In this document: piece after piece, positions 1-64,000 of the stretch
Layout of the letters: each line of letters starts with the position of its first letter
Position numbering within the stretch: position 1 is the first letter of the stretch
From: Saprospiraceae bacterium
GTDB taxonomy: Bacteria; Bacteroidota; Bacteroidia; Chitinophagales; Saprospiraceae
Length of the DNA stretch: 64,000 nt
Direction: 5' to 3'
NCBI GenBank assembly: GCA_031373665.1
Contig: JANMMZ010000085.1
Coordinates: 1,389 to 65,388 of the forward strand
Notes under the pieces: generated by a model
Told to the model about the DNA's origin: nothing
The model's database searches: none
Seen by the model: only the letters and a program-made list of their open reading frames with translations
Program-made: the position numbers and the translations under genes

Positions 1-985
1 GAAAAGATTGGGCGGTACTGAGGTTGATAAAATTGATGGCTGCCAACAGCAAGATAAAAGCCGCAATGCCCATCAGGCCGTACAAAGTGGGCAAATGTGC
101 CTTGCGCGAATAATTGTCTTGGCAATCCGCATCGAAATGCAAATCGGACAATGGCTGCAAGTCGGGTGTGAAAATAAATTCACCCGTAACATGCGCTTTG
201 GAAAACGCTGGGAATTGTGCCTCGATTTGCCCAAGGCTCGCGTTTTGATCTAATTTTACAAAAGCCTGTGAAGCCGACCAAACATCGTTCCATTGGGTCA
301 GATTGGTTTGATCTTTCAAAAAACTATTGGAAATGGTGCTGTAGGATAGAAAATCGGTGAATGTCAGGTCAGAATGCTGAGTCCAATCGCGCACGATGCC
401 TGCCACGCTCATCCGCAAAGAATCTTGATAAATGACTGTTTTGCCGATACATTCATCTGGCGAAAGATCACCAAAATACTGCTTTGCCTTTTTTTCAGAA
501 AGCACGACTTGGTGCGGCTCAATCAAGGCCGTTTTTGGGTTTCCGGCCAGCCATTCGTACTGAAATATCTTGAAATATTCAGGCTCCGCCAGAACGATTT
601 CGGCGGGGTCAGTATCCATGTTGCGGCGGTCAAACACCTTATTGGGCTTGTCCGTGTTGGGCACAGTGACCGCCGATTCAAAATTGATAAAGGCTGCCAA
701 ATGCTCCAAACCTGAAATTTCCGCCCGCATGGACTTCGGCAAAGCATATGGCACAAAACCTACCTTTTCTTCGTTGGTGTTGGCATCAAATTTCATGCGA
801 CCGACCACGCGATAAATCCGCTCCTTGTCAGGGTGAAAACGGTCAAAACTAAGTTCAAAACTCGTGATGCAATAAATAGCCAAGCACGCACTCACGCCAA
901 GCGTAAGACTCAATAGGTTGATAGCGGTGCTGGTTTTCCGCTTTTGGAGGTTGCGGAATGCGAGTTTGAAATGGTTTTGTAGCAT
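1..985 (-). CDS. ABC-transporter permease, duplicated FtsX/MacB type. N-terminal ~328 codons only; the 3' end lies beyond the window start.
   Basis: Not in the supplied ORF track because it is open at the window edge. My translation of the minus strand from the ATG at 985-983 gives MLQNHFKLAFRNLQKRKTSTAINLLSLTLGVSACLAIY...FDRFHPDKERIYRV...LMGIAAFILLLAAINFINLSTAQ. This is colinear with the N-termini of the full-length paralogues in the window. I saw no in-frame stop down to position 2. Confidence 0.75.
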   Translation of the reverse strand, partial: MLQNHFKLAFRNLQKRKTSTAINLLSLTLGVSACLAIYCITSFELSFDRFHPDKERIYRVVGRMKFDANTNEEKVGFVPYALPKSMRAEISGLEHLAAFINFESAVTVPNTDKPNKVFDRRNMDTDPAEIVLAEPEYFKIFQYEWLAGNPKTALIEPHQVVLSEKKAKQYFGDLSPDECIGKTVIYQDSLRMSVAGIVRDWTQHSDLTFTDFLSYSTISNSFLKDQTNLTQWNDVWSASQAFVKLDQNASLGQIEAQFPAFSKAHVTGEFIFTPDLQPLSDLHFDADCQDNYSRKAHLPTLYGLMGIAAFILLLAAINFINLSTAQSF

Positions 986-1061
986 GAGATATCGTTTTTT
1001 ATGTTTGATTGCTATTTGAAAAATGAATGACCAGAAAGGGCTTATCAGATGACTTCATAGA

Positions 1062-3443
1062 TCATTCGCTCCGCAAACTTTTCACCGGATTGGCCAAAGC
1101 CGCCCTCACACTCTGAAAGCCCACGGTGACCACCGCCACCAAAAAAGTAGTCAGCAAGGAGAGGCTAAAAATGCCAACACCGATAGATATTCGGTATTCA
1201 TAGGTCGCCAGCCAACCGTTCATCGCCCACCAAGCCACAGGGGCGGCCACCAAAAATGCAATAACGATCAGTCGAAGGTATTCTTTGCTAAAAAGCCAAA
1301 GTACCCCACCGACTGTTTCGCCCAAGGATTTTCGGATACCAATTTCTTTGCGTTTGCGAGCAACCATAAAGGCTGAAAGTCCATATAATCCTAGGCAACC
1401 GACAAAAATTGCAATGCCGGCAAAAGTACTTATCAAGCGCATAATCATGGTTTCTGTTTCCAAGAACTCTGCTAATTCTGCTTCCATAAATTTGGATTCA
1501 AAGCAATGGTTGGTATAATTATTTTCCCATATTTCTTTTATTTTAGCCAATGCTAGATTGGGATTACCGGGCTGCAACTCCACGGCACAAGTCGAAAAAC
1601 GCTCCATGTCGCTACCAATAGCAATCGCCGAAATCGGCATCGAAAGACTCCAGTTGTGGAAGTCGCGCACCACGCCAACAATGGGTGCACATACGCCATC
1701 TACACAGGCTTTTTTATTCAGTACTTCTTCTGGTGAAGCGAGGTTAAGTTTTTTTATAAATGTCTCATTGACAAGATATTCCCGGATAGTATCACTAATT
1801 TGAATGTTGCGGCCAGCCACAAGTTGCAGGCCAAATGTCTGCACATAATCGGCATCAGCAGGTTTGGTATTGAGCATCCATTTTTCACCTTCAGGGCGGT
1901 TGTCAAATGTTATACCCGTTTGATTATTGGAGCTGGAGGCAGGTGGCTGAAAGCACAAAGTCACGCTTTTTACCTCTGCTATGGCGGATAATTGTTGTTT
2001 TAGGGTTTTCATATTTGCGGGTTCGGGTACTTCCAGCGTCAGTATCGCGCCGGGTCGGAAACCCCAGTCGGCCTCCTGTGCAAAACGCATTTGAGCAATA
2101 ACGACCGCCGCTCCAATAATAAGCATTTGCGAAATAGCGAATTGAGAAGTCACTAAAACCCGTCGCAAAGAAAAACCGCCTATTTGTTGCGAGTTAATGG
2201 AGCCTTTTAGTGACTCGACCGTGCGGAAGCGTGCTTGCAAGAGGCCCGGATAAAATCCCGCCAAAATCGTAAGCAATACCCCAAGTGTTATTATAAATGG
2301 TACCAATACTTTCATACCCGCAACATCAAATAATAGATCAGTTTTTGTCCATGTATTGAGATACGGTAGTGCGAAAATGCTCAAAAGGCCGCCGATAAAT
2401 AAAGCCACCGTCACAATTATACCCGTCTCGAACATAAATTGCCAAAATAATTGCCCCCGTGTACTGCCCAAGGATTTTCGCACCCCCACTTCGCGCATCC
2501 GACCGAGCGCCTGTGCAGTAGCCATGTTGATAAAATTAACACACGCTGTCACTAGTAAAAACAAACCAATGAGTGCCAATGCCCAAAGGTGTTTTTTAGC
2601 CATTCCAGCACCATAATCTGTATCGAAATGCATCCCTAAAAAGGGTTTTGCTAAGTATTTGAATAAATCCAAACTCTCTGGATGTGGATGTTTTTTATTA
2701 AATTCAAGCAGCGCGCTTTCCAATTCACCGATACCATGACCCGCTCGAAGCAAGGCAAAACAGTAAGTACTGCTATTGATGCCACTCCAACGTTCGAGGC
2801 TGGGAGCATATTCCGGCATGGTATTGCGCGTGCTCCAAGAAACCAATATTTCTTGTGGATAATCGGTTGTTTTAGGTAGATTTTGCAGGATACCGACCAC
2901 GCGTACTTCCACTTTGTTGTCAAACTTGAAAGTCTTACCAATGGGGTCTTCGCTTTTAAAATATTTTAGGGCGATTTGTTCACTCAGAATAGCCGTATTA
3001 GGTTCTTGCATGGCTTGGAGGTCACCACGCAAGAGCGAGTAGTCCAATATTTCAAATATATTGGGCTGGACAAAAGCCATTTTACCACTTTCCCTATACT
3101 TTTCGGCGGTAGAACCGGCTTTAGGGATACTAATGACTACTTCATCCAGACTGGCAATCATCGCAGATTTTTCCACGCACGGCACTTCTGATTGTAAAGT
3201 AGTTGCCATCGGATTGGGTACACCCGGAATTGGAAACACCGTTTCGACATGGACTTCGGTAACAATCCTTGCAATGCGATCTCCCTTAATATGAAAAGTA
3301 TCGAAACTCAAATGATGCCGCAGCAACATGAAAATGAGTATGCATGAAGTGACACTTAGCCCCAACCCCATCACATTTAGCATGGCGTATGTGCTGTTTT
3401 TTCGGACGTTCCGAAGGGCGATGGTGAGGTAATTGGATATCAT
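1062..3443 (-). CDS. ABC-transporter permease, duplicated FtsX/MacB type
   Basis: 793-aa ORF. N-terminus MISNYLTIALRNVRKNSTYAMLNVMGL. Two FtsX-type signatures: MREVGVRKSLGS mid-protein and RKEIGIRKSLGE near the C-terminus. Large non-membrane domains follow TM1 and TM5. C-terminal ANPVKSLRSE. Confidence 0.9.
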   Translation of the reverse strand: MISNYLTIALRNVRKNSTYAMLNVMGLGLSVTSCILIFMLLRHHLSFDTFHIKGDRIARIVTEVHVETVFPIPGVPNPMATTLQSEVPCVEKSAMIASLDEVVISIPKAGSTAEKYRESGKMAFVQPNIFEILDYSLLRGDLQAMQEPNTAILSEQIALKYFKSEDPIGKTFKFDNKVEVRVVGILQNLPKTTDYPQEILVSWSTRNTMPEYAPSLERWSGINSSTYCFALLRAGHGIGELESALLEFNKKHPHPESLDLFKYLAKPFLGMHFDTDYGAGMAKKHLWALALIGLFLLVTACVNFINMATAQALGRMREVGVRKSLGSTRGQLFWQFMFETGIIVTVALFIGGLLSIFALPYLNTWTKTDLLFDVAGMKVLVPFIITLGVLLTILAGFYPGLLQARFRTVESLKGSINSQQIGGFSLRRVLVTSQFAISQMLIIGAAVVIAQMRFAQEADWGFRPGAILTLEVPEPANMKTLKQQLSAIAEVKSVTLCFQPPASSSNNQTGITFDNRPEGEKWMLNTKPADADYVQTFGLQLVAGRNIQISDTIREYLVNETFIKKLNLASPEEVLNKKACVDGVCAPIVGVVRDFHNWSLSMPISAIAIGSDMERFSTCAVELQPGNPNLALAKIKEIWENNYTNHCFESKFMEAELAEFLETETMIMRLISTFAGIAIFVGCLGLYGLSAFMVARKRKEIGIRKSLGETVGGVLWLFSKEYLRLIVIAFLVAAPVAWWAMNGWLATYEYRISIGVGIFSLSLLTTFLVAVVTVGFQSVRAALANPVKSLRSE

Positions 3444-3645
3444 ATTTTTAGATATTTAAACTGAGTTAATTTACTTTGGCTTCAGTGATTAATCCGATAA
3501 GCAAAGTCGGAGAGCCATTTATTCATGAAGTAGTAAGCATAATGATGTTATATTTTTGTTTGATAAATGTACTATCTTATTCAGGCAAGCCTTGAGCCAT
3601 TTATTCAAATAAATGATAATCATTATTTTATAAAATATTTTTTTG

Positions 3646-3696
3646 CATCATTGTGTTCACTTTCGCTCATCATGTGCGAAAGTGAACACAATGATG
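3646..3696. repeat. Perfect 21-bp inverted repeat with a 9-nt loop
   Basis: catcattgtgttcactttcgc (3646-3666) is the exact reverse complement of gcgaaagtgaacacaatgatg (3676-3696). The track ORF 3567..3761 is just a translation of this palindrome. Confidence 0.9.
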
Positions 3697-3896
3697 GGGA
3701 GGGGATTAGAGGCGGGCTTTTAGTACTACACAAGATAAAACGGGCTTTCCTAATTTTTTAATAAAATTTGGTTTTTTTCGTTAATGAATGTATGTATATG
3801 AGCAACCGGGCATATATCCACTGCATTTTTCAGTATCGCACAAGCATTTCTCAACCGATTCAATCAGAACTAGGGGGAAAACATACTATTTGACGG

Positions 3897-3971
3897 TTCA
3901 ATGATGGTGCAAATCCTACCCATCTGATGACTTCGAGTCATCAGATGGGTAGGATTTGCACCATCATTGAA
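3897..3971. repeat. Perfect 36-bp inverted repeat with a 3-nt loop, 20 nt downstream of the NTPase gene stop. Possibly a terminator or a REP-like element.
   Basis: Checked base by base: 3897-3932 pairs perfectly with 3936-3971 around the loop tcg. The arm ends carry CAATGATGG / CCATCATTG, a motif shared with the 3646-3696 palindrome. Confidence 0.9.
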
Positions 3972-3990
3972 TCATTATTTTCCCAGTTCC

Positions 3991-6504
3991 TTAAACCAAC
4001 CCAAATTTCCCCGATTGCTTCACTTTTTCCACGATTTCATGTACTGTTGGTAACACTTCGGGCGGGATCCGGAGCAAAAGGTTATCCTCTGTTTTATTGG
4101 TGAGGATCAAGGTCGCGTAATAGATCAATTCATAGCGACTTTTGAGCATCTTACCATGCGCGGCAGATTCAAACAATGATAACACAAGGTGCTTTTGTTC
4201 CAAACAGAGTAGATCAGTGAAGAACGCTTCAAGGTATTCACCTGCACTGATTTCAAGGACATGCGCTATTTTTTCGGGCAAACCATCCATTATGCCGTTC
4301 CAAATTTCGACGAGTACTACATGTTGATATCTACTCTTATCGCCAGATTGGGCATAATATGCCCGGATATACTCTAAGGCTTGGGGGGCTTGTTGATTGG
4401 TTGAGTAATACAAAATGGCCAAATTATTTAAGGCATTTACATGACCTTTTTCAATAGATTTTAAATACCAGGATTCTGATTCTGTGTTTTTGCCTTGTTC
4501 TCTATACAAGTTTGCCAAATTATACAGGGCATTTATATCGCCTTTTTCAATAGATTTTAAATACCAGGATTCTGATTCTGCGTTTTTGCCTTGTTCGCTA
4601 TACAAGTTTGCCAAATTATTCAAGGCATCTACATGACCTTTTTCAATGGCTTGTAAATAATAGGACTCCGATTCCGCGTTTTTGCCTTGTTCGCGGTACA
4701 AATTTGCCAAATTATACAAGGCATCCACATGACCTTTTTCAATGGCTTGTAAATAATAGGATTCCGATTCCGCTTTTTTGCCTTGATCGCGGTACAAGTT
4801 TGCCAAATTATACAAGGCATTCACATGACCTTTTTCAATGGCTTGTAAATAATAGGATTCCGATTCCGCTTTTTTGCCTTGATCGCGGTACAAAATGGCC
4901 AAATTATTCAAGGCATCTACATTGCCTTTTTTAATGGCTTGTAGATAATGGGATTCCGCTTCCTTATACTTTTTTAATTCATGGTAACAATACGCCTGTA
5001 AAAAGAACTTCACCCCGTCGGCTTCATTTTCGATTTCATCTATTTTTTTTAAGGCCGCTTCGTAGCGATTTTCATCCCAGAGTTGATCTATTTCTGCTTT
5101 GATTTCACTGTATTTTCTCGGCAGTTCGCTATCCAGTCCCATTTCTTGCTGGAGTGCTAAGGTCTTATCAATCAGTGCATCGCGCTCCTGAGTACTGATG
5201 TATTTTGATTGAGACAACCCTTTACTCAACACAAAAGCCTTGTCGTAGCGCAATTGCCCTGATCCCAAAGCGGTTAGGTGCTGGGTTGTTAGGTCTTTGA
5301 GTTCGGTCGCATCGTACCAAGATTCCAAAAAATGGGTTAGGTATTTAGCCCGTCTCTTTTGATCGGGATTGCCTTGGGTAACAATCAGCCACATATTGAA
5401 AAATCGCTCCGAGATTCGGTACAAATGATTTTTTTTGCCTGTCGCAATGGTTTCTACGATCCCATATTGCTCCAATTGTCGGAGGTAAGAAGCGATGAGT
5501 TTGCTTTCCATTCGGCATTTTTCTACCAATACCTTAGTAGGAGCGGCCTCCCACCAAAAAGCCATTTCTTGGACGATTTTGCGCTGGGCAGCCGTCAGGG
5601 TGTTGAGCCGCTCTTGGTAAAGCGGCGAGGCGTTGTCCATCACTTTGCGCAGGTAGTCGAAGCCGAACTGCTTGGCATCGTGGAGGAGGAGTTGGATAAA
5701 AACCTGAAGGGCGCGGGGGAGTCCGTCAGTCAGGATACGGATGGCCTCTATCCGCCCCCGATACTGTAGGGCGTAATCGTGTAACACAGGCAAGTCCATC
5801 TCCGCACTCCAATGATTGAGCAGTCGGTGTATCTCTTCAAATTGTAATCCTTCTAAGCGGTGTCGCCTGAAAAACTCGTAAAAAGGCTTATCATACTGCC
5901 AAAAATGTTCGTCCATGCGGGTGCTACCACCGATGATTTGTAGGTCGTTGTAGTTGAGCAGGGTTTCGCGCAGCAAGTTTCCGTCGTCGTCGAAGTTTTC
6001 GAGGATGCGATCCAAGTTGTCCAACAGTAACACAACCCTTTTGCCAGAACCTTGCAGCAATTGGTGTATCTCGGCATAGAGGTAGCGGGTATAAGCCGAA
6101 TTGTCTTCAAAATCGTCAAAGTCGCGTAGTTTGGGGGCTTTGCCAAACCGCAATTGGAGTTCATGCAATACTTCAAACCACAAATCGGAGAGCCGATAAA
6201 TAGATGCCTGTTCCTCGGCTAAATTGATGGCGATATAACGACTGGCGAGGTCAGTATCTTCGTCAATCTCGATTTGGATGCGGCGGAGGAGGGTTGATTT
6301 TCCGCTGCCGCGTCGCCCCAATATCAACTCATGCTGTACGGGATCGGCGGGCTTTTTGCGCCGCAATTCCGCCGTGATGAGTTCAAATTCAGCGATTCGG
6401 ATTAAAAAGTTGCGTTTAATAACCTCTGGGCTGCTATTGGCCGACTGGTATAGGCTGAGCCTGTCCAGAAAAGAGGTAGGGCCGCTTAGCGCATGGTTGC
6501 TCAT
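3991..6504 (-). CDS. STAND-like P-loop NTPase with a winged-helix-like segment and C-terminal Sel1/TPR-like repeats
   Basis: Walker A LGRRGSGKSTLL and Walker B VVLLLDNLDR. The C-terminal half has six 32-aa repeats, YYLQAIEKGHV(D/N)ALYNLANLYR(D/E)QGK(K/N)AESES. Start moved from 6708 to the ATG at 6504 (MSNHALSGP...). The longer ORF would overlap the upstream gene, whose stop is at 6524-6526. Confidence 0.8.
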   Translation of the reverse strand: MSNHALSGPTSFLDRLSLYQSANSSPEVIKRNFLIRIAEFELITAELRRKKPADPVQHELILGRRGSGKSTLLRRIQIEIDEDTDLASRYIAINLAEEQASIYRLSDLWFEVLHELQLRFGKAPKLRDFDDFEDNSAYTRYLYAEIHQLLQGSGKRVVLLLDNLDRILENFDDDGNLLRETLLNYNDLQIIGGSTRMDEHFWQYDKPFYEFFRRHRLEGLQFEEIHRLLNHWSAEMDLPVLHDYALQYRGRIEAIRILTDGLPRALQVFIQLLLHDAKQFGFDYLRKVMDNASPLYQERLNTLTAAQRKIVQEMAFWWEAAPTKVLVEKCRMESKLIASYLRQLEQYGIVETIATGKKNHLYRISERFFNMWLIVTQGNPDQKRRAKYLTHFLESWYDATELKDLTTQHLTALGSGQLRYDKAFVLSKGLSQSKYISTQERDALIDKTLALQQEMGLDSELPRKYSEIKAEIDQLWDENRYEAALKKIDEIENEADGVKFFLQAYCYHELKKYKEAESHYLQAIKKGNVDALNNLAILYRDQGKKAESESYYLQAIEKGHVNALYNLANLYRDQGKKAESESYYLQAIEKGHVDALYNLANLYREQGKNAESESYYLQAIEKGHVDALNNLANLYSEQGKNAESESWYLKSIEKGDINALYNLANLYREQGKNTESESWYLKSIEKGHVNALNNLAILYYSTNQQAPQALEYIRAYYAQSGDKSRYQHVVLVEIWNGIMDGLPEKIAHVLEISAGEYLEAFFTDLLCLEQKHLVLSLFESAAHGKMLKSRYELIYYATLILTNKTEDNLLLRIPPEVLPTVHEIVEKVKQSGKFGLV
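4375..4950 (-). repeat. Six tandem 96-nt (32-codon) near-identical coding repeats of Sel1/TPR-like type
   Basis: Unit phase read directly: HY at 4950-4945 and the next YY at 4854-4849, so the period is 96 nt. Units are nearly identical at nucleotide level. The antisense track ORFs 4608..4934 and 4629..4820 are periodic shadows of this array. Confidence 0.9.
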
Positions 6505-6523
6505 ATTTGTCTGATGTGGGTAT

Positions 6524-7711
6524 TTATGCTTCATATACTGGGTTGTCGCGCTTCCAAAATGCTTGTAAAAAAGGAGAAATAAATACAAATCGGCCGCCCA
6601 AGTCAGTGATGTAACCGTCCTGTTCGAGGCCGCCCACCAATTCCATATATGTGTCTTTTTTGTTGTGCTTGATGGCCAAATCGTACAATTGTCGCGGGTT
6701 GATCTCATTTCGATGAGCGATATACACCAGTGTTTCCATCAAAAATGCGACATCCTCCTTGGTAAAATAGTCAGAGAGGCGGTTTTTCCATTCCTTGAAA
6801 TGGTCGCTGTTTTTGACCACCTTCTCAAAGGCATCATCAATATGTTGTGGCGTAATGACGATATTGTTTGCTTTTCGCGCAGCCCGGTTGATCTCATCCA
6901 ACATCAGGTTGAGAAAATAAGGAATGAAATAGTTGATCTTAGAAAGCAAGTGTTGGGTAAGAGGATCATCGTATTGAACACTAGCACTTTGGGTGGCCCA
7001 GTTGACATAATCGGCCGCTTCGCTAGGTGTCAATGCCTCGAAGGGTACGATCCCAAAGTCATTGATATCGGAAGTGCGCCCTTCTATAGTCTTCACGATG
7101 TGGTGAATGCCGACCGAACCTGCCAATACCAAACTAAAATGTTGTCGGATTTCTGGGTTTTGTCGCCACTCGCGCAGGCGATCCAAAATGCCGCTCGCTT
7201 CATTTTGTTTGCCTTTTTTATATAGATTGTTCAATATTTCGGGCAATTCATCCAAAAGCAGCACGACCTTTACCTTGTTTTGACCAATTTTGGGCAGAAT
7301 CTTATTGATTTCTTCCACGTAATTGATGGGCTTCTTTTCGCCAAATTTTACGCCCTCCAAGGTGATTTCTTCCACAGTAAGGTGTTTGAGGAGGTCGCCG
7401 AGCCAGTTTTTACCTTTTTCAAACTTGCTCAAACATTGTACGATCAGTTCAAAAAACTCTTTGTAAAACTCCGCTTCTGATTGTACGCCTTGTATATTTT
7501 TGAAAATACAACGGGTGTCCTGCGGGCAGTTTTTTTGCATGGCCAGCATGACCGATGATTTGCCCACCCTACGCGGGGCGGCCAAAAGCACATGATTGCC
7601 CTTCTGGGTTTCGGCCCATATTTGCGCCTCTATATCTGGGCGTGGGAAGTAATAATCTCCGATGGCGGTGTTTCCGATGATGATTTTCGGGTCTTTCCAA
7701 GTGGTGCTCAT
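6524..7711 (-). CDS. P-loop ATPase (archaeal-ATPase/AAA-like) with a C-terminal winged-helix-like region
   Basis: Walker A LLAAPRRVGKSSVM and Walker B VVLLLDELPE. Start placed at the ATG at 7711 (MSTTWKDPKIIIGN); the 17-codon upstream extension is unsupported. The gene ends 19 nt before the start of the next NTPase gene. Confidence 0.75.
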   Translation of the reverse strand: MSTTWKDPKIIIGNTAIGDYYFPRPDIEAQIWAETQKGNHVLLAAPRRVGKSSVMLAMQKNCPQDTRCIFKNIQGVQSEAEFYKEFFELIVQCLSKFEKGKNWLGDLLKHLTVEEITLEGVKFGEKKPINYVEEINKILPKIGQNKVKVVLLLDELPEILNNLYKKGKQNEASGILDRLREWRQNPEIRQHFSLVLAGSVGIHHIVKTIEGRTSDINDFGIVPFEALTPSEAADYVNWATQSASVQYDDPLTQHLLSKINYFIPYFLNLMLDEINRAARKANNIVITPQHIDDAFEKVVKNSDHFKEWKNRLSDYFTKEDVAFLMETLVYIAHRNEINPRQLYDLAIKHNKKDTYMELVGGLEQDGYITDLGGRFVFISPFLQAFWKRDNPVYEA

Positions 7712-7822
7712 TTTAGCAATAAATTTGTTGTTAAAAATATTTGACCGCAAAGTTATTGCCAATAATTTATAACAACAAATTTATTGCTAAAAATTATTAT
7801 TATTTTTTGAAACTTAGATTCC

Positions 7823-8029
7823 CTACTCACTCCGCAACGCCCTCACCAGATCCATCAAAGCCGCTCGCACCGCCTGACCACCTACCGTCAAAAACGTAAT
7901 CACCACCGCGATCAAACCCGCCACTACGAACATCCACCATTGAATATCAGTGCGATAGGCAAAATCGGAAAGCCATTGGTTCATAAAATAATACGCAATC
8001 GGCAAAGCGATGACAATAGCGTAAGACCA
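7823..8029 (-). pseudogene. 3' remnant (last ~69 codons) of a duplicated-FtsX permease paralogue
   Basis: Translation is ..AIVIALPIAYYFMNQWLSDFAYRTDIQWWMFVVAGLIAVVITFLTVGGQAVRAALMDLVRALRSE*. This matches the last TM helices and tail of the intact paralogues. The in-frame stop TAG lies at 8032-8030, so no upstream ~730 codons exist. Confidence 0.85.
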
Positions 8030-8057
8030 CTATAAGAAAATTGGTTTGTACGTTATC

Positions 8058-8522
8058 CTATTTGTCTTTGATTTTTTCTTCATTTTTAGGAAATGGTCGC
8101 CAAGTATAACTTTTCTGGACGATCTTCCAAGCACCTTGGTATTTGAGTAGCAAAAAATAGTCCGTAAAAATCCGCCAATTGGGCACTACTATTTCCGCTT
8201 TGGCCATGGCTGCGTTGTGCTCATAATCTATCGAAATAATCCTTCCAATTCGGTTCGCTTTTTCACCCGCCTTGATATTTGCAATGTATACCTCTCCTGA
8301 CCGAATCCTCAAACTATCCGTTTCGGTGACGGTATATAGGTTAAAATCAGGATGAAATGCCTTTTTTAACCGCTCCGGTTCGCCATTTGCGGTTCCTTCA
8401 ATATAGTCCATCAGCGTTTCGGAAATCTGTTGGATTTCTGATTTGCTATTTTCGGTTTGGGCATTCACGCCCACTGCTGCAGTGAGCATTAAACCAATGA
8501 GTACAATTTTAAATAATTTCAT
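8058..8522 (-). CDS. Secreted NTF2-fold (lumazine-binding-like) family protein
   Basis: ATG at 8522 gives MKLFKIVLIGLMLTAAVGVNAQ, a signal peptide. The ~130-aa body has the family-typical C-terminal WKIV. The assignment rests on recollection of family patterns only. Confidence 0.45.
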   Translation of the reverse strand: MKLFKIVLIGLMLTAAVGVNAQTENSKSEIQQISETLMDYIEGTANGEPERLKKAFHPDFNLYTVTETDSLRIRSGEVYIANIKAGEKANRIGRIISIDYEHNAAMAKAEIVVPNWRIFTDYFLLLKYQGAWKIVQKSYTWRPFPKNEEKIKDK

Positions 8523-8526
8523 TTTT

Positions 8527-9771
8527 TTAATTACTTTTTCGTTTAAGTAACACAATAGTCACCAGAAGTACCCCTAAAAAGGAACCTACTCCAATGCCAA
8601 TTTTTTTGAAGGCGGACTGTTTGGTTTCCAATGAACGATTCATTAAACTGTTGGGTTTAAGATAGATAAAGCCCTGTTCATTGTCTATCAAAACATTGAA
8701 GCGATTCAGGATAGCATTGCCGATGATACCCAATTCGCCTGCGGGTACGGTGGATTGCGGTTTTTCAAGCGTAAAGATAAGGTCTTTAAAAACATAGCCG
8801 TTCACGATCAATTGAGGCAATATGCCCACTTTATGATGGCTCAATCCTATAAGTTTTGTTATGTTATCATAGATGGCCGGAATAGAGGTTACTGTTTTTG
8901 AAAGTCGCCCATTACTCGTATTCCCTGTATCAAATACATACCAGTGTGTGTAGGTTTTGTCATGCACACCAATCGAAAACTGCATACAAGGCCGAACGCC
9001 GCCATCCAGAAACATGCCATGTTTTGTATAACCTGAATCTATGGCGGGCATTTTTTCATGGACAATCAAACGCTTGTTGTCGTAGTCAATTTCTAGGTAC
9101 TTATCCAAAAATAGGGTATTGCCAACAATGGCGTCTTCCCAACGTTCCATATTTTTGGTTTCTACCAAATACTCATTTTCCCACGTCAAGTGCCCGATTT
9201 CAAGCGTGTTTTTGGTGCTGGCACGCGCTTTATTTCCCCCTTGGGAATTGACTAAATAGGTTTCAGTGTCAAATTTTATAGGAATCTTGTCTGTGGAATG
9301 GTGATTGATGTTCGTAGCCCCAGCACCTAAATCAAATTGAACTAACACATCCGATCTACCATTGATTTTGCCTTTCAAAAAAATTCGATTGTTGCGCAGC
9401 TCGAAAGGGATCGTATCACGACCGTCGAGCGCACAATTTTTGGGGCCATTCGTCGGACGAGGCTGGGCGGAAATCCTTAAACGGCAACTGTCCCGATCAT
9501 TCAGCAGAATGATAAAGTCGTAATTTTGACCAAATTTGGAAATCCAAACAATCGAATCGGTGTCGGTATAGATACTGATTCTTTGTCCTTTCTTTGGCAT
9601 TTCTACCCAATACACATCCGGGTTGGCTTCTGGAACGATCACTCCCCTGATGGTGTGCGAACCATCTTGGATCACCAAATCTTTGGATTGGGCGCGGATG
9701 ATTGCAGGTTGCTGCGCTTGTATTCCAACAATAAGGAGAAATAGGGCAAAAACGCTCAATAAATAATGCAT
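8527..9771 (-). CDS. Putative retropepsin-like aspartyl protease with a signal peptide and a C-terminal TM anchor
   Basis: Two D-(L/T)-G motifs, FDLGAGAT and VFDTGNTS. N-terminal signal MHYLLSVFALFLLIVGIQAQ. C-terminal hydrophobic segment IGIGVGSFLGVLLVTIVLL. Confidence 0.45.
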   Translation of the reverse strand: MHYLLSVFALFLLIVGIQAQQPAIIRAQSKDLVIQDGSHTIRGVIVPEANPDVYWVEMPKKGQRISIYTDTDSIVWISKFGQNYDFIILLNDRDSCRLRISAQPRPTNGPKNCALDGRDTIPFELRNNRIFLKGKINGRSDVLVQFDLGAGATNINHHSTDKIPIKFDTETYLVNSQGGNKARASTKNTLEIGHLTWENEYLVETKNMERWEDAIVGNTLFLDKYLEIDYDNKRLIVHEKMPAIDSGYTKHGMFLDGGVRPCMQFSIGVHDKTYTHWYVFDTGNTSNGRLSKTVTSIPAIYDNITKLIGLSHHKVGILPQLIVNGYVFKDLIFTLEKPQSTVPAGELGIIGNAILNRFNVLIDNEQGFIYLKPNSLMNRSLETKQSAFKKIGIGVGSFLGVLLVTIVLLKRKSN

Positions 9772-9850
9772 AAATAGGGTAAAATATTGATAGAATCTGC
9801 TGTCTTTAGCAGCACCCGCCTCAAGATAAACAGCAAAGTATAATAGTTAA

Positions 9851-9912
9851 GATGCCCGTTTCCACTCGCTCCGCAACGACCTCATCCCGAAAAAAAATCG
9901 GGATTACGTGCT
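9851..9912 (-). repeat. Conserved hairpin plus a vestigial permease 3' coding end (site A)
   Basis: Hairpin: atcccga (9884-9890), loop a7, tcgggat (9898-9904). On the minus strand it is followed by ATG AGG TCG TTG CGG AGC GAG TGG, which reads MRSLRSE-W, with the former stop mutated. Confidence 0.85.
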
Positions 9913-12324
9913 TTATTCGCTGCGCAGGCTCTTAACTGGATTGGACAACGCCGCTTTCACCGCCTGAAAACCCACCGTCAAAAACGCAATAACCGCCGCC
10001 GCCACACCTACTGCGACGAACACCCACCACGAGATTTCGATGCGATACGCGAAGTCAGCCAGCCATTTGTTCATGAAGTAATAAGCAATCGGAGATGCAA
10101 TGACAATGGCGACAATAACCAATTTCAAAAAATCTTTGGCCAAAAGACTTGTGATACCCGCTACCGAGGCGCCGAGTACTTTACGGATGCCGATTTCCTT
10201 CGTCCGTTGTCCAATTACAAATGCTGACAAAGCCAGTAATCCCAAGCAAGCGATGCAAATAGATAACAATGTGGCAAAAAGTAGGGCTTGCGCAAGCCGA
10301 TTTTCGCTTTCGTATATCTGTGCAAAATGCTCATCCATAAATGTGTAGTCAAACGGACGGTCTTTCACATGCCGCATCCAAACCTCCCGTGACTGGCTCA
10401 AAACCGCTTGCATATTGGCCGCGCCGACCTTCATCGAAATCACCGACGACACCTGTGAGGCTTGCATACAAATCGGTGAAATGGCGTGTCGCAGCGTATT
10501 GTGGTGCATATCGCGGATAATGCCGACTACTCGGCCAGGGGTGCTTTGGCCAAAAGTGGCACGCATGATTTCTTTGCCGATAGGGTCGTCCTTCCAGCCC
10601 ATTTTTTTTACAAACGCCTCATTTACAATGTATTCTGTCTCGTTTAATGCGCCTTCGTACGTGGGTGCCCGACCTGCCACAAATTGCATCCCGTACAAAC
10701 CGAAGTAATTGTGGTCGGCTCGGATAATGCTCATCGGGTGGTTTTCCCATTGACGGGTTTCGGGATTGCGCACCATCAAACCGTTTTGGCGGTCAATGGT
10801 GCCGAGCGATTGGTCGCTGCTGCTGACCGCTTCGACCCCGGGGATGGCCGCAAGTTCCGTTTTCAGGGCGGTTGCGTGCATCCAATTGCCGTTGCCGATG
10901 TCCATTTCCACGACCTGCGCAAAACTAAAACCCAAGTCTTTGTTTTTCAAAAAACTCAATTGCTGATAACAAATCAGCGAGCCTAACATCAATATCCCCG
11001 ACAAGGCAAATTGCACCACCACAAGGTTTTGAATGAATGGGCGTTTCAGCGAAACGGCTGTCCTGTGCTGCTGAAAGGTTTGTGTAACACCATGTCGGGC
11101 AGCTTGAATGGCAGGGTAAATGCCTGACAATAGACCGAGCAAAATAACTATCGCAGCAAACCCCAACAACACTTCTGTTGGGAAAGGCAAATCAACATCG
11201 CGCCCGAGCAGGCTCAAAAAAGGCTTGCGGATCAGGGTTGCCCAAAGCAAACCCAATGCGCCCGCTAACACTGTCATCATCAAGGATTCGCTCAAAAAAT
11301 TGCCCATAATATCGCCGCGTGATGCGCCGAGCGAGCGGCGAACCCCTACTTCTCGCCCTCGTTTTAGGGCTAATACAGTGGATAAATTAGCAAAATTGAT
11401 GCTGCTGATAAGCAAGATGAACAAGGCCAACAAGCCAAGCACACCCACGTACGCCCGATTGGAGCGAAGGTGGTTGTTTTCGTCCTCTAGGTGCATCGAA
11501 CCGAGGTGAATATCGGCAAAGGGCTGCATGGAGAGCGCGATCATTTCCGAGTTGGGCATTTCTTTTTTCAACAATTCGGCAAAAACAGGCTCTAAGGCGG
11601 CTCCATTTTGCACCGAAGGGTGGCATTGGAAATAAGTGGACGACACCACGCCATGCCAACGCGAACCGACATCCCAAGCGTCAAATCGCTGTGCATCAAG
11701 TGGAAATAAGGCATCAAATTGCAAGTGGCTGTTGGCTGGTAAATCCTTCAAAACACCCGAAACCGTGAAAAAAATCGTCGTGTCCTGACCCGAAGGCAGG
11801 GTAAAAGTGTTTTCCACGATTTTGCCGAGCGGCATTTCTGTGCCGAACAAAGCCACGCTGACCGGGAGGGTCAACAGAATGTTTTCAGGCCGTGCAAAAA
11901 CCGTTGAGGGGTCGCCCAATTGGAGCGCGTAATTGAAAAAGGAAAAAAATGAAGTATCCACTTCTAGGCACTTTTGAAGCGTCGTTTCGCGGCTGCCACT
12001 ACGGCAGAGAATGTTTTCGCTTGAAGGGAGCACCCGCAAAAAACGCTCGATGTCACCACATTCCCGGTGTAAAAAAGGCCCCATCATCGCCGATGAAAGC
12101 GCGTGGGTGCTTTCTGGCGAATTGGGATATTTGAAGGCCGTATTCAAGCGGTACAGGCTCGGATGAGCCGGGTTTATTCGGTCAAAATTGAATTCAAAAT
12201 GCAGATACACGCCGATCAACACACAAATGGCAAGGCTGACTGACAGCCCGAAAATGTTGATGGCCGAAAAATTGGCGTTTTTCCAGAGATTTCGGAAGAT
12301 GAGTTTTATTTTATGTATATACAT
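9913..12324 (-). CDS. ABC-transporter permease, duplicated FtsX/MacB type
   Basis: 803 aa. N-terminus MYIHKIKLIFRNLWKNANFSAINIFGL. Signatures GREVGVRRSLGAS and TKEIGIRKVLGAS. Ends SNPVKSLRSE. Confidence 0.9.
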   Translation of the reverse strand: MYIHKIKLIFRNLWKNANFSAINIFGLSVSLAICVLIGVYLHFEFNFDRINPAHPSLYRLNTAFKYPNSPESTHALSSAMMGPFLHRECGDIERFLRVLPSSENILCRSGSRETTLQKCLEVDTSFFSFFNYALQLGDPSTVFARPENILLTLPVSVALFGTEMPLGKIVENTFTLPSGQDTTIFFTVSGVLKDLPANSHLQFDALFPLDAQRFDAWDVGSRWHGVVSSTYFQCHPSVQNGAALEPVFAELLKKEMPNSEMIALSMQPFADIHLGSMHLEDENNHLRSNRAYVGVLGLLALFILLISSINFANLSTVLALKRGREVGVRRSLGASRGDIMGNFLSESLMMTVLAGALGLLWATLIRKPFLSLLGRDVDLPFPTEVLLGFAAIVILLGLLSGIYPAIQAARHGVTQTFQQHRTAVSLKRPFIQNLVVVQFALSGILMLGSLICYQQLSFLKNKDLGFSFAQVVEMDIGNGNWMHATALKTELAAIPGVEAVSSSDQSLGTIDRQNGLMVRNPETRQWENHPMSIIRADHNYFGLYGMQFVAGRAPTYEGALNETEYIVNEAFVKKMGWKDDPIGKEIMRATFGQSTPGRVVGIIRDMHHNTLRHAISPICMQASQVSSVISMKVGAANMQAVLSQSREVWMRHVKDRPFDYTFMDEHFAQIYESENRLAQALLFATLLSICIACLGLLALSAFVIGQRTKEIGIRKVLGASVAGITSLLAKDFLKLVIVAIVIASPIAYYFMNKWLADFAYRIEISWWVFVAVGVAAAVIAFLTVGFQAVKAALSNPVKSLRSE

Positions 12325-12423
12325 AAGTCATATTTTTTAAAAATTGCTTATACAATCGGGTTTCGTTCGCTTTCCTTCAAAAAGAAAGCTCAGAAAAGAA
12401 ATTTTTTTACAAACGGTCTTTTT

Positions 12424-14829
12424 TCACTCACTCCGCAAAGACTTCACGGGATTCATCAACGCCGCCTTCACGCTCTGCAACCCAATCAAAATCGAAGTCA
12501 TCAAGGCCAGCCCCGCAATGGAACCGACAAAAAATAAAGGTGAAAGTTCGATCCGATAAGCATAAGCGTCCAACCAACCGCGTAGCAAATACCACGCGAG
12601 CGGGCAAGCCAACACCCCTGCGACCAGCAAAATGAGCAAAAACTCCCGCAAAAACAGTCCGATGATACCCAGTACAGAAGCGCCCAAGACCTTGCGAACG
12701 CCGACCTCTTTCATCCGCCGTTGCAAGTTGAGCGACACCAAACCCAGAACGCCAAGCAGCGCGATGAGTAAGGCCAAACCCGAAGCGGCGTAGGCTGATT
12801 TTTTCAATTGCAATTCTGTGGCGTAGATTTTTGCCAAGGCATCATCCATAAAAGCGTACTCGAACGCGCTGCCAGGCAGGAGTTCGGCCCATTTTCGTTG
12901 CAGGGCTGCCATGCTCTCGCCCACGTTTTCGGGTTGGATTTTGAAAGACAAATAGCGGTAGGTGGTGTTGTCGTTGACTGAAAGGAACAAAATCGGTTGG
13001 ATTTGCGCCGCCATTGATCCAAAATGGAAATCTTTCACCACACCCTTGATTGGAAACTGGGTAGCCCCATTGATGATATGCACCGATTGGCCGACAGCAG
13101 ATTCCGCATCCGGGAAACCGAGGGCAAGTGCGGCGCGTTCATTCAGCACCACATGTCCAGAATCGAGCCCTCGTTGCGCAAAGAATTTTCCCGCCACCAA
13201 GGGAATGTGGTAAGTGTCTAAGAATTTGTCGTCGGTCGTGAGTTGTTGGCAAACAATGGCCATCGTGGAGTCTTTTCCACTCTGAAAGACTGGGAGTTGG
13301 TTGCCGTTGTTGCCGTTCGGGATTTCAAAGGAGAGGCAGGCACTGTGTACTTGGGGCAGTTTGGCCATTTCGTCGTGCACGGTCAGCATTTTGGCCGTTC
13401 CTGCGGGTGTCCAATCGCGTGGCACTTGCGCGGACACCACAAATTCCTTGTCGTAGCCGATGTTTTTGCCAAAAAAATGGTTGACTTGCGCCGCTACGAC
13501 CACCGCTGCCACGATGACCAAATTGGCGATGCCAAACTGAAAGCCGACCAAATATTTGCGAAGCCAAAGGCTTTCGTTGGCAGAGCGCAGTTTGCCTTTC
13601 AGGGAATCCACCGTTTTCATCGAAGACAACACAAGCGCGGGGTACATGCCCGCCAAAAGGCCGATCGCAATCACCATCCCAATGGGCAACAAGACAAAAT
13701 AGCGGGGAAAGTCAGCAAAAGCAGGCAGTTTTTTGCCCACTATTTGCTCAAAATACGGTTGTGCGAGCGGGTACGCCAAAAAAGCAAGTCCCGTAGCCAC
13801 CGCCACCAAAAGCAGCGATTCGGCCAAAAACTGGGTCGCCAATTGTTGTTTCAAACCGCCAAGTGCCTTGCGCACCCCGATTTCGCGGATGCGCGTGCCA
13901 GAACGTCCAATGGACAAATTGATGAAATTCAAAATCGCCATAAACAGAATGAACAACCCCACCGACGATAAGGTGAGCAACATCCGCTTGACCAATGCCT
14001 TGTTTTTTTGGAGATAATATTCGGTGAGAGCGATGGGGCGCACAGTAAGATTTTCCTTTTCAACGTCCGTCCCCTCTTGTTGGATGAGTTGTTGGATGGG
14101 TTTTTCGAGGTCGGCGGCGACAATACCTGGTTGCAATTCGAGGTAGGTCGGGATGATGACGTTCGACCATCTATCCACGTCGTCACGACCAAAATAGGAA
14201 GCAGTATTCAGGGGTACAAACAAACAATTGGGGTCGTTGCCGAGCAATTGTGTGACAGAATTTTCAGGCAATTCCCGCAACACGCCCGTGATTTGGAATT
14301 CGCGCTTGCCGCCCGAAAAATTCTGGATCGTGAGTGTTTGGCCGACAACATCGGTTTTTCCGAAATATTTGATTGCCTTTTTTTCCGTGACGACCACCGA
14401 ATAAGGGGCAGTTAGTGCGCTGTTGGGGTCTCCGTGCAGCAGTTCAAAGCCAGACATGGGCAACAAAGTGCTGTCGCCAATCTGAATGCCCTCGCGGAAA
14501 ATCTTGTCGCCCGTAGCCACGCCCGACGTGATGCCGTCCCAACGGTAATAATTGGACACCAAATGCGGGTAAACTTCCTTCAAACGCTTGCCCAAAGGAC
14601 CAGCTGTGGTAAGATCCATGCCGAGGTCGGGATTTTTCCAGATACTGGTCAAAAAATATTGCTGGTCAGCGTGGCGAAGGTTATGGTTCACCTGCAACTC
14701 GCCCCAAACAAATACCCCGATGAGCAGGACAAAGAGCATACCTGCCCACAACCCAAATACGTTAAGCGCGGAGTAGAACGCGTTTTTTTGGAGGTTGCGA
14801 AGGGCGAGTTTAAGATGATTTTGCAGCAT
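12424..14829 (-). CDS. ABC-transporter permease, duplicated FtsX/MacB type
   Basis: 801 aa. N-terminus MLQNHLKLALRNLQKNAFYSALNVFGL. Signatures IREIGVRKALGG and MKEVGVRKVLGAS. Ends MNPVKSLRSE. Confidence 0.9.
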   Translation of the reverse strand: MLQNHLKLALRNLQKNAFYSALNVFGLWAGMLFVLLIGVFVWGELQVNHNLRHADQQYFLTSIWKNPDLGMDLTTAGPLGKRLKEVYPHLVSNYYRWDGITSGVATGDKIFREGIQIGDSTLLPMSGFELLHGDPNSALTAPYSVVVTEKKAIKYFGKTDVVGQTLTIQNFSGGKREFQITGVLRELPENSVTQLLGNDPNCLFVPLNTASYFGRDDVDRWSNVIIPTYLELQPGIVAADLEKPIQQLIQQEGTDVEKENLTVRPIALTEYYLQKNKALVKRMLLTLSSVGLFILFMAILNFINLSIGRSGTRIREIGVRKALGGLKQQLATQFLAESLLLVAVATGLAFLAYPLAQPYFEQIVGKKLPAFADFPRYFVLLPIGMVIAIGLLAGMYPALVLSSMKTVDSLKGKLRSANESLWLRKYLVGFQFGIANLVIVAAVVVAAQVNHFFGKNIGYDKEFVVSAQVPRDWTPAGTAKMLTVHDEMAKLPQVHSACLSFEIPNGNNGNQLPVFQSGKDSTMAIVCQQLTTDDKFLDTYHIPLVAGKFFAQRGLDSGHVVLNERAALALGFPDAESAVGQSVHIINGATQFPIKGVVKDFHFGSMAAQIQPILFLSVNDNTTYRYLSFKIQPENVGESMAALQRKWAELLPGSAFEYAFMDDALAKIYATELQLKKSAYAASGLALLIALLGVLGLVSLNLQRRMKEVGVRKVLGASVLGIIGLFLREFLLILLVAGVLACPLAWYLLRGWLDAYAYRIELSPLFFVGSIAGLALMTSILIGLQSVKAALMNPVKSLRSE

Positions 14830-14897
14830 AATTTTTATGTTTTGTGATGTTCACAGCATCTAACTTGATTTAAGTTCATTTTTCAAGATTTTAATAA

Positions 14898-17276
14898 TCA
14901 CTCACTCCGCAGCGACTTCACCGGATTCGCCAAAGCCGCCTTCACACTCTGAAAACCCACCGTTAAAAACGCGATCCCCATCGCCGCCGCGCCCGCTGCC
15001 GCAAACATCCACCATTGAATATCAATGCGATAGGCAAAGTCGGAGAGCCATTGATTCATGAAATAATACGCGACTGGGGAGGCGATGACGATGGCGATGA
15101 GCACCAATTTCAAGAAGTCTTTGGCCAAAAGACTTGTGATAGATGCAATGGATGCACCGAGTACTTTGCGGATACCGATTTCTTTGGTGCGCTGCTCGGC
15201 AGCAAAAACAGTTAGGCCAAACAGTCCTAAACAGCCAACAAAAATGGTCAGACAGGCAAACAGAAAAATAATGCTTGCCATCTGTTGGTCATTTTTGTAC
15301 GAATCATGGATGGCTGCGTCCACGAAACTAAATTCCATCGGTGTTTCCGTTTCGTAGTTTTTGTAGGTTTTTTCCAATTGCGTGATGGCTTCTTCGGTTT
15401 TGCCCACCGCTGTTTTTACAAACATAGAAAAATACGGTGCCCAAGGTTGGTAGCGAAAAATAAAGGGTTCGATACCCGAATTGAGCGATTTGAAATGAAA
15501 ATCTTTTACCACGCCAATGACAGGGCCTGTTGCGCCCCAAAAAGTGACTTGCTTGCCGATCACCTCATTGACCGTAAAGCCCATCCGCTTGACGGCGGTT
15601 TCATTGAGGATATAATTGTTGATCGTATCGGTTATCTCTTGCGGCGGGAAATTAGTACCGCTCATCAACTGCATCCCAAGCGCGGGGATAAAGGTCGGGT
15701 CAACGTTTGCACCGACGGTTAAAAACACCTCCGACGCTTGCATCCCTTTCCATTTCAAATCCGCAGAATTGTCCACGTTTACAAGCGACATCGTAGCGGG
15801 TGCGGCAGTGACAATCGCACTTTGTTTTTCCAAATCTTGCTTCAACAACGCGGATTTGTCTCTCAAACCACCTTTCAAACGCAGCGTTATCAGTTGTTCT
15901 TTGTTGAATCCAAGGTCGTATTGTTGCATAAATCGCAGTTGATTATACATCAAAAACGAGCAAATCATCAAGACGATGGAAATGCCAAACTGAAAAACCA
16001 CCAAGCCCTGTTGGAGGGTTTTACCCGATTGTTTGGTATTCGTATTTTTTAAATTTCTAAGAGGCTTGAAAGCCGACATGATAAAGGCGGGATAAATACC
16101 TGCCACCAACCCGATGATAAAGACAAATGCAAGGAAAAATCCGAGCAATAAAGACGGAGTAAATGAAATAGACACGACCTTATCAGTCAGATCATAGACG
16201 AGCGATTGTAATCTCTGAAACGGCACAATCGCAACAATACCCGCAAGGCTTGTAATCAGCAAGGATTCGCATAAAAACTGGACAATCAATTGTTTGCGCG
16301 ATGCACCATTGACTTTTCGCACGCCTACTTCCAACGATCTTTTCAAAGAACGCGCTGTCGAAAGATTGATAAAATTGAAGCATGCAATCAGCAACAAAAG
16401 CAATCCAACGGCGGCGAATATCTTGACATATTTCGCATTGCTGCGTTTGCCCCAATCGGTTTGAAAATCAAATTTAGAATACAGGTATTGCGCTTTCAGC
16501 GGCTGCAATTGCAGTAAATCCTCTGTTTTGTCGTTATAAACGTGTAGTTGGTTTTTTATCTTTTCCGCAAATGCTGGCACATCCGCTTTCGGATTTAGTT
16601 GGACGTAGGTGTGCCAACTATTGCTGCCCCATTTGTTCGACCATTCATCTATTTTGAGCAGAAGAGGTTTCGGCAACAACACTTGGAACTGAATGCTTGA
16701 ATTTTCAGGCGGGTTTTGGACAATACCCGCTAATTTGAAGTTAAATTCATTGTTCAGTACAAAAATCTGTCCCAACAGGGAGGGCTTGCTTTGCCAATCT
16801 TGACCGAAGTATTTTTCCGCGACGTTTTCTGTTATCACAATGTCGTCAAGCGATTGCAAAGCCGTTTTGCTATCGCCTTGGAGCAAAGGAAAATTGAAGA
16901 CACTAAACAGGCTGTTTTCGGTTATCAATATCTTTTTTTCCTCAAAAACATTTATGTCGTTCTTCAACGTACCGCTCCATTGCATGAAACTAACGGTGTT
17001 CACAACCTCTGGAAAATCCTTTTGCAAAGCCGGCGCCAATGGGCCTGGCGTAACGGCTACATCATAAAGTTTCCCTGCTTGAATTTGCTTTTCCGTTACG
17101 CGATAGATGTTGTCAACATTAGAGTGAAAAGTATCATAATGCACTTCATTCCAAATAAAAACACCAATCACCAAGCAACAAGCCATGCTTAATGCCAAGC
17201 CAATGATATTGACCAGAGAATACACTTTGTTGTTCCAGATATTGCGAAAGGCAATTTTTAAGTTGAAGGTAAACAT
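14898..17276 (-). CDS. ABC-transporter permease, duplicated FtsX/MacB type
   Basis: The track ORF extends to 17426. The paralogue-consistent start is the ATG at 17276 (MFTFNLKIAFRNIWNNKVYSLVNIIGL). The 50-codon extension runs through the hairpin/pseudo-end region. Signatures SLEVGVRKVNGAS and TKEIGIRKVLGAS. Ends ANPVKSLRSE. Confidence 0.9.
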   Translation of the reverse strand: MFTFNLKIAFRNIWNNKVYSLVNIIGLALSMACCLVIGVFIWNEVHYDTFHSNVDNIYRVTEKQIQAGKLYDVAVTPGPLAPALQKDFPEVVNTVSFMQWSGTLKNDINVFEEKKILITENSLFSVFNFPLLQGDSKTALQSLDDIVITENVAEKYFGQDWQSKPSLLGQIFVLNNEFNFKLAGIVQNPPENSSIQFQVLLPKPLLLKIDEWSNKWGSNSWHTYVQLNPKADVPAFAEKIKNQLHVYNDKTEDLLQLQPLKAQYLYSKFDFQTDWGKRSNAKYVKIFAAVGLLLLLIACFNFINLSTARSLKRSLEVGVRKVNGASRKQLIVQFLCESLLITSLAGIVAIVPFQRLQSLVYDLTDKVVSISFTPSLLLGFFLAFVFIIGLVAGIYPAFIMSAFKPLRNLKNTNTKQSGKTLQQGLVVFQFGISIVLMICSFLMYNQLRFMQQYDLGFNKEQLITLRLKGGLRDKSALLKQDLEKQSAIVTAAPATMSLVNVDNSADLKWKGMQASEVFLTVGANVDPTFIPALGMQLMSGTNFPPQEITDTINNYILNETAVKRMGFTVNEVIGKQVTFWGATGPVIGVVKDFHFKSLNSGIEPFIFRYQPWAPYFSMFVKTAVGKTEEAITQLEKTYKNYETETPMEFSFVDAAIHDSYKNDQQMASIIFLFACLTIFVGCLGLFGLTVFAAEQRTKEIGIRKVLGASIASITSLLAKDFLKLVLIAIVIASPVAYYFMNQWLSDFAYRIDIQWWMFAAAGAAAMGIAFLTVGFQSVKAALANPVKSLRSE

Positions 17277-17305
17277 AATTTTATATTTATATTTTTTTAA
17301 ATGTG

Positions 17306-17403
17306 TTATTCGCTCCGCAAACTTTTCATCCCGAAGAAGAATCGGGATTCCATCACTCTGAACGGAGCGACTTGATCCCGAAAAAAAATCGGGATTTCGT
17401 GCC
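17306..17403 (-). repeat. Two conserved hairpins, each followed by a vestigial KSLRSE-stop coding end (site B)
   Basis: Hairpins at 17375-17395 (loop a7) and 17328-17348 (loop agaagaa). The minus strand reads TAA ggcacgaa HAIRPIN c AAG TCG CTC CGT TCA GAG TGA tgga HAIRPIN g AAA AGT TTG CGG AGC GAA TAA. Confidence 0.9.
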
Positions 17404-19839
17404 TTATTCGCTGCGCAGGCTCTCAACAGGATTCGCCAATGCTGCTTTCACACTCTGAAAACCCACCGTCAAAAACGCAATCAGCATGGCTGCTAAACCC
17501 GCAGTTACGAACATCCACCATTGAATATCAATGCGATACGCGAAATCGGCGAGCCATTTATTCATAAAGTAGTAGGCAATGGGCGAAGCGATGACAATGG
17601 CGATGACGACGAGTTTTAGGAAGTCTTTGGCTAACAAGCCCGTGATACCCGCTACCGAGGCACCGAGCACTTTTCGGATGCCGATTTCTTTGGTGCGTCT
17701 TTCGGCGGTGAAAGCAGCCAAGCCAAACAAGCCCAGACAGGCCACAAAAATGGCGATGCCAGCGGCAAGCAATGCCAACACGCCTGTGCGCCTGTCGCTC
17801 CGGTACATCTGATCGAACTGCTCGTTCATGAACTCGTAATCGAAGGGCAGTCCCGGCCCGTTTTTTTGCCAAATAGCCTGGATTTCTGCCAACGTGCCTT
17901 GCACATCGCCGTTTTGAAGGCGAAAACTGATGTTACCCGAGTAATTGCTTTGAATCAGCACCAACGGCTCCACTTTGTTGCGGAGGTTTTCAAAATTGAA
18001 ATCTTCCACCACGCCAATGATTTTCCAATCGGTGAGGCCCTTTGATGCGCCGTCGGACACATCCACTGTGTACAAATTTTGATCAATGGGATTGGCAAAA
18101 CCGAGCATTTTGGCCGCCGATTGGTTGATAATGACGGCATTGGAATCCGCCGGGGAGCCTTCCCTGAAATTGCGGCCAGCCGCCATTCGGATGCCGAGGG
18201 TTGGGATGTAGCCAGCGTCCACTTTCCAGTCGTTTAAGGAAATTGCGTTCTCAGCACTGGTATTTCTGTCCTTGAAAAAGCCGTTGTTGTTGCCATTGCC
18301 ATTGGTCGGCAAATAACCGGTGACTGTGCAGTGTGTGACTTTTGGCAATTGTAATATTTCGTTTTTGAGGATTTGGGCTTTATCGCCCAAAGATTGGGTG
18401 CCGTTGAGGATCAAAACTTGTTCGCGATCGTAGCCGAGGTCTTTGTGCTGTATGAAATCCAATTGTCTATACACGACCAAAACGCCCACAATAAGGAGTA
18501 TGGAGGTCGAAAACTGGAAGGTGACGAGGCCATTGCGCAATAGCTTGCCGCCCGCCCCGCTCGTTAATTGCCCCTTGAGCACGCGCACCGGACTAAAGGC
18601 CGACAGGAAGAATGCCGGATAAAGACCCGACAAAAGACCCGTCAAAATCGTGAAGCCGATCAAAATGGCTATCAACCAAGGGCGTTGGATAAAATCGAAG
18701 GCGATGTGTTTTTCTGTCAAATTATTGAATGCGGGTAACAAAGTCGCTGTCGCCAGCACCGCAATACTCATGGCAAGGCTGCTCACCAATAGTGATTCGG
18801 ACAAAAACTGGCTTACCAATTGGTTTTTTTGCGAACCCAATGCCTTCCGAACGCCTACCTCCCGTGCCCGCATCGAGGAGCGGGCTGTGCTTAGGTTCAT
18901 AAAATTAACCACAGCCAGTACCAAAACAAATAAAGCAATAGCCGAAAACACCCATACCAATTCGATACTCCCAGGGGGACGCAAAGCCCCCGATTGTGCG
19001 CCTGCATACAGGTGGATGTCGGTCAGAGGTAGCAACTTGAACTCGTAGCGGGTGCCAGCCTTCAGCATGTCATCCCAAGAAGTATTAAGTATTTGTTGGG
19101 CCTGTCCGCCGATGTGTTTTCGGACGATTTTGGGCAGTTCCGGGGCAAAAGCAACAGCATCCGCGCCTTTTTGGAACAAAATATAGGTGTGAAAATTGCT
19201 ACTTAACCATGCATCCTCTGCACTCTCGGCAAGCGTGGACATGCTCATCAAAAAATCGAATTGAAAATGACTATTTTCCGGCATGTCGCGCACGACTCCG
19301 CTGATTTCGTACTGGTCTTCCTTACTGTTCAAGGAAAGTGACTGACCAAGTGCATCGCCTTTTGGGAAATATTTGTTGGCAATCGTCTCGCTGATGACCA
19401 GGGTGTACGGTCGTACCAAAGCCGTTTTCGGGTCGCCTGCCACCAAGGGCAGGCTGAATACCCGAAACAAAGTGCTGTCCGCTAAAATCGCCTGGTTTTC
19501 TTCAAACAATTGGTCGCCCTTCCAGACGGGCAAATGTCCAAAATTGCGCAAACGGCAGGTTGTTTCCACCTGCGGATATTCTCGCGCCAGCAAAGGGCCG
19601 AGCGGCGCCGGAGCCTCAATGACGTTGGACTCGGCACCCCCAAAATTGATCTCGGAATCAATCCGGTAAATGCGGTTTGCATGGACATTGAAGCGGTCGA
19701 AACTTAGTTCGTCCAGCACCCACAACGCGATGAGTAAGCAACAAGTGAGGCCTAACGCCAAGCCGAGAATGTTGATGGCCGCAAAACCACGCTGTTTGCG
19801 GAGATTGCGCCAGGCGAGTTTGAAATAGTTAGTTAGCAT
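17404..19839 (-). CDS. ABC-transporter permease, duplicated FtsX/MacB type
   Basis: 811 aa. N-terminus MLTNYFKLAWRNLRKQRGFAAINILGL. Signatures AREVGVRKALGS and TKEIGIRKVLGAS. Ends ANPVESLRSE. Confidence 0.9.
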   Translation of the reverse strand: MLTNYFKLAWRNLRKQRGFAAINILGLALGLTCCLLIALWVLDELSFDRFNVHANRIYRIDSEINFGGAESNVIEAPAPLGPLLAREYPQVETTCRLRNFGHLPVWKGDQLFEENQAILADSTLFRVFSLPLVAGDPKTALVRPYTLVISETIANKYFPKGDALGQSLSLNSKEDQYEISGVVRDMPENSHFQFDFLMSMSTLAESAEDAWLSSNFHTYILFQKGADAVAFAPELPKIVRKHIGGQAQQILNTSWDDMLKAGTRYEFKLLPLTDIHLYAGAQSGALRPPGSIELVWVFSAIALFVLVLAVVNFMNLSTARSSMRAREVGVRKALGSQKNQLVSQFLSESLLVSSLAMSIAVLATATLLPAFNNLTEKHIAFDFIQRPWLIAILIGFTILTGLLSGLYPAFFLSAFSPVRVLKGQLTSGAGGKLLRNGLVTFQFSTSILLIVGVLVVYRQLDFIQHKDLGYDREQVLILNGTQSLGDKAQILKNEILQLPKVTHCTVTGYLPTNGNGNNNGFFKDRNTSAENAISLNDWKVDAGYIPTLGIRMAAGRNFREGSPADSNAVIINQSAAKMLGFANPIDQNLYTVDVSDGASKGLTDWKIIGVVEDFNFENLRNKVEPLVLIQSNYSGNISFRLQNGDVQGTLAEIQAIWQKNGPGLPFDYEFMNEQFDQMYRSDRRTGVLALLAAGIAIFVACLGLFGLAAFTAERRTKEIGIRKVLGASVAGITGLLAKDFLKLVVIAIVIASPIAYYFMNKWLADFAYRIDIQWWMFVTAGLAAMLIAFLTVGFQSVKAALANPVESLRSE

Positions 19840-19914
19840 TTTTTTATATTTTACTGAAAATCAATTTTTTGTGTGTTATTGATCTTGTTTTTTGAAAAAA
19901 TAGCATTGCTGACC

Positions 19915-19965
19915 CTACTCACTCCGCAGCGACTTCATCCCGAAAAAAAATCGGGATTTCGTGCC
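19915..19965 (-). repeat. Conserved hairpin plus a vestigial KSLRSE-stop coding end (site C)
   Basis: Hairpin at 19937-19957 (atcccga a7 tcgggat). On the minus strand it is followed by ATG AAG TCG CTG CGG AGT GAG TAG. Confidence 0.9.
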
Positions 19966-22389
19966 TTATTCGCTGCGCAGGCTCTCAACAGGATTCGCCA
20001 ATGCTGCTTTCACACTCTGAAAACCCACCGTCAAAAACGCAATCAGCATGGCCGCCGCACCCGCAGTTACGAACATCCACCATTGAATATCAATCCGATA
20101 CGCGAAATCGGCGAGCCATTTATTCATAAAGTAGTAGGCAATGGGCGAAGCGATGACAATAGCGATCACAACCAATTTCAAAAAGTCTTTGGTTAGCAAG
20201 CCCGTGATGCCTGCTACCGAAGCACCAAGTACTTTTCGGATACCCATTTCCTTTACTTTTGATTCGATTGTGAATGATACCAACCCAAACAAGCCCAAGC
20301 AAGCAATAAATATGGCCCACAAGGACGCTGCCGCAAACAACCAAGAGTATTGCTGTTCACTGAGGTATGCTTTTTGAAAATTATCGTCGGCAAAAAAGTA
20401 TTCAAATGGATTTCCACTAAAATACTGCCCATATATTTTTTCTAAGGCAGCGATTTTTGCTGGTAAATCGTTGGCCGTAAGCCTTACGGTAAAGTAGGCA
20501 CTGTTGTTTTGCGGGTAATACAAGATCGGCTCGATCGGTTTTTGTAAACTTGTATGATGGTAATCTTTCACCACGCCCACAATGTCTAGGTACCGCTCGT
20601 CCCATTTTATTTTTGTCGTAAGGGCCTCTTCCGCTGTTAATCCCAGCGAAGCGAGGGCCTTTTCATTGACCAAAATTTTGCTATTGTCATTCCATTCTAT
20701 ATTGCATTCGGCACCAGTGAAATTGCGCCCTGTACGCAAGGGCAATCCATATACATCTAAGAATCGCTCGCCGATGATGGCAAAATTGTACGATTTTTCC
20801 TCGTCATTGGGCTTAGATTTTGGAGAGGTAAACCCAGCGGTAGCAAAATTATAACCCTCACTTGGCACACTACCCGTCGCACAATAATCCTGTACAAAAT
20901 TCTGGGTAGCGATGGCGTTCCCAAACCCTGTTTTTCTAAACTTGTAGGTGCTGTCACGGCCTATTTCAGGCCCTCTGATCACCAGCAATTGCTCGGTATT
21001 GATGCCCAACTCTTTGTTTTGCATGTATTTTAATTGGCTATATATAACCACCGTAAATAAGATCAATACCGTGGAAATGCCAAATTGTGCCACCACCAAT
21101 GTTTGGCGTAACCGCAGTCCACTGACGGATTTGGTCAGTTTGCCTCTTAGGGTTTCTATAGGATTGTAGCGTGCAATAGCATTGGCTGTAAAAGCACCAG
21201 ATAAAAGAGAGCCTAAGAACAACGCACCCAAACCATAAAGCCAGACACGGGTTTGGAATAGTGCGGATAGGTCAAGGGTTTTGCCGATGACAAGGTTGAA
21301 AAGCGGTTGCAATGCGACAATTAATATAACTGCCAAGGTTAGGGCCAATAAGTTAACGACCAGTGTTTCGCTCAGAAACTGGGCAATCAACGTGCCTTTA
21401 CTTGCACCGATGGCCTTTCGAACGCCCACCTCTTTGGCTCTGCGGAGGGCATTGGCAGTGCTTAAATTGACGTAGTTAAACCAAGCAATGAGCAGGATCA
21501 AGAATCCAATACCAGCCAGCATGTAAACGTACCGAACATTGCCAGTGTGGAACAAGTTATCGGTGAAATTATTAGCCAAATGTGTTTCCCCAAATGCTTG
21601 AAGTCGGAAAGACACCGCATCTTTTTCAGGTTGAAGGTTGCGACGTAGGGCTGTCAATTTTTGCTCCAATGCTACCGGATCAGAATGCTGATCGAGGAGG
21701 AAAAACATATTGGTGAATTGAGAATCTAGGTTATCCAACCTAGCCCAACCGTTTTCGTTCAGATTGGCTTCATTTTTCAAGGTTTCCAAGGAAAAAACCA
21801 TGTCAAAACGGATATCTGAATTTTCACCCATGTCTTCAAAAACACCTCCCACGATGTAGCGATGGTTTCCAAATTGATTATATAAGGTCAAGGATTTTTC
21901 CAAAGGATTTTCTTGCCCAAAATACTTTTTAGCGTATGATTTTGAAATAAAAACCACATCAGGCTGTTTTAATGCGGCAGCGTCTCCTTGGATCACTGGG
22001 AAACTGAAGAACTCAAAGAAATTGCCTTCTCCATAGCAGACATTCTTCTCCCGATAAGATAGGTTTTTTGCCTCGTTTTTGACAATCCCTTGGCCAATCC
22101 CTTCCCCAAATCGGCAAAATGCCTTGATTTCAGGGAAATTCTCCGTTGATTTTGTTGCCCAACCAGGTTCTACCTCCGGCCATGATTTTCCGTCTGAACT
22201 TTGGCACAAAACACGGTACATCTGGGGTAGTTTTGTATGAAACCGATTGACACTTTGCTCCAAACTAACGTATTGTAGGATCAAAGCAAAGGCAGTAATG
22301 CCCAAAGCCAATCCAGCAATGTTGAGCGCACTATACATACGGCGGCTGCTTAGGCTGCGCCATGCCATTTTGAAATGATTGTATATCAT
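19966..22389 (-). CDS. ABC-transporter permease, duplicated FtsX/MacB type
   Basis: 807 aa. N-terminus MIYNHFKMAWRSLSSRRMYSALNIAGL. Signatures AKEVGVRKAIGAS and VKEMGIRKVLGAS. Ends ANPVESLRSE. The start lies only 4 nt after the stop of the upstream paralogue. Confidence 0.9.
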   Translation of the reverse strand: MIYNHFKMAWRSLSSRRMYSALNIAGLALGITAFALILQYVSLEQSVNRFHTKLPQMYRVLCQSSDGKSWPEVEPGWATKSTENFPEIKAFCRFGEGIGQGIVKNEAKNLSYREKNVCYGEGNFFEFFSFPVIQGDAAALKQPDVVFISKSYAKKYFGQENPLEKSLTLYNQFGNHRYIVGGVFEDMGENSDIRFDMVFSLETLKNEANLNENGWARLDNLDSQFTNMFFLLDQHSDPVALEQKLTALRRNLQPEKDAVSFRLQAFGETHLANNFTDNLFHTGNVRYVYMLAGIGFLILLIAWFNYVNLSTANALRRAKEVGVRKAIGASKGTLIAQFLSETLVVNLLALTLAVILIVALQPLFNLVIGKTLDLSALFQTRVWLYGLGALFLGSLLSGAFTANAIARYNPIETLRGKLTKSVSGLRLRQTLVVAQFGISTVLILFTVVIYSQLKYMQNKELGINTEQLLVIRGPEIGRDSTYKFRKTGFGNAIATQNFVQDYCATGSVPSEGYNFATAGFTSPKSKPNDEEKSYNFAIIGERFLDVYGLPLRTGRNFTGAECNIEWNDNSKILVNEKALASLGLTAEEALTTKIKWDERYLDIVGVVKDYHHTSLQKPIEPILYYPQNNSAYFTVRLTANDLPAKIAALEKIYGQYFSGNPFEYFFADDNFQKAYLSEQQYSWLFAAASLWAIFIACLGLFGLVSFTIESKVKEMGIRKVLGASVAGITGLLTKDFLKLVVIAIVIASPIAYYFMNKWLADFAYRIDIQWWMFVTAGAAAMLIAFLTVGFQSVKAALANPVESLRSE

Positions 22390-22393
22390 AACT

Positions 22394-24829
22394 TTATTCA
22401 GATTTTAAAGATTTGGCTGGATTGGCTAGTGCGGCCTTCATGGCCTGTCCACCAACTGTTACCAGTGCGATGATCATTGCTGCCGCGCCTGCTGCTGCAA
22501 ACATCCACCAAGCAATGTCAATGCGGTAGGTGAAATCAGAGAGCCATTTTTGCATGGCCCACCACGCCAAAGGCGTAGCCAATGTTAAGGCGATCAAAGC
22601 CAACTTCAAGAAATCGAGGGTCAAAAGCCCCGTAATACTCGCTATAGATGCGCCCAGCACTTTTCGAATCCCAATTTCTTTGGTCTTGGCCTCCACCACA
22701 AATACCGTCAGGCCGATCAGCCCCAATGCATTGATGAGTAGGGCCAATAAGGCTACCAGTTTGAAAATAGAAAAGACGCGCCTTTCTTCCTGATAAAGGC
22801 TGACAAGAAATTCATCTAAGAAAGAAGCAGTGAACAAGTCGGCGGGGAAAATAGTTTTCCAAGCCGATTCTATTTTTGAGAGCGTTGCGGTATTGGCCGC
22901 CGCAGGGTCGAGGCGAATACCCAAGGAGTTTTTGAAATTGTGGAGGGGTAATATCGCCACCGATTGAAGCGGGCTGCGCAACGATTGGGTATGGAAATCG
23001 CGCACAACGCCTACGATGGTCGCTACAATTCCGTTGGCTCCAGTTTTTACCGGATTGCCTATGGCGAGTGCAGTGGTCGTATAACCGAGGTTTTTTACAG
23101 CGGTTTCATTCAGTACACATACGTATTTACGTGCATCTTTGGCTACTGATTCCGCTGCTTGTGCCATATCGGCATCGGTCAAAAAACGACCATCCACCAG
23201 TTCTAAACCGTAGGTTTCGAGGTATTGTGGATCGGCAACTTTCATGGCTACTTCCAATTTCTGTTGTTCGTATAGTTCTGGGCGATTGAATCTGGTTGTA
23301 AATCCAGACCGAGAAGTGGGCGCCCCAATGCAATAAGTAGTGGTCTGTACACCCGAAATACGGGCTACTTCAGAGCGAAACGCAGAGATTTGTTCAGGTT
23401 TTGCCTCTGGTAAACGGAGATTCACCACACCTTCTTTATTAAATCCAAGTGGTTTGGAGCGGATGAATTGCATTTGCATGGCCGCCACGATCACCGCTAC
23501 TATAAACACTTGTGCCACCATGAATTGGAAAGCCACCAAACTCCGACGTAGGATCAGAGAATTGCCCATGCCTTTAGTGGAAAGTTTTCCGCGAAAGGCT
23601 TCTACCGGACTAAAACCCGCTAATACAAAGGCTGGGTAGAATCCTGCTGCCAACGTAGTGAGCAAACAAAGCGCAGCCATGAATCCCAGCATTTGGGGTG
23701 ACAACCAATCCGATACAATGTGTTTGTCCAAAAAATTATTAAGGACAGGGAGTATTAAATGGGCTGCAATAGCCGAAAAAGCGGCAGCACCTGCCACCAA
23801 TACAAAGGTTTCAAACCAGAAACGCAGTGCTAACTGAGCCCTACTTGCACCGAGGGTTTTGCGTACGCCTACTTCGCGGGCTTTGCGCTGGGCAATGGCC
23901 GTAGCCAAGTTTACGTAGTTGACCACCGCAATCAGCAACAAGAATAAGGTAATGGCTCCAATCCAATAAAACTGCTCAAAATCGGCGGTATAAGTGGCAT
24001 TGCCATCGGCATAATCCAAGTTGGTATGAATATCAGCCAGTGGTTGAAGGGTATAAGTGTATTTGCTGGGATCCTCTTTGTCTTTGCGAGTATTGGCTAG
24101 GTTCGTGATTCGCTCGCCGATTTGGGCAGCATCCATCTTGGCGCCTGTTTTTACATACAAAAATTGTCCACTCATAAACCACCCCCAACTAGCATCAGGA
24201 TTGGGTGTTCGAGAAGCCGCCGATATAAGCATATTGAATGGCAAATGTGAATTGGCTGGTGCATCGGCCATGATACCCACTACTTCAAACTCCTTTACCA
24301 GACAATCCTCCAATTCGAGGATGATTTGCTTGCCGATAGGGTCTTCTTTTAGAAAATACTTGGCAGCCGTGGTTTCGGTCAGCATCACCACATTGGGCTG
24401 GGTAAGTGCCGTACGCGCATTTCCTTTTTTAGTTTCAAAATGAAATAAATCAAAAAACGCGGTATCCACAAAAACCAAGTCTTTTTCCGTGAAAAATTGG
24501 GTGGCTGATAGCCGCACCAATGCTTGATCAGAGTAAATAACTTCGGCAAATTGGCCATTTTCTCCCAATTCTGCCTTTGCAACCGAAGGCATTATCGTAG
24601 CCCCTTGGGCAAATTTGTCTATTTCTCCATTGGGGCTATCCATCCGTGTTACAACTCGAAAAATCCGCTCGCCATCAGGGTGAAAATCATCAAAACTACG
24701 CTCATGAAAAACCATAAGCCCAATCAGTAAACTGATGGTGAGTGCTACAGATAAGCCTACAAAATTGAGTGCAGCGAAGCCTTTTTGACGGCTCAGGCTG
24801 CGGAATGTATTTTTTAGTAACTCTTTCAT
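22394..24829 (-). CDS. ABC-transporter permease, duplicated FtsX/MacB type
   Basis: Start set at the ATG at 24829 (MKELLKNTFRSLSRQKGFAALNFVGL), because the track start at 24847 is a GTG. Signatures AREVGVRKTLGAS and TKEIGIRKVLGAS. Ends ANPAKSLKSE. Confidence 0.9.
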   Translation of the reverse strand: MKELLKNTFRSLSRQKGFAALNFVGLSVALTISLLIGLMVFHERSFDDFHPDGERIFRVVTRMDSPNGEIDKFAQGATIMPSVAKAELGENGQFAEVIYSDQALVRLSATQFFTEKDLVFVDTAFFDLFHFETKKGNARTALTQPNVVMLTETTAAKYFLKEDPIGKQIILELEDCLVKEFEVVGIMADAPANSHLPFNMLISAASRTPNPDASWGWFMSGQFLYVKTGAKMDAAQIGERITNLANTRKDKEDPSKYTYTLQPLADIHTNLDYADGNATYTADFEQFYWIGAITLFLLLIAVVNYVNLATAIAQRKAREVGVRKTLGASRAQLALRFWFETFVLVAGAAAFSAIAAHLILPVLNNFLDKHIVSDWLSPQMLGFMAALCLLTTLAAGFYPAFVLAGFSPVEAFRGKLSTKGMGNSLILRRSLVAFQFMVAQVFIVAVIVAAMQMQFIRSKPLGFNKEGVVNLRLPEAKPEQISAFRSEVARISGVQTTTYCIGAPTSRSGFTTRFNRPELYEQQKLEVAMKVADPQYLETYGLELVDGRFLTDADMAQAAESVAKDARKYVCVLNETAVKNLGYTTTALAIGNPVKTGANGIVATIVGVVRDFHTQSLRSPLQSVAILPLHNFKNSLGIRLDPAAANTATLSKIESAWKTIFPADLFTASFLDEFLVSLYQEERRVFSIFKLVALLALLINALGLIGLTVFVVEAKTKEIGIRKVLGASIASITGLLTLDFLKLALIALTLATPLAWWAMQKWLSDFTYRIDIAWWMFAAAGAAAMIIALVTVGGQAMKAALANPAKSLKSE

Positions 24830-24843
24830 GTTTGTTGTTTTTA

Positions 24844-25470
24844 TCACTTGTTATCTTGTTGTTTATTGTTCAAGGCTGGGTCTGACCATCCAAATTTTAA
24901 GGTAAGCATACCAAATGCTCCTGACAATTTTTGATTGTTTAAATCGGCCAACTGGACATCGGTCACGGCACGGTACCCGCCTTCTAAGGACAGGTGAAAC
25001 CATCGGTATAAATTCAACTCAATGCCAACACTAGGGCTGGCAATGAATAACCTGTCTTTGCCAATGTCATTCATTTTGACGCGACCAATGCCCAAATCTA
25101 GCTCAATAATGGGGTGTACTACTCGGTGCGCAGCCAGCATATAACCCAATTGGAGCGAATGCCACCGCAGTTTGATATTTTGCACTTTTTGTTCAAACCG
25201 ATAAGGCACATCATTGGATACCCAATTGAAATTATACCCCGCGATGAACTTGCGTTCATACTCGCCTATAAAAGTAAAACTTGAAATCCGCGCCTCTTGA
25301 TCCGCAATATTTCCTGCCTGCAACCGGTATCCACCCCAACCGCCACTACTTTTCAATTTTCGGGTACCGAACAGTGTTTTTTCACTTTGGGCAGAACAAA
25401 CGCCTGCGTACAAAAACATCATTAAAAATAAGGTTGCCGAATGTCGGGCAAAAGTTTGAATTAATCGCAT
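24844..25470 (-). CDS. Small outer-membrane beta-barrel-like protein with a signal peptide
   Basis: 208 aa. Signal ATLFLMMFLYAGVCSAQ. Alternating hydrophobic beta-strand pattern with aromatic residues, and a C-terminal strand MLTLKFGW. It ends ~14 nt upstream of the next permease start. Confidence 0.5.
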   Translation of the reverse strand: MRLIQTFARHSATLFLMMFLYAGVCSAQSEKTLFGTRKLKSSGGWGGYRLQAGNIADQEARISSFTFIGEYERKFIAGYNFNWVSNDVPYRFEQKVQNIKLRWHSLQLGYMLAAHRVVHPIIELDLGIGRVKMNDIGKDRLFIASPSVGIELNLYRWFHLSLEGGYRAVTDVQLADLNNQKLSGAFGMLTLKFGWSDPALNNKQQDNK

Positions 25471-25506
25471 ATTATTATTTATTTTTATTATAAAATATCT
25501 TTTTTG

Positions 25507-27915
25507 TTACTCTGAGCGAAGCGACCTGATTGGATTATCCACCGCTGCTTTATAGGTCACAACGCCGACAATCACAGCCGTCAGAACAAACGTAAGAATA
25601 CCGATAATAAGCATCATGAAATATTGAATGTCAACTTGATATGCAAAATTACTTAGCCAAGTATTTGTAACGTACAGAGCAATTGGTATGCTTATAATCA
25701 TGGCAATACTCACCATATAAATGTATTCTTTTGTTAAAATCTGGATAATAGAAAAAGGCGATGCGCCGAGAACTTTGCGGATGCCTATTTCTTTGATGCG
25801 TGCCACCGTCAAAAATAGCGTGATGCCAATGATGCCTAAAGAAGCCAAAAAGACAGCAATGATGTTGAAGTAGAGCAAAAGATGCGCTGTACGCTGGTCT
25901 TGAGTATATAATTTTGCTAAATTTTCGTCCAAAAATTCTATATCCAACGGCGTGGTTTGATTGAGTTCCGCATGAATGGCACTGATATTTTTGACCACGT
26001 TAGCCGTATTCTTTGCATCAAATAAAACAATGCTGCGCCCGTCCATACGTACCCTTTCGGATACGGTGATAAAATAAGGCTCAATTTTATTGTGCAATGA
26101 AAACAGATTAATGTCTTCAAATATGCCCGCTATGGTGAAAGGTACGCCAACCTGACCTGTTGCTGCATTGGTGTATTCTGGCTCGGTGATGATGGTTGTG
26201 CCAATCAATTTATCGGCGGAAACGCCCTTGGTTTTTGCCAACTTTTCAGCCGCCGTCCGATTGATGAGCGTTGTGGCAGTAGTCGTGGGCGCGTTTAAAG
26301 TTGTTTTTAAATCATAGGCTTTTACGCCTTCATAATCGAGATATAATTGGTTGGCATCGTCGAAAACGACATCTATTCCTTCCATTTTGTACGTCATTTG
26401 GTTAAACGGTTCGATACCAAAAGTTGAACCGTTCCCAACCGCTTTTATTTCGGGAATTTGACGCAATTTTTCTTGAAAAACAGCTTGGCTTTCTTCGGTT
26501 GTGTAGGCGTATAAAATCCCGTTTTTTCGGAATCCAATATTTTTATTATCAATAAAATTGATTTGCTGATGGATAAAATAAGAAATCGAAGTAATGGAAA
26601 TGAGTATGACAAATTGACTGGCAACCAAGTATCGTCGAATTGGAAAACGTTGAAAATTATTGCTTTTTAAGCCTTCTTTAAACAGCGTAACCGTATCTTT
26701 TTTTGATAAATAGAAAGCAGGGAAAAGGCTCGCCAACGTACCAACCGATACGGCCAACACAAAGAGCAACAGAAACGTTTGTGGATTAGCCAAAACGTTT
26801 GCGCTGATGTCGGTTGCCATAAATGTATTGAAAAAAGGCATTAATACGTGTATCAGTACCGCCGTTATGGGCAAAGCAATCAAGGATAGCAAGACACTTT
26901 CGACAATAAATTGAGCCGTAATGCCCGAACTTTTAGCCCCAATAACTTTTCTAATGCCAATGGTTTTACTTTGTTTTGATTTAATTGCAAGCGTTAAATT
27001 GGCATAATTGAATAAAGTAATGAGCGTGATAAACAAAGCAAAAAAACCGATGAGCGTGATGTACAGACTATTACCGGTCGGTTTTAGTTCATATAACACA
27101 TTTTCTCTGAAATGAATATTGGCGATCGGTTGTAAAGAATGTTTTTTATACAAAACATCTTTGGCAACTTTTGGATTGAACGCTGCGAAAGCAATATTCA
27201 ATTGATTTTCAACGGTTTGTACATCACTGACTTTATCTTTTTGTACGTACACATGACAGCCCCAATAATTGATTGTAGGATTATTCAACGCGACACTAAA
27301 ATCAAAATTGGCATTTAGGGGAACGTCTTCAATGATGGCAGCTACCGCATAATCTTCTCCCCCAATTTTCACCAATTTATTAATCGCCGTACCGTTATTA
27401 AGTCCGTCTTTACCGTACAATTTTTCCGCTACGGAAGCCGTCAAAAGGGCTTTTTTTGTTCCTTCGCCAAAATTTTTAAAACTGCCGTGCTTCAATGTCC
27501 ACGTAAACATGGCGGTAAAAGCGGTGGGTGTATTGGTCGTCAATACATCTTTTACCTCAATTTTTTTATCGTCTGACTGAATAAACGCCACCGTTGGCGA
27601 CACCACAAACTGAACCACCTCCTTGACACCCGTTGCAGATTTGAAGGCTTGGGCTTGCCGAGCCTGTTCATCAGCATTTAGTCCTGACCCTGGGAAGCCA
27701 ATTATACTGTAATCCTGAGAGCGGTACGTCCACTCAACCCGATAAATATTGTCCGAATTTTGGTGAAACTTATCGTAGCTCCATTCGAATCCGATGTAAC
27801 TAATAGCCGTATAGGCCACAAAAAGACCAATTACCAAACTGGTCAGATTTAGCAACGTAAACGTGCGGTTTCTAAGGTATCCCCGTAGGATCATCTTCAA
27901 ACTGTTCGCAATCAT
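25507..27915 (-). CDS. ABC-transporter permease, duplicated FtsX/MacB type (most divergent member)
   Basis: 802 aa. N-terminus MIANSLKMILRGYLRNRTFTLLNLTSL. Signatures SKTIGIRKVIGAK and IKEIGIRKVLGAS. Ends DNPIRSLRSE. Confidence 0.9.
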   Translation of the reverse strand: MIANSLKMILRGYLRNRTFTLLNLTSLVIGLFVAYTAISYIGFEWSYDKFHQNSDNIYRVEWTYRSQDYSIIGFPGSGLNADEQARQAQAFKSATGVKEVVQFVVSPTVAFIQSDDKKIEVKDVLTTNTPTAFTAMFTWTLKHGSFKNFGEGTKKALLTASVAEKLYGKDGLNNGTAINKLVKIGGEDYAVAAIIEDVPLNANFDFSVALNNPTINYWGCHVYVQKDKVSDVQTVENQLNIAFAAFNPKVAKDVLYKKHSLQPIANIHFRENVLYELKPTGNSLYITLIGFFALFITLITLFNYANLTLAIKSKQSKTIGIRKVIGAKSSGITAQFIVESVLLSLIALPITAVLIHVLMPFFNTFMATDISANVLANPQTFLLLFVLAVSVGTLASLFPAFYLSKKDTVTLFKEGLKSNNFQRFPIRRYLVASQFVILISITSISYFIHQQINFIDNKNIGFRKNGILYAYTTEESQAVFQEKLRQIPEIKAVGNGSTFGIEPFNQMTYKMEGIDVVFDDANQLYLDYEGVKAYDLKTTLNAPTTTATTLINRTAAEKLAKTKGVSADKLIGTTIITEPEYTNAATGQVGVPFTIAGIFEDINLFSLHNKIEPYFITVSERVRMDGRSIVLFDAKNTANVVKNISAIHAELNQTTPLDIEFLDENLAKLYTQDQRTAHLLLYFNIIAVFLASLGIIGITLFLTVARIKEIGIRKVLGASPFSIIQILTKEYIYMVSIAMIISIPIALYVTNTWLSNFAYQVDIQYFMMLIIGILTFVLTAVIVGVVTYKAAVDNPIRSLRSE

Positions 27916-28004
27916 TATTCTATTTTATTTGTGCATCCAATACATTATAAATCAAATGCTTGTGGATAAAATTTAATCTTTTCTTACAAAATACGAAGGG
28001 GGTA

Positions 28005-30407
28005 TCATTCACTCCTGAGTGATTTCACTGGATTCACCAAAGCCGCCTTCACCGACTGGAAACCTACGGTCAAAAATGCGATCAATACCGCCACCAAACC
28101 TGCGATGGCAAACATCCACCACTCCACTTCAATGCGATAGGCAAAATCAGCCAGCCACTTATCCATTAAATAATAGGCAATCGGAGAAGCGATGACAATG
28201 GCGATGACCACGAGTTTCAAAAAATCCTTAGCAAGCATACCCGTAATACCCGCGACCGAGGCTCCGAGTACTTTTCGGATGCCGATTTCTTTGGTGCGTT
28301 GCCGCGTGGTATAGGTAGCCAGCCCAAATAGCCCGATACCGGCAATGAAAACTGCCAGCAGGGCAAATAAAGTGGCTATACTGCCCGATTGCTGTTCGGT
28401 GCGATACATTTCGTCAAACTCTTGATCAAGAAACTCATAGTTGAAAGGACGATGAGGCGCCACCTTTTTCCACGTGCTTTCGATACTGCTCAGGGTGGCT
28501 TGTATGTCGTCGCCATTAAATTTGATGAGCAATTTATTCACCTCCTGATCGGTAAGGAATAGGGCCAGTGGGCCAATGTTTTCGTGCAATGAAGCGATAT
28601 GGAAATCTTTGCTGACTCCCTTCACCGTGCCGTCTCTCCCGTTGAGGCTCAACCGCTTACCAATAGCCATTTGGGGTGTCCAGCCCAGTGTTTTCGCTGC
28701 TGACTCATTGATGATGAAGCAATAACGTCGTAGTTCTGCACTGTCCATAGCAATCTGAGCGATGTCTGATTCGACAAAGTCTTGCCCCGCTACCAGTTGG
28801 ATGCCCAGTGTTTTGATATAGTCATAGTCTGTACCCACCGCGCTGATGCCCAACTGAAAGTCTTCGGGTTTGCCCTCTGCCCACACACTGTAGCCTCCCT
28901 TTACCAAGGTGGGGGTCTCGGAGCCTGCCGCCACCTGTTGGATTCGGGAGTCAGATTTTAACTCATTTTTGATGCTGGTAAGGTTTTTTCTCACTATCCG
29001 ATCCATGGGTAGTACCACGACTCGCTCTTTGTCGTAGCCCAATTTTCGGTTTTGGATATAGGTCATCTGTTGGTTGATGACGAAGGTGCCAATAAACAAT
29101 AGGATGGATACTACAAACTGAAACACCACCAAGCCTCGACGGAGACCGCCTCCGCTTCCGGTGGTTTTAAAATTGCCTTTTAGTACTTTCACTGGTTGAA
29201 AATTGGACAGCACAAAGGCCGGATATCCGCCTGCAAGAAGGCTGACCACTACACCTAGACCCAGAAATCCAGCCAGTGCAAGGGGGCTTTCCATAAAAAC
29301 AAAACTGAGATCACGTCCACTCAATCTGCTGAAAGCAGGGAGCAATAAGAAGGTGGTCAGTGAAGCGAGTGCCAAGGCAATGCTGGTAAAAAAGACTGAT
29401 TCGCCAATGAATTGCCGCACCAATTGTCCACGGAAGGCGCCCACTACTTTGCGGATACCTGTTTCGCTGGCTCGCTCAATGGCTTGCGCAGTGGTCAAGT
29501 TGATGTAGTTGATACAGGCAATCAGTAAGATCAGGAGTGCAATAGCCGAAAAAATATAGAGGTACTGGATATCATTACCCGGCTCCAGCCCACCTGCTAC
29601 GCGGGCCTTTAGGTGTACTTCGCGCATGGGTTGCAACACGTAAGTAAGATAACTGCCTGCCGTAAAATCACCCTTCATCACTTGAGCCATATGGTCTTTG
29701 ATTTTGGCTTCTATCGGTACCGCTGCCATCGGATCGGTGAGCAGTAGGTAGGTATAAAAATTGGCCGAACCCCAAATGTGCTCGCGCCAGTTTTCCAAGG
29801 TATGGAATGAAGCCACAAAGTCGAACTTGATTTGCGAGTTTTGGGGTGGATCGGCTACCACGCCACTCACTGTCAGGTCAGTGCTGGCTCCCAACCGCAA
29901 AGTCTTGCCCATCGGGTCTTCTTTACCAAAATACTGGTTGGCCATCTGCTCAGTCAGTACCACGGTGTTCATCTGATCGAGCATCGTACGCGGGTCACCT
30001 TTGATTACTTTGAAAGAAAAGATGTCAAAAAATGTTGAATCTGCCCATAAAAAGCCTTTTTCTTCCCGTGCCTCGTCATGATACCGCAGCACCGCAGGTG
30101 AAAAATCTGAAGTGCTATAAATCCGAACACCCGACTCCACTTCGGGAAAAACTCGCTTAAATTCAGGATAAGCGGCAGTGGGAGTCGTGCTAAATTCGGA
30201 GGTCTCTCCACTATCTTGAACCAGTGTGGTTAGCCTGAAAATTCGGTCGCCTTGCTGTTGGAAGCCATCGTAACTCAACTCGGACACCACATAAGTAGCG
30301 ATGAGCATAAAACAAGCCAACCCAACGCTCAGGCCAGCGATATTGATGAATGCGTACATCTTATTTCGTCGCATCCGTCGCATCATAGTGCGAAAAAAAA
30401 TGGCCAT
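28005..30407 (-). CDS. ABC-transporter permease, duplicated FtsX/MacB type
   Basis: The track start at 30425 is a TTG. ATGs occur at 30416 and 30407, and 30407 (MAIFFRTMMRRMRRNKMYAFINIAGL) aligns best with the paralogue N-termini. Signatures ASETGIRKVVGAF and TKEIGIRKVLGAS. Ends VNPVKSLRSE. Confidence 0.85.
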   Translation of the reverse strand: MAIFFRTMMRRMRRNKMYAFINIAGLSVGLACFMLIATYVVSELSYDGFQQQGDRIFRLTTLVQDSGETSEFSTTPTAAYPEFKRVFPEVESGVRIYSTSDFSPAVLRYHDEAREEKGFLWADSTFFDIFSFKVIKGDPRTMLDQMNTVVLTEQMANQYFGKEDPMGKTLRLGASTDLTVSGVVADPPQNSQIKFDFVASFHTLENWREHIWGSANFYTYLLLTDPMAAVPIEAKIKDHMAQVMKGDFTAGSYLTYVLQPMREVHLKARVAGGLEPGNDIQYLYIFSAIALLILLIACINYINLTTAQAIERASETGIRKVVGAFRGQLVRQFIGESVFFTSIALALASLTTFLLLPAFSRLSGRDLSFVFMESPLALAGFLGLGVVVSLLAGGYPAFVLSNFQPVKVLKGNFKTTGSGGGLRRGLVVFQFVVSILLFIGTFVINQQMTYIQNRKLGYDKERVVVLPMDRIVRKNLTSIKNELKSDSRIQQVAAGSETPTLVKGGYSVWAEGKPEDFQLGISAVGTDYDYIKTLGIQLVAGQDFVESDIAQIAMDSAELRRYCFIINESAAKTLGWTPQMAIGKRLSLNGRDGTVKGVSKDFHIASLHENIGPLALFLTDQEVNKLLIKFNGDDIQATLSSIESTWKKVAPHRPFNYEFLDQEFDEMYRTEQQSGSIATLFALLAVFIAGIGLFGLATYTTRQRTKEIGIRKVLGASVAGITGMLAKDFLKLVVIAIVIASPIAYYLMDKWLADFAYRIEVEWWMFAIAGLVAVLIAFLTVGFQSVKAALVNPVKSLRSE

Positions 30408-30458
30408 TTCATACATATACAACAAGTTTATTTTTTAATAAATATAGACATCGGCAAA

Positions 30459-30556
30459 TCACTCGCTGCGCAGGCTCTTCATCCCGAAGGAAAATCGGGA
30501 TTCCATCACTCACTTCGGAGTGATTTTATCCCGAAGAAAAATCGGGATTTCGTGCC
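30459..30556 (-). repeat. Two conserved hairpins, each followed by a vestigial KSLRSE-stop coding end (site D)
   Basis: Hairpins at 30528-30548 (loop agaaaaa) and 30481-30501 (loop aggaaaa). The minus strand reads TAA ggcacgaa HAIRPIN a AAA TCA CTC CGA AGT GAG TGA tgga HAIRPIN g AAG AGC CTG CGC AGC GAG TGA. Confidence 0.9.
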
Positions 30557-33016
30557 TTATTCGCTGCGCAGGCTCTTAACTGGATTGGCCAAAGCCGCTT
30601 TCACCGACTGGAAACCTACTGTCAAAAACGCAATCAATACCGCTGCCAAGCCAGCCACTGCGAATATCCACCACGAAATATCAATCCGATAAGCGAAGTC
30701 GGCAAGCCAATTATTCATAAAGTAATAAGCAATTGGCGAAGCAATTAGGATCGCAATGACAACTAATTGTAGGAAATCTTTGGCCAAAAGCCCCGTGATG
30801 CCCGCAATAGATGCACCTAGTACCTTTCGGATGCCTATTTCTTTGATTCGCTGCTCCGCAGCATAGGTAGCCAGACCAAACAAGCCAATGCAAGCGATGA
30901 AAATCGCCGCTATTGCCGCCCAAATCAACATGGCTTCACGGCGGGCATCTTCGGTATAAAAAAGAGCCAATTGCTGGTCGAGGTAATGGTATTCAAACAG
31001 TTCATCAGGATCAATTTTTGCTAAAATACCTTCCATCGCTTTTATGGTGGTGGCAGCGTCTTTTGATTCGATTCTTGAAGTATAATAATCAATGTTTTGA
31101 ACGGGATTTTGCCGATACGCCAAGACCAAAGGGGCAATTTTTTCTCTTAATGTCTGAAAATTGAAATCTTTTACTATCCCAATCACCCGGGCTTTAAATG
31201 CCTGATTGCCACGAAGCGGGACATACGTTCCGCCGTATGATGCAGCCGGAATTTCAATCAATTGATCAGATGGCTCTGTGATATTTAGGAGTTTGGCCGC
31301 CGTTTCATTTAATAAAACAGAGGAAGTATCGCCCAAACCGCTGAAATTTTTGCCTTTCAATAATTCTACCTCAAAGGTATTGGAAAAATGCTCATCCACG
31401 CCTAACAAATATGAAACTTTCTGTTCATCAGGATAGCCCATTTGCCTTATTTTAACACTGGGAATATTTTTCCATTCACCTGGCACCCGTGAAGTAGTGG
31501 ATACATTTTTTACATTGGGTATTTTTTCAAATTCTGAAACGATGGTGGAGGCTGCTCTTCTTATCGTGCCACTGTTGATATCCACGACCACCAAAAGGTC
31601 TTTATTGAACCCCAAATCTTTGCTGTTGACGAAACGAACTTGCAAAAACATCACGATGGTTGCAATGATCATAAATACAGATACCGAAAATTGGAAAACA
31701 ACCAAGCCTTTTCGCAAAGAAAAACCTGATTTGTCTTGAATTTTTAGACTTTTCAATAACATATTAGGGCTAAATTGGGAAAGCATCAATGCTGGATAAG
31801 AGCCTGATAATATACCTGTCAAGATAGCCACACTAAATGATGCAACCCAAATCCTATAATCGGTTGAAAAACCAAGTGAGAGTTGTTTGTTGGTAAATTC
31901 ATTGAAAAACGGGATCATTAAATTGACCAATAAAATAGCCAAAACAAAAGAAAATAGCGTTACCAATACTGATTCTACCAGAAATTGTGTTACCAATTGC
32001 CCTTTAAATGCACCCACAACCTTTTTTATCCCAATCTCTTTGCTGCGATTGGAGGCTTTAGCAGTAGTGAGATTCATATAGTTGATACAAGCAATCATCA
32101 ATACAAAAAGAGCGACCAACGCAAATATTTTCACGTACAAAAGATACCCTGTGCCGGCTCCCAATTGATTGAAGTTTCTGGCACCATCCGTAATGCTTTC
32201 GGAATGAAGGTGAACATCTTTGAGTGGCTGAAGGCTATAGGCCAATGATACACCCAGTGCTGGCTTATAGTTGGCATTGACCAATTGCCCTAGTTTTTGT
32301 GAAACAGCGACAAGGTTGGCATCTTTTCGGAGCAGCGTATAAACGGAATATTCGCTTGAGCCCCAATCGCTATTCACCTCATTTACATAACTGGAATCAG
32401 CATAATAGGTGCTTTCGGAATAAACAGAACTAAAATCAAAACTTGAATTCCGAGGATGATTTTTAAGCACTGCGGTAACAGTAAATGGTTGTTCATAGCC
32501 TTGCCATTTCAACGTCTTTCCGGCTACTTGTGTACTGCCAAAAAGTTGAAGGGCCAACGCTTCCACAATGACAATGGAGTTGGGAGCCGTCAAAGCCGTT
32601 TTGGGATTACCATCAAGGGCTTCAAAATCAAATATCTCCATTAAACCATTGTTGGCAACCGTGATTTCTTCATTCACTTTTTTCTGATCTGCCAAGTTTT
32701 CAAGCATATCTCTACCCCCTTGTGCCATGCGGGCTGTATTTTCAATTTCTCCAATACTGATTTTCGATGCTTCCGCCAGTTTGTAACTTGCTCCTGCTAT
32801 TTTAACATCCTCATCGGGTGATTTTCTGTGCTTGATAACACGGCATATTCGATCAGCATTGGTATGATGACTGTCGTAGGTAATCTCATCAATGACGTAA
32901 AGGCCTAATATCAAAAAACAGGCAAGACCGAAGGTCAGGCCAGCGATGTTTAGCACTGCGTGGAGTTTGTTTCTGAAGAGATTTCGGACAGCGATTTTTA
33001 GATAATTGGATACCAT
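30557..33016 (-). CDS. ABC-transporter permease, duplicated FtsX/MacB type (first gene of the array in transcription direction)
   Basis: Start set at the ATG at 33016 (MVSNYLKIAVRNLFRNKLHAVLNIAGL). Signatures SKEIGIKKVVGAF and IKEIGIRKVLGAS. Ends ANPVKSLRSE. Confidence 0.9.
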   Translation of the reverse strand: MVSNYLKIAVRNLFRNKLHAVLNIAGLTFGLACFLILGLYVIDEITYDSHHTNADRICRVIKHRKSPDEDVKIAGASYKLAEASKISIGEIENTARMAQGGRDMLENLADQKKVNEEITVANNGLMEIFDFEALDGNPKTALTAPNSIVIVEALALQLFGSTQVAGKTLKWQGYEQPFTVTAVLKNHPRNSSFDFSSVYSESTYYADSSYVNEVNSDWGSSEYSVYTLLRKDANLVAVSQKLGQLVNANYKPALGVSLAYSLQPLKDVHLHSESITDGARNFNQLGAGTGYLLYVKIFALVALFVLMIACINYMNLTTAKASNRSKEIGIKKVVGAFKGQLVTQFLVESVLVTLFSFVLAILLVNLMIPFFNEFTNKQLSLGFSTDYRIWVASFSVAILTGILSGSYPALMLSQFSPNMLLKSLKIQDKSGFSLRKGLVVFQFSVSVFMIIATIVMFLQVRFVNSKDLGFNKDLLVVVDINSGTIRRAASTIVSEFEKIPNVKNVSTTSRVPGEWKNIPSVKIRQMGYPDEQKVSYLLGVDEHFSNTFEVELLKGKNFSGLGDTSSVLLNETAAKLLNITEPSDQLIEIPAASYGGTYVPLRGNQAFKARVIGIVKDFNFQTLREKIAPLVLAYRQNPVQNIDYYTSRIESKDAATTIKAMEGILAKIDPDELFEYHYLDQQLALFYTEDARREAMLIWAAIAAIFIACIGLFGLATYAAEQRIKEIGIRKVLGASIAGITGLLAKDFLQLVVIAILIASPIAYYFMNNWLADFAYRIDISWWIFAVAGLAAVLIAFLTVGFQSVKAALANPVKSLRSE

Positions 33017-33266
33017 AGTCGTAATTTTTAGTAGCCAATATAGGTTCAATCATTAAGCCATTTTTGTAATATGCTGAATATCAAGGCTTTAAAATATTTA
33101 TTTGAAACTAGAAGTGTCCGAACGCGAACTAATGATGTTCGGTTTCGGACATGATGGAGGGGGGAGTGATGTTATCGTGGGTGAAGCCGTGGTATCCATT
33201 AATATTATGAGATTGAATCTATATTGCTAAAAATAGTTGGGGTAACATAAAAAAATCCCTAGATTA

Positions 33267-33297
33267 TTGCGAGTTATAGAAACTTGACATATATTTG
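33267..33297 (+). promoter_or_regulatory. Candidate Bacteroidetes-type promoter (-33 TTG, -7 TATATTTG)
   Basis: TTG at 33267-33269 and TATATTTG at 33290-33297, with a 20-nt spacer. This matches the TTTG-N(19-21)-TAnnTTTG consensus known for Bacteroidetes primary-sigma promoters. Confidence 0.35.
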
Positions 33298-33364
33298 TGC
33301 CATCAAAATATCATCACTTGAACCACTCGTACCAAATATCATTCAATCTTGCCTTGCATACAGT

Positions 33365-33406
33365 GCGGATACTTGGCCTTTGGGGCTGGGTATCCGCATT
33401 TTTTTT
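33365..33406 (+). terminator. Candidate intrinsic terminator or attenuator
   Basis: gcggatac (33365-33372) pairs with gtatccgc (33390-33397) around a 17-nt loop. It is followed by a and then eight T (33399-33406). Confidence 0.45.
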
Positions 33407-33566
33407 GGGGTTGTTTGGGTGGGTAGTTGCGGGAATCTGACTAGATTTGGTTGGATTGCCGCAACTGGACTGGTGATATGGCGGATTTTTGTGCAACTTG
33501 GGGTATGTGGGGCGTTGCGGGAAACCATAGTTAGACGTAACAAAAACAATATAAAAATAAATAAAC

Positions 33567-34646
33567 ATGGCGAAGTCAAATATTGAAAATGACGATATCA
33601 CTATCCTCAAACAGAAGGTTGATTTTTTAGAAAAGCGTCTAAGTAGTTATGAAGATATTAATAAAACACTATCAACGCAAGTTTTAGGAAAATGGAATGT
33701 AATTGGGCATACGACCAAATTTTTACAATGGGCAGCCGGAATCGTATTCGCTGTTACATTTGGACTATATTGGTTGGTTTATGATAATTTAAGAGATTTT
33801 AAAGAAGAATCAAATCAAAATAAGATAGAAATTACAAAATTGTCAAAACTTTCAAGTTCACTAATTTCTGTTACATCAGATTTACATACAATGAACCTTG
33901 ATTACAATCGTAAACAGTATGAAAGGGTTTTAGACAAAGCAAAAAAGTCTCTTGAAAAGATTGAAGAGGCAAAAAATAATTTATTTTTAAATAATTATGA
34001 CGAACTTAAAATGACATTACTATCTTTTAGGGGAGTAGCTTACTATCAAAAATACCTAGATGATAAAAAAAATAGCTACCCGAATAAAAACGACTTGATC
34101 AATATGATTTCAATTGGGGATACCATGGTAGCACTTAACCCGAATCATTGGAAGGGTTATCAAATTCGTGGGTTTGGCAACTGGGAGAACTCCTCTATAA
34201 ACGGAAGAATATCTAATGATAATGATTACAATAAAATAAAAAGTGATTTGGATAGGTCGGTACAACTAGGAGAAGAATTTAATACAAATACTATAAATTT
34301 AATCGAATTGTCATTTGTAAACTTTCGTTTTGATGAATCTAAATATTATATTACTATCTTTGAAGATAACTTTGGCAATAAGTTTCAAAGATATCGAGAT
34401 AAAAATGGTCAAGTCGCTTATTTATTTTATAAACACATGACTAACTACATTTTATCCAAAGACAAAAATGAACTTAAGGAATTAGATAAGAGCATTGCTG
34501 CTTTGAAAAATAAAGGAGTTCAAAATTTCGATAACACGAATTTAGAAGCATGGTTCATTAATGCCGAAGATAATCCCAATTTACTTCGAGGGATTAATCC
34601 AAATTTACTAAAAACCTGGCGCAAAAAAATATTTAAAACCCCCTAA
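33567..34646 (+). CDS. Hypothetical membrane-anchored protein with an N-terminal coiled-coil segment, one TM helix and a helical repeat-like body
   Basis: 359-aa ORF with AT-rich codon usage like the neighbouring R-M genes. One hydrophobic helix, FLQWAAGIVFAVTFGLYWLVY. I recognise no family. Confidence 0.6.
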   Translation: MAKSNIENDDITILKQKVDFLEKRLSSYEDINKTLSTQVLGKWNVIGHTTKFLQWAAGIVFAVTFGLYWLVYDNLRDFKEESNQNKIEITKLSKLSSSLISVTSDLHTMNLDYNRKQYERVLDKAKKSLEKIEEAKNNLFLNNYDELKMTLLSFRGVAYYQKYLDDKKNSYPNKNDLINMISIGDTMVALNPNHWKGYQIRGFGNWENSSINGRISNDNDYNKIKSDLDRSVQLGEEFNTNTINLIELSFVNFRFDESKYYITIFEDNFGNKFQRYRDKNGQVAYLFYKHMTNYILSKDKNELKELDKSIAALKNKGVQNFDNTNLEAWFINAEDNPNLLRGINPNLLKTWRKKIFKTP

Positions 34647-34997
34647 ACATCTAACAATGCACTGTCTAAAATGTCCGACTAAGCGCGTCCACGTAGCCAG
34701 TGCCCCCGTTAGTTAGCACCAACCATAGGGGCAGCCAAGCATAGTTCCAGATAATAATATTGATTTTCACCAGTTTTTAAGAATAGCGGACAGGCTGAGC
34801 GGAGACAGTAAAGCTTGTGCCCGCAGGCCCCCGCTCCAATTTTGGCAGGTAACCCGGCGCGGCATTGAATATAATATTGACTTACAAGTGGTACACTTTT
34901 CGTGATTAGTGGCAAAATGGAAAACTGTACCTCAACTTTTGACAATAACCAAATTATAAATTGTACCTTAGCAGCCTAAAAAATAAAGACATTCAGC

Positions 34998-36659
34998 ATG
35001 AGTGAAGATTATAAAAGGGGGTTGGAATCGCAACTTTGGAACATTGCCAATACGCTACGTGGCAAAATGAATGCAGACGAATTTCGTGACTACATTTTGG
35101 GTTTCATTTTCTATAAATACCTAAGCGAGAAAATGAACATTTTCGCTGACGAAATCTTGAAACAAGACAATATCAAGTTTCAAGAAATAACACCAAAGAC
35201 TACAGACGGGGCAGCATTTATTGAAGCCATAAAAGAAGAAGCCTTGGAAAAATTGGGCTACTTTCTAAGACCTGAAGAACTGTTTACAGAAGTTGCCAAA
35301 CGAGGAAATTTAATTACGAATGACGAATTAGAAGTGACGAATGAAAAAGAAGACTCAAAAAAAGTAATTCGTAATTCTCAATTCGTAATTAATGAAACCA
35401 ATTTCATTTTAGAAGATTTACAAAAAATCCTGATCAATATCCAGTTGAGTACCATGGGTACTGAAAGCGAAGAAGATTATGAGAATCTCTTTGAGGATAT
35501 GGATTTGAATAGTTCAAAATTAGGCAAAACTCCAGAGGCAAGAAATGCAATCATTGCAAAAGTGCTAACGCACCTTGACAAAATTGATTTCATGTTAGTT
35601 GATCAACATGGCCGTGCTCATCAACATGAAAATGATGTTTTGGGCGATGCTTACGAATATTTGATTGGACAATTTGCCAGTGGTGCAGGAAAAAAAGCAG
35701 GTGAATTTTATACACCGCAACAAGTCTCTACAATTTTGGCAAAAATAGTAACCACAGGAAAACAAAAACTAAAATCAGTTTATGACCCTACTTGTGGTTC
35801 GGGTTCTTTGTTGCTTCGTGTGGCAAGGGAGGTAGAAGATGTAAGTAATTTTTACGGACAAGAAATGAACCGTACTACTTACAACCTTGCCCGCATGAAT
35901 ATGATTTTGCACGGGGTGCATTACCGCCAATTTGATATTAAACAGGACGATACACTCGAACACCCACAGCATATTGACCAACAATTTGAAGCCATTGTAG
36001 CCAATCCACCATTTTCGGCTCAATGGAGTGCCAACCCATTGTTTACCAGTGACGACCGTTTTAGCCAATACGGACGACTTGCACCCAGTAGTAAAGCCGA
36101 CTTTGCTTTTGTGCAACACATGATTTACCATTTGGCAGACAATGGCACGATGGCCATTGTTTTGCCGCACGGTGCTTTGTTTAGAGGTGGTGCAGAGCAA
36201 CACATTCGAACGTATTTGATAGAAAACAAAAACTTTTTAGATGCCGTCATTGGCTTGCCAGCCAATATATTTTATGGTACCAGTATTCCAACGTGTATTT
36301 TGGTTTTCAAAAAGTGTAGAGAAAACCCTGATGACATTTTGTTCATAGATGCCAGCCAGCATTTTGAGAAAGTGAAAACCCAAAATGTTTTAAGGCCCAA
36401 AGACATTGATTTAATTATTGACACGTACCGTAAGAGAACGGAATTGCCAAAGTACAGCAAGAAAGCAACATTAGAGGAAATTGCTAAAAACGATTACAAC
36501 CTGAATATACCAAGGTATGTAGATACCTTTGAGGCAGAAGAAAATATAGACATTGAAGCCATCGCCACAGCACTCAAAGCATTGGATGAATCAATGGCGG
36601 ATACTGACAAAACCATTGCACAGTTTTGTAAGGAATTGGGTATTTCAACACCTTTTTAA
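34998..36659 (+). CDS. hsdM: Type I restriction-modification system, DNA methyltransferase subunit M
   Basis: 553 aa. AdoMet motif I VYDPTCGSGSLLL and catalytic motif IV IVANPPFSAQW. N-terminal HsdM_N-like LWNIANTLRGKMNADEFRDYILGFIFYKYLSE. Confidence 0.95.
   Translation: MSEDYKRGLESQLWNIANTLRGKMNADEFRDYILGFIFYKYLSEKMNIFADEILKQDNIKFQEITPKTTDGAAFIEAIKEEALEKLGYFLRPEELFTEVAKRGNLITNDELEVTNEKEDSKKVIRNSQFVINETNFILEDLQKILINIQLSTMGTESEEDYENLFEDMDLNSSKLGKTPEARNAIIAKVLTHLDKIDFMLVDQHGRAHQHENDVLGDAYEYLIGQFASGAGKKAGEFYTPQQVSTILAKIVTTGKQKLKSVYDPTCGSGSLLLRVAREVEDVSNFYGQEMNRTTYNLARMNMILHGVHYRQFDIKQDDTLEHPQHIDQQFEAIVANPPFSAQWSANPLFTSDDRFSQYGRLAPSSKADFAFVQHMIYHLADNGTMAIVLPHGALFRGGAEQHIRTYLIENKNFLDAVIGLPANIFYGTSIPTCILVFKKCRENPDDILFIDASQHFEKVKTQNVLRPKDIDLIIDTYRKRTELPKYSKKATLEEIAKNDYNLNIPRYVDTFEAEENIDIEAIATALKALDESMADTDKTIAQFCKELGISTPF
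35312..35392. mobile_element. 81-nt palindromic AATTACGAAT-family element embedded in frame in hsdM
   Basis: taattacgaat (35312-35322) and attcgtaatta (35382-35392) are exact reverse complements. Internal gacgaat/attcgta repeats are present. 81 nt is 27 codons, translated as ITNDELEVTNEKEDSKKVIRNSQFVIN. Confidence 0.8.
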
Positions 36660-36660
36660 T

Positions 36661-37255
36661 TGTCTGAATCACAGATTTAATGGATTTAATGATTTCACGG
36701 AATATGAACACAGCATTAAAATACAAGGACATAACCGAAAAAATATTAGGTGCTTCGTTTGAAGTGCATAAATTTTTAGGCAACGGCTTTCAAGAAGTCA
36801 TTTATCAGAGAGCATTGGCTTGGGAAATGAAGCAGAAAGGATTAGAATTTGCCAGAGAAATAGAACAAGATATTTTTTATAAGGATTTGCCAGAACCTAT
36901 TGGTACAAGAAGAGCAGATTTTGTAGTAGAGGGAAAAATTTTGGTGGAGTTAAAAGCCGTTATTCAATTAGAAGACGTGCATTTAGCACAAGCTTTGAAC
37001 TACCTCAAAGCCTATAAATTAGAAGTTGGTTTATTAATAAATTTTGGGAGCAAATCGCTCACTTTTAAACGTATTGTACTATGATAAAACAAAATAGTCA
37101 GCATCACGGATTGAAAAATAGTCAGCATCACGGATTAAAAAATAGTCAGAATCACGGATTAAACGGATTAAAGGATGACACTGATTTAAAATCGGAAAAT
37201 AATCAAAAAAAATCCGTGAAATCTGTGCAATCCTTTAAAATCCGTGATTCAGACA
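36661..37255. mobile_element. Composite of a GxxExxY ORF bracketed by TGTCTGAATCAC(G/A)GATT-family repeats
   Basis: The left end tgtctgaatcacagattt begins at 36661, 2 nt after the hsdM stop. The right side has three 24-nt tandem repeats (agtcag(c/a)atcacggatt at 37096, 37120 and 37144). It then carries a full element body ending aatccgtgattcagaca at 37239-37255, the reverse complement of the left end. Confidence 0.7.
36680..37084 (+). CDS. GxxExxY family protein (PD-(D/E)XK nuclease-like fold)
   Basis: Contains the GFQEVIY (G-x-x-E-x-x-Y) motif. Family-typical ILGASFEVHKFLG and ADFVVEGKILVELKAV (D...ExK-like) segments, and C-terminal LINFG. An alternative start is the ATG at 36704 (MNTALKYKD). 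The stop TGA overlaps the hsdS ATG as ATGA at 37081-37084. Confidence 0.85.
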   Translation: MDLMISRNMNTALKYKDITEKILGASFEVHKFLGNGFQEVIYQRALAWEMKQKGLEFAREIEQDIFYKDLPEPIGTRRADFVVEGKILVELKAVIQLEDVHLAQALNYLKAYKLEVGLLINFGSKSLTFKRIVL

Positions 37256-38532
37256 ACATTCCAGTATTGCGTTTTCCTGAGTTTAATGAGGAATGGAAAG
37301 AAAAGAAGTTGGGGGAAGTAGCGACCAATAAGTCAGGTAAATATAATCCTGAAAAAGAACGAGAATCTGTGAAATGTATTGAATTAGAACATTTATCTTC
37401 GGATTCAAGCCAATTACTGGGATATATTGATGGAAAAAATTCAGGAAGTATTAAGAATAAATTTGATAAAGGCGATGTGCTTTTTGGAAAATTAAGACCT
37501 TATCTAAAAAAGTATTTACTAGCACCTTTTGAAGGAGTTTGTTCGTCAGAAATTTGGGTATTGAAAGGGCTGAATATTTCAAATGACTTTTTATTTAGGA
37601 TAGTGCAAACAGATTCATTTATTGATTTAGCAAATCAATCAAGTGGCTCTAAAATGCCAAGAGCAGATTGGAATGTTGTTGAAAATGGAATATTCTCTTT
37701 CCCCACCCTACCCGAACAAACCAAAATCGCCACCTTCCTCACCGCAGTAGATGAAAAAATCCAAGCCCTCAAAAAGAAAAAAGGCCTTTTAGAAGATTAC
37801 AAAAAAGGGGTGATGCAAAAACTCTTCTGTCTGAATCACGGATTAGATGGATTTAAAGATGACACAGATTTTGACAATGAATCCGTGGAATCTGCGCAAT
37901 CCTTAAAAATCCGTGATTCAGACAATGTACGCTTCAGACAAAAAGATGGCAGCAACTTTCCAGATTGGGAAGTGAAGAAGTTGGGGGAGGTGGCAAAAAG
38001 GAAAACATTGAAAAATAAAGAAGGGAATACAAATGTTCTTACAATTTCTGCACAATATGGATTGATAAGCCAATTAGAATTTTTCAATAAATCTGTTTCT
38101 GCGAAAGATGTAACAGGGTATTATTTATTAGAAAATGGAGATTTTGCATACAATAAAAGTTATTCAAATGGTTATCCAATGGGTGCAATTAAGTGTTTAA
38201 ATAGATATGGAAAAGGTGTAGTTTCAACATTGTATATCTGTTTTAAATTTAATGAAGTGATAAATAATTCATTTATGGAGCATTTTTTTGAAACAGGTAT
38301 TCATAATAGTGAAATTGAAAAAGTAGCACAGGAAGGAGCAAGAAATCATGGTTTGTTGAATATTGGATTAGAAGATTTTTTCAATATTGCAATATCAATC
38401 CCCTGCCTCAAAGAACAAACCGCCATCGCCAATTTCCTATCCGCCCTAGACGAAAAAATAAACCATACGCAAACCCAAATAACCCAAACCGAAACGTGGA
38501 AAAAGGGGCTTTTACAAAAAATGTTTTGTTAA
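37081..38532 (+). CDS. hsdS: Type I restriction-modification system, specificity subunit S
   Basis: Two target-recognition domains. Each is preceded by (L)RFPEF..W..KKLGEV or FPDWEVKKLGEV and followed by the conserved helices LPEQTKIATFLTAVDEKIQALKKK and LKEQTAIANFLSALDEKINHTQ. The first ~60 codons and codons ~250-282 are translations of the repeat element. Confidence 0.9.
   Translation: MIKQNSQHHGLKNSQHHGLKNSQNHGLNGLKDDTDLKSENNQKKSVKSVQSFKIRDSDNIPVLRFPEFNEEWKEKKLGEVATNKSGKYNPEKERESVKCIELEHLSSDSSQLLGYIDGKNSGSIKNKFDKGDVLFGKLRPYLKKYLLAPFEGVCSSEIWVLKGLNISNDFLFRIVQTDSFIDLANQSSGSKMPRADWNVVENGIFSFPTLPEQTKIATFLTAVDEKIQALKKKKGLLEDYKKGVMQKLFCLNHGLDGFKDDTDFDNESVESAQSLKIRDSDNVRFRQKDGSNFPDWEVKKLGEVAKRKTLKNKEGNTNVLTISAQYGLISQLEFFNKSVSAKDVTGYYLLENGDFAYNKSYSNGYPMGAIKCLNRYGKGVVSTLYICFKFNEVINNSFMEHFFETGIHNSEIEKVAQEGARNHGLLNIGLEDFFNIAISIPCLKEQTAIANFLSALDEKINHTQTQITQTETWKKGLLQKMFC
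37828..37924. mobile_element. 97-nt solo MITE-like copy of the TGTCTGAATCACGGATT-family element, in frame inside hsdS
   Basis: tgtctgaatcacggatt (37828-37844) and aatccgtgattcagaca (37908-37924) are exact reverse complements. The body aligns with 37144-37255. It is translated as CLNHGLDGFKDDTDFDNESVESAQSLKIRDSDN, at the junction between the central conserved helix and TRD2. Confidence 0.85.
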
Positions 38533-38544
38533 AATTAATTACAA

Positions 38545-39336
38545 ATGAAGAATTACAAATTACAAATAATACCCACTGATTTGCTCCCTGTTTATTTGGA
38601 GCAAGTGCCTAAGGGTTTGCAGAAAGCATTTGATGCCTTGAAGGACGCAGAGATTTCTACTGATACTTTTAGTTTTTACACTTCGGTATCAGCTATGGCA
38701 TCGAGCAAAATTGAGGGCGAACAAATGGAAATTGACAGCTACATCAAACACAAAATGTTGAATATTGAGTATCTGGAAGACTTGGTTGAAAAACCAAACG
38801 ATTTGTATAATGCTTATCTGTTTGCCCAAAAAAATGAACTCACCGAAAAAAATTTTTTAGAAACCCATAAATTATTGTCAGCACATCTTTTAGCCCCCAA
38901 TAAAAGAGGCGTTTGCAGAACAGGCAATATGGTGGTAATGGAGCATAAAACATTCCGCATACAATATGAAGCTGCCTTGGGGAGCGAAGTAAAACCCTTG
39001 TTTGCCAGACTTTGGAAAGATATTGAGCAACTAAAAAAAGAAAGATTAAGCATAGAAGAAACATTCTTTTTTGCATCATTCATTCATATTGTTTTTGTAA
39101 ATATTCACCCTTTTGAAGATGGAAACGGAAGAGCAGGAAGATTATTAGAAAAATGGTTTTTGGCTCAAATGCTGGGCGAAAAAGTTTGGTATATACAAAG
39201 TGAATTGAATTATTATAAAAACGTAAACAACTATTACAAAAATCTGAACAGGCTCGGAATTTTTTACGAAAAATTGGATTACAACCAAGCTATTCCATTT
39301 CTATTAATGCTACCAAGTTCAATTACGAATATTTAA
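38545..39336 (+). CDS. Fic family protein (AMPylase-type fold)
   Basis: Fic motif HPFEDGNGRAGR, matching HxFx(D/E)GNGRxxR. An upstream SSKIEG matches the [S/T]xxxE[G/N] inhibitory-helix motif. The last codons (SSITNI*) are encoded by the first AATTACGAAT repeat. Confidence 0.9.
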   Translation: MKNYKLQIIPTDLLPVYLEQVPKGLQKAFDALKDAEISTDTFSFYTSVSAMASSKIEGEQMEIDSYIKHKMLNIEYLEDLVEKPNDLYNAYLFAQKNELTEKNFLETHKLLSAHLLAPNKRGVCRTGNMVVMEHKTFRIQYEAALGSEVKPLFARLWKDIEQLKKERLSIEETFFFASFIHIVFVNIHPFEDGNGRAGRLLEKWFLAQMLGEKVWYIQSELNYYKNVNNYYKNLNRLGIFYEKLDYNQAIPFLLMLPSSITNI

Positions 39337-39372
39337 TTACGAATGTTTAATTACGAATATTTAATTACGAAT
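39321..39372. repeat. Four AATTACGAAT repeats with a 14-nt period, upstream of the four-helix-bundle ORF
   Basis: aattacgaat occurs at 39321, 39335, 39349 and 39363. Confidence 0.9.
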
Positions 39373-39379
39373 CACAAAA

Positions 39380-39805
39380 ATGAAAACTGACAATATTATA
39401 CAACAAAAAAATTATGCTTTTGCAGTGAGAATTGTAAAAGTGTATCAATATTTATGTGACGAGAAAAAAGAGTTTACTTTAAGCAAACAGCTTTTAAGAT
39501 GCGGCACATCGGTTGGTGCAAATGTTGAAGAAGCCATTGGTGGGCAAAGTGAAAAGGATTTTTTTGCCAAACTAACCATTTCATACAAAGAAGCAAGGGA
39601 AACACATTATTGGATACGGTTATTGACAGACACTGGTTATTTAACAAAAGAGCAAAGCGAAAGTCTGTTGAATGACATAACAGAAATTCAAAAAATAATT
39701 GGAAGTATTCAACGCACAATCAAATCTCGTAATTCAAAATTAATTACGAATGACGAATTCAAAATTACGAATGACGAATTTAAAATTACGAATGAAAAAT
39801 CATAA
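39380..39805 (+). CDS. Four-helix-bundle protein (family formerly called 23S rRNA intervening-sequence protein)
   Basis: Family-typical AFAVRIVKVYQYL..., LSKQLLRCGTSVGANVEEAIGGQSEKDFFAKLTISYKEARETHYWIRLL. The C-terminal LITNDEFKITNDEFKITNEKS is encoded by AATTACGAATGACGAATT repeats. Confidence 0.85.
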   Translation: MKTDNIIQQKNYAFAVRIVKVYQYLCDEKKEFTLSKQLLRCGTSVGANVEEAIGGQSEKDFFAKLTISYKEARETHYWIRLLTDTGYLTKEQSESLLNDITEIQKIIGSIQRTIKSRNSKLITNDEFKITNDEFKITNEKS

Positions 39806-39923
39806 TAAAAATATAAAAACTATAACTCAATTAAAATACAAAATCGTAATTCGTAATTCACAATTCGTAATTAAAAATTCGTAATTCGTAATTAAAAATT
39901 CGTAATTAAAAATTCGTAATTAA
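39727..39923. mobile_element. Palindromic AATTACGAAT / ATTCGTAATT repeat block between the four-helix-bundle ORF and hsdR
   Basis: aattacga at 39743, 39763 and 39784 forms the left arm, with a ~20-nt period. Seven tcgtaatt copies lie between 39844 and 39921 and form the right arm, in inverse orientation. The last repeat abuts the hsdR ATG at 39924. Confidence 0.8.
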
Positions 39924-42869
39924 ATGAGCAGACAGTCGGAACAAATATTAGAAGAACAACTCATTGCCCAGTTGCAAAAATTGGGGTACGGCTATATTGT
40001 CATCAATAGTGAAAAAGATGTATTGCTCAACCTCAAAGGGCAATTGGAAAAACACAACCAATCCGCCCTAACTAAAACAGGCAATGCACAATTTACCCAA
40101 ACAGAGTTTGAGAAGATTTTAAACCTGTTGAGCAAAGGGTCTGTTTTTGAAAAATCAAAAATGCTTCGCCAAAAGCAACACCTTGTTCGGGAGCATGGAG
40201 ACAACCTGTATTTTGAATTTTTGAATACGGAGCATTGGTGTCAAAATGAATATCAAGTAACCAACCAAGTAAGCCAGGAAGGAAAATTCAAAAACCGTTA
40301 TGATGTAACCATTCTCATCAACGGTTTGCCATTGGTGCAAATAGAACTGAAGCGCAGAGGCTTAGAATTGAAAGAAGCGTTCAATCAAATCAACCGTTAT
40401 CAACGGCATTCGTTTGGTGCAAACGCTGCTTTGTTTCAGTATGTTCAAATCTTCATTATCAGCAATGGCGTAAATACAAAGTACTACGCCAACAACCGCA
40501 ACCAAAGTTTCAAACAAACTTTCTATTGGACAGATGCAGCAAACAAAAGGGTTTCTAATATACTAAATGGCTTTACGGATACATTTTTAGAGCCTTGCCA
40601 CTTGAGCAAAATGATATGCAAGTACATTGTGCTGAACGAAGCCTATAAAATTCCAATGGTACTTCGTCCGTATCAGTTCTATGCTGTGGAAGCTTTAATA
40701 GAAAGAGTAAAGTCACAAGGCCTTACGAGTCAACCCAAAAACGGTTATATATGGCATACCACAGGTTCGGGTAAAACCCTCACAAGTTTTAAAGCCAGTC
40801 AGATTTTAATGGCTTTGCCACAAGTTCATAAAGTGGTTTTTGTGGTGGATAGAAAAGATTTGGATTACCAAACGACTAAAGAATTCAACAGTTTTCAAGA
40901 AGGTTGTATTGACGGAACAGACAATACGCAAAACTTAGTAAAGCAATTTACAGGCACTTATGTTGACAAAAAAGGAGAGGCCAAAAATTCCAAACTCATA
41001 GTAACCACCATTCAAAAACTCAATACTGCAATCAGCAAATTGAAGTATGAGGCTAAAATGGCTGAACTGAAAGACAAACGCATCATTTTTATTTTTGACG
41101 AGTGCCACAGAAGCCAATTTGGCGATACTCACAAAAGAATAAAGGACTTTTTCAATAATGCTCAATTGTTTGGGTTTACAGGCACTCCCATTTTTGCAGA
41201 CAATGCTGCTAAAAACGAACACGGCAAGCGAACCACCAAAGATTTATTTGAAGACTGTTTGCATAAGTATGTAATTACAGATGCTATCAAAGACGAAAAT
41301 GTATTGAAGTTTTCGGTTGAATATGTAGGCAGATATAAGCATAAAGACGGACGAGAGACCAATATTGATATTGAGGTAGAAGACATTGACACTAAAGAGT
41401 TGATGGAAGATGAAACCCGTTTAGAAAAAATAACAGATTACATTATTGCACACCACAACCGCAAAACACACAGCCGAGCGTTTACGGCTATGTTTTGTAT
41501 CAATAATGTGCCTACGCTTATCAAATACGTTGATTTATTCAAAAAGAAAAAAGCCGAAGGATTACACAATTTGAACATTGCAACCATATTCAGTTATGGG
41601 GCAAATGAAGATGATGCAGATGCCAACGGCTTTATCAACTTTGAACAAGATTTTGACAATGTTGATTTGAATCTAGTGGCAGAATCAAAGCCCGAATATA
41701 AAATCAATTCGCATAGCAGAGACAAGTTAGAAGAATTTATAGGTGATTACAACAAACTATTTGGTGATAATTTCACGACCAAAGACAGCCAAAGTTTTTA
41801 CAACTATTACAACGACATTTCAAAGAAAGTCAAGGAACGCAAAATTGACATTTTAATAGTGGTAAATATGTTCCTTACGGGTTTTGACAGCCCAACATTG
41901 AACACCATGTATGTGGACAAAAACCTACGATATCACGGACTAATACAAGCATATAGCCGAACCAACAGAATTTTAAACGAGCAAAAAAGCCAAGGAAATA
42001 TTGTTGCGTTTCGCAACCTCAAAAACCGCACAGACGAAGCGATTACTTTATTTAGCAACAAAGAAGCGATTGAAGTAATCATCATGAAACCGTATGAAGA
42101 CTACACAGCCAAGTTTGACGAAGCCTTTGAACATTTAATTTCTTTGACACCAACTACAGACAGCGTTGATGATTTACAAACAGAAGATGACGAACTTGAA
42201 TTCATAAAGGCTTTCAGAGATTTGATGAGAATAAAAAATGTTCTCACTGCATTTTCAGACTTCAAATGGGAAGACTTGGAAATGACCGAGCAACAATTTG
42301 AAGATTTTAAAAGCAAGTATCTCGACCTTTACGACAAAGTAAAAAGCAACCACCAAAAAGAGAAGGTTTCCATTTTAGAAGATGTGGATTTTGAGTTGGA
42401 ATTAATTCACCGTGACGAAATAAATGTTGCTTATATCATTCAACTTTTAATCAAACTAAAAGCACAAGCTCAAAAAGACACGACAAAAGCAGAACAAGAA
42501 ATATTCAACTTGTTAAGCACCGAAACGACTTTACGTAGCAAACGAGAGTTGATAGAAAAATTTATACAAGAGAATTTGCCAGTAATTGTGGATACAGACG
42601 AAGTTGCACCGGCGTTCGACAAATATTGGAACGAAGAACAGCAAAAGGCATTTTCTAAATTGGTGATTGAAGAAAGCCTTTCACCCGACAAGACAGAAAA
42701 ATTAATTGAAGACTATTTGTTTGCAGAAAGGCCACCATTAAGAGACGAAGTTTTAGAACTCATTGAAGGCGAAAAACCAAGTTTGCTTCAAAGAAAAAAA
42801 CTGGGTGAAAGAATTTTAAAACGTATCATGGACTTTGTAGAAACGTTTATAAACGGAATGGCAGGATAG
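39924..42869 (+). CDS. hsdR: Type I restriction-modification system, endonuclease/translocase subunit R
   Basis: 981 aa. N-terminal nuclease-like region, helicase motif I WHTTGSGKTLTSF, motif II IFIFDECHRSQ, and later motifs TGTPIF and VNMFLTGFDSP. Confidence 0.95.
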   Translation: MSRQSEQILEEQLIAQLQKLGYGYIVINSEKDVLLNLKGQLEKHNQSALTKTGNAQFTQTEFEKILNLLSKGSVFEKSKMLRQKQHLVREHGDNLYFEFLNTEHWCQNEYQVTNQVSQEGKFKNRYDVTILINGLPLVQIELKRRGLELKEAFNQINRYQRHSFGANAALFQYVQIFIISNGVNTKYYANNRNQSFKQTFYWTDAANKRVSNILNGFTDTFLEPCHLSKMICKYIVLNEAYKIPMVLRPYQFYAVEALIERVKSQGLTSQPKNGYIWHTTGSGKTLTSFKASQILMALPQVHKVVFVVDRKDLDYQTTKEFNSFQEGCIDGTDNTQNLVKQFTGTYVDKKGEAKNSKLIVTTIQKLNTAISKLKYEAKMAELKDKRIIFIFDECHRSQFGDTHKRIKDFFNNAQLFGFTGTPIFADNAAKNEHGKRTTKDLFEDCLHKYVITDAIKDENVLKFSVEYVGRYKHKDGRETNIDIEVEDIDTKELMEDETRLEKITDYIIAHHNRKTHSRAFTAMFCINNVPTLIKYVDLFKKKKAEGLHNLNIATIFSYGANEDDADANGFINFEQDFDNVDLNLVAESKPEYKINSHSRDKLEEFIGDYNKLFGDNFTTKDSQSFYNYYNDISKKVKERKIDILIVVNMFLTGFDSPTLNTMYVDKNLRYHGLIQAYSRTNRILNEQKSQGNIVAFRNLKNRTDEAITLFSNKEAIEVIIMKPYEDYTAKFDEAFEHLISLTPTTDSVDDLQTEDDELEFIKAFRDLMRIKNVLTAFSDFKWEDLEMTEQQFEDFKSKYLDLYDKVKSNHQKEKVSILEDVDFELELIHRDEINVAYIIQLLIKLKAQAQKDTTKAEQEIFNLLSTETTLRSKRELIEKFIQENLPVIVDTDEVAPAFDKYWNEEQQKAFSKLVIEESLSPDKTEKLIEDYLFAERPPLRDEVLELIEGEKPSLLQRKKLGERILKRIMDFVETFINGMAG

Positions 42870-43228
42870 CCCATGCTTTTGGTGGCACATTTGCAAAGCC
42901 GCACGACCTGTCCCGCTGCTGCGGGAATGAACTAGGCAAATAGATAAATCGCTCAACTTTGCACAGATGTCCATCCCTCCTAAACGTCGGTACGGGCAGA
43001 GAGGCAACCAATATATCTTACTAAGTTCTACCCAATCTGCAAGCAGCCCAATTTGTAAATAGGGTTTTGTTTCAGGTTGCGCCACCACCTATTAATTTTG
43101 AGCAGGCTTCGCCCATCACTGTATCAGTTATCAAATTAAATCGGATGTTTTTTCAATGAACTAATTATTTTTTTCAAGGCTTTTCAAGGAAACATAGCCA
43201 AAACTAACATTAAAATTTTAAAATTAAC

Positions 43229-44362
43229 ATGGACAACAAACCTGAGATAATTCAAACAATCATTGAAAATATTTTTTTCGCTATACGTGATACATTAAAC
43301 AAAATAATACTTTTTATCTTGTTGACAATCATTAGTTCTTGCAACGCGCAAGAAAAAACAAACACATTTAATCCCCCCAATATTTCCAAATCAAGTCCAA
43401 CAGTAATAAAAAACTTTAAGTCCATTGCTGTAGCTCCTGATTTTGATACCACCTTAGTCAGTCAATATATCCGAAGTATTTTTCAGGATTCTAAAGGGAA
43501 TTTATGGTTTGGTACGTTAGGCGAAGGCGTAGTGAGATATGATGAAAAAACATTGACCTACTTTTCCAATCCTGATGGTTTTAATAACAACACAGTTTAT
43601 GCCATCAATGAAGATAAAAATGGTAATCTTTGGTTTGGGACTGACCAAGGCGTTTATAAATATGATGGAAAAACTTTTAAAAATTACAATCAAAAAGATG
43701 GACTAAACCATATAGACATAAGTCGAAAAAGCATCCTTGTTGACAAATCAGGTACTATTTGGGTGGGCACACATGGCGGCGTTTACCAATATGACCCGTC
43801 TGCCGATAGCAAAGGCGGTCAAAGTTTTTCATTATTTCAACTACTTCCTTCTATAAATATTGCTGGCATCATGGAAGACAAAAGTGGCAACATTTGGTTT
43901 GCTTCTTCGAATAAAGGTGTCTTTCGCTATGATGGAAAAACAATTACCAATATTGCAGAAAAGGAAGGTTTGGGAGAGAACTATGCAGGAGGAATCGCAG
44001 AGGATAAAGATGGAAATGTGTGGTTTACTATGAAAAACGGCATTTGCAAATATGATGGAAAAACCTTAACAGAATATACCCCCAAAGACGGATTAGGCGG
44101 AACTGAATTTTGGGGAATGATTATAGAACAGTCAGGTATTGTTTGGGTTACAGCCCGAGGCAGTACTACTAGATTTGATCCTTCTATTCCCTTACCAAAT
44201 CCCAAAGCATTTACGGTGTTTACAGTAAAAGATGGTCTTAATTGCTGTGTTCAAAGTATGTATCAAGATAAGTCAGGAAATATGTGGTGGGGTGCAGGAT
44301 CAGGTCTTTTCCGGTTTGATGGAACGCGCTTTTATCAAGTTAAACAGAATGGCCCTTGGTAG
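43229..44362 (+). CDS. Two-component-regulator-propeller (Reg_prop) repeat protein, probably a lipoprotein
   Basis: At least six repeats of the form GN(L/I/V)WFGT..GV..YDGKT(F/L/I)(T/K)(N/Y). N-terminal hydrophobic segment ending IISSC, lipobox-like. Confidence 0.8.
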   Translation: MDNKPEIIQTIIENIFFAIRDTLNKIILFILLTIISSCNAQEKTNTFNPPNISKSSPTVIKNFKSIAVAPDFDTTLVSQYIRSIFQDSKGNLWFGTLGEGVVRYDEKTLTYFSNPDGFNNNTVYAINEDKNGNLWFGTDQGVYKYDGKTFKNYNQKDGLNHIDISRKSILVDKSGTIWVGTHGGVYQYDPSADSKGGQSFSLFQLLPSINIAGIMEDKSGNIWFASSNKGVFRYDGKTITNIAEKEGLGENYAGGIAEDKDGNVWFTMKNGICKYDGKTLTEYTPKDGLGGTEFWGMIIEQSGIVWVTARGSTTRFDPSIPLPNPKAFTVFTVKDGLNCCVQSMYQDKSGNMWWGAGSGLFRFDGTRFYQVKQNGPW

Positions 44363-44368
44363 TACAAA

Positions 44369-44415
44369 AAGAGGCCGTCACATAAGTTCAACTTACATGA
44401 CGGCCTCTTTTTGTT
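44369..44415 (+). terminator. Intrinsic terminator
   Basis: aagaggccgtca (44369-44380) pairs with tgacggcctctt (44398-44409), followed by a T-run. It lies immediately after the stop at 44362. Confidence 0.75.
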
Positions 44416-44647
44416 AACCCTCTTCTGCAACAGTCCTACAACCCATCAAAACAAATCTTCCCGTTTTGGTGGAATGTCTTTGTTGCTCAACACAACCTAG
44501 TGGCGGGCAGGATTAGGCGATACTTGCCATATTTGCCCTGCACTCAATGAAACAAATTTTTATAGGAAAACCATGATTCTTTAAATAGGCATCGTTTATA
44601 CTTCATAAAATATATGTATATTTGCCCTTCATAAAAATATTAGTAAC

Positions 44648-45703
44648 ATGAAAAAAACAACAATCATTCTTCTTTTTACGCTAGGCCTTCTTCGCCTACA
44701 TGCACAAACACTGCCCGTTTCTGTATTACCCAAACCTGCACAGAAAATGCTGGTTGACTTCGCCTTTGTGAAAGGTGATTCACTGCTTACAGGGGTGTAT
44801 TTCGGTTGGGATAGTCTGCAATTTCATCTGCCAAAAACACTTGCGGTGTCCGCTTTTTACATCAACCGATATGAGGTTTCGGTGAAGGCTTATCATAAGT
44901 TTTGTCGGGGAAACACGGCCTCAACAGATTGCCCAGATACTACTGTTTGGCTCTCGGAGTTCCCATACTCTTTTAACAAACCGATAGCCGATAAGTATTT
45001 TAAGCATCCAACCTTTCATCAGCATCCCGTTATTTGTGTCACTTGGGATCAAGCCGTTCGGTATTGCGCCTGGCAGACCAAGCAAATCAATGCCTTACTA
45101 GACAATAGCGAATACAGTGTCGAAATACGGCTGCCTACTGAAGCGGAGTGGGAATTGGCGGCATTGGGCCCTGATTTGTATGCAAAAGATAGGCAAGGGA
45201 GTAGGTACAGAAGAATGTTTCCTTGGGATTTAGAATACTTTAAAATAGATAAAAATGGCCTTCATTTTCAATGCAACGCTGGCCCTACGAGAACACCTCA
45301 AGCAGATTTTACTTTATTAGGATATCGGGAAGATGGTTATACCTACACTGCTCCAGTTCAATCCTACGAACACAATGGTGCTGGATTGTATCAAATGGCA
45401 GGCAATGCTGCGGAGTGGACTTCTGACCGCTTTTCTATTGATTCTATTGCCCTTGCAGAGATAATAGAAAAAAAACTAGAAAAAAAGCCAGATCTTTTGT
45501 ACAACTCAAAGTTGTTGAATCGGTTTCGGCCTCCATTTCCGACGCATCAATACGACGATTATATGATTGTGAAAGGTGGTTCTTGGGTAGATGAGCCGTT
45601 TTATATGCAAATCAGTGTACGCAAAATCCAACACCCCACCCAGGCGAGTGCGACCATTGGTTTTCGGCCAGTTTGTGTGGTGAGGCGGAAGAAGCAAGAG
45701 TGA
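44648..45703 (+). CDS. Formylglycine-generating-enzyme (SUMF1/FGE) family protein with a signal peptide
   Basis: HPVICVTWDQAVRYCAW, MAGNAAEWTSD and VKGGSW are family hallmarks. Signal MKKTTIILLFTLGLLRLHAQ. Confidence 0.8.
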   Translation: MKKTTIILLFTLGLLRLHAQTLPVSVLPKPAQKMLVDFAFVKGDSLLTGVYFGWDSLQFHLPKTLAVSAFYINRYEVSVKAYHKFCRGNTASTDCPDTTVWLSEFPYSFNKPIADKYFKHPTFHQHPVICVTWDQAVRYCAWQTKQINALLDNSEYSVEIRLPTEAEWELAALGPDLYAKDRQGSRYRRMFPWDLEYFKIDKNGLHFQCNAGPTRTPQADFTLLGYREDGYTYTAPVQSYEHNGAGLYQMAGNAAEWTSDRFSIDSIALAEIIEKKLEKKPDLLYNSKLLNRFRPPFPTHQYDDYMIVKGGSWVDEPFYMQISVRKIQHPTQASATIGFRPVCVVRRKKQE

Positions 45704-45792
45704 GCGTTAGGGCAATGTCGTTAAGTTAATTTTATTTTGTCACTTTAAAAAATCAGGAATACTTGAATCTGGTATTTTTTATCTTGCTTTTC

Positions 45793-46078
45793 TTGGTAAA
45801 AGGCTGTTGCCATTTACCCTACTTCAATGGCCTTATCTAAATTCCGACGGAGCACTCAAAAAAATGCGTGCCGCAGGCAAAACTTGGCTTTTTAAAAACT
45901 GTTTGAGCCATGATCAAGTGTCGGGGCGCAGCCCCCGCTCCATCATGCGGCGAGTTTTTTTAAAAAGATAAGTTTTAGCGTTTTTTTGAGTAGCGCAGTC
46001 GTGGAATTTAGATAAAGCCAAGTCTTTTGGGTTACTTTTTTGACGAAAAAAGTGACAAAAGCAAGGAAGCCTGTAGTG
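45793..46078 (+). repeat. ~286-bp structured (rod-like hairpin) repeat, copy 1
   Basis: Aligns at roughly 90 percent by eye with 49575-49860 in the same orientation. Internal inverted repeats: aattccgac..ctcaaaaaaatgc versus gc.tttttttgag..gtcgtggaatt, plus the cggggc...gcccc hairpin. A 15-nt exact direct repeat ttttatcttgctttt lies at 45777-45791 and 46138-46152. Confidence 0.85.
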
Positions 46079-46336
46079 ATTTTAACTAGTGAATATTATG
46101 CTGCTGTACTTTATACTCATTTTTAAATCATTCCTACTTTTATCTTGCTTTTTACCTCTAAAGTGGAGGAAGTTATTTAATCCGTATTACTAAGAATGAC
46201 GCCGAAATCATCAATAAAACCAATGGATTTAACAAATGGAGGACCTCATCCGAGGTCGAGATTGTGGTAAAATGTAAACTCCTACAAATGGGAAGCCTCT
46301 CCGAGGCTGGTTTTGCGACAACCGATCAACCCTGCC

Positions 46337-47869
46337 CTATTGGCTCCGCAAAAACATCACCGACCGCTCAATATCCACACTCAATATCCGATCCTCTTTC
46401 AAGCGCGGCACCACCTGACGGTATTGTACATACAAGGCTTCCGTTTGGGGCGAAGACCGTTGTGGCCTCCTGAAATCAAGGGCTTGCATCACAATCATCA
46501 ATTCTATCGCCAACAAACGCTCCAAATTGAGTACCACCCGCATGGCTTTGGTAGCCGCATTGGCGGCCATACTTACGTGGTCTTCTTGTCCATTGCAACT
46601 CACAATACTATCTGCGGAGGCAGGCATACAAAGCGTTTTGTTTTGACTCACAATGGAAGCGGCGGTATATTGAGCGATCATCATGCCAGAGTGCAGGCCT
46701 GGGTTTTCGGTCAGAAAAGCAGGCAGCCCCCTAGTGCCGCTGATGAGTTGATAGACCCGCCGTTCGGAGATGCTGCCCAATTCGGACAAAGCCAAAGCCA
46801 TATAATCCAAGGGCAATGCCAAGGGCTGCGCGTGGAAATTACCACCAGAGACAATGAGGTCTTCTTCTGGAAATAAATTTGGGTTGTCCGTCACAGAATT
46901 GACTTCGGTGGTAATCACTTGTGCTATATAACGGAGGGCATCATGGCTGGCTCCATGCACCTGTGGTACGCAACGGAAAGCATAGGGGTCTTGCACGGTC
47001 GTCTTAGGAGTCTGGGCTATCTCGCTGCCTTCGAGCCAATGGCGGAGGTTGCGAGCAGTATCCACCTGACCTTGGTGAGGCCTGATCCGGTGTATGCCCT
47101 CGTGGAGGGGCGAGAGACTGCAATGAAAAGCATCATAACCTACAGCCGCGTTGATATCTGCTTGGCGCGCCAATGTACGCGCTTTCAAAGCGCACCATAC
47201 GGCATAAGCCGCTGAAAACTGGGTGCCATTGAGGAGGGCTAATGCCTCTTTTTCTTTAAAAACTAAGGGGTTCCACCCTTGCAATTTCAATGCCTCATTG
47301 GAGGGTATTCGTTGGCCTCGATACCATACTTCACCCAGCCCAATGAGGGGCAGGCTCAAGTGTGCCAAAGGAGCCAGATCGCCAGAGGCACCCAAGGATC
47401 CCAACTCAAAAATAACGGGCAATACATCAGCATTGTAAAAATTAATCAATCGCTCCACCAAGGCCAATCGAATACCGGAATGTCCGTAAGAAAGGCTTTG
47501 TATTTTGAGCAAAAGCATGATCTTAACCACCGCTGGCGGCACGGTATCGCCAGTGCCAGCGGCATGGCTCACGACAAGGTTATACTGCAACTGTTCTATA
47601 TCGGCAGCGGAGATTCGGATATTGCAAAGGGAACCGAAACCAGTATTGATCCCATAATGAAGGTGATCGGTATTCGATATTTTTTGCTCCAAAAAAGCCC
47701 TGCAAGCATTGATCTGCTGAGTGGCGGCCTCCGATAAGGCCAGTGATCCCGATCCCGTTATCAGGTGCTCAATTTGGTCGAGGGTTATGTGGTCGGGCGA
47801 AATTAGGTGTGTCAAGTGTGGTGCTATTTCTAAAATTTCAGACAATAATGGTTCGGAATGTTGCATCAA
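46337..47869 (-). CDS. hutH: Histidine ammonia-lyase
   Basis: 510 aa. MIO-forming GSLGASGDLAPLAHL, YGINTGFG, and NLVVSHAAGTG. The S-H at the selectivity position is the HAL type. Confidence 0.9.
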   Translation of the reverse strand: MMQHSEPLLSEILEIAPHLTHLISPDHITLDQIEHLITGSGSLALSEAATQQINACRAFLEQKISNTDHLHYGINTGFGSLCNIRISAADIEQLQYNLVVSHAAGTGDTVPPAVVKIMLLLKIQSLSYGHSGIRLALVERLINFYNADVLPVIFELGSLGASGDLAPLAHLSLPLIGLGEVWYRGQRIPSNEALKLQGWNPLVFKEKEALALLNGTQFSAAYAVWCALKARTLARQADINAAVGYDAFHCSLSPLHEGIHRIRPHQGQVDTARNLRHWLEGSEIAQTPKTTVQDPYAFRCVPQVHGASHDALRYIAQVITTEVNSVTDNPNLFPEEDLIVSGGNFHAQPLALPLDYMALALSELGSISERRVYQLISGTRGLPAFLTENPGLHSGMMIAQYTAASIVSQNKTLCMPASADSIVSCNGQEDHVSMAANAATKAMRVVLNLERLLAIELMIVMQALDFRRPQRSSPQTEALYVQYRQVVPRLKEDRILSVDIERSVMFLRSQ

Positions 47870-48217
47870 ATGAATAAGGTATTATTGACGCATTCTTTAG
47901 GGCGGGCAAAATTACGAATTAGTAATGGTGAAACAATCAGATAAAAAGGATAAGTTATTATTTCGCCGTTACTTGGCTCGGAAGGAATAACCACGTTAAA
48001 ATTAATTTAAAAGCGGTTAAGCAGTGGTTAATGTTTAGCAAAGCCTTTGGATGTTCATTTTAATAAGATATTGACAATCAATTTATTATAAAAAAAACAT
48101 TCAAAAAACCAAGAAATACTAAGCAACTTTACTACACATTGTTACGTCTAATCACTGCAAGGAACTAGAAATACTAGTACTTTTGCCTTATTCACCATCA
48201 AATAATATTAATCAATT

Positions 48218-48733
48218 ATGTTTAAGAAGATTTTTTCATCCGTTCTATTTGTATTGGCTGTTGCTTTGACTGCTCAAGCCCAACGTATCGCTTTTGTAGA
48301 TGTCACCGACGTTTTAGAAAGCCTACCAGATTATCAAAAAGCCCAAGAGCAATTGGATAAAGTGGCCACACAATGGCGACAAGAAATTGCGCAAGAGCAA
48401 GACAAAGTAAAAGGTATGTACAGCAAGTACCAAGCAGAACAAGTGTTGCTCAGCGATGAAATGAAAAAACAACGTGAAGAGGAAATTCTAACCAAAGAAA
48501 AAGAAGTGCGCGAAATGCAACGCCAAAAATTTGGTTCTGAAGGCTCTCTATTCAAAAAGCGCGAAGAACTTGTAAAGCCCATCCAAGACAAAGTGTATGG
48601 TGCCATTGAGCGTTTTGCTACTGAGAAAGGCTATGAATTTATCTTTGAAAAAGGCAGCGCGTCAGGTATGATCTTTGCAGACAAGCGCAACGATAAAACA
48701 GAAGATATCAAAACGATGCTTAAAAAAGGCTAG
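48218..48733 (+). CDS. OmpH/Skp family periplasmic chaperone
   Basis: 171 aa. Signal peptide ending AQAQ. Family-typical IAFVDV...LESLPDYQKAQEQL, and a K/E/Q-rich coiled-coil body. Confidence 0.85.
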   Translation: MFKKIFSSVLFVLAVALTAQAQRIAFVDVTDVLESLPDYQKAQEQLDKVATQWRQEIAQEQDKVKGMYSKYQAEQVLLSDEMKKQREEEILTKEKEVREMQRQKFGSEGSLFKKREELVKPIQDKVYGAIERFATEKGYEFIFEKGSASGMIFADKRNDKTEDIKTMLKKG

Positions 48734-48825
48734 ACCGTGTGAATACCTATCGAAACTTTACTTAATCGTTACTTAATTCCCTATCTTTGCGGTTTCATTC
48801 TTTAAATTTTAGAAACACATTAATT

Positions 48826-49335
48826 ATGAATAAGACTTTTTTGCTGGCACTGAGCCTGCTTTTAAGTATCACAACCCTTGCAAGTGCCCAAAAATTTGGG
48901 TTTTGCAACTCTGCTCTTCTTATGACCCAATTGCCCGAAGTGAAGGCTGCCGATAGCGATTTGCAAGCATTTCAGACTCAATTGACTAAAGTAGGCCAAC
49001 AGCGTGTAAAAAACTTGCAGGATAAGGCTGCCGAACTGAAATCTAAACAAGATCGCGGTGCTATTTCGCGAGTAGATGGCGAAACCCAGACGGCATTGTT
49101 GCAAGCCGAACAGGAATCTATCGCTGATTATGAGCAAGAGGTTTACTCTAAATTAGCGCAAAAACGCCAAGAATTGTATAAGCCAATCTTTGATAAAGTA
49201 AACGAAGCCATGAAAGTGGTGGCTGCCGAAAATGGTTTTCAATTTGTATTTGACTCCAGTACCCAAGTGGTGCTTTACGGCCATGAATCGCTGGATGTCA
49301 CTTCGCTCTTGAAGGTAAAATTGGGCCTCAACTAA
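48826..49335 (+). CDS. OmpH/Skp family periplasmic chaperone (second copy)
   Basis: ATG at 48826 gives MNKTFLLALSLLLSITTLASAQ; the track start at 48787 is a TTG. Same coiled-coil architecture as the first copy. Confidence 0.85.
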   Translation: MNKTFLLALSLLLSITTLASAQKFGFCNSALLMTQLPEVKAADSDLQAFQTQLTKVGQQRVKNLQDKAAELKSKQDRGAISRVDGETQTALLQAEQESIADYEQEVYSKLAQKRQELYKPIFDKVNEAMKVVAAENGFQFVFDSSTQVVLYGHESLDVTSLLKVKLGLN

Positions 49336-49383
49336 GCCTTTATCAATAGTTTAAGAAGTGCATCACATCGGCTGCACTATATA

Positions 49384-49430
49384 AAAAATAGCACACCTAA
49401 CACGACGCTTGTTAGATGTGCTATTTTTTT
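49384..49430 (+). terminator. Intrinsic terminator
   Basis: aatagcacacctaaca pairs with tgttagatgtgctatt with one mismatch, followed by T7. It lies ~50 nt after the stop at 49335. Confidence 0.75.
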
Positions 49431-49574
49431 ACTGTTTTTAAATAAAAACCCCGCCTAAATCCGCGTTTTGTAGATCTTACGACGTGGCGTGGTTTCTATT
49501 CGCATTTCCATGTGTAGGCCATCAGGCTAAGGTCAATAAATTGATGCTTGTACCTCCATCGTTGTTGGCTAAAA

Positions 49575-49860
49575 GGTTGTTGCTATTTACCCTACTTCAA
49601 TGGCCTTATATAAATTCCGACGGAGCACTCAAAAAAATGCTTGCCGCAGGCAAAAATTGTCTTTTTAAAAACTTTCTGAGCCATGACCAAGAGACGGGGC
49701 AAAGCCCCGCTCTATCATGCGGCGAGTTTTTTAAAAAAGATAAGTTTTAGCATTTTTTTGAGTAGCGCAGTCGTGGAATTTATATAAAGCCAGGTCTTTT
49801 TGGTTACTTTTTTGACGAAAAAAGTGACAAAAGCAAGGGAAAATGTAGTGTTTTTTCTAA
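49575..49860 (+). repeat. ~286-bp structured repeat, copy 2
   Basis: See copy 1. The track ORF 49484..49750 is a translation artefact of this repeat. Confidence 0.85.
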
Positions 49861-49927
49861 ACTGAAAATCAAATACGAATCACAATTTTAGGCTTAGTCA
49901 GACGGTTATGATGCAATAATCTCAACC

Positions 49928-52900
49928 CTACCGCACCACCAAAATTTCCCCCGGCTTCCACTCATACAAGTCAGTAACCCTGCCTCGGAGTCCCAAAGTG
50001 ACAGGTAAGGGCTTGAAACCTCCCTTCCCATCGCCAACCAACAATTGCCCATCTCCAGCGTCTATACGCCCGATATAGGGCTGCACTTCCAGCATATTGC
50101 CAGCCACCAGTATATCAGGATGGCCATCGTTTTGATAATCAAATATCAGCGCGGCAGTCACGTTACTCATTTGTGCTTCGATCGGGAGTAAGTGCATTTC
50201 AAATTGGCCTCCACCCTTGTTTTCAAGCCACGCAGAGCCGAGGGTATTAGCCCTGTAATGCACTGTATTTTGGAGCATATCCTTCGTGAATATCCCATTA
50301 AAATCACTATCAGCGTATTTTTTATAAGTCACAAATCGCTTTTTAAGCATGGGTATTTGACTGACCAACAGGTCTTTATCCACTAGAACATGCGACTTCC
50401 CTTGGCGATAGTAAGTCAAGATAGGATCAAAAGACCCATTTCCATCAAAATCTTTGACCCAAAGTTCCAGTGGTGCCGCTATACTAGCACTCAAATTGGA
50501 ATTAAAGCCTCTATTACCGGCCACTATATCCAAATCCCCATCGTGGTCAAGGTCTGCGGGGACGGAAAGGCAGTTCCATAAACCCTCCGAATTGGAGAGT
50601 TCATGGTGTTCAAAACCACTAGGTTTATTCAAATAACACACAATGGGCGACCAATCGCCCGCCACCATCAAGTCAAGGCGACCATCGCCATCCATATCGG
50701 CCCAACGAGCATCCTTGATGGAAGGAGGCAGGTTAGGCAGGGCTACTCCTTCTGGTAGATAAGCCCCTGTGCCAGTACCTCTCAACAAAGTCGAATTAGT
50801 AGGAATTCCGTAGGCTGCACTGGCAAAATGTGTTCCTAGAAACCGATCCTCACAGCCATTGTTGTCGAAATCTGCGCACCGCACCACACTTTCTTGGCTA
50901 TGGGCTTCAACGGTAATCCCAAAGGCGGTGGGTTGAGCCGCAAATTTTCCATTTTTTCCTTGAAAAATGAACCCCTTGGTCGTAATAATGTCGAGGAGAC
51001 CATCATGGTTAGCATCCCGATAATCAATCGGTTTTACGCCTTGATACATGCTCCAAGGGAGCAATTTTTCTTGAAGTATATCCGTGCCGATGGTAGAATC
51101 TAAGGTGACGAAAGTCGTTTTTACCGAGTGGCCAATCCCACGATTTGCAAGGTCAGGGTAGGGTAGTGCGGCACCTGATTTTTCAAAGGTCAGTACCTGA
51201 TCGGCGGTGATATTCCGATGGGCTTCATATTGGCCATTAGGCCAAATCACCCATAAAGAATCAATGTTGTGGGCGATACCTAATCCAATATAAAGACAAC
51301 CCGGCTCCACACTACTTTGGAATCCACGCACAGGTTGGTTTTCCACTTTTTGCACGACCCCATTGGCCCAAACCTGAATTTTTGCACCAATTGCAAAGGG
51401 GTTTTTGCCTTTTTGACGCAATTTTACCTTCAAATAGTGCGCGTTAGCAACGTTGTTTTCATAGACAGTTGCTTTCGCGTTCAGGTTATTGACCACCAAA
51501 TCCAAGTCGCCATCTTGATCAAAATCAGCGTAAGCAGCACCATTTGAAAACCCGATTTTATCCAAGCCCCAATCAGCCGACTTATCCTTAAAACACAGAT
51601 TTTTTTGATTCTGAAAAACATAGTTGGCCGCCGCTCCGCTAGGCATTTGAGTGATGAGTTCCAGATCGGAGGCCTTCTTTTGAACGGCTGCCGAAGAGAT
51701 GAATTTATTGTACTCTATGTCGTTGGGTCGGTGCGGAATCCCATTGGTGATCCAAAGGTCTTTGTATCCATCCAAATCGAGATCGGCGAATAAGGCACTC
51801 CATGACCAATCGGTGGTGGCTACCCCCGCCAATTGCCCGATTTCAGCAAATTGCACCTTGTTGGGATCATGGGTTTGGTTGAGTTGTAAGTTGTTGCGGG
51901 CAAACTGCCAATGATACCCGTAATCATGTTTGAATTGATAGATCTGGTATGGATCGGCTGGGGCAGAGGCTTTCAAAATGGACTCTTGTTCTGGTTTCAT
52001 GTCCAAGGTGATGATGTCGGGCAACAGGTCATTGTTGAAATCAGCAATATCGCAACCCATAGAGAAATTAGAACTATGACCAACTGCCTCCGATGATTGC
52101 TCTTTAAAATATTTTCCGCCCACGTTCATATACACAAAATCTTGCTCATGAAAATCATTGGCTACATAAATATCTGGGTATCGGTCATTGTTCAAGTCGC
52201 TGACACATACCCCCAATCCGTAACCTGATTTGCCATCACGAAGGCCCGATTTTGGGGTAATATTGGTGAATACATGACCGTCATTTCTAAACAAACGATC
52301 GCTCGAAAGCGGATCATATACCCTCGAAATACTGCTATCTTTATAAGAATCTGGAGAGTGTACACTGTGACAGAGCAAAAAACAATCAAGGTCGTCATCT
52401 AAATCATAATCAAAAAATGCCGCTTGGGTACTAAAGGCAGATACCGCCAACCCATAGGCCGCTGCGGCCTCTTCGTAGCCTTGCCAACTGCCTTGGGGGC
52501 TGTTTCCTCGGTTGATAAATAATTGATTTTTGCCTTGAAATTGCTTGTATTGCCCTACCTGACACACGTAAATATCCAACCAACCATCACCATTTACATC
52601 AGCCATGGTGATCCCCGTTTTCCATGATCCTTGGCCGCCTACCCCTGATTGGGCAGTGGCATCTTCAAACCCAAACCCACCTTTGTTCAGAAATAACTGA
52701 TTCTGATTGATATTAGAACTAAAGTAAATATCTATCCATCCGTCATTGTTGACATCGCCCGTGGCTACGCCCCCGCCATTGTAATAATAGAGGTATTGTA
52801 TGATATTCATCCCATTGGGGCTTTGCTCCGGCAAGGTATTTTCAAAGGCAATGCCTGTTTTTTCAGGAGCCAATTCTACAAAAAGCGGCGGCACGGGTCG

Positions 52901-52978
52901 GTTGCACTGCCAACCCATCACCGATCCTACCCAAATCAAGAGGTTTATTTTCAATAAATTGCGATGTATCAATAGCAT
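49928..52978 (-). CDS. FG-GAP/VCBS repeat protein with an ASPIC/UnbV domain (CRTAC1-like)
   Basis: At least nine calcium-loop-like repeats, including DVNNDGWIDIY, DVNGDGWLDIYV, DLNNDRYPDIYVAN, DFDQDGDLDLVVNN and DLDHDGDLDIVAGN. ASPIC/UnbV-like NPFAIGAKIQVWANGVVQKVENQPVRGFQSS. The start codon is uncertain. Confidence 0.85.
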   Translation of the reverse strand: MLLIHRNLLKINLLIWVGSVMGWQCNRPVPPLFVELAPEKTGIAFENTLPEQSPNGMNIIQYLYYYNGGGVATGDVNNDGWIDIYFSSNINQNQLFLNKGGFGFEDATAQSGVGGQGSWKTGITMADVNGDGWLDIYVCQVGQYKQFQGKNQLFINRGNSPQGSWQGYEEAAAAYGLAVSAFSTQAAFFDYDLDDDLDCFLLCHSVHSPDSYKDSSISRVYDPLSSDRLFRNDGHVFTNITPKSGLRDGKSGYGLGVCVSDLNNDRYPDIYVANDFHEQDFVYMNVGGKYFKEQSSEAVGHSSNFSMGCDIADFNNDLLPDIITLDMKPEQESILKASAPADPYQIYQFKHDYGYHWQFARNNLQLNQTHDPNKVQFAEIGQLAGVATTDWSWSALFADLDLDGYKDLWITNGIPHRPNDIEYNKFISSAAVQKKASDLELITQMPSGAAANYVFQNQKNLCFKDKSADWGLDKIGFSNGAAYADFDQDGDLDLVVNNLNAKATVYENNVANAHYLKVKLRQKGKNPFAIGAKIQVWANGVVQKVENQPVRGFQSSVEPGCLYIGLGIAHNIDSLWVIWPNGQYEAHRNITADQVLTFEKSGAALPYPDLANRGIGHSVKTTFVTLDSTIGTDILQEKLLPWSMYQGVKPIDYRDANHDGLLDIITTKGFIFQGKNGKFAAQPTAFGITVEAHSQESVVRCADFDNNGCEDRFLGTHFASAAYGIPTNSTLLRGTGTGAYLPEGVALPNLPPSIKDARWADMDGDGRLDLMVAGDWSPIVCYLNKPSGFEHHELSNSEGLWNCLSVPADLDHDGDLDIVAGNRGFNSNLSASIAAPLELWVKDFDGNGSFDPILTYYRQGKSHVLVDKDLLVSQIPMLKKRFVTYKKYADSDFNGIFTKDMLQNTVHYRANTLGSAWLENKGGGQFEMHLLPIEAQMSNVTAALIFDYQNDGHPDILVAGNMLEVQPYIGRIDAGDGQLLVGDGKGGFKPLPVTLGLRGRVTDLYEWKPGEILVVR

Positions 52979-53074
52979 GATCTTTGTGCTGGTACTGGAT
53001 AAGCGGCAAAGATACCTTTTTTAAGACTCTACAAGGCGGTGATGATGAGCGTACACTGCGTGGTGAAACCCCTC

Positions 53075-54106
53075 TCACCTTCTCTCCCTCCAAGCCAACA
53101 CCAAAGGAATCACCTTGCTGTAATTTTGCATCCCCTCCGATATGCCTTGTGCTTTCAAAAAATGGTCATAAGCCTTGTACCGAAACACCTCAAAAAATTC
53201 AGGATATCGGTCGTTTTGTCGGTATATTGCTTCCAAATCTCCGATGAGTCCTGCCGGCAACGCCTTGCGGAAATCGGCATATAAATCGGGCTGCAAATGG
53301 CGGTAAGCCCCCGCCAGTTCGCGCCAAAAATCAAAAGCAGCCGAATACCTCAAGAAGGGGTCCTGAGCCTGTTCTAAGGCAATATACGCCAAAAAGTTGC
53401 AAGTACCTTCATCGCCGAACCCATACCCATGGCAGAATTCATGGGCCAGATTGTAAGGTTTGGTTAAAAAATACAGTCCTTGATCTATGTTACACTCTCC
53501 CGTAAACGGATTGTAAATACCCGCCGCTCCAAATCGGAGCAGAAACCCATCCCAAAATGGTTGTCGGCCTCGTGGCGCACCCGTGGTCGGATACCCCAAG
53601 GCTTTCAATTGGGATACCACCGCACTGCGAATAGCCCCCTCCGTACTACCACTCGAAACAGCCGCATCAATGACTTGACTGCTGTCGGGTTGGATAGATT
53701 TTCGGAGATCTAACACCAATTTGGTCTGCACCTCCAAAGCATCTTTAATATCCGCTTCTGTGAGCGTGATACTTGGTATGGAGAGTTGTTGGGTTATCGG
53801 AATACGGTTATAATTGAATCCCCATAAGGCATAAAACAAGGCTATTATTCCACAAACAAAGGTAAATACTTGGATGATGGATTGAAATACTCGTTTTTTT
53901 AAAGGAATGGCCTTCGTAAATACCAGCGTATAAAAGCCTTTGGATAGATGCCAAATCAGGTATCCAAAAAACAAATAAGTGAGGGGGAAAGGCAACCAAC
54001 CCAACCCAACATCAAATACCCACCGAACCCCTTGAAAAAAGCCACGGCTGTACCATCGCTCCGCCCAATCGGGAAACGCTTGGAATAAAAACCTTAATGC
54101 CAGCAT
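53075..54106 (-). CDS. DUF3810-like putative zinc-dependent membrane protein
   Basis: N-terminal TM helices and LAHEFCHGYGFGDEGTCNFLAY (HExxH plus an E-x-x-x-N-F pattern). The frame stays open and hydrophobic for a further 25 codons upstream with no ATG, so the start is uncertain. Confidence 0.55.
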   Translation of the reverse strand: MLALRFLFQAFPDWAERWYSRGFFQGVRWVFDVGLGWLPFPLTYLFFGYLIWHLSKGFYTLVFTKAIPLKKRVFQSIIQVFTFVCGIIALFYALWGFNYNRIPITQQLSIPSITLTEADIKDALEVQTKLVLDLRKSIQPDSSQVIDAAVSSGSTEGAIRSAVVSQLKALGYPTTGAPRGRQPFWDGFLLRFGAAGIYNPFTGECNIDQGLYFLTKPYNLAHEFCHGYGFGDEGTCNFLAYIALEQAQDPFLRYSAAFDFWRELAGAYRHLQPDLYADFRKALPAGLIGDLEAIYRQNDRYPEFFEVFRYKAYDHFLKAQGISEGMQNYSKVIPLVLAWRERR

Positions 54107-54618
54107 CGAGCACGCAAAAAAGAACCAGAAAATGGATTGCTTCTTGATTGTTGTTATGTTTAGAGGTGCAAATCTACGTACTTATTTTGCTTGATTGCTT
54201 TTTGATGTTGCCTTTGGTGAGTCATATTCTACTTTGGCATTTTAGAAAACACTGAAAGGGTAGAACGATGCCCAAATATAATTTTTTCAAACCATTACGC
54301 TCCCTCTTGCTAGGCTTTGCTCGACCTACACAAAACCGAATAACCCAATTATTCAATATATAAATCTGCATTTTTTTTATAAATATTTTTTTGTTTTGAT
54401 ATTTTTGGATTTCTCCATAAGAATGAGGTTGAAAAATTATATTTGGTCATTTCAGAAACCTGACTTATCCAAAAACAAGTATTTGGTGGTCTCAGATTTA
54501 GTACTTATATTTGTATCTTGTTTCGTTGCAACGTTCATACACTTTCATTTAATCCCTCCATTTATCACCATGAGTCACCCGCAAACGAGCGTTTGACCCA
54601 AAAATTCTTTTATAAAAA

Positions 54619-57483
54619 ATGTTACAATCTATTTATCTTTGCCAGCGCAGCAACCACCGCGCAGCAACCACCGCGCGTAGCTTTATTCTAGTTGCCCTTA
54701 TGCTATCATTTCTTTGGGATTTAAATGGGCAGAGTTGCAATCCGCTCCCGACATTTAACAGGACATTTACCAATACAACGGTCACTACAGCCGCTACGTT
54801 CACATCGGAAAATATTCGCATCACTGGGACGGTGAACTTCAATGCCAACATTACCTTGGCTTACTGTACTGTATTAATGGATCCTGGTGCCATTTTAAAC
54901 ATCAATAACGCTACTTTTGGATTACTTTACGGTAGTAGAATATATGGGTGCGATGGCATGTGGAAGGCTATCAAGGTGAATGATAAAAGTTCGATTGTTT
55001 TTGAAAACAGTGTCATTCGTGATGGTCAGCAAGGGATTGTATTTGGGCCAAAATTTAACAATGAAAATACACGGATAACAGGGTGTTATTTCGGGCGCAA
55101 TTCGTGTTCAATCACTGCCAATCATTTGGACAATCTTACTTTTGCTGCTTTTACAGGGAATATTTTTAAAAGTAACATTAGTATGAGTGTTGATCCACCA
55201 TTTCTTTCACCACATATAATGGGTGTTACGCCTATCAACGCGATGAGATTGAACGACTGTACAGGTACTATTGGTACAAGTGGTGCAGTAAACAATATAG
55301 AATGGATGACTACTGGTGTCAGAATAACCGGTGGTTCAAACATCACCATCAAAAATTGCGTTTTTAAAGACTGTGTAAGGCCAGACAATGAAAATAGTTT
55401 TTCGGTTGGAATTCACTCCAGACATTCTTCACTGACCATGCAAAGCATTTTCAGCAATAATGTTAGCTGTTCCTTTGTCAATAACCATCGAGGGATCCGT
55501 TCAGAGCAAACCCAACAACTGATTATTCAAGATGCCTTATTTGACGGAAACACAAAATCTGATATTGAAGTCATAAACTCTACCAACCCATACAAGGTTG
55601 ATATCAGTAGAAATATTATGAAACTATTACCCCCTTCTGAGCAATCTATTTTATTAAACCGCGCAGCCAACACCGGCTCCACGGCAATCAATACCCGTAT
55701 TCGAGGTAATGTTATGACGATGCCTACTGCTACGCTGCCCAGTTCGATACGAGTCATAAACATCACCACCCAACCAGGGGCTACTGATCGGGCAGTGATT
55801 GACGAAAACCAAATCACCTGCCCGGGAGTAACAGTAACACAAGCAAGTGGCGCTGTGGATGGGATATGGGTATCTGGTGATGCGGATGGGTATCAATTGT
55901 CTGGCAATATCATCAATTATGTTTTTGCTACGGCACCCACCTCTGATGTGACCAGTGTTGGTATTTCGATGCAAAATGTTGATGGAGTCAGTAATATAGT
56001 CGGCCCTGATAATACGATCACGAGTACTCGTTTTCCCGGTCTGAACAGTCTCCGAGACTCTTGGCTGCGTTGTGGGATTCATACAGAAGGGTCACTGAAT
56101 GTAGCCATATGCAAAAATGACGTCGATGATACCAGGCATAGTTACCATTTTATGAAAAATTGTGCCAACATTGAGTTCGGTCGCAATATCATTCAGGATG
56201 CCATTATTGGTTTAGAGGTTTGGGATCAAATACCAAATAACCACAATTATAGGATGAACCGATGGATAGGGGATTATTATTTTATACAGGCAGCGAATAA
56301 TACTGCTCCTAATGCTCAAAGTATAACATGGCAAGTTGATAACTCGAATGGAGACCCATATAGATTTAGACCACCCTCATTTAGTCCAGCCACATGGTTT
56401 GTTTCCCTTGCTAACGGCCAAACCTCTGGCACCCCCTTTTGTGATGCCGTTGTTCCTCCCCCCCTCCCCCCCGGTGGATTTGGAACACCCCCTACAGGTG
56501 ACATGGTTCACCAGTTTTTGAACAACGAGTATGGAGCGATGAGTGCCGCCGCCGCCTGGGATTTTGAGCGCAATCTTTTATCTCAGATGATCCGATTCCC
56601 GGCCACTTTTGCAGGGAATACCGAGGCAGAACAATACTATGCCACCAAAGTGAATGGATTCCATTGGAAGTTTGCCAAAGCCGAGCGCCTGCTCCATGAG
56701 GCCGCAGTGATGACTCCGACAGAGCAGGCAGGATTAAGTCAGGCATATACCAATCTACAATCACTGGCAGAGAGCCTGAATCAGATAGAAGTATGGGAAG
56801 GTGCAGACACCCTTACGATCAATCCAGCCTGGCAAACCTCTAAGACCAGCCTCTTAGAGCAGGTGAGTGGGCAACAGACACAACTAGAGACGCTGACTTC
56901 TTCCATCCTCTCCGCCCGATACGCCAAACTGGAACCTGCCCTGGAATTCATCAGATTGCTACCTCAAACCACCAGTTTGGAAACCAATTTCAGGACTTTA
57001 CTTCTCCTCAAAGTTAAACAACAAATTCAATCCGATTGGACTGCTGCGGACAGTGTCTCCCTGCGTGCTATTGCTTACTCCTGCCCTGCCACAGGGGGCG
57101 AAGCGGTCACCATCGCCAGGGAAATGCTTCCCTCCCCAGAGTCTTATAAATTTGGTCGGGAAGGATTTGATCCGTTGTGTGGTCAGGGTATCGGTGCTGG
57201 AGGTGAAGAGCGGGAAACGCCGGTGACACGACACCAACCTCACCCTGCATCCATTTGGCCCAATCCAGCCAATGATGTATTGGTAGTTGATTTTGGAGGG
57301 CATTCATTCTCAGGAATCTTAGAAATATTGAATGTATCCGGTACTGTCGTCAGTACAACCTCAGTAAAAGAAATGACTCAGGAAAGCCTGAACACCACAG
57401 GTCTTTCCAATGGGGTTTACTTCCTTCGGATGGTGGGTACTGGCCAACCAGCCCAGACCCATAAATTCACCATTCTTAAATAA
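54619..57483 (+). CDS. T9SS-sorted secreted protein with right-handed parallel beta-helix-like repeats
   Basis: 954 aa. Repeated short segments such as NSVIRDG, ITGCYF, NCVFKDC and GNIINY, typical of beta-helix proteins. The C-terminal ~80 aa, IWPNPANDVLVVDF...GVYFLRMVG...HKFTILK, matches the T9SS sorting-domain pattern. Confidence 0.75.
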   Translation: MLQSIYLCQRSNHRAATTARSFILVALMLSFLWDLNGQSCNPLPTFNRTFTNTTVTTAATFTSENIRITGTVNFNANITLAYCTVLMDPGAILNINNATFGLLYGSRIYGCDGMWKAIKVNDKSSIVFENSVIRDGQQGIVFGPKFNNENTRITGCYFGRNSCSITANHLDNLTFAAFTGNIFKSNISMSVDPPFLSPHIMGVTPINAMRLNDCTGTIGTSGAVNNIEWMTTGVRITGGSNITIKNCVFKDCVRPDNENSFSVGIHSRHSSLTMQSIFSNNVSCSFVNNHRGIRSEQTQQLIIQDALFDGNTKSDIEVINSTNPYKVDISRNIMKLLPPSEQSILLNRAANTGSTAINTRIRGNVMTMPTATLPSSIRVINITTQPGATDRAVIDENQITCPGVTVTQASGAVDGIWVSGDADGYQLSGNIINYVFATAPTSDVTSVGISMQNVDGVSNIVGPDNTITSTRFPGLNSLRDSWLRCGIHTEGSLNVAICKNDVDDTRHSYHFMKNCANIEFGRNIIQDAIIGLEVWDQIPNNHNYRMNRWIGDYYFIQAANNTAPNAQSITWQVDNSNGDPYRFRPPSFSPATWFVSLANGQTSGTPFCDAVVPPPLPPGGFGTPPTGDMVHQFLNNEYGAMSAAAAWDFERNLLSQMIRFPATFAGNTEAEQYYATKVNGFHWKFAKAERLLHEAAVMTPTEQAGLSQAYTNLQSLAESLNQIEVWEGADTLTINPAWQTSKTSLLEQVSGQQTQLETLTSSILSARYAKLEPALEFIRLLPQTTSLETNFRTLLLLKVKQQIQSDWTAADSVSLRAIAYSCPATGGEAVTIAREMLPSPESYKFGREGFDPLCGQGIGAGGEERETPVTRHQPHPASIWPNPANDVLVVDFGGHSFSGILEILNVSGTVVSTTSVKEMTQESLNTTGLSNGVYFLRMVGTGQPAQTHKFTILK

Positions 57484-57503
57484 TCTTTCATCCCAACATA
57501 GTC

Positions 57504-57549
57504 TTGCCACGCCGCGCCCTGACAGAATGGTCAGGGAATGGCGTGGCAA
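57504..57549 (+). terminator. Two-tier hairpin downstream of the 954-aa gene
   Basis: ttgccacgcc (57504-57513) pairs with ggcgtggcaa (57540-57549). ccctgac (57517-57523) pairs with gtcaggg (57530-57536). No clear T-run follows. Confidence 0.5.
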
Positions 57550-57569
57550 AACTATATATCAAACACAAA

Positions 57570-59207
57570 ATGGCCTTTAATATGCAAAAAACACTAATAT
57601 TGCTGCTTATACTTTGTAATACCTCCTTACTATATAGCCAGGCCAAAAATGATTATACTTGGATACTGGGTTATCCAACATTAATACCCGGAATGCCCAA
57701 TAACGAAGAGTTTGGAGGTATGTTTATGAAATTTACAGATAAGGGTTACACCGTCGAAAAGTTTGATATTTTCGGAGGTCCTATCTCCGCCGTAGCAAAC
57801 GACGAGGGCGGCAACCTGCTTTTTTACACCAATGGTTGTTCCATATTTAATAAAGAACATAAATTGATGGAAAATGGAGATGAAATCAATCTGGGTGCGA
57901 CTGATTATGAGTACAACTGCGAAGAAAACATAGGAATATTTTATATACGCAGTGGAAATATGACCCTCCCTATGCCAGGCGATAATAAACGACATTTTCT
58001 CTTACATTTGAGATTGATTGAAACCTCAGATACCAGTATCTATGATTTGGTAAATGACCGCTTTTACTTTTCTGAAATAGACATTCAGGCAAACAACGGT
58101 CTAGGCAGGGTGGTACAAAAAAACCAGACTCTGGTGGCTGACAGCCTGCACGACGCTGTTGCTGCGGTACGGCATGGAAACGGGCGCGATTGGTGGGTAG
58201 TGATGCCCAGGGGAAGAAACAGGGCTTTTTGGAAAATATTACTAACACCCGAAGGATTCCAGGAGCCGGTGTTACAGACCTTCGCACCCCCTTATTTTCC
58301 ATATACGGTCAAATATATAGTCCCTACCGATACGCCTCCACTCTATGAAGAAGAAGTGATCCCCGACGAGTATGGGCACGAGTGCTGGGGTGGGCAGGCT
58401 ACCTTTTCTCCGGATGGTACTAAATACTGTCGGGTCATCAAAGCAGGAGAAGTAGAAATTTATGATTTTGACCGGTGTTCCGGGGAACTCACCCTTAGAA
58501 GGGCGTTTGCCCTGCCACCCTATATTAAGTACCCAAAAATACCTGTACAGGCCTGTGGATTAGCCGTATCTCCCAACAATAGATATTTATATTTTAACAA
58601 TAATGAAGCCCTGTACCAATTTGATATTTGCGAAGAGCATATAGAAAATGGAGATTACGAACTGATTGCGGAATGGGATCGATATTTAGATGATGATTTT
58701 TTTGCGACTAATTTTTTCCAGATGCGCAATGCCCCTGACGGAAAGATATATGTAAATCATTCAAATAGTACGCGCTATCTCCACGTCATACATGAACCCA
58801 ACAAGGCTGGCCAAGCCTGCAATTTTGAGCAACGGGGAGTGACATTGCCACGATATTCTGCTTTTGTCATCAACTATTTTCCCAACTTCAATTTGTTTGA
58901 TTTGAAAGACAGCCCTTGCGATTCCTTGGGCATTGATAATCCAAATCAATCATATTATACTTTTGAGCAATTCAGGGTATTTCCCAATCCTGCCAATCAG
59001 GAGGTATTGCTCTATGTCCCACAGTGCGAAGGCATTAGGATACAGGTATGGAATGTGGCTGGGCAACTAGTTAGAGAAATCCCCTTTATCGCTGGTATGG
59101 AAGCCTATCGCTTGGATGTATCTGACTGGGCAGCAGGGGCTTATATTATTGCGGCTTATATTGATGCGCGGGAGCCTATTATTCAGAAACTTATTGTGGT
59201 GCATTGA
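57570..59207 (+). CDS. T9SS-sorted secreted protein, function unknown
   Basis: ATG at 57570 (MAFNMQKTLILLLILCNTSLLYSQ) or at 57582. The track TTG at 57504 lies inside the hairpin. C-terminal FRVFPNPANQEVLLYV...GAYIIAAY...QKLIVVH matches the T9SS sorting-domain pattern. Confidence 0.75.
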   Translation: MAFNMQKTLILLLILCNTSLLYSQAKNDYTWILGYPTLIPGMPNNEEFGGMFMKFTDKGYTVEKFDIFGGPISAVANDEGGNLLFYTNGCSIFNKEHKLMENGDEINLGATDYEYNCEENIGIFYIRSGNMTLPMPGDNKRHFLLHLRLIETSDTSIYDLVNDRFYFSEIDIQANNGLGRVVQKNQTLVADSLHDAVAAVRHGNGRDWWVVMPRGRNRAFWKILLTPEGFQEPVLQTFAPPYFPYTVKYIVPTDTPPLYEEEVIPDEYGHECWGGQATFSPDGTKYCRVIKAGEVEIYDFDRCSGELTLRRAFALPPYIKYPKIPVQACGLAVSPNNRYLYFNNNEALYQFDICEEHIENGDYELIAEWDRYLDDDFFATNFFQMRNAPDGKIYVNHSNSTRYLHVIHEPNKAGQACNFEQRGVTLPRYSAFVINYFPNFNLFDLKDSPCDSLGIDNPNQSYYTFEQFRVFPNPANQEVLLYVPQCEGIRIQVWNVAGQLVREIPFIAGMEAYRLDVSDWAAGAYIIAAYIDAREPIIQKLIVVH

Positions 59208-59232
59208 GGGAGGGGGCATGATAGCCCCCTCA

Positions 59233-59260
59233 CACCCGCTCCCAAATTTGGGAGCGGGTG
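59233..59260. terminator. Perfect 28-nt palindrome between convergent genes, a candidate bidirectional terminator
   Basis: cacccgctcccaaa/tttgggagcgggtg, checked base by base. Confidence 0.6.
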
Positions 59261-59297
59261 CGTGTTGCGCTTGAGCGATCCAATGATGATAGCCCCC

Positions 59298-62200
59298 TCA
59301 CAACCGCTCCCAAATACGATGCTTCACTCCAGTATTCGTCTGTAGCCGAACAATATAAATACCTTGAGATAATTGCGCCGTATCTATAATCCATTGATCT
59401 TGGCCTTCTATATTTAAAACATCTTGAGATGACACTACTTGACCCGTAACTGAGACAATACTAATGGTTGCTTGTGTGGTTTCTGGGCCGAAATAAGTCA
59501 AGATCAACCGATCTTTACCCGGATTGGGCTGAATCTGGAATTGGAGATCATCTTGAGCAGGCGTACGCACACTTTCATTTAAATCGCCATTGTCACGACC
59601 CATTAGGTTAGCCGATAAAGCACACGGCGTTACAATTCCGGAACACAAAACCGTGGCAGTGGTATTAGAAACTGGATTGGGGTAACTATTGGACCAACAA
59701 AAGAATAACCTAAGCGTTTGGGTAGGGCCATTGGCGGCATTTACCTTCCACCGATAACTGGTATTGGTGATAAAGGCTAGGTTATAGTTGAAGGTCGCGG
59801 TATTAAGTGCCACGTTGTTCAGGCTCGACATGTCTGTGCTGATTCCACCGGAAGGAAGACCACTGATGATGACCTCATCAGAGACGGTTACATTGGCCAT
59901 CACAATTTCAAAATAATAGTCACCTGCTGCGTTACACCCAACATTCGTATGAGGCCGACGCAAGAATGAGGCTATATTGGAGCAAAGCCCAGTAATTTGG
60001 ATGGCAATAGAAGGGGTGTAAACATAGTCATTGCAAATGGTTCGCTTGGCTGCCCGCCTATAATAAGTGGTTTGGGTAAGTGCTGGTGGATCAAAAACAA
60101 GACCTGTTTCATTAGAAATATCTACAAAGGTACTGTTATTAGAGGATTGTTGCCACTGATATACCACAACACCACCCGTTCCGCCACTAGCGGGCGTACT
60201 GCTTGCGATCAAACCCGGATTAAATCCACTTGACCCGCTGGTTGGTACAGGTGCCACTATCTGGCCGGCTTGGGTAACATTGGTGCAGGCATTGCAAGCA
60301 ACCAACTGAATAAAAGCGGGGTTTTTCCGAATGGTGGTTAAGGTAGTGGTGCCACACATAACGCCAGATGCTGATGAAAATACCTGTCCGGGCGAAGTGC
60401 TTTCCGCAAATACCTGTGCATTGGTGGTGTTAACGCTATAACTACCCGGTAGTATTTCTGACCAAGTGATCGTTTTACTGATGGGTATATCCGTATTGAT
60501 ATCGGCATCGGTGGTTCGTTGTGGTGCCCAAAAGATCAGGTATGGATCAGTCCCATCACTTTTTGCGATCAAATATACAAAAGCATCTTGGTCTTCATAC
60601 AATGCTTTGTAAAAGACATGGTTGTTGAATCGGTTTTTTAAATCCATCATACCATGCCATGATGGTTTGGGGGTGGCGCCGTGGGCTATAAATGGGGATG
60701 CCCAAGCACTATTGTTAGGATTAGTACCTAACTTCCAGAACCCTGAACTTTGGAATAAACCACTATATGCGGCATCTGTAGCCTTCGAATGATCATAACC
60801 ATTATAGAAAAACACCTTGGAGAAGTGGTACCTACTGTGCAACATTAAGCCCCTGATTAAGTAAGCCGACTGGGTTTTTTCTCCAACTCCTGTATTCGGA
60901 TTACTGTCAAATCCGAACTCTGACGACCATAACTGTACATTGCTCAAAATGCCAGAACTGGCGTTCTTATTAGCATCTCGCCATCCTGCAAGATTTCGGA
61001 TTTGGCGGGTTTCAGAACTGGGATTTTCTGGATAAGTCCACTGCAAGGTACCAGCACCAAGGCTATAAGGATGGCAATCAATAGCATCTAAATCTTTGAG
61101 CACTTCGCAATCGGCAACATTCAAGTAATCGCCAATAAAATCATGTCGCTCTAGCGATCCCCCGCAGTTTGAATAATCCCGGAGGGCCGAACCGCAATCA
61201 TTTTCCTTGATGGCCTGAAATGCTCCAACCACCAACTTCATTTTCCACCCACCCAATGATTTTGCGCCATATTTTCCCACAAAAGCATTCCGTGCGCCTG
61301 TCAATAGGGCGTGGTAATCTGATTTTACTGGATAGTCCCATAGTTCGTTGCCTATCTGATAATTGTGTACCAGTATTTGGGCACTTGTGCCATTTGGTGG
61401 GGCATACTCGTCTATGAATTTTTTGGTATAGTTCTCAAAAGCGTTTCTTATACCCGCAGGTCCAGCATTAGACCATTCGCTTTCATTGTATATTTTTTCT
61501 TTCCAAGTGTATGGGTAAAATAACAACTCCGTAGCGGCTGTGATATTCATAAAGCCATGCGTATTCCTATATATATTGTAAAGCCCTTTATTAAACGCAG
61601 TGAAGGCGGGGGTACCTTCCGGCGTGGTGTTTTTGGGCTTTATGGTTTGATTATAAAATGGCAAAATTTGATCTGCCCCCCAAGGATAAGGCACACTGTT
61701 CATCAGGCTAGTCAAGGTGGTCTTACTGTTGAAATCCTCATCCATCACATGAAAGTTCCTATACTGAGTAGTCAGTTGAGTGATCTGGTTGAAAGCCTCA
61801 TTTTGAAACGCCCTAAATATCAGTCCGCCGTCATTGACGGCAATCATAGAACCGAGGTTAAAAGGACTTGGAGCATTATAATTGTTATTTATTTGTGCTA
61901 TTTCAGTAGGGGTTAATTGCTTTCCAAAATTTTTATTGGCCAAACAAGATATCGCCTCCTGCGTAGTAAAAGTACTTGAAGGGGAGTAGGCACTGGTGCC
62001 CGACGGACATATTGCTTGAGTTTGTACCTGATAAACCGTAGAAGGCTCCAGCGGTGGATTCAGCGTATATACGGGAGTGGTGATATTGGTGCCAGCGGTT
62101 ATCCATCCGCCACTGTTGCCCTGCCGGTACTGCACATGATACCCTGTGACACCGCTGGCCGCTGGTAACACGACCGTTGCATTGGTGCTGCCAGCAGTCA

Positions 62201-62858
62201 CCGCAGGGGCAGATGGGGTAGCGCACCCACCTATGTGGGCTATTACTTGTACGTACGTACTGGAGGTAGCGTTACAGTTGCTTTTTACTTCTACTTGATA
62301 AGTGCCTGATGGCAGACCTGCAATTGAAAATGGAGATGCCATTACCGATAACCCCCCCGCTGGGATCAACCAATCGCCCGATGTACCGGGGCGATACCTA
62401 ATGGTGTGGGCTCCAGAAGATGACCAAGAAACAAGGATATTTGAAAGACCTGTACTTGCGGTCACTCCCGTAGGAGGGCTACACATCCCAGACCCATTTG
62501 AAGTCAAGTAATGAACTGCCGTACCCCAATCAGAGAAACCAGTGCTACATTTGGATCGAATTTGAATCGTATAATTGGTATTTCTATTTAACCCACTTAA
62601 CGTGTAAGGTGGTGGCCCAAAATTGTCAACAATGGTCTTTACAGACGGAACTGCCGTCTCGTAGTATCTGATTTGATACTGGGTGGCTTCTGAAACCGCT
62701 ACCCACTTCAACGTGAATGAGGTAGAAGTTTGGAATGTATGAAGCCAGATTGAACTTGGAGGATTGCATTGTGCGTGTAAAAAATGGCAAACGAACCAAG
62801 GGGCAAGGAAAATCAATAGATTCCTTTTGCGGAGAAGGCGAAAAGCGTAATTTTTCAA
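59298..62858 (-). CDS. T9SS-sorted multidomain protein with N-terminal Fn3-like modules and a central clan GH-A-like glycoside-hydrolase domain
   Basis: 1186 aa. Three or more CxPP...Y(Q/H)(I/V)(R/Q)Y modules, such as TQYQIRYYE, HTIRYRP and GYHVQYRQ. YQIGNELWDYP and LWSSEFGFD resemble the acid/base NE and nucleophile E strands of clan GH-A. The C-terminal QIQPNPGKDRLILTY...GIYIVRLQT matches the T9SS sorting-domain pattern. Confidence 0.7.
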   Translation of the reverse strand: MKNYAFRLLRKRNLLIFLAPWFVCHFLHAQCNPPSSIWLHTFQTSTSFTLKWVAVSEATQYQIRYYETAVPSVKTIVDNFGPPPYTLSGLNRNTNYTIQIRSKCSTGFSDWGTAVHYLTSNGSGMCSPPTGVTASTGLSNILVSWSSSGAHTIRYRPGTSGDWLIPAGGLSVMASPFSIAGLPSGTYQVEVKSNCNATSSTYVQVIAHIGGCATPSAPAVTAGSTNATVVLPAASGVTGYHVQYRQGNSGGWITAGTNITTPVYTLNPPLEPSTVYQVQTQAICPSGTSAYSPSSTFTTQEAISCLANKNFGKQLTPTEIAQINNNYNAPSPFNLGSMIAVNDGGLIFRAFQNEAFNQITQLTTQYRNFHVMDEDFNSKTTLTSLMNSVPYPWGADQILPFYNQTIKPKNTTPEGTPAFTAFNKGLYNIYRNTHGFMNITAATELLFYPYTWKEKIYNESEWSNAGPAGIRNAFENYTKKFIDEYAPPNGTSAQILVHNYQIGNELWDYPVKSDYHALLTGARNAFVGKYGAKSLGGWKMKLVVGAFQAIKENDCGSALRDYSNCGGSLERHDFIGDYLNVADCEVLKDLDAIDCHPYSLGAGTLQWTYPENPSSETRQIRNLAGWRDANKNASSGILSNVQLWSSEFGFDSNPNTGVGEKTQSAYLIRGLMLHSRYHFSKVFFYNGYDHSKATDAAYSGLFQSSGFWKLGTNPNNSAWASPFIAHGATPKPSWHGMMDLKNRFNNHVFYKALYEDQDAFVYLIAKSDGTDPYLIFWAPQRTTDADINTDIPISKTITWSEILPGSYSVNTTNAQVFAESTSPGQVFSSASGVMCGTTTLTTIRKNPAFIQLVACNACTNVTQAGQIVAPVPTSGSSGFNPGLIASSTPASGGTGGVVVYQWQQSSNNSTFVDISNETGLVFDPPALTQTTYYRRAAKRTICNDYVYTPSIAIQITGLCSNIASFLRRPHTNVGCNAAGDYYFEIVMANVTVSDEVIISGLPSGGISTDMSSLNNVALNTATFNYNLAFITNTSYRWKVNAANGPTQTLRLFFCWSNSYPNPVSNTTATVLCSGIVTPCALSANLMGRDNGDLNESVRTPAQDDLQFQIQPNPGKDRLILTYFGPETTQATISIVSVTGQVVSSQDVLNIEGQDQWIIDTAQLSQGIYIVRLQTNTGVKHRIWERL

Positions 62859-63602
62859 GATTAAAGTACATTAAAAATTAAATGAATGATTTTTAATATA
62901 CTGGCACGTTGTAATGGCGTTACAAGGTTTCTATTTCTGTTATTTACCACATAGATATACCTGCCAACACCTATGTAAAGTGCCAGTATATAATAGTGGG
63001 GGGTAAGATTAAAAGTGAAAATGCTATGGTGGCCTATAGCAGGAAATACCTCAACGGAAAGCGATAATAATGATTCATAAGACGATGTAATATTGATGAT
63101 TAAATAAGTTAAGAAGCAAATATACTAGTATTCTCTATGCACATTTATAGACAGTAGTGTTCAATATTTTCTTAGGAATGCAGTTTGTTTTTTGCGATAT
63201 ATTACACAGCCCAATGACTCTTTTAACGACCGATTCCAAAAATGAAATCAAAAATAAATATAAATAAATTAAAGTATTTATTATTAACTAATAATCAACT
63301 TGTTGCTGATTCTGAATACGGGAGAATGATCTAATGGAGGGCTAGAAAAAAGATATTTTATTACTTGTAAGTATAAGCAAATGTTTATAAATAATACATA
63401 AATTTTTGTGTATGTAATTGGCAATCAATTATTTATGAGAATATTTTAAAAATAAAACATACCAATATTTTAAATTTTAATTTAAGTATTTAATAGTTTA
63501 TTTTAACTAAAAAACAAAATATAATTTTTTAAATATCATAATATCGATTTCATGGGTGTCTTTTAGAAGGACACCAAATACATTATATTGCTTTTAGTCA
63601 AT

Positions 63603-63634
63603 AAAAAAAGCCACTCCAAATGAATGGAATGGCT
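63603..63634 (-). terminator. Intrinsic terminator
   Basis: On the minus strand agccattcca pairs with tggagtggct with one mismatch, followed by T6-7. It lies ~50 nt after the stop at 63687. Confidence 0.7.
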
Positions 63635-63686
63635 CGTGTTTTCTCGGTCGAATTCGGGTGTAATCAGGGTTTTGAAAATATAAGTG

Positions 63687-64000
63687 TTAGATCTTCACAA
63701 ATTTGAGTATTTCATTGATGCCCTTTCCATGGAGTCGGATAAGGTAAATTCCTGATGGCAATGCCGCTATATCAATCAAAGTTTGCACCTTCGAAACGAC
63801 TTGTTCTGTATATACATTTTTGCCGTCCATGTTATAAATGGCCAGCGAGTGGTAAGTATCGGCAGGCAGGTTTACCTGCAATTCATTGAAAGCAGGATTG
63901 GGTCTAATGGTTGTCAGGCCAGTATTGCTTGTTTCCATGTTGCGGTCGCCACCTCCGCCTCCCCAGAGGGTAGAGATGTTTACCGAAGCAGTATTGTTGC
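63687..64000 (-). CDS. C-terminal part of a T9SS-sorted protein; the 5' end lies beyond the window
   Basis: IRPNPAFNELQVNL...SGIYLIRLHGKG..ILKFVKI* matches the T9SS sorting-domain pattern. The frame stays open upstream of the track's Met (..NNTASVNISTLWGGGGGDRN-METS) to the window end. Confidence 0.75.
   Translation of the reverse strand, partial: NNTASVNISTLWGGGGGDRNMETSNTGLTTIRPNPAFNELQVNLPADTYHSLAIYNMDGKNVYTEQVVSKVQTLIDIAALPSGIYLIRLHGKGINEILKFVKI

Follow-up and report, generated by a model that had tools for sequence, protein, structure and literature searches.

A four-helix-bundle gene between inverted repeat arrays at a Fic-hsdR junction: a probable copy of a widespread, intervening sequence-like operon cassette

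We have found that a small four-helix-bundle gene enclosed by inverted repeat arrays, located between Fic and hsdR in a type I R-M operon, has close counterparts at operon junctions of many bacteria. The gene belongs to a family hitherto known chiefly from insertions in rRNA genes. The locus probably represents a copy of a gene cassette that is widespread and promoterless, consists of repeat arms and a 118-codon gene, and resembles the intervening sequences (IVSs) of 23S rRNA. Dozens of other bacteria carry the same package among ordinary genes. Literature searches by family name, motif and repeat sequence returned no description of this composite architecture.

Results

Inverted arrays enclose the gene between Fic and hsdR

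The original prediction described forward repeats overlapping the end of Fic, an ORF, further repeats at the end of that ORF, a spacer, and an inverse array reaching hsdR. Each of these elements was found at the position given for it in the 64-kb window, by which we mean the whole stretch of DNA analyzed. The features considered here are as follows.

39318 to 39378, + strand: left arm, AATTACGAAT repeated four times at a spacing of 14 nt; its counterpart is placed and oriented alike in 79 of the 80 related loci
39380 to 39805, + strand: four-helix-bundle ORF, 141 aa (PF05635/TIGR02436)
39727 to 39739, + strand: first right-arm unit TCGTAATTCA followed by AAA (39737-39739), where relatives have TAA
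39742 to 39793, + strand: three forward units spaced 21 nt apart, which encode the ORF tail and serve as the 5' arm of an ORF-less hairpin nested in the right arm
39794 to 39843, + strand: A-rich loop of the nested hairpin, with the ORF stop codon inside (39803-39805)
39844 to 39921, + strand coordinates: right array, seven TCGTAATT units, which are the repeat on the opposite strand
35312 to 35390, + strand: ORF-less hairpin of the same repeat family in hsdM, in frame (..ITNDELEVTNEKEDSKKVIRNSQFVI..)

The AATTACGAAT copies of the left array start at 39321, 39335, 39349 and 39363 (period 14, 94% matches). The Fic stop codon (TAA, 39334-39336) lies inside this array, the last codons of Fic (..ITNI) also come from the left arm, and the arm ends 1 nt before the cassette ATG. 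The right array ends 2 nt 5' of the hsdR ATG (39924), at TAA-ATG; its proximal and distal units pair with the nested 5' arm and the left arm, respectively. Complementarity is 92% across 48 nt for the outer arms (39331-39378 with 39878-39925) and 81% across 52 nt for the inner arms (39740-39791 with 39844-39895). Terminal inverted repeats of the IVS or TIR type enclosing the insert are thereby present, with 48-nt arms and a like arrangement in 79 of the 80 loci surveyed. The RNA fold predicted for 39300-39935 consists of an outer stem of ~44 bp and an inner hairpin, with a free energy of -141.7 kcal/mol versus -94.1 for shuffled sequence (z -8.35).

The cassette region has a G+C content of ~30%, and the number of units varies in the manner of a microsatellite, even between near-identical contigs. 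Both observations would suit AT-rich low complexity or slippage with no tie to the ORF, the outcome that the original prediction named as contrary to it. The window, however, holds 17 AATTACGAAT matches versus 0.27 expected, a number reached in 0 of 100 shuffles. The type I R-M operon accounts for 16 of these matches. In addition, forward units upstream and reverse units downstream recur in 79 of 80 unrelated loci, the unit is shared across phyla, and its variants covary, leaving the probability of such an origin negligible.

An Rfam search of positions 34500-43500 found no rRNA and no RNA family, its sole match being to a miRNA model at noise level (E 0.87). The promoter and terminator scan found no terminator and no clear excess of promoter-like sites, Bacteroidota-type promoters falling outside the models of the scan.

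The ORF encodes a conserved four-helix bundle with a repeat-encoded tail

Profile searches place the ORF product in the four-helix-bundle family, as originally proposed: it matches PF05635 with E 1.1e-29 (103.2 bits; cut-off 33.8) and TIGR02436 with E 3e-32 (111 bits; cut-off 24). The conserved domain comprises residues 1-118 (39380-39733), and PDB 2RLD, a solved four-helix bundle whose entry contains five chains, matches residues 3-116 (E 5.7e-35). Homologues are 117-119 aa long and 80-92% identical over the first 118 aa; an exact look-up of the 141-aa protein found no record.

Residues 119-141 are a read-through product of the repeats, with three AATTACGAATGACGAATT-type repeats at 39742-39793 (period 21, 96%) encoding the ORF tail ..LITNDEFKITNDEFKITNEKS. 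This copy has lost its stop by a change of the usual TAA to AAA, and has gained a repeat-encoded tail of 23 aa: its closest relatives have TAA where the window has AAA (..TCGTAATTCATAA TTAAT AATTCGT.. in L087 versus ..TCGTAATTCAAAA TTAAT TACGAATG.. in the window). A second, ORF-less hairpin is nested within the right arm of this copy; its predicted free energy is -42.5 kcal/mol (z -6.6).

The protein is under strong purifying selection, with pN of 0.05-0.19 and pS of about 0.75. The closest copies are saturated at synonymous sites and therefore show no sign of recent transposition. These data lend no support to the parasitic strategy suggested in the original prediction. To our knowledge, the role of the PF05635 family, described in 1993, is not established except for Avd of DGRs, and we know of no catalytic function for the four-helix-bundle protein.

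Related repeats elsewhere in the R-M operon

A third copy of the repeat family, overlooked in the original prediction, is the hairpin in hsdM. Here, an 87-nt segment stands in place of the 42-nt acidic linker of three orthologous hsdM genes and keeps the reading frame, which makes it a swap for the native linker and not a clean insertion. It is an in-frame palindrome that the orthologues lack, in the manner of a Rickettsia palindromic element (RPE). The copy at 37828-37924 within hsdS is likewise in-frame and palindromic. The GxxExxY gene of the same operon has a similar layout built on an unrelated repeat, just as the original prediction had it.

The Fic protein of the locus is SoFic-like (PADLOC E 2e-20). 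Degenerate AATTACA repeats at the Fic start (38537-38567) were considered as a leftover left arm, an idea that was mostly rejected, since Fic proteins in unrelated contexts natively begin with MNYKLQIIP. The native N-terminus accounts for all but about 12 nt of this segment.

The arrangement recurs in 79 of 80 loci

We surveyed the flanks of the homologous gene in 80 loci, drawn from Bacteroidota and from six or more further phyla, a comparison that had been put forward as a check on the original prediction. AATTA-NN-AATT units lie upstream of the gene and their reverse complement lies downstream in 79 of the 80 loci, with at least two units on each side in 71; the ranking of the loci used a tblastn score to which the repeat-encoded tail contributes in part, a slight bias towards downstream repeats that cannot touch the upstream arrays. 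Unit density is 25 and 21 per kb in the two flanks versus 0.5 per kb elsewhere in the loci (~45 times denser at the gene flanks), and the enrichment is orientation-specific. The variable positions of the two arms covary: CG/CG in 48 loci, GG/CC in three, CT/AG in two, and AG/CT, TG/CA and AA/TT in one each. A distant paralogue, L081, has arms of another sequence that are still inverted (ATTAGCA/TGCTAAT), and the comparison of subfamily-specific arms across the family rests on this one extra example. Further paralogues were almost absent from the fetched loci, where the 94 family matches were essentially the targeted genes only. An Rfam search of 14 related loci found no rRNA.

Of 75 upstream neighbors, 73 are co-directional with the gene, as are 62 of 74 downstream neighbors. 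Gaps have a median of 42 nt and are most commonly 23-27 nt. Since the upstream gene is co-directional and the median gap so short, there is no space for a promoter in the cassette. The arms enclose a single ORF, the 118-codon four-helix bundle, which is also the only gene common to the surveyed loci, and no transposase adjoins the cassette in the window or in the gene-annotated loci.

The host operons speak to whether the gene could be an anti-phage or regulatory accessory specific to R-M operons. In the window, Fic and hsdR flank it, and a GxxExxY nuclease is encoded in the same operon; several surveyed loci (L020, L022, L051 and L052) are R-M operons, and the PF05635 family has been reported within cas operons (PMC3936711). 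Most surveyed copies, however, reside in housekeeping operons, including the thyA-folA junction and sites after glnB, before dnaE, before flgG and between malate synthase and isocitrate lyase. PADLOC gave no match for the protein, and HsdR orthologues (93-94% identical) function in operons that have no cassette. We regard an R-M-specific role as very unlikely, and the view of the original prediction that the strategy belongs to R-M operons proved too narrow.

Filled and empty junctions

Gain and loss are seen at the orthologous thyA-folA junction, which occurs in several states. Empty junctions have gaps of 11 nt and 45 nt, a solo-arm state has a 33-nt gap with one right unit, an ORF-less hairpin state measures 80 nt, and the full cassette is present in five Marinifilum species. 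No target-site duplication is visible between filled and empty thyA-folA junctions, the sites compared being from different species or genera.

Orthologous R-M operons, with HsdR 93-94% identical, have no cassette and carry other cargo in the hsdS-hsdR slot. This cargo includes RAYT-like Y1_Tnp genes with REP arrays, the REP sequences being unrelated. L104 presents an hsdS-Fic junction. The Fic C-terminus varies after ..PFLLMLP and is overwritten by either type of cassette. The comparison with insert-free junctions that had been suggested could thus be made in part: orthologous hsdS-hsdR slots without the cassette were found, whereas the 67 loci of a Fic-based metagenome scan contained no exact empty Fic-hsdR site, hsdR never adjoining Fic there. 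Taken with the uniform flanks of the survey (79 of 80 loci), the thyA-folA states and the cassette-free R-M operons support the original proposal that the ORF is cargo of an IVS-like insertion bounded by inverted repeats.

The same data bear on a host-beneficial intercistronic module, in which a REP/BIME-like hairpin would stabilize mRNA or uncouple cistrons, the protein would be a hairpin-binding regulator, and inheritance would be mostly vertical. The very low dN/dS fits such a role, as do the lack of any sign of recent transposition and the fixation of the cassette at the same junction in many Flavobacterium species and in five Marinifilum species. A family member is also transcribed and differentially expressed in F. 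psychrophilum (PMC5787105). Mostly vertical inheritance sits poorly, however, with a patchy spread over unrelated junctions across genomes and phyla, with presence and absence that differ among close relatives and orthologous R-M operons, and with a protein identity of 60-80% across phyla, which suggests horizontal spread. The insertions also overwrite host gene ends, such as the Fic C-terminus, and sit in frame in hsdM. We consider a host module decidedly improbable.

Conservation of the repeat unit

The unit sequence is kept across phyla despite saturated neutral sites. In a test for an RNA stem, arm mismatches comprised 43 G:U and 55 A:C pairs, with no G:U excess, a neutral outcome. The unit sequence itself, and not complementarity alone, is conserved, which a protein-binding site would fit at least as well as a plain stem.

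Both results would also be compatible with a DNA element of the TIR or MITE type, whose arrays would be terminal repeats bound on DNA by an enzyme from another locus (a Y1/RAYT-type transposase of the kind that serves REP sequences, for instance), the gene being a passenger and the RNA stem incidental. The dispersal of ORF-less hairpins of the family at other sites agrees with this, as does the presence of RAYT-like Y1_Tnp genes and REP arrays in the hsdS-hsdR slot of orthologous operons. But the REPs beside those RAYT genes are unrelated in sequence to the cassette arms, no transposase adjoins the cassette in the window or the annotated loci, where the four-helix-bundle gene is the sole shared gene, and the filled and empty thyA-folA sites show no visible target-site duplication. 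The co-orientation of 73 to 2 would be unexpected unless selection for expression of the ORF were added, and a passenger would not keep such purifying selection in every lineage. We therefore hold a passenger-bearing DNA element to be possible, though unlikely.

Discussion

We favor the promoterless, IVS-like cassette. Inverted arrays of one conserved unit bracket the gene, the left array being built of AATTACGAATT and the right array of AATTCGTAATT, and the cassette occupies the stop-to-start space between genes of a co-directional operon, the upstream stop often being supplied by the left arm and the cassette's own stop lying within the right arm. We propose the following mechanism. Read-through from the host operon would transcribe the cassette, and the arms would pair in the transcript to form a long stem (~44 bp here) around the ORF. 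By analogy, this would be the topology of the ORF-bearing 23S rRNA IVS, which is cut by RNase III. RNase III-type cleavage could then free a small mRNA and split the Fic transcript from that of hsdR. The protein would act on its own repeats, as RNA or DNA, and spread or replacement may proceed by recombination between arrays or through a factor acting in trans, not by an encoded transposase.

The 23S rRNA IVSs of Leptospira, Coxiella burnetii and Xanthomonas share the protein family (S23p/PF05635) with the cassette, and the original prediction was correct that the family was first described inside these stem-bounded insertions (PMC4990558). In Coxiella, RNase III excises the IVS, which combines a 28-bp terminal stem with an S23p ORF and heptameric repeats 5' of that ORF (PMC4990558). 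The cassette resembles it in having an ORF within terminal inverted repeats that form a long stem (predicted here), in tandem heptamer-based repeats by the ORF start (GACAGAT in Coxiella), and in the lack of its own promoter, so that a host transcript is needed; ORF-less hairpin versions exist too (PMC4990558). IVSs differ in their location, helix 25 or helix 45 of 23S rRNA, whereas the cassette is flanked by protein-coding genes within operons. Each of its arms is an array with several copies of a unit that is conserved from phylum to phylum. In Coxiella the ORF is decaying and probably untranslated, whereas the cassette ORF is intact and strongly selected. RNase III excises the Coxiella IVS, whereas for the cassette such cleavage is a proposal.

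REP/BIME sequences and REPtrons offer a second parallel, with a small gene between inverted repeats and many ORF-less palindromic copies at operon junctions. REPtrons are reportedly RAYT genes flanked by inverted REPs (a description credited to Nunvar 2010 and to Bertels and Rainey 2011), and RAYT/REP sets are found in the hsdS-hsdR slot of orthologous operons. The cassette gene, however, belongs to PF05635 and not to the Y1 transposases (PF01797), and the cassette unit is not itself a palindrome and has no REP signature. RPEs, said to have been described by Ogata 2000, are short in-frame palindromes that do not destroy their host genes, comparable to the copies in hsdM (35312-35390) and hsdS (37828-37924); unlike the cassette family, they are not known to have an ORF-bearing master copy of this type, and they occur in other host phyla with other sequences. 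An integron cassette was rejected on anatomical grounds, as the gene has repeats on either side, lacks a neighboring integrase and occurs in single cassettes.

The Avd protein of DGRs (bAvd, PDB 4DWL) has a homologous four-helix-bundle fold and is pentameric; it binds reverse transcriptase and nucleic acid (PMC10053308). The ORF product, by contrast, scores only 20.7 bits against NF033474 (cut-off 80) and 26.1 against PF22296 (cut-off 40), and the cassette has no adjoining reverse transcriptase or pair of template and variable repeats, its neighbors being Fic and HsdR.

A bolder reading, which we rate as distinctly unlikely, is that the 118-aa protein and the heptamer-based arrays form a self-propagating element of a new kind. 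The protein would recognize AATTACGAATT and either help the cassette to be copied into operon junctions or give rise to ORF-less hairpins there, with rRNA IVSs and possibly the Avd of DGRs as offshoots. The sole protein of such an element would be a small, pentameric nucleic-acid binder, with no transposase, nuclease or reverse transcriptase.

Conclusions

PF05635 genes are usually annotated singly, as 'four helix bundle protein' or as an accessory of a cas or R-M operon. Annotation calls for caution here, in that the element can provide the ends of neighboring genes. If the gene is carried by a promoterless junction cassette, the repeat-encoded tails and in-frame inserts of Fic, HsdM, HsdS and the cassette protein itself would be accounted for, the scattered genomic associations of PF05635 would be explained, and the rRNA IVSs would be joined to a much larger class of elements.

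Anatomy of the cassette and its operon

A single type I R-M operon occupies 34998-42869 on the + strand of the window.

34998-36659, + strand, hsdM
36680-37084, + strand, GxxExxY/PDDEXK_3 gene
37081-38532, + strand, hsdS
38545-39336, + strand, Fic gene
39380-39805, + strand, 141-aa ORF (four-helix bundle)
39924-42869, + strand, hsdR

The 141-aa ORF matches PF05635 (23S_rRNA_IVP; 1.1e-29) and TIGR02436 ("four helix bundle protein"; 3e-32), and its nearest solved relative is PDB 2RLD (5.7e-35). The anatomy noticed originally was confirmed in all its elements: the Fic stop codon lies within four AATTACGAAT units that repeat every 14 nt (39321-39372), three 21-nt AATTACGAATGACGAATT-type repeats (39742-39793) code for the ORF tail, and an A-rich spacer separates these from a right array of seven TCGTAATT units (39844-39921) that stops 2 nt short of the hsdR ATG. 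AATTACGAAT is not general AT-rich sequence, since the window has 17 copies where 0.27 would be expected, and 16 of these fall inside the operon. The predicted RNA fold of 39300-39935 reaches -141.7 kcal/mol, compared with -94.1 for shuffles (z -8.35), with the left array pairing to distal right units and the C-terminal array to proximal right units.

The nearest relatives read ..TCGTAATTCATAA TTAAT AATTCGTAATT.. where the window reads ..TCGTAATTCAAAA TTAAT TACGAATGACG.., a comparison that places AAA at 39737-39739 of the window copy where the relatives have the stop codon TAA. Downstream of TTAAT, the right array of the window copy harbours a nested second hairpin, which has no ORF and consists of three forward units, a loop and reverse units. 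It accounts for the "complete palindromic element" noticed originally and for the 23-aa tail, which is peculiar to the window copy, since its thousands of close homologues (80-92% identical to the first 118 window residues) are typically 117-119 aa long. A third copy of the AATTACGAAT family, previously missed, is an ORF-less hairpin (AATTACGAATGACGAATT ... GTAATTCGTAATTCTCAATTCGTAATT) in frame within hsdM (35312-35390; translation ITNDELEVTNEKEDSKKVIRNSQFVI). In three hsdM orthologues its position is occupied by an acidic linker of 42 nt (KGENEDDVDKFDEN), so the hairpin replaced a variable linker and was not a clean insertion.

The GxxExxY (PDDEXK_3) gene is bounded by its own 19-nt inverted repeat, TTGTCTGAATCAC(A/G)GATTT (element at 36660-37256; outer arms 36660-36678 and 37238-37256, 95% complementary). 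A nested hairpin downstream of this gene codes for roughly the first 60 residues of the hsdS ORF, and a 97-nt ORF-less copy lies in frame in mid-hsdS (..CLNHGLDGFKDDTDFDNESVESAQSLKIRDSDN..; 37828-37924), its arms (37828-37844 with 37908-37924, 17 nt) matching at 100%. The strategy proposed as common to the two small-ORF families thus holds as architecture, their layouts matching and their repeats being unrelated.

The operon (34400-43400) has a G+C content of 30-38%, against about 43% for the window, and its HsdR shares 85-94% identity with proteins of Flavobacterium, Pedobacter, Saprospiraceae and Ferruginibacter; the operon looks horizontally mobile. Elsewhere in the window, a 905-aa STAND/AAA-TPR gene (3991-6708, - strand) contains a 96-nt tandem repeat (4418-4963; 5.7 copies, 90% identical), whose repeats are TPR units, recently duplicated or homogenised. 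About ten ORFs of roughly 800 aa each follow in a row at 9913-33049 (- strand), which looks like an unusually long paralogue array; both members tested (n=2) are FtsX/MacB-type permeases.

The cassette across other genomes

A scan of one genome per species yielded 80 loci, from Flavobacterium, Sphingobacterium, Marinifilaceae, Bacteroidales, Chlorobiota, Planctomycetota, Verrucomicrobiota, Lentisphaeria, Thiotrichaceae, Nitrospirota and Caldithrix. Of the 80, 79 carried ATTA-NN-AAT units in the 150 nt before the gene and reverse-complement units downstream, with at least two on each side in 71. Unit density was 25 per kb upstream and 21 per kb downstream of the gene, compared with 0.5 per kb elsewhere in these loci, and orientation was strict, at 305 forward to 40 reverse upstream and 44 forward to 292 reverse downstream. 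The score by which the loci were ranked can include the repeat-encoded tail; it slightly biases the sample towards downstream repeats and leaves the upstream arrays unaffected.

The canonical element reads TAATTACGAATTnnnAATTACGAATT-ATG ... ATT CGT AAT TCG TAA-TTnAAAATTCGTAATTA-ATG(next gene), its right arm supplying the last ORF codons (..IRNS) and the ORF stop codon. Arm variants covary: CG/CG in 48 loci, GG/CC in 3, CT/AG in 2, and AG/CT, TG/CA and AA/TT in 1 each. GG/CC arms (AATTAGGAATT with AATTCCTAATT) belong to a Rubritalea (Verrucomicrobiota), a Pirellulaceae and one Bacteroidota MAG, and both CT/AG loci are from Thiotrichaceae. A distant PF05635 paralogue between malate synthase and isocitrate lyase (L081 12405-12800, - strand; also L082) has a different unit, likewise inverted, with ATTAGCA on the upstream side and TGCTAAT on the downstream side, a hint that arms are specific to subfamilies. 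Near-identical contigs differ in unit number. At loci L089, L091, L094 and L098 (about 4390-5620), an IS256-family transposase gene (Transposase_mut) begins ~30 nt past the cassette stop codon; in L098, the sole sequence inspected among these, the right array is absent, and it is present in sister contigs without the insertion.

Comparison of the four-helix-bundle gene with 65 intact homologues gave a pN of 0.05-0.19 and a pS of about 0.7-0.8; pS is at saturation even in the copy nearest to it (92% amino-acid identity). On these values the protein is functional, in contrast to the S23p of Coxiella, which is decaying. The copies are old, and at the nucleotide level their repeat unit persists where neutral sites are randomised; unit sequence and inverted symmetry are both constrained.

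Gene context

Neighbours were co-directional upstream in 73 of 75 loci and downstream in 62 of 74. Between the stop codon of the preceding gene and the cassette ATG, the spacing had a median of 42 nt and was most commonly 23-27 nt, the length of a two-unit arm only; such short gaps leave no space for a promoter, so the cassette would ride on the host transcript. A scan of the window cassette found no terminators. Most surveyed contexts were not R-M and included thyA-folA (Marinifilum) and positions after glnB, before dnaE and before flgG. One conserved junction recurs in many species of Flavobacterium, and an HD-arginase pair precedes the cassette in the closest relatives of the window copy. 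R-M junctions were represented by L020, L022, L051 and L052, and a defence-specific role is unlikely. Genes for 23S_rRNA_IVP wedged between cmr3 and cmr2 have been read as CRISPR-Cas-associated (PMC3936711); reading them as cassettes is the simpler account.

Gain, loss and empty sites

The orthologous thyA-folA junction gave the best gain/loss series.

States of the thyA-folA junction
Labilibaculum: gap of 11 nt, repeat-free
One Ancylomarina: gap of 45 nt, repeat-free
Ancylomarina sp. DW003: hairpin of 80 nt that has no ORF and carries ATTATGA and TCATAAT units
Marinifilum sp. RC60d5: gap of 33 nt containing a single solo AATTCGTAATT unit
Marinifilum, five species: full cassette

At filled sites TAATTACGAATT begins with the TAA that stops thyA, and the final unit runs directly into the folA ATG; the series showed no visible target-site duplication. 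ORF-less hairpins of the same repeat family lie at further junctions of the fetched loci.

The hsdS-hsdR slot is a cargo hot spot (L081, L083, L084, L170-L174). Operons with 93-94% identical HsdR have it filled by Abi_2, Abi_C, RAYT-like Y1_Tnp with REP arrays, or unknown genes such as small ORFs, and none carries the Fic and four-helix pair there; the hsdR ATG directly abuts the preceding TAA, as in the window. The REP arrays of the RAYT-like genes are long and are translated as ORFs by gene callers. L084 contains perfect palindromes of other kinds in frame within coding sequence (about 1790-1860 and 4600-5110): GACGCCATTAATGGCGTC, repeated in hsdM, and GTAGAGACGCGATTAATCGCGTCTCTAC, within and upstream of a RAYT-like gene.

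A metagenome scan with Fic returned no exact empty Fic-hsdR site among 67 loci (hsdR adjoins Fic in 0 of 67). The Fic C-terminus is kept through ..PFLLMLP and is then overwritten, depending on the relative, by the left arm of the four-helix cassette (..SSITNI*) or of the GxxExxY cassette (..CLNLDFKD*). Seven of the 67 homologues directly adjoin either cassette or a remnant (L104, L109, L111, L139, L158, L160, L163), the GxxExxY left arm supplying the Fic C-terminus in L104 and L111. L104 has an hsdS-Fic junction, of the form TAA-ATG; that of the window (38533-38567) is 12 nt longer (AATTAATTACAA), with degenerate AATTACA repeats overlapping the native Fic N-terminus, which may be an arm remnant.

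Discussion

These comparisons establish the architecture of the cassette, its junction position, its gain and loss, the dynamics of its arrays and the selection on it. A chance origin of the repeat layout was excluded. The cassette would be transcribed by read-through and its arms would pair in RNA, as in ORF-bearing 23S rRNA intervening sequences (IVSs); that of Coxiella is excised by RNase III and has a terminal stem of 28 bp and heptameric repeats ahead of its ORF (PMC4990558). RNase III would act on a stem of about 44 bp, and cleavage would release a small mRNA and split the Fic and hsdR messages. The cassette's own repeats are probably what the protein acts on. The arms could instead be protein-binding terminal repeats in DNA, moved by an enzyme encoded elsewhere, and this remains a serious rival because the RNA-pairing test on arm mismatches was neutral (G:U 43, A:C 55); the lack of a transposase and of any visible target duplication, and an upstream gene that is co-directional by 73 to 2, speak against it.

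By profile score the window protein is a member of PF05635/TIGR02436. The cassette lies outside rRNA and so is no rRNA IVS; its protein is not Avd, because it falls below both Avd cut-offs and no reverse transcriptase is nearby; and it differs from a REPtron in being without a Y1 transposase. The literature, searched by family name, motif and repeat sequence, held no description of a gene and inverted-array composite. By analogy, the cassette behaves most like an IVS moved into mRNA operons, its ORF-less relatives being REP-like and its in-frame copies RPE-like.
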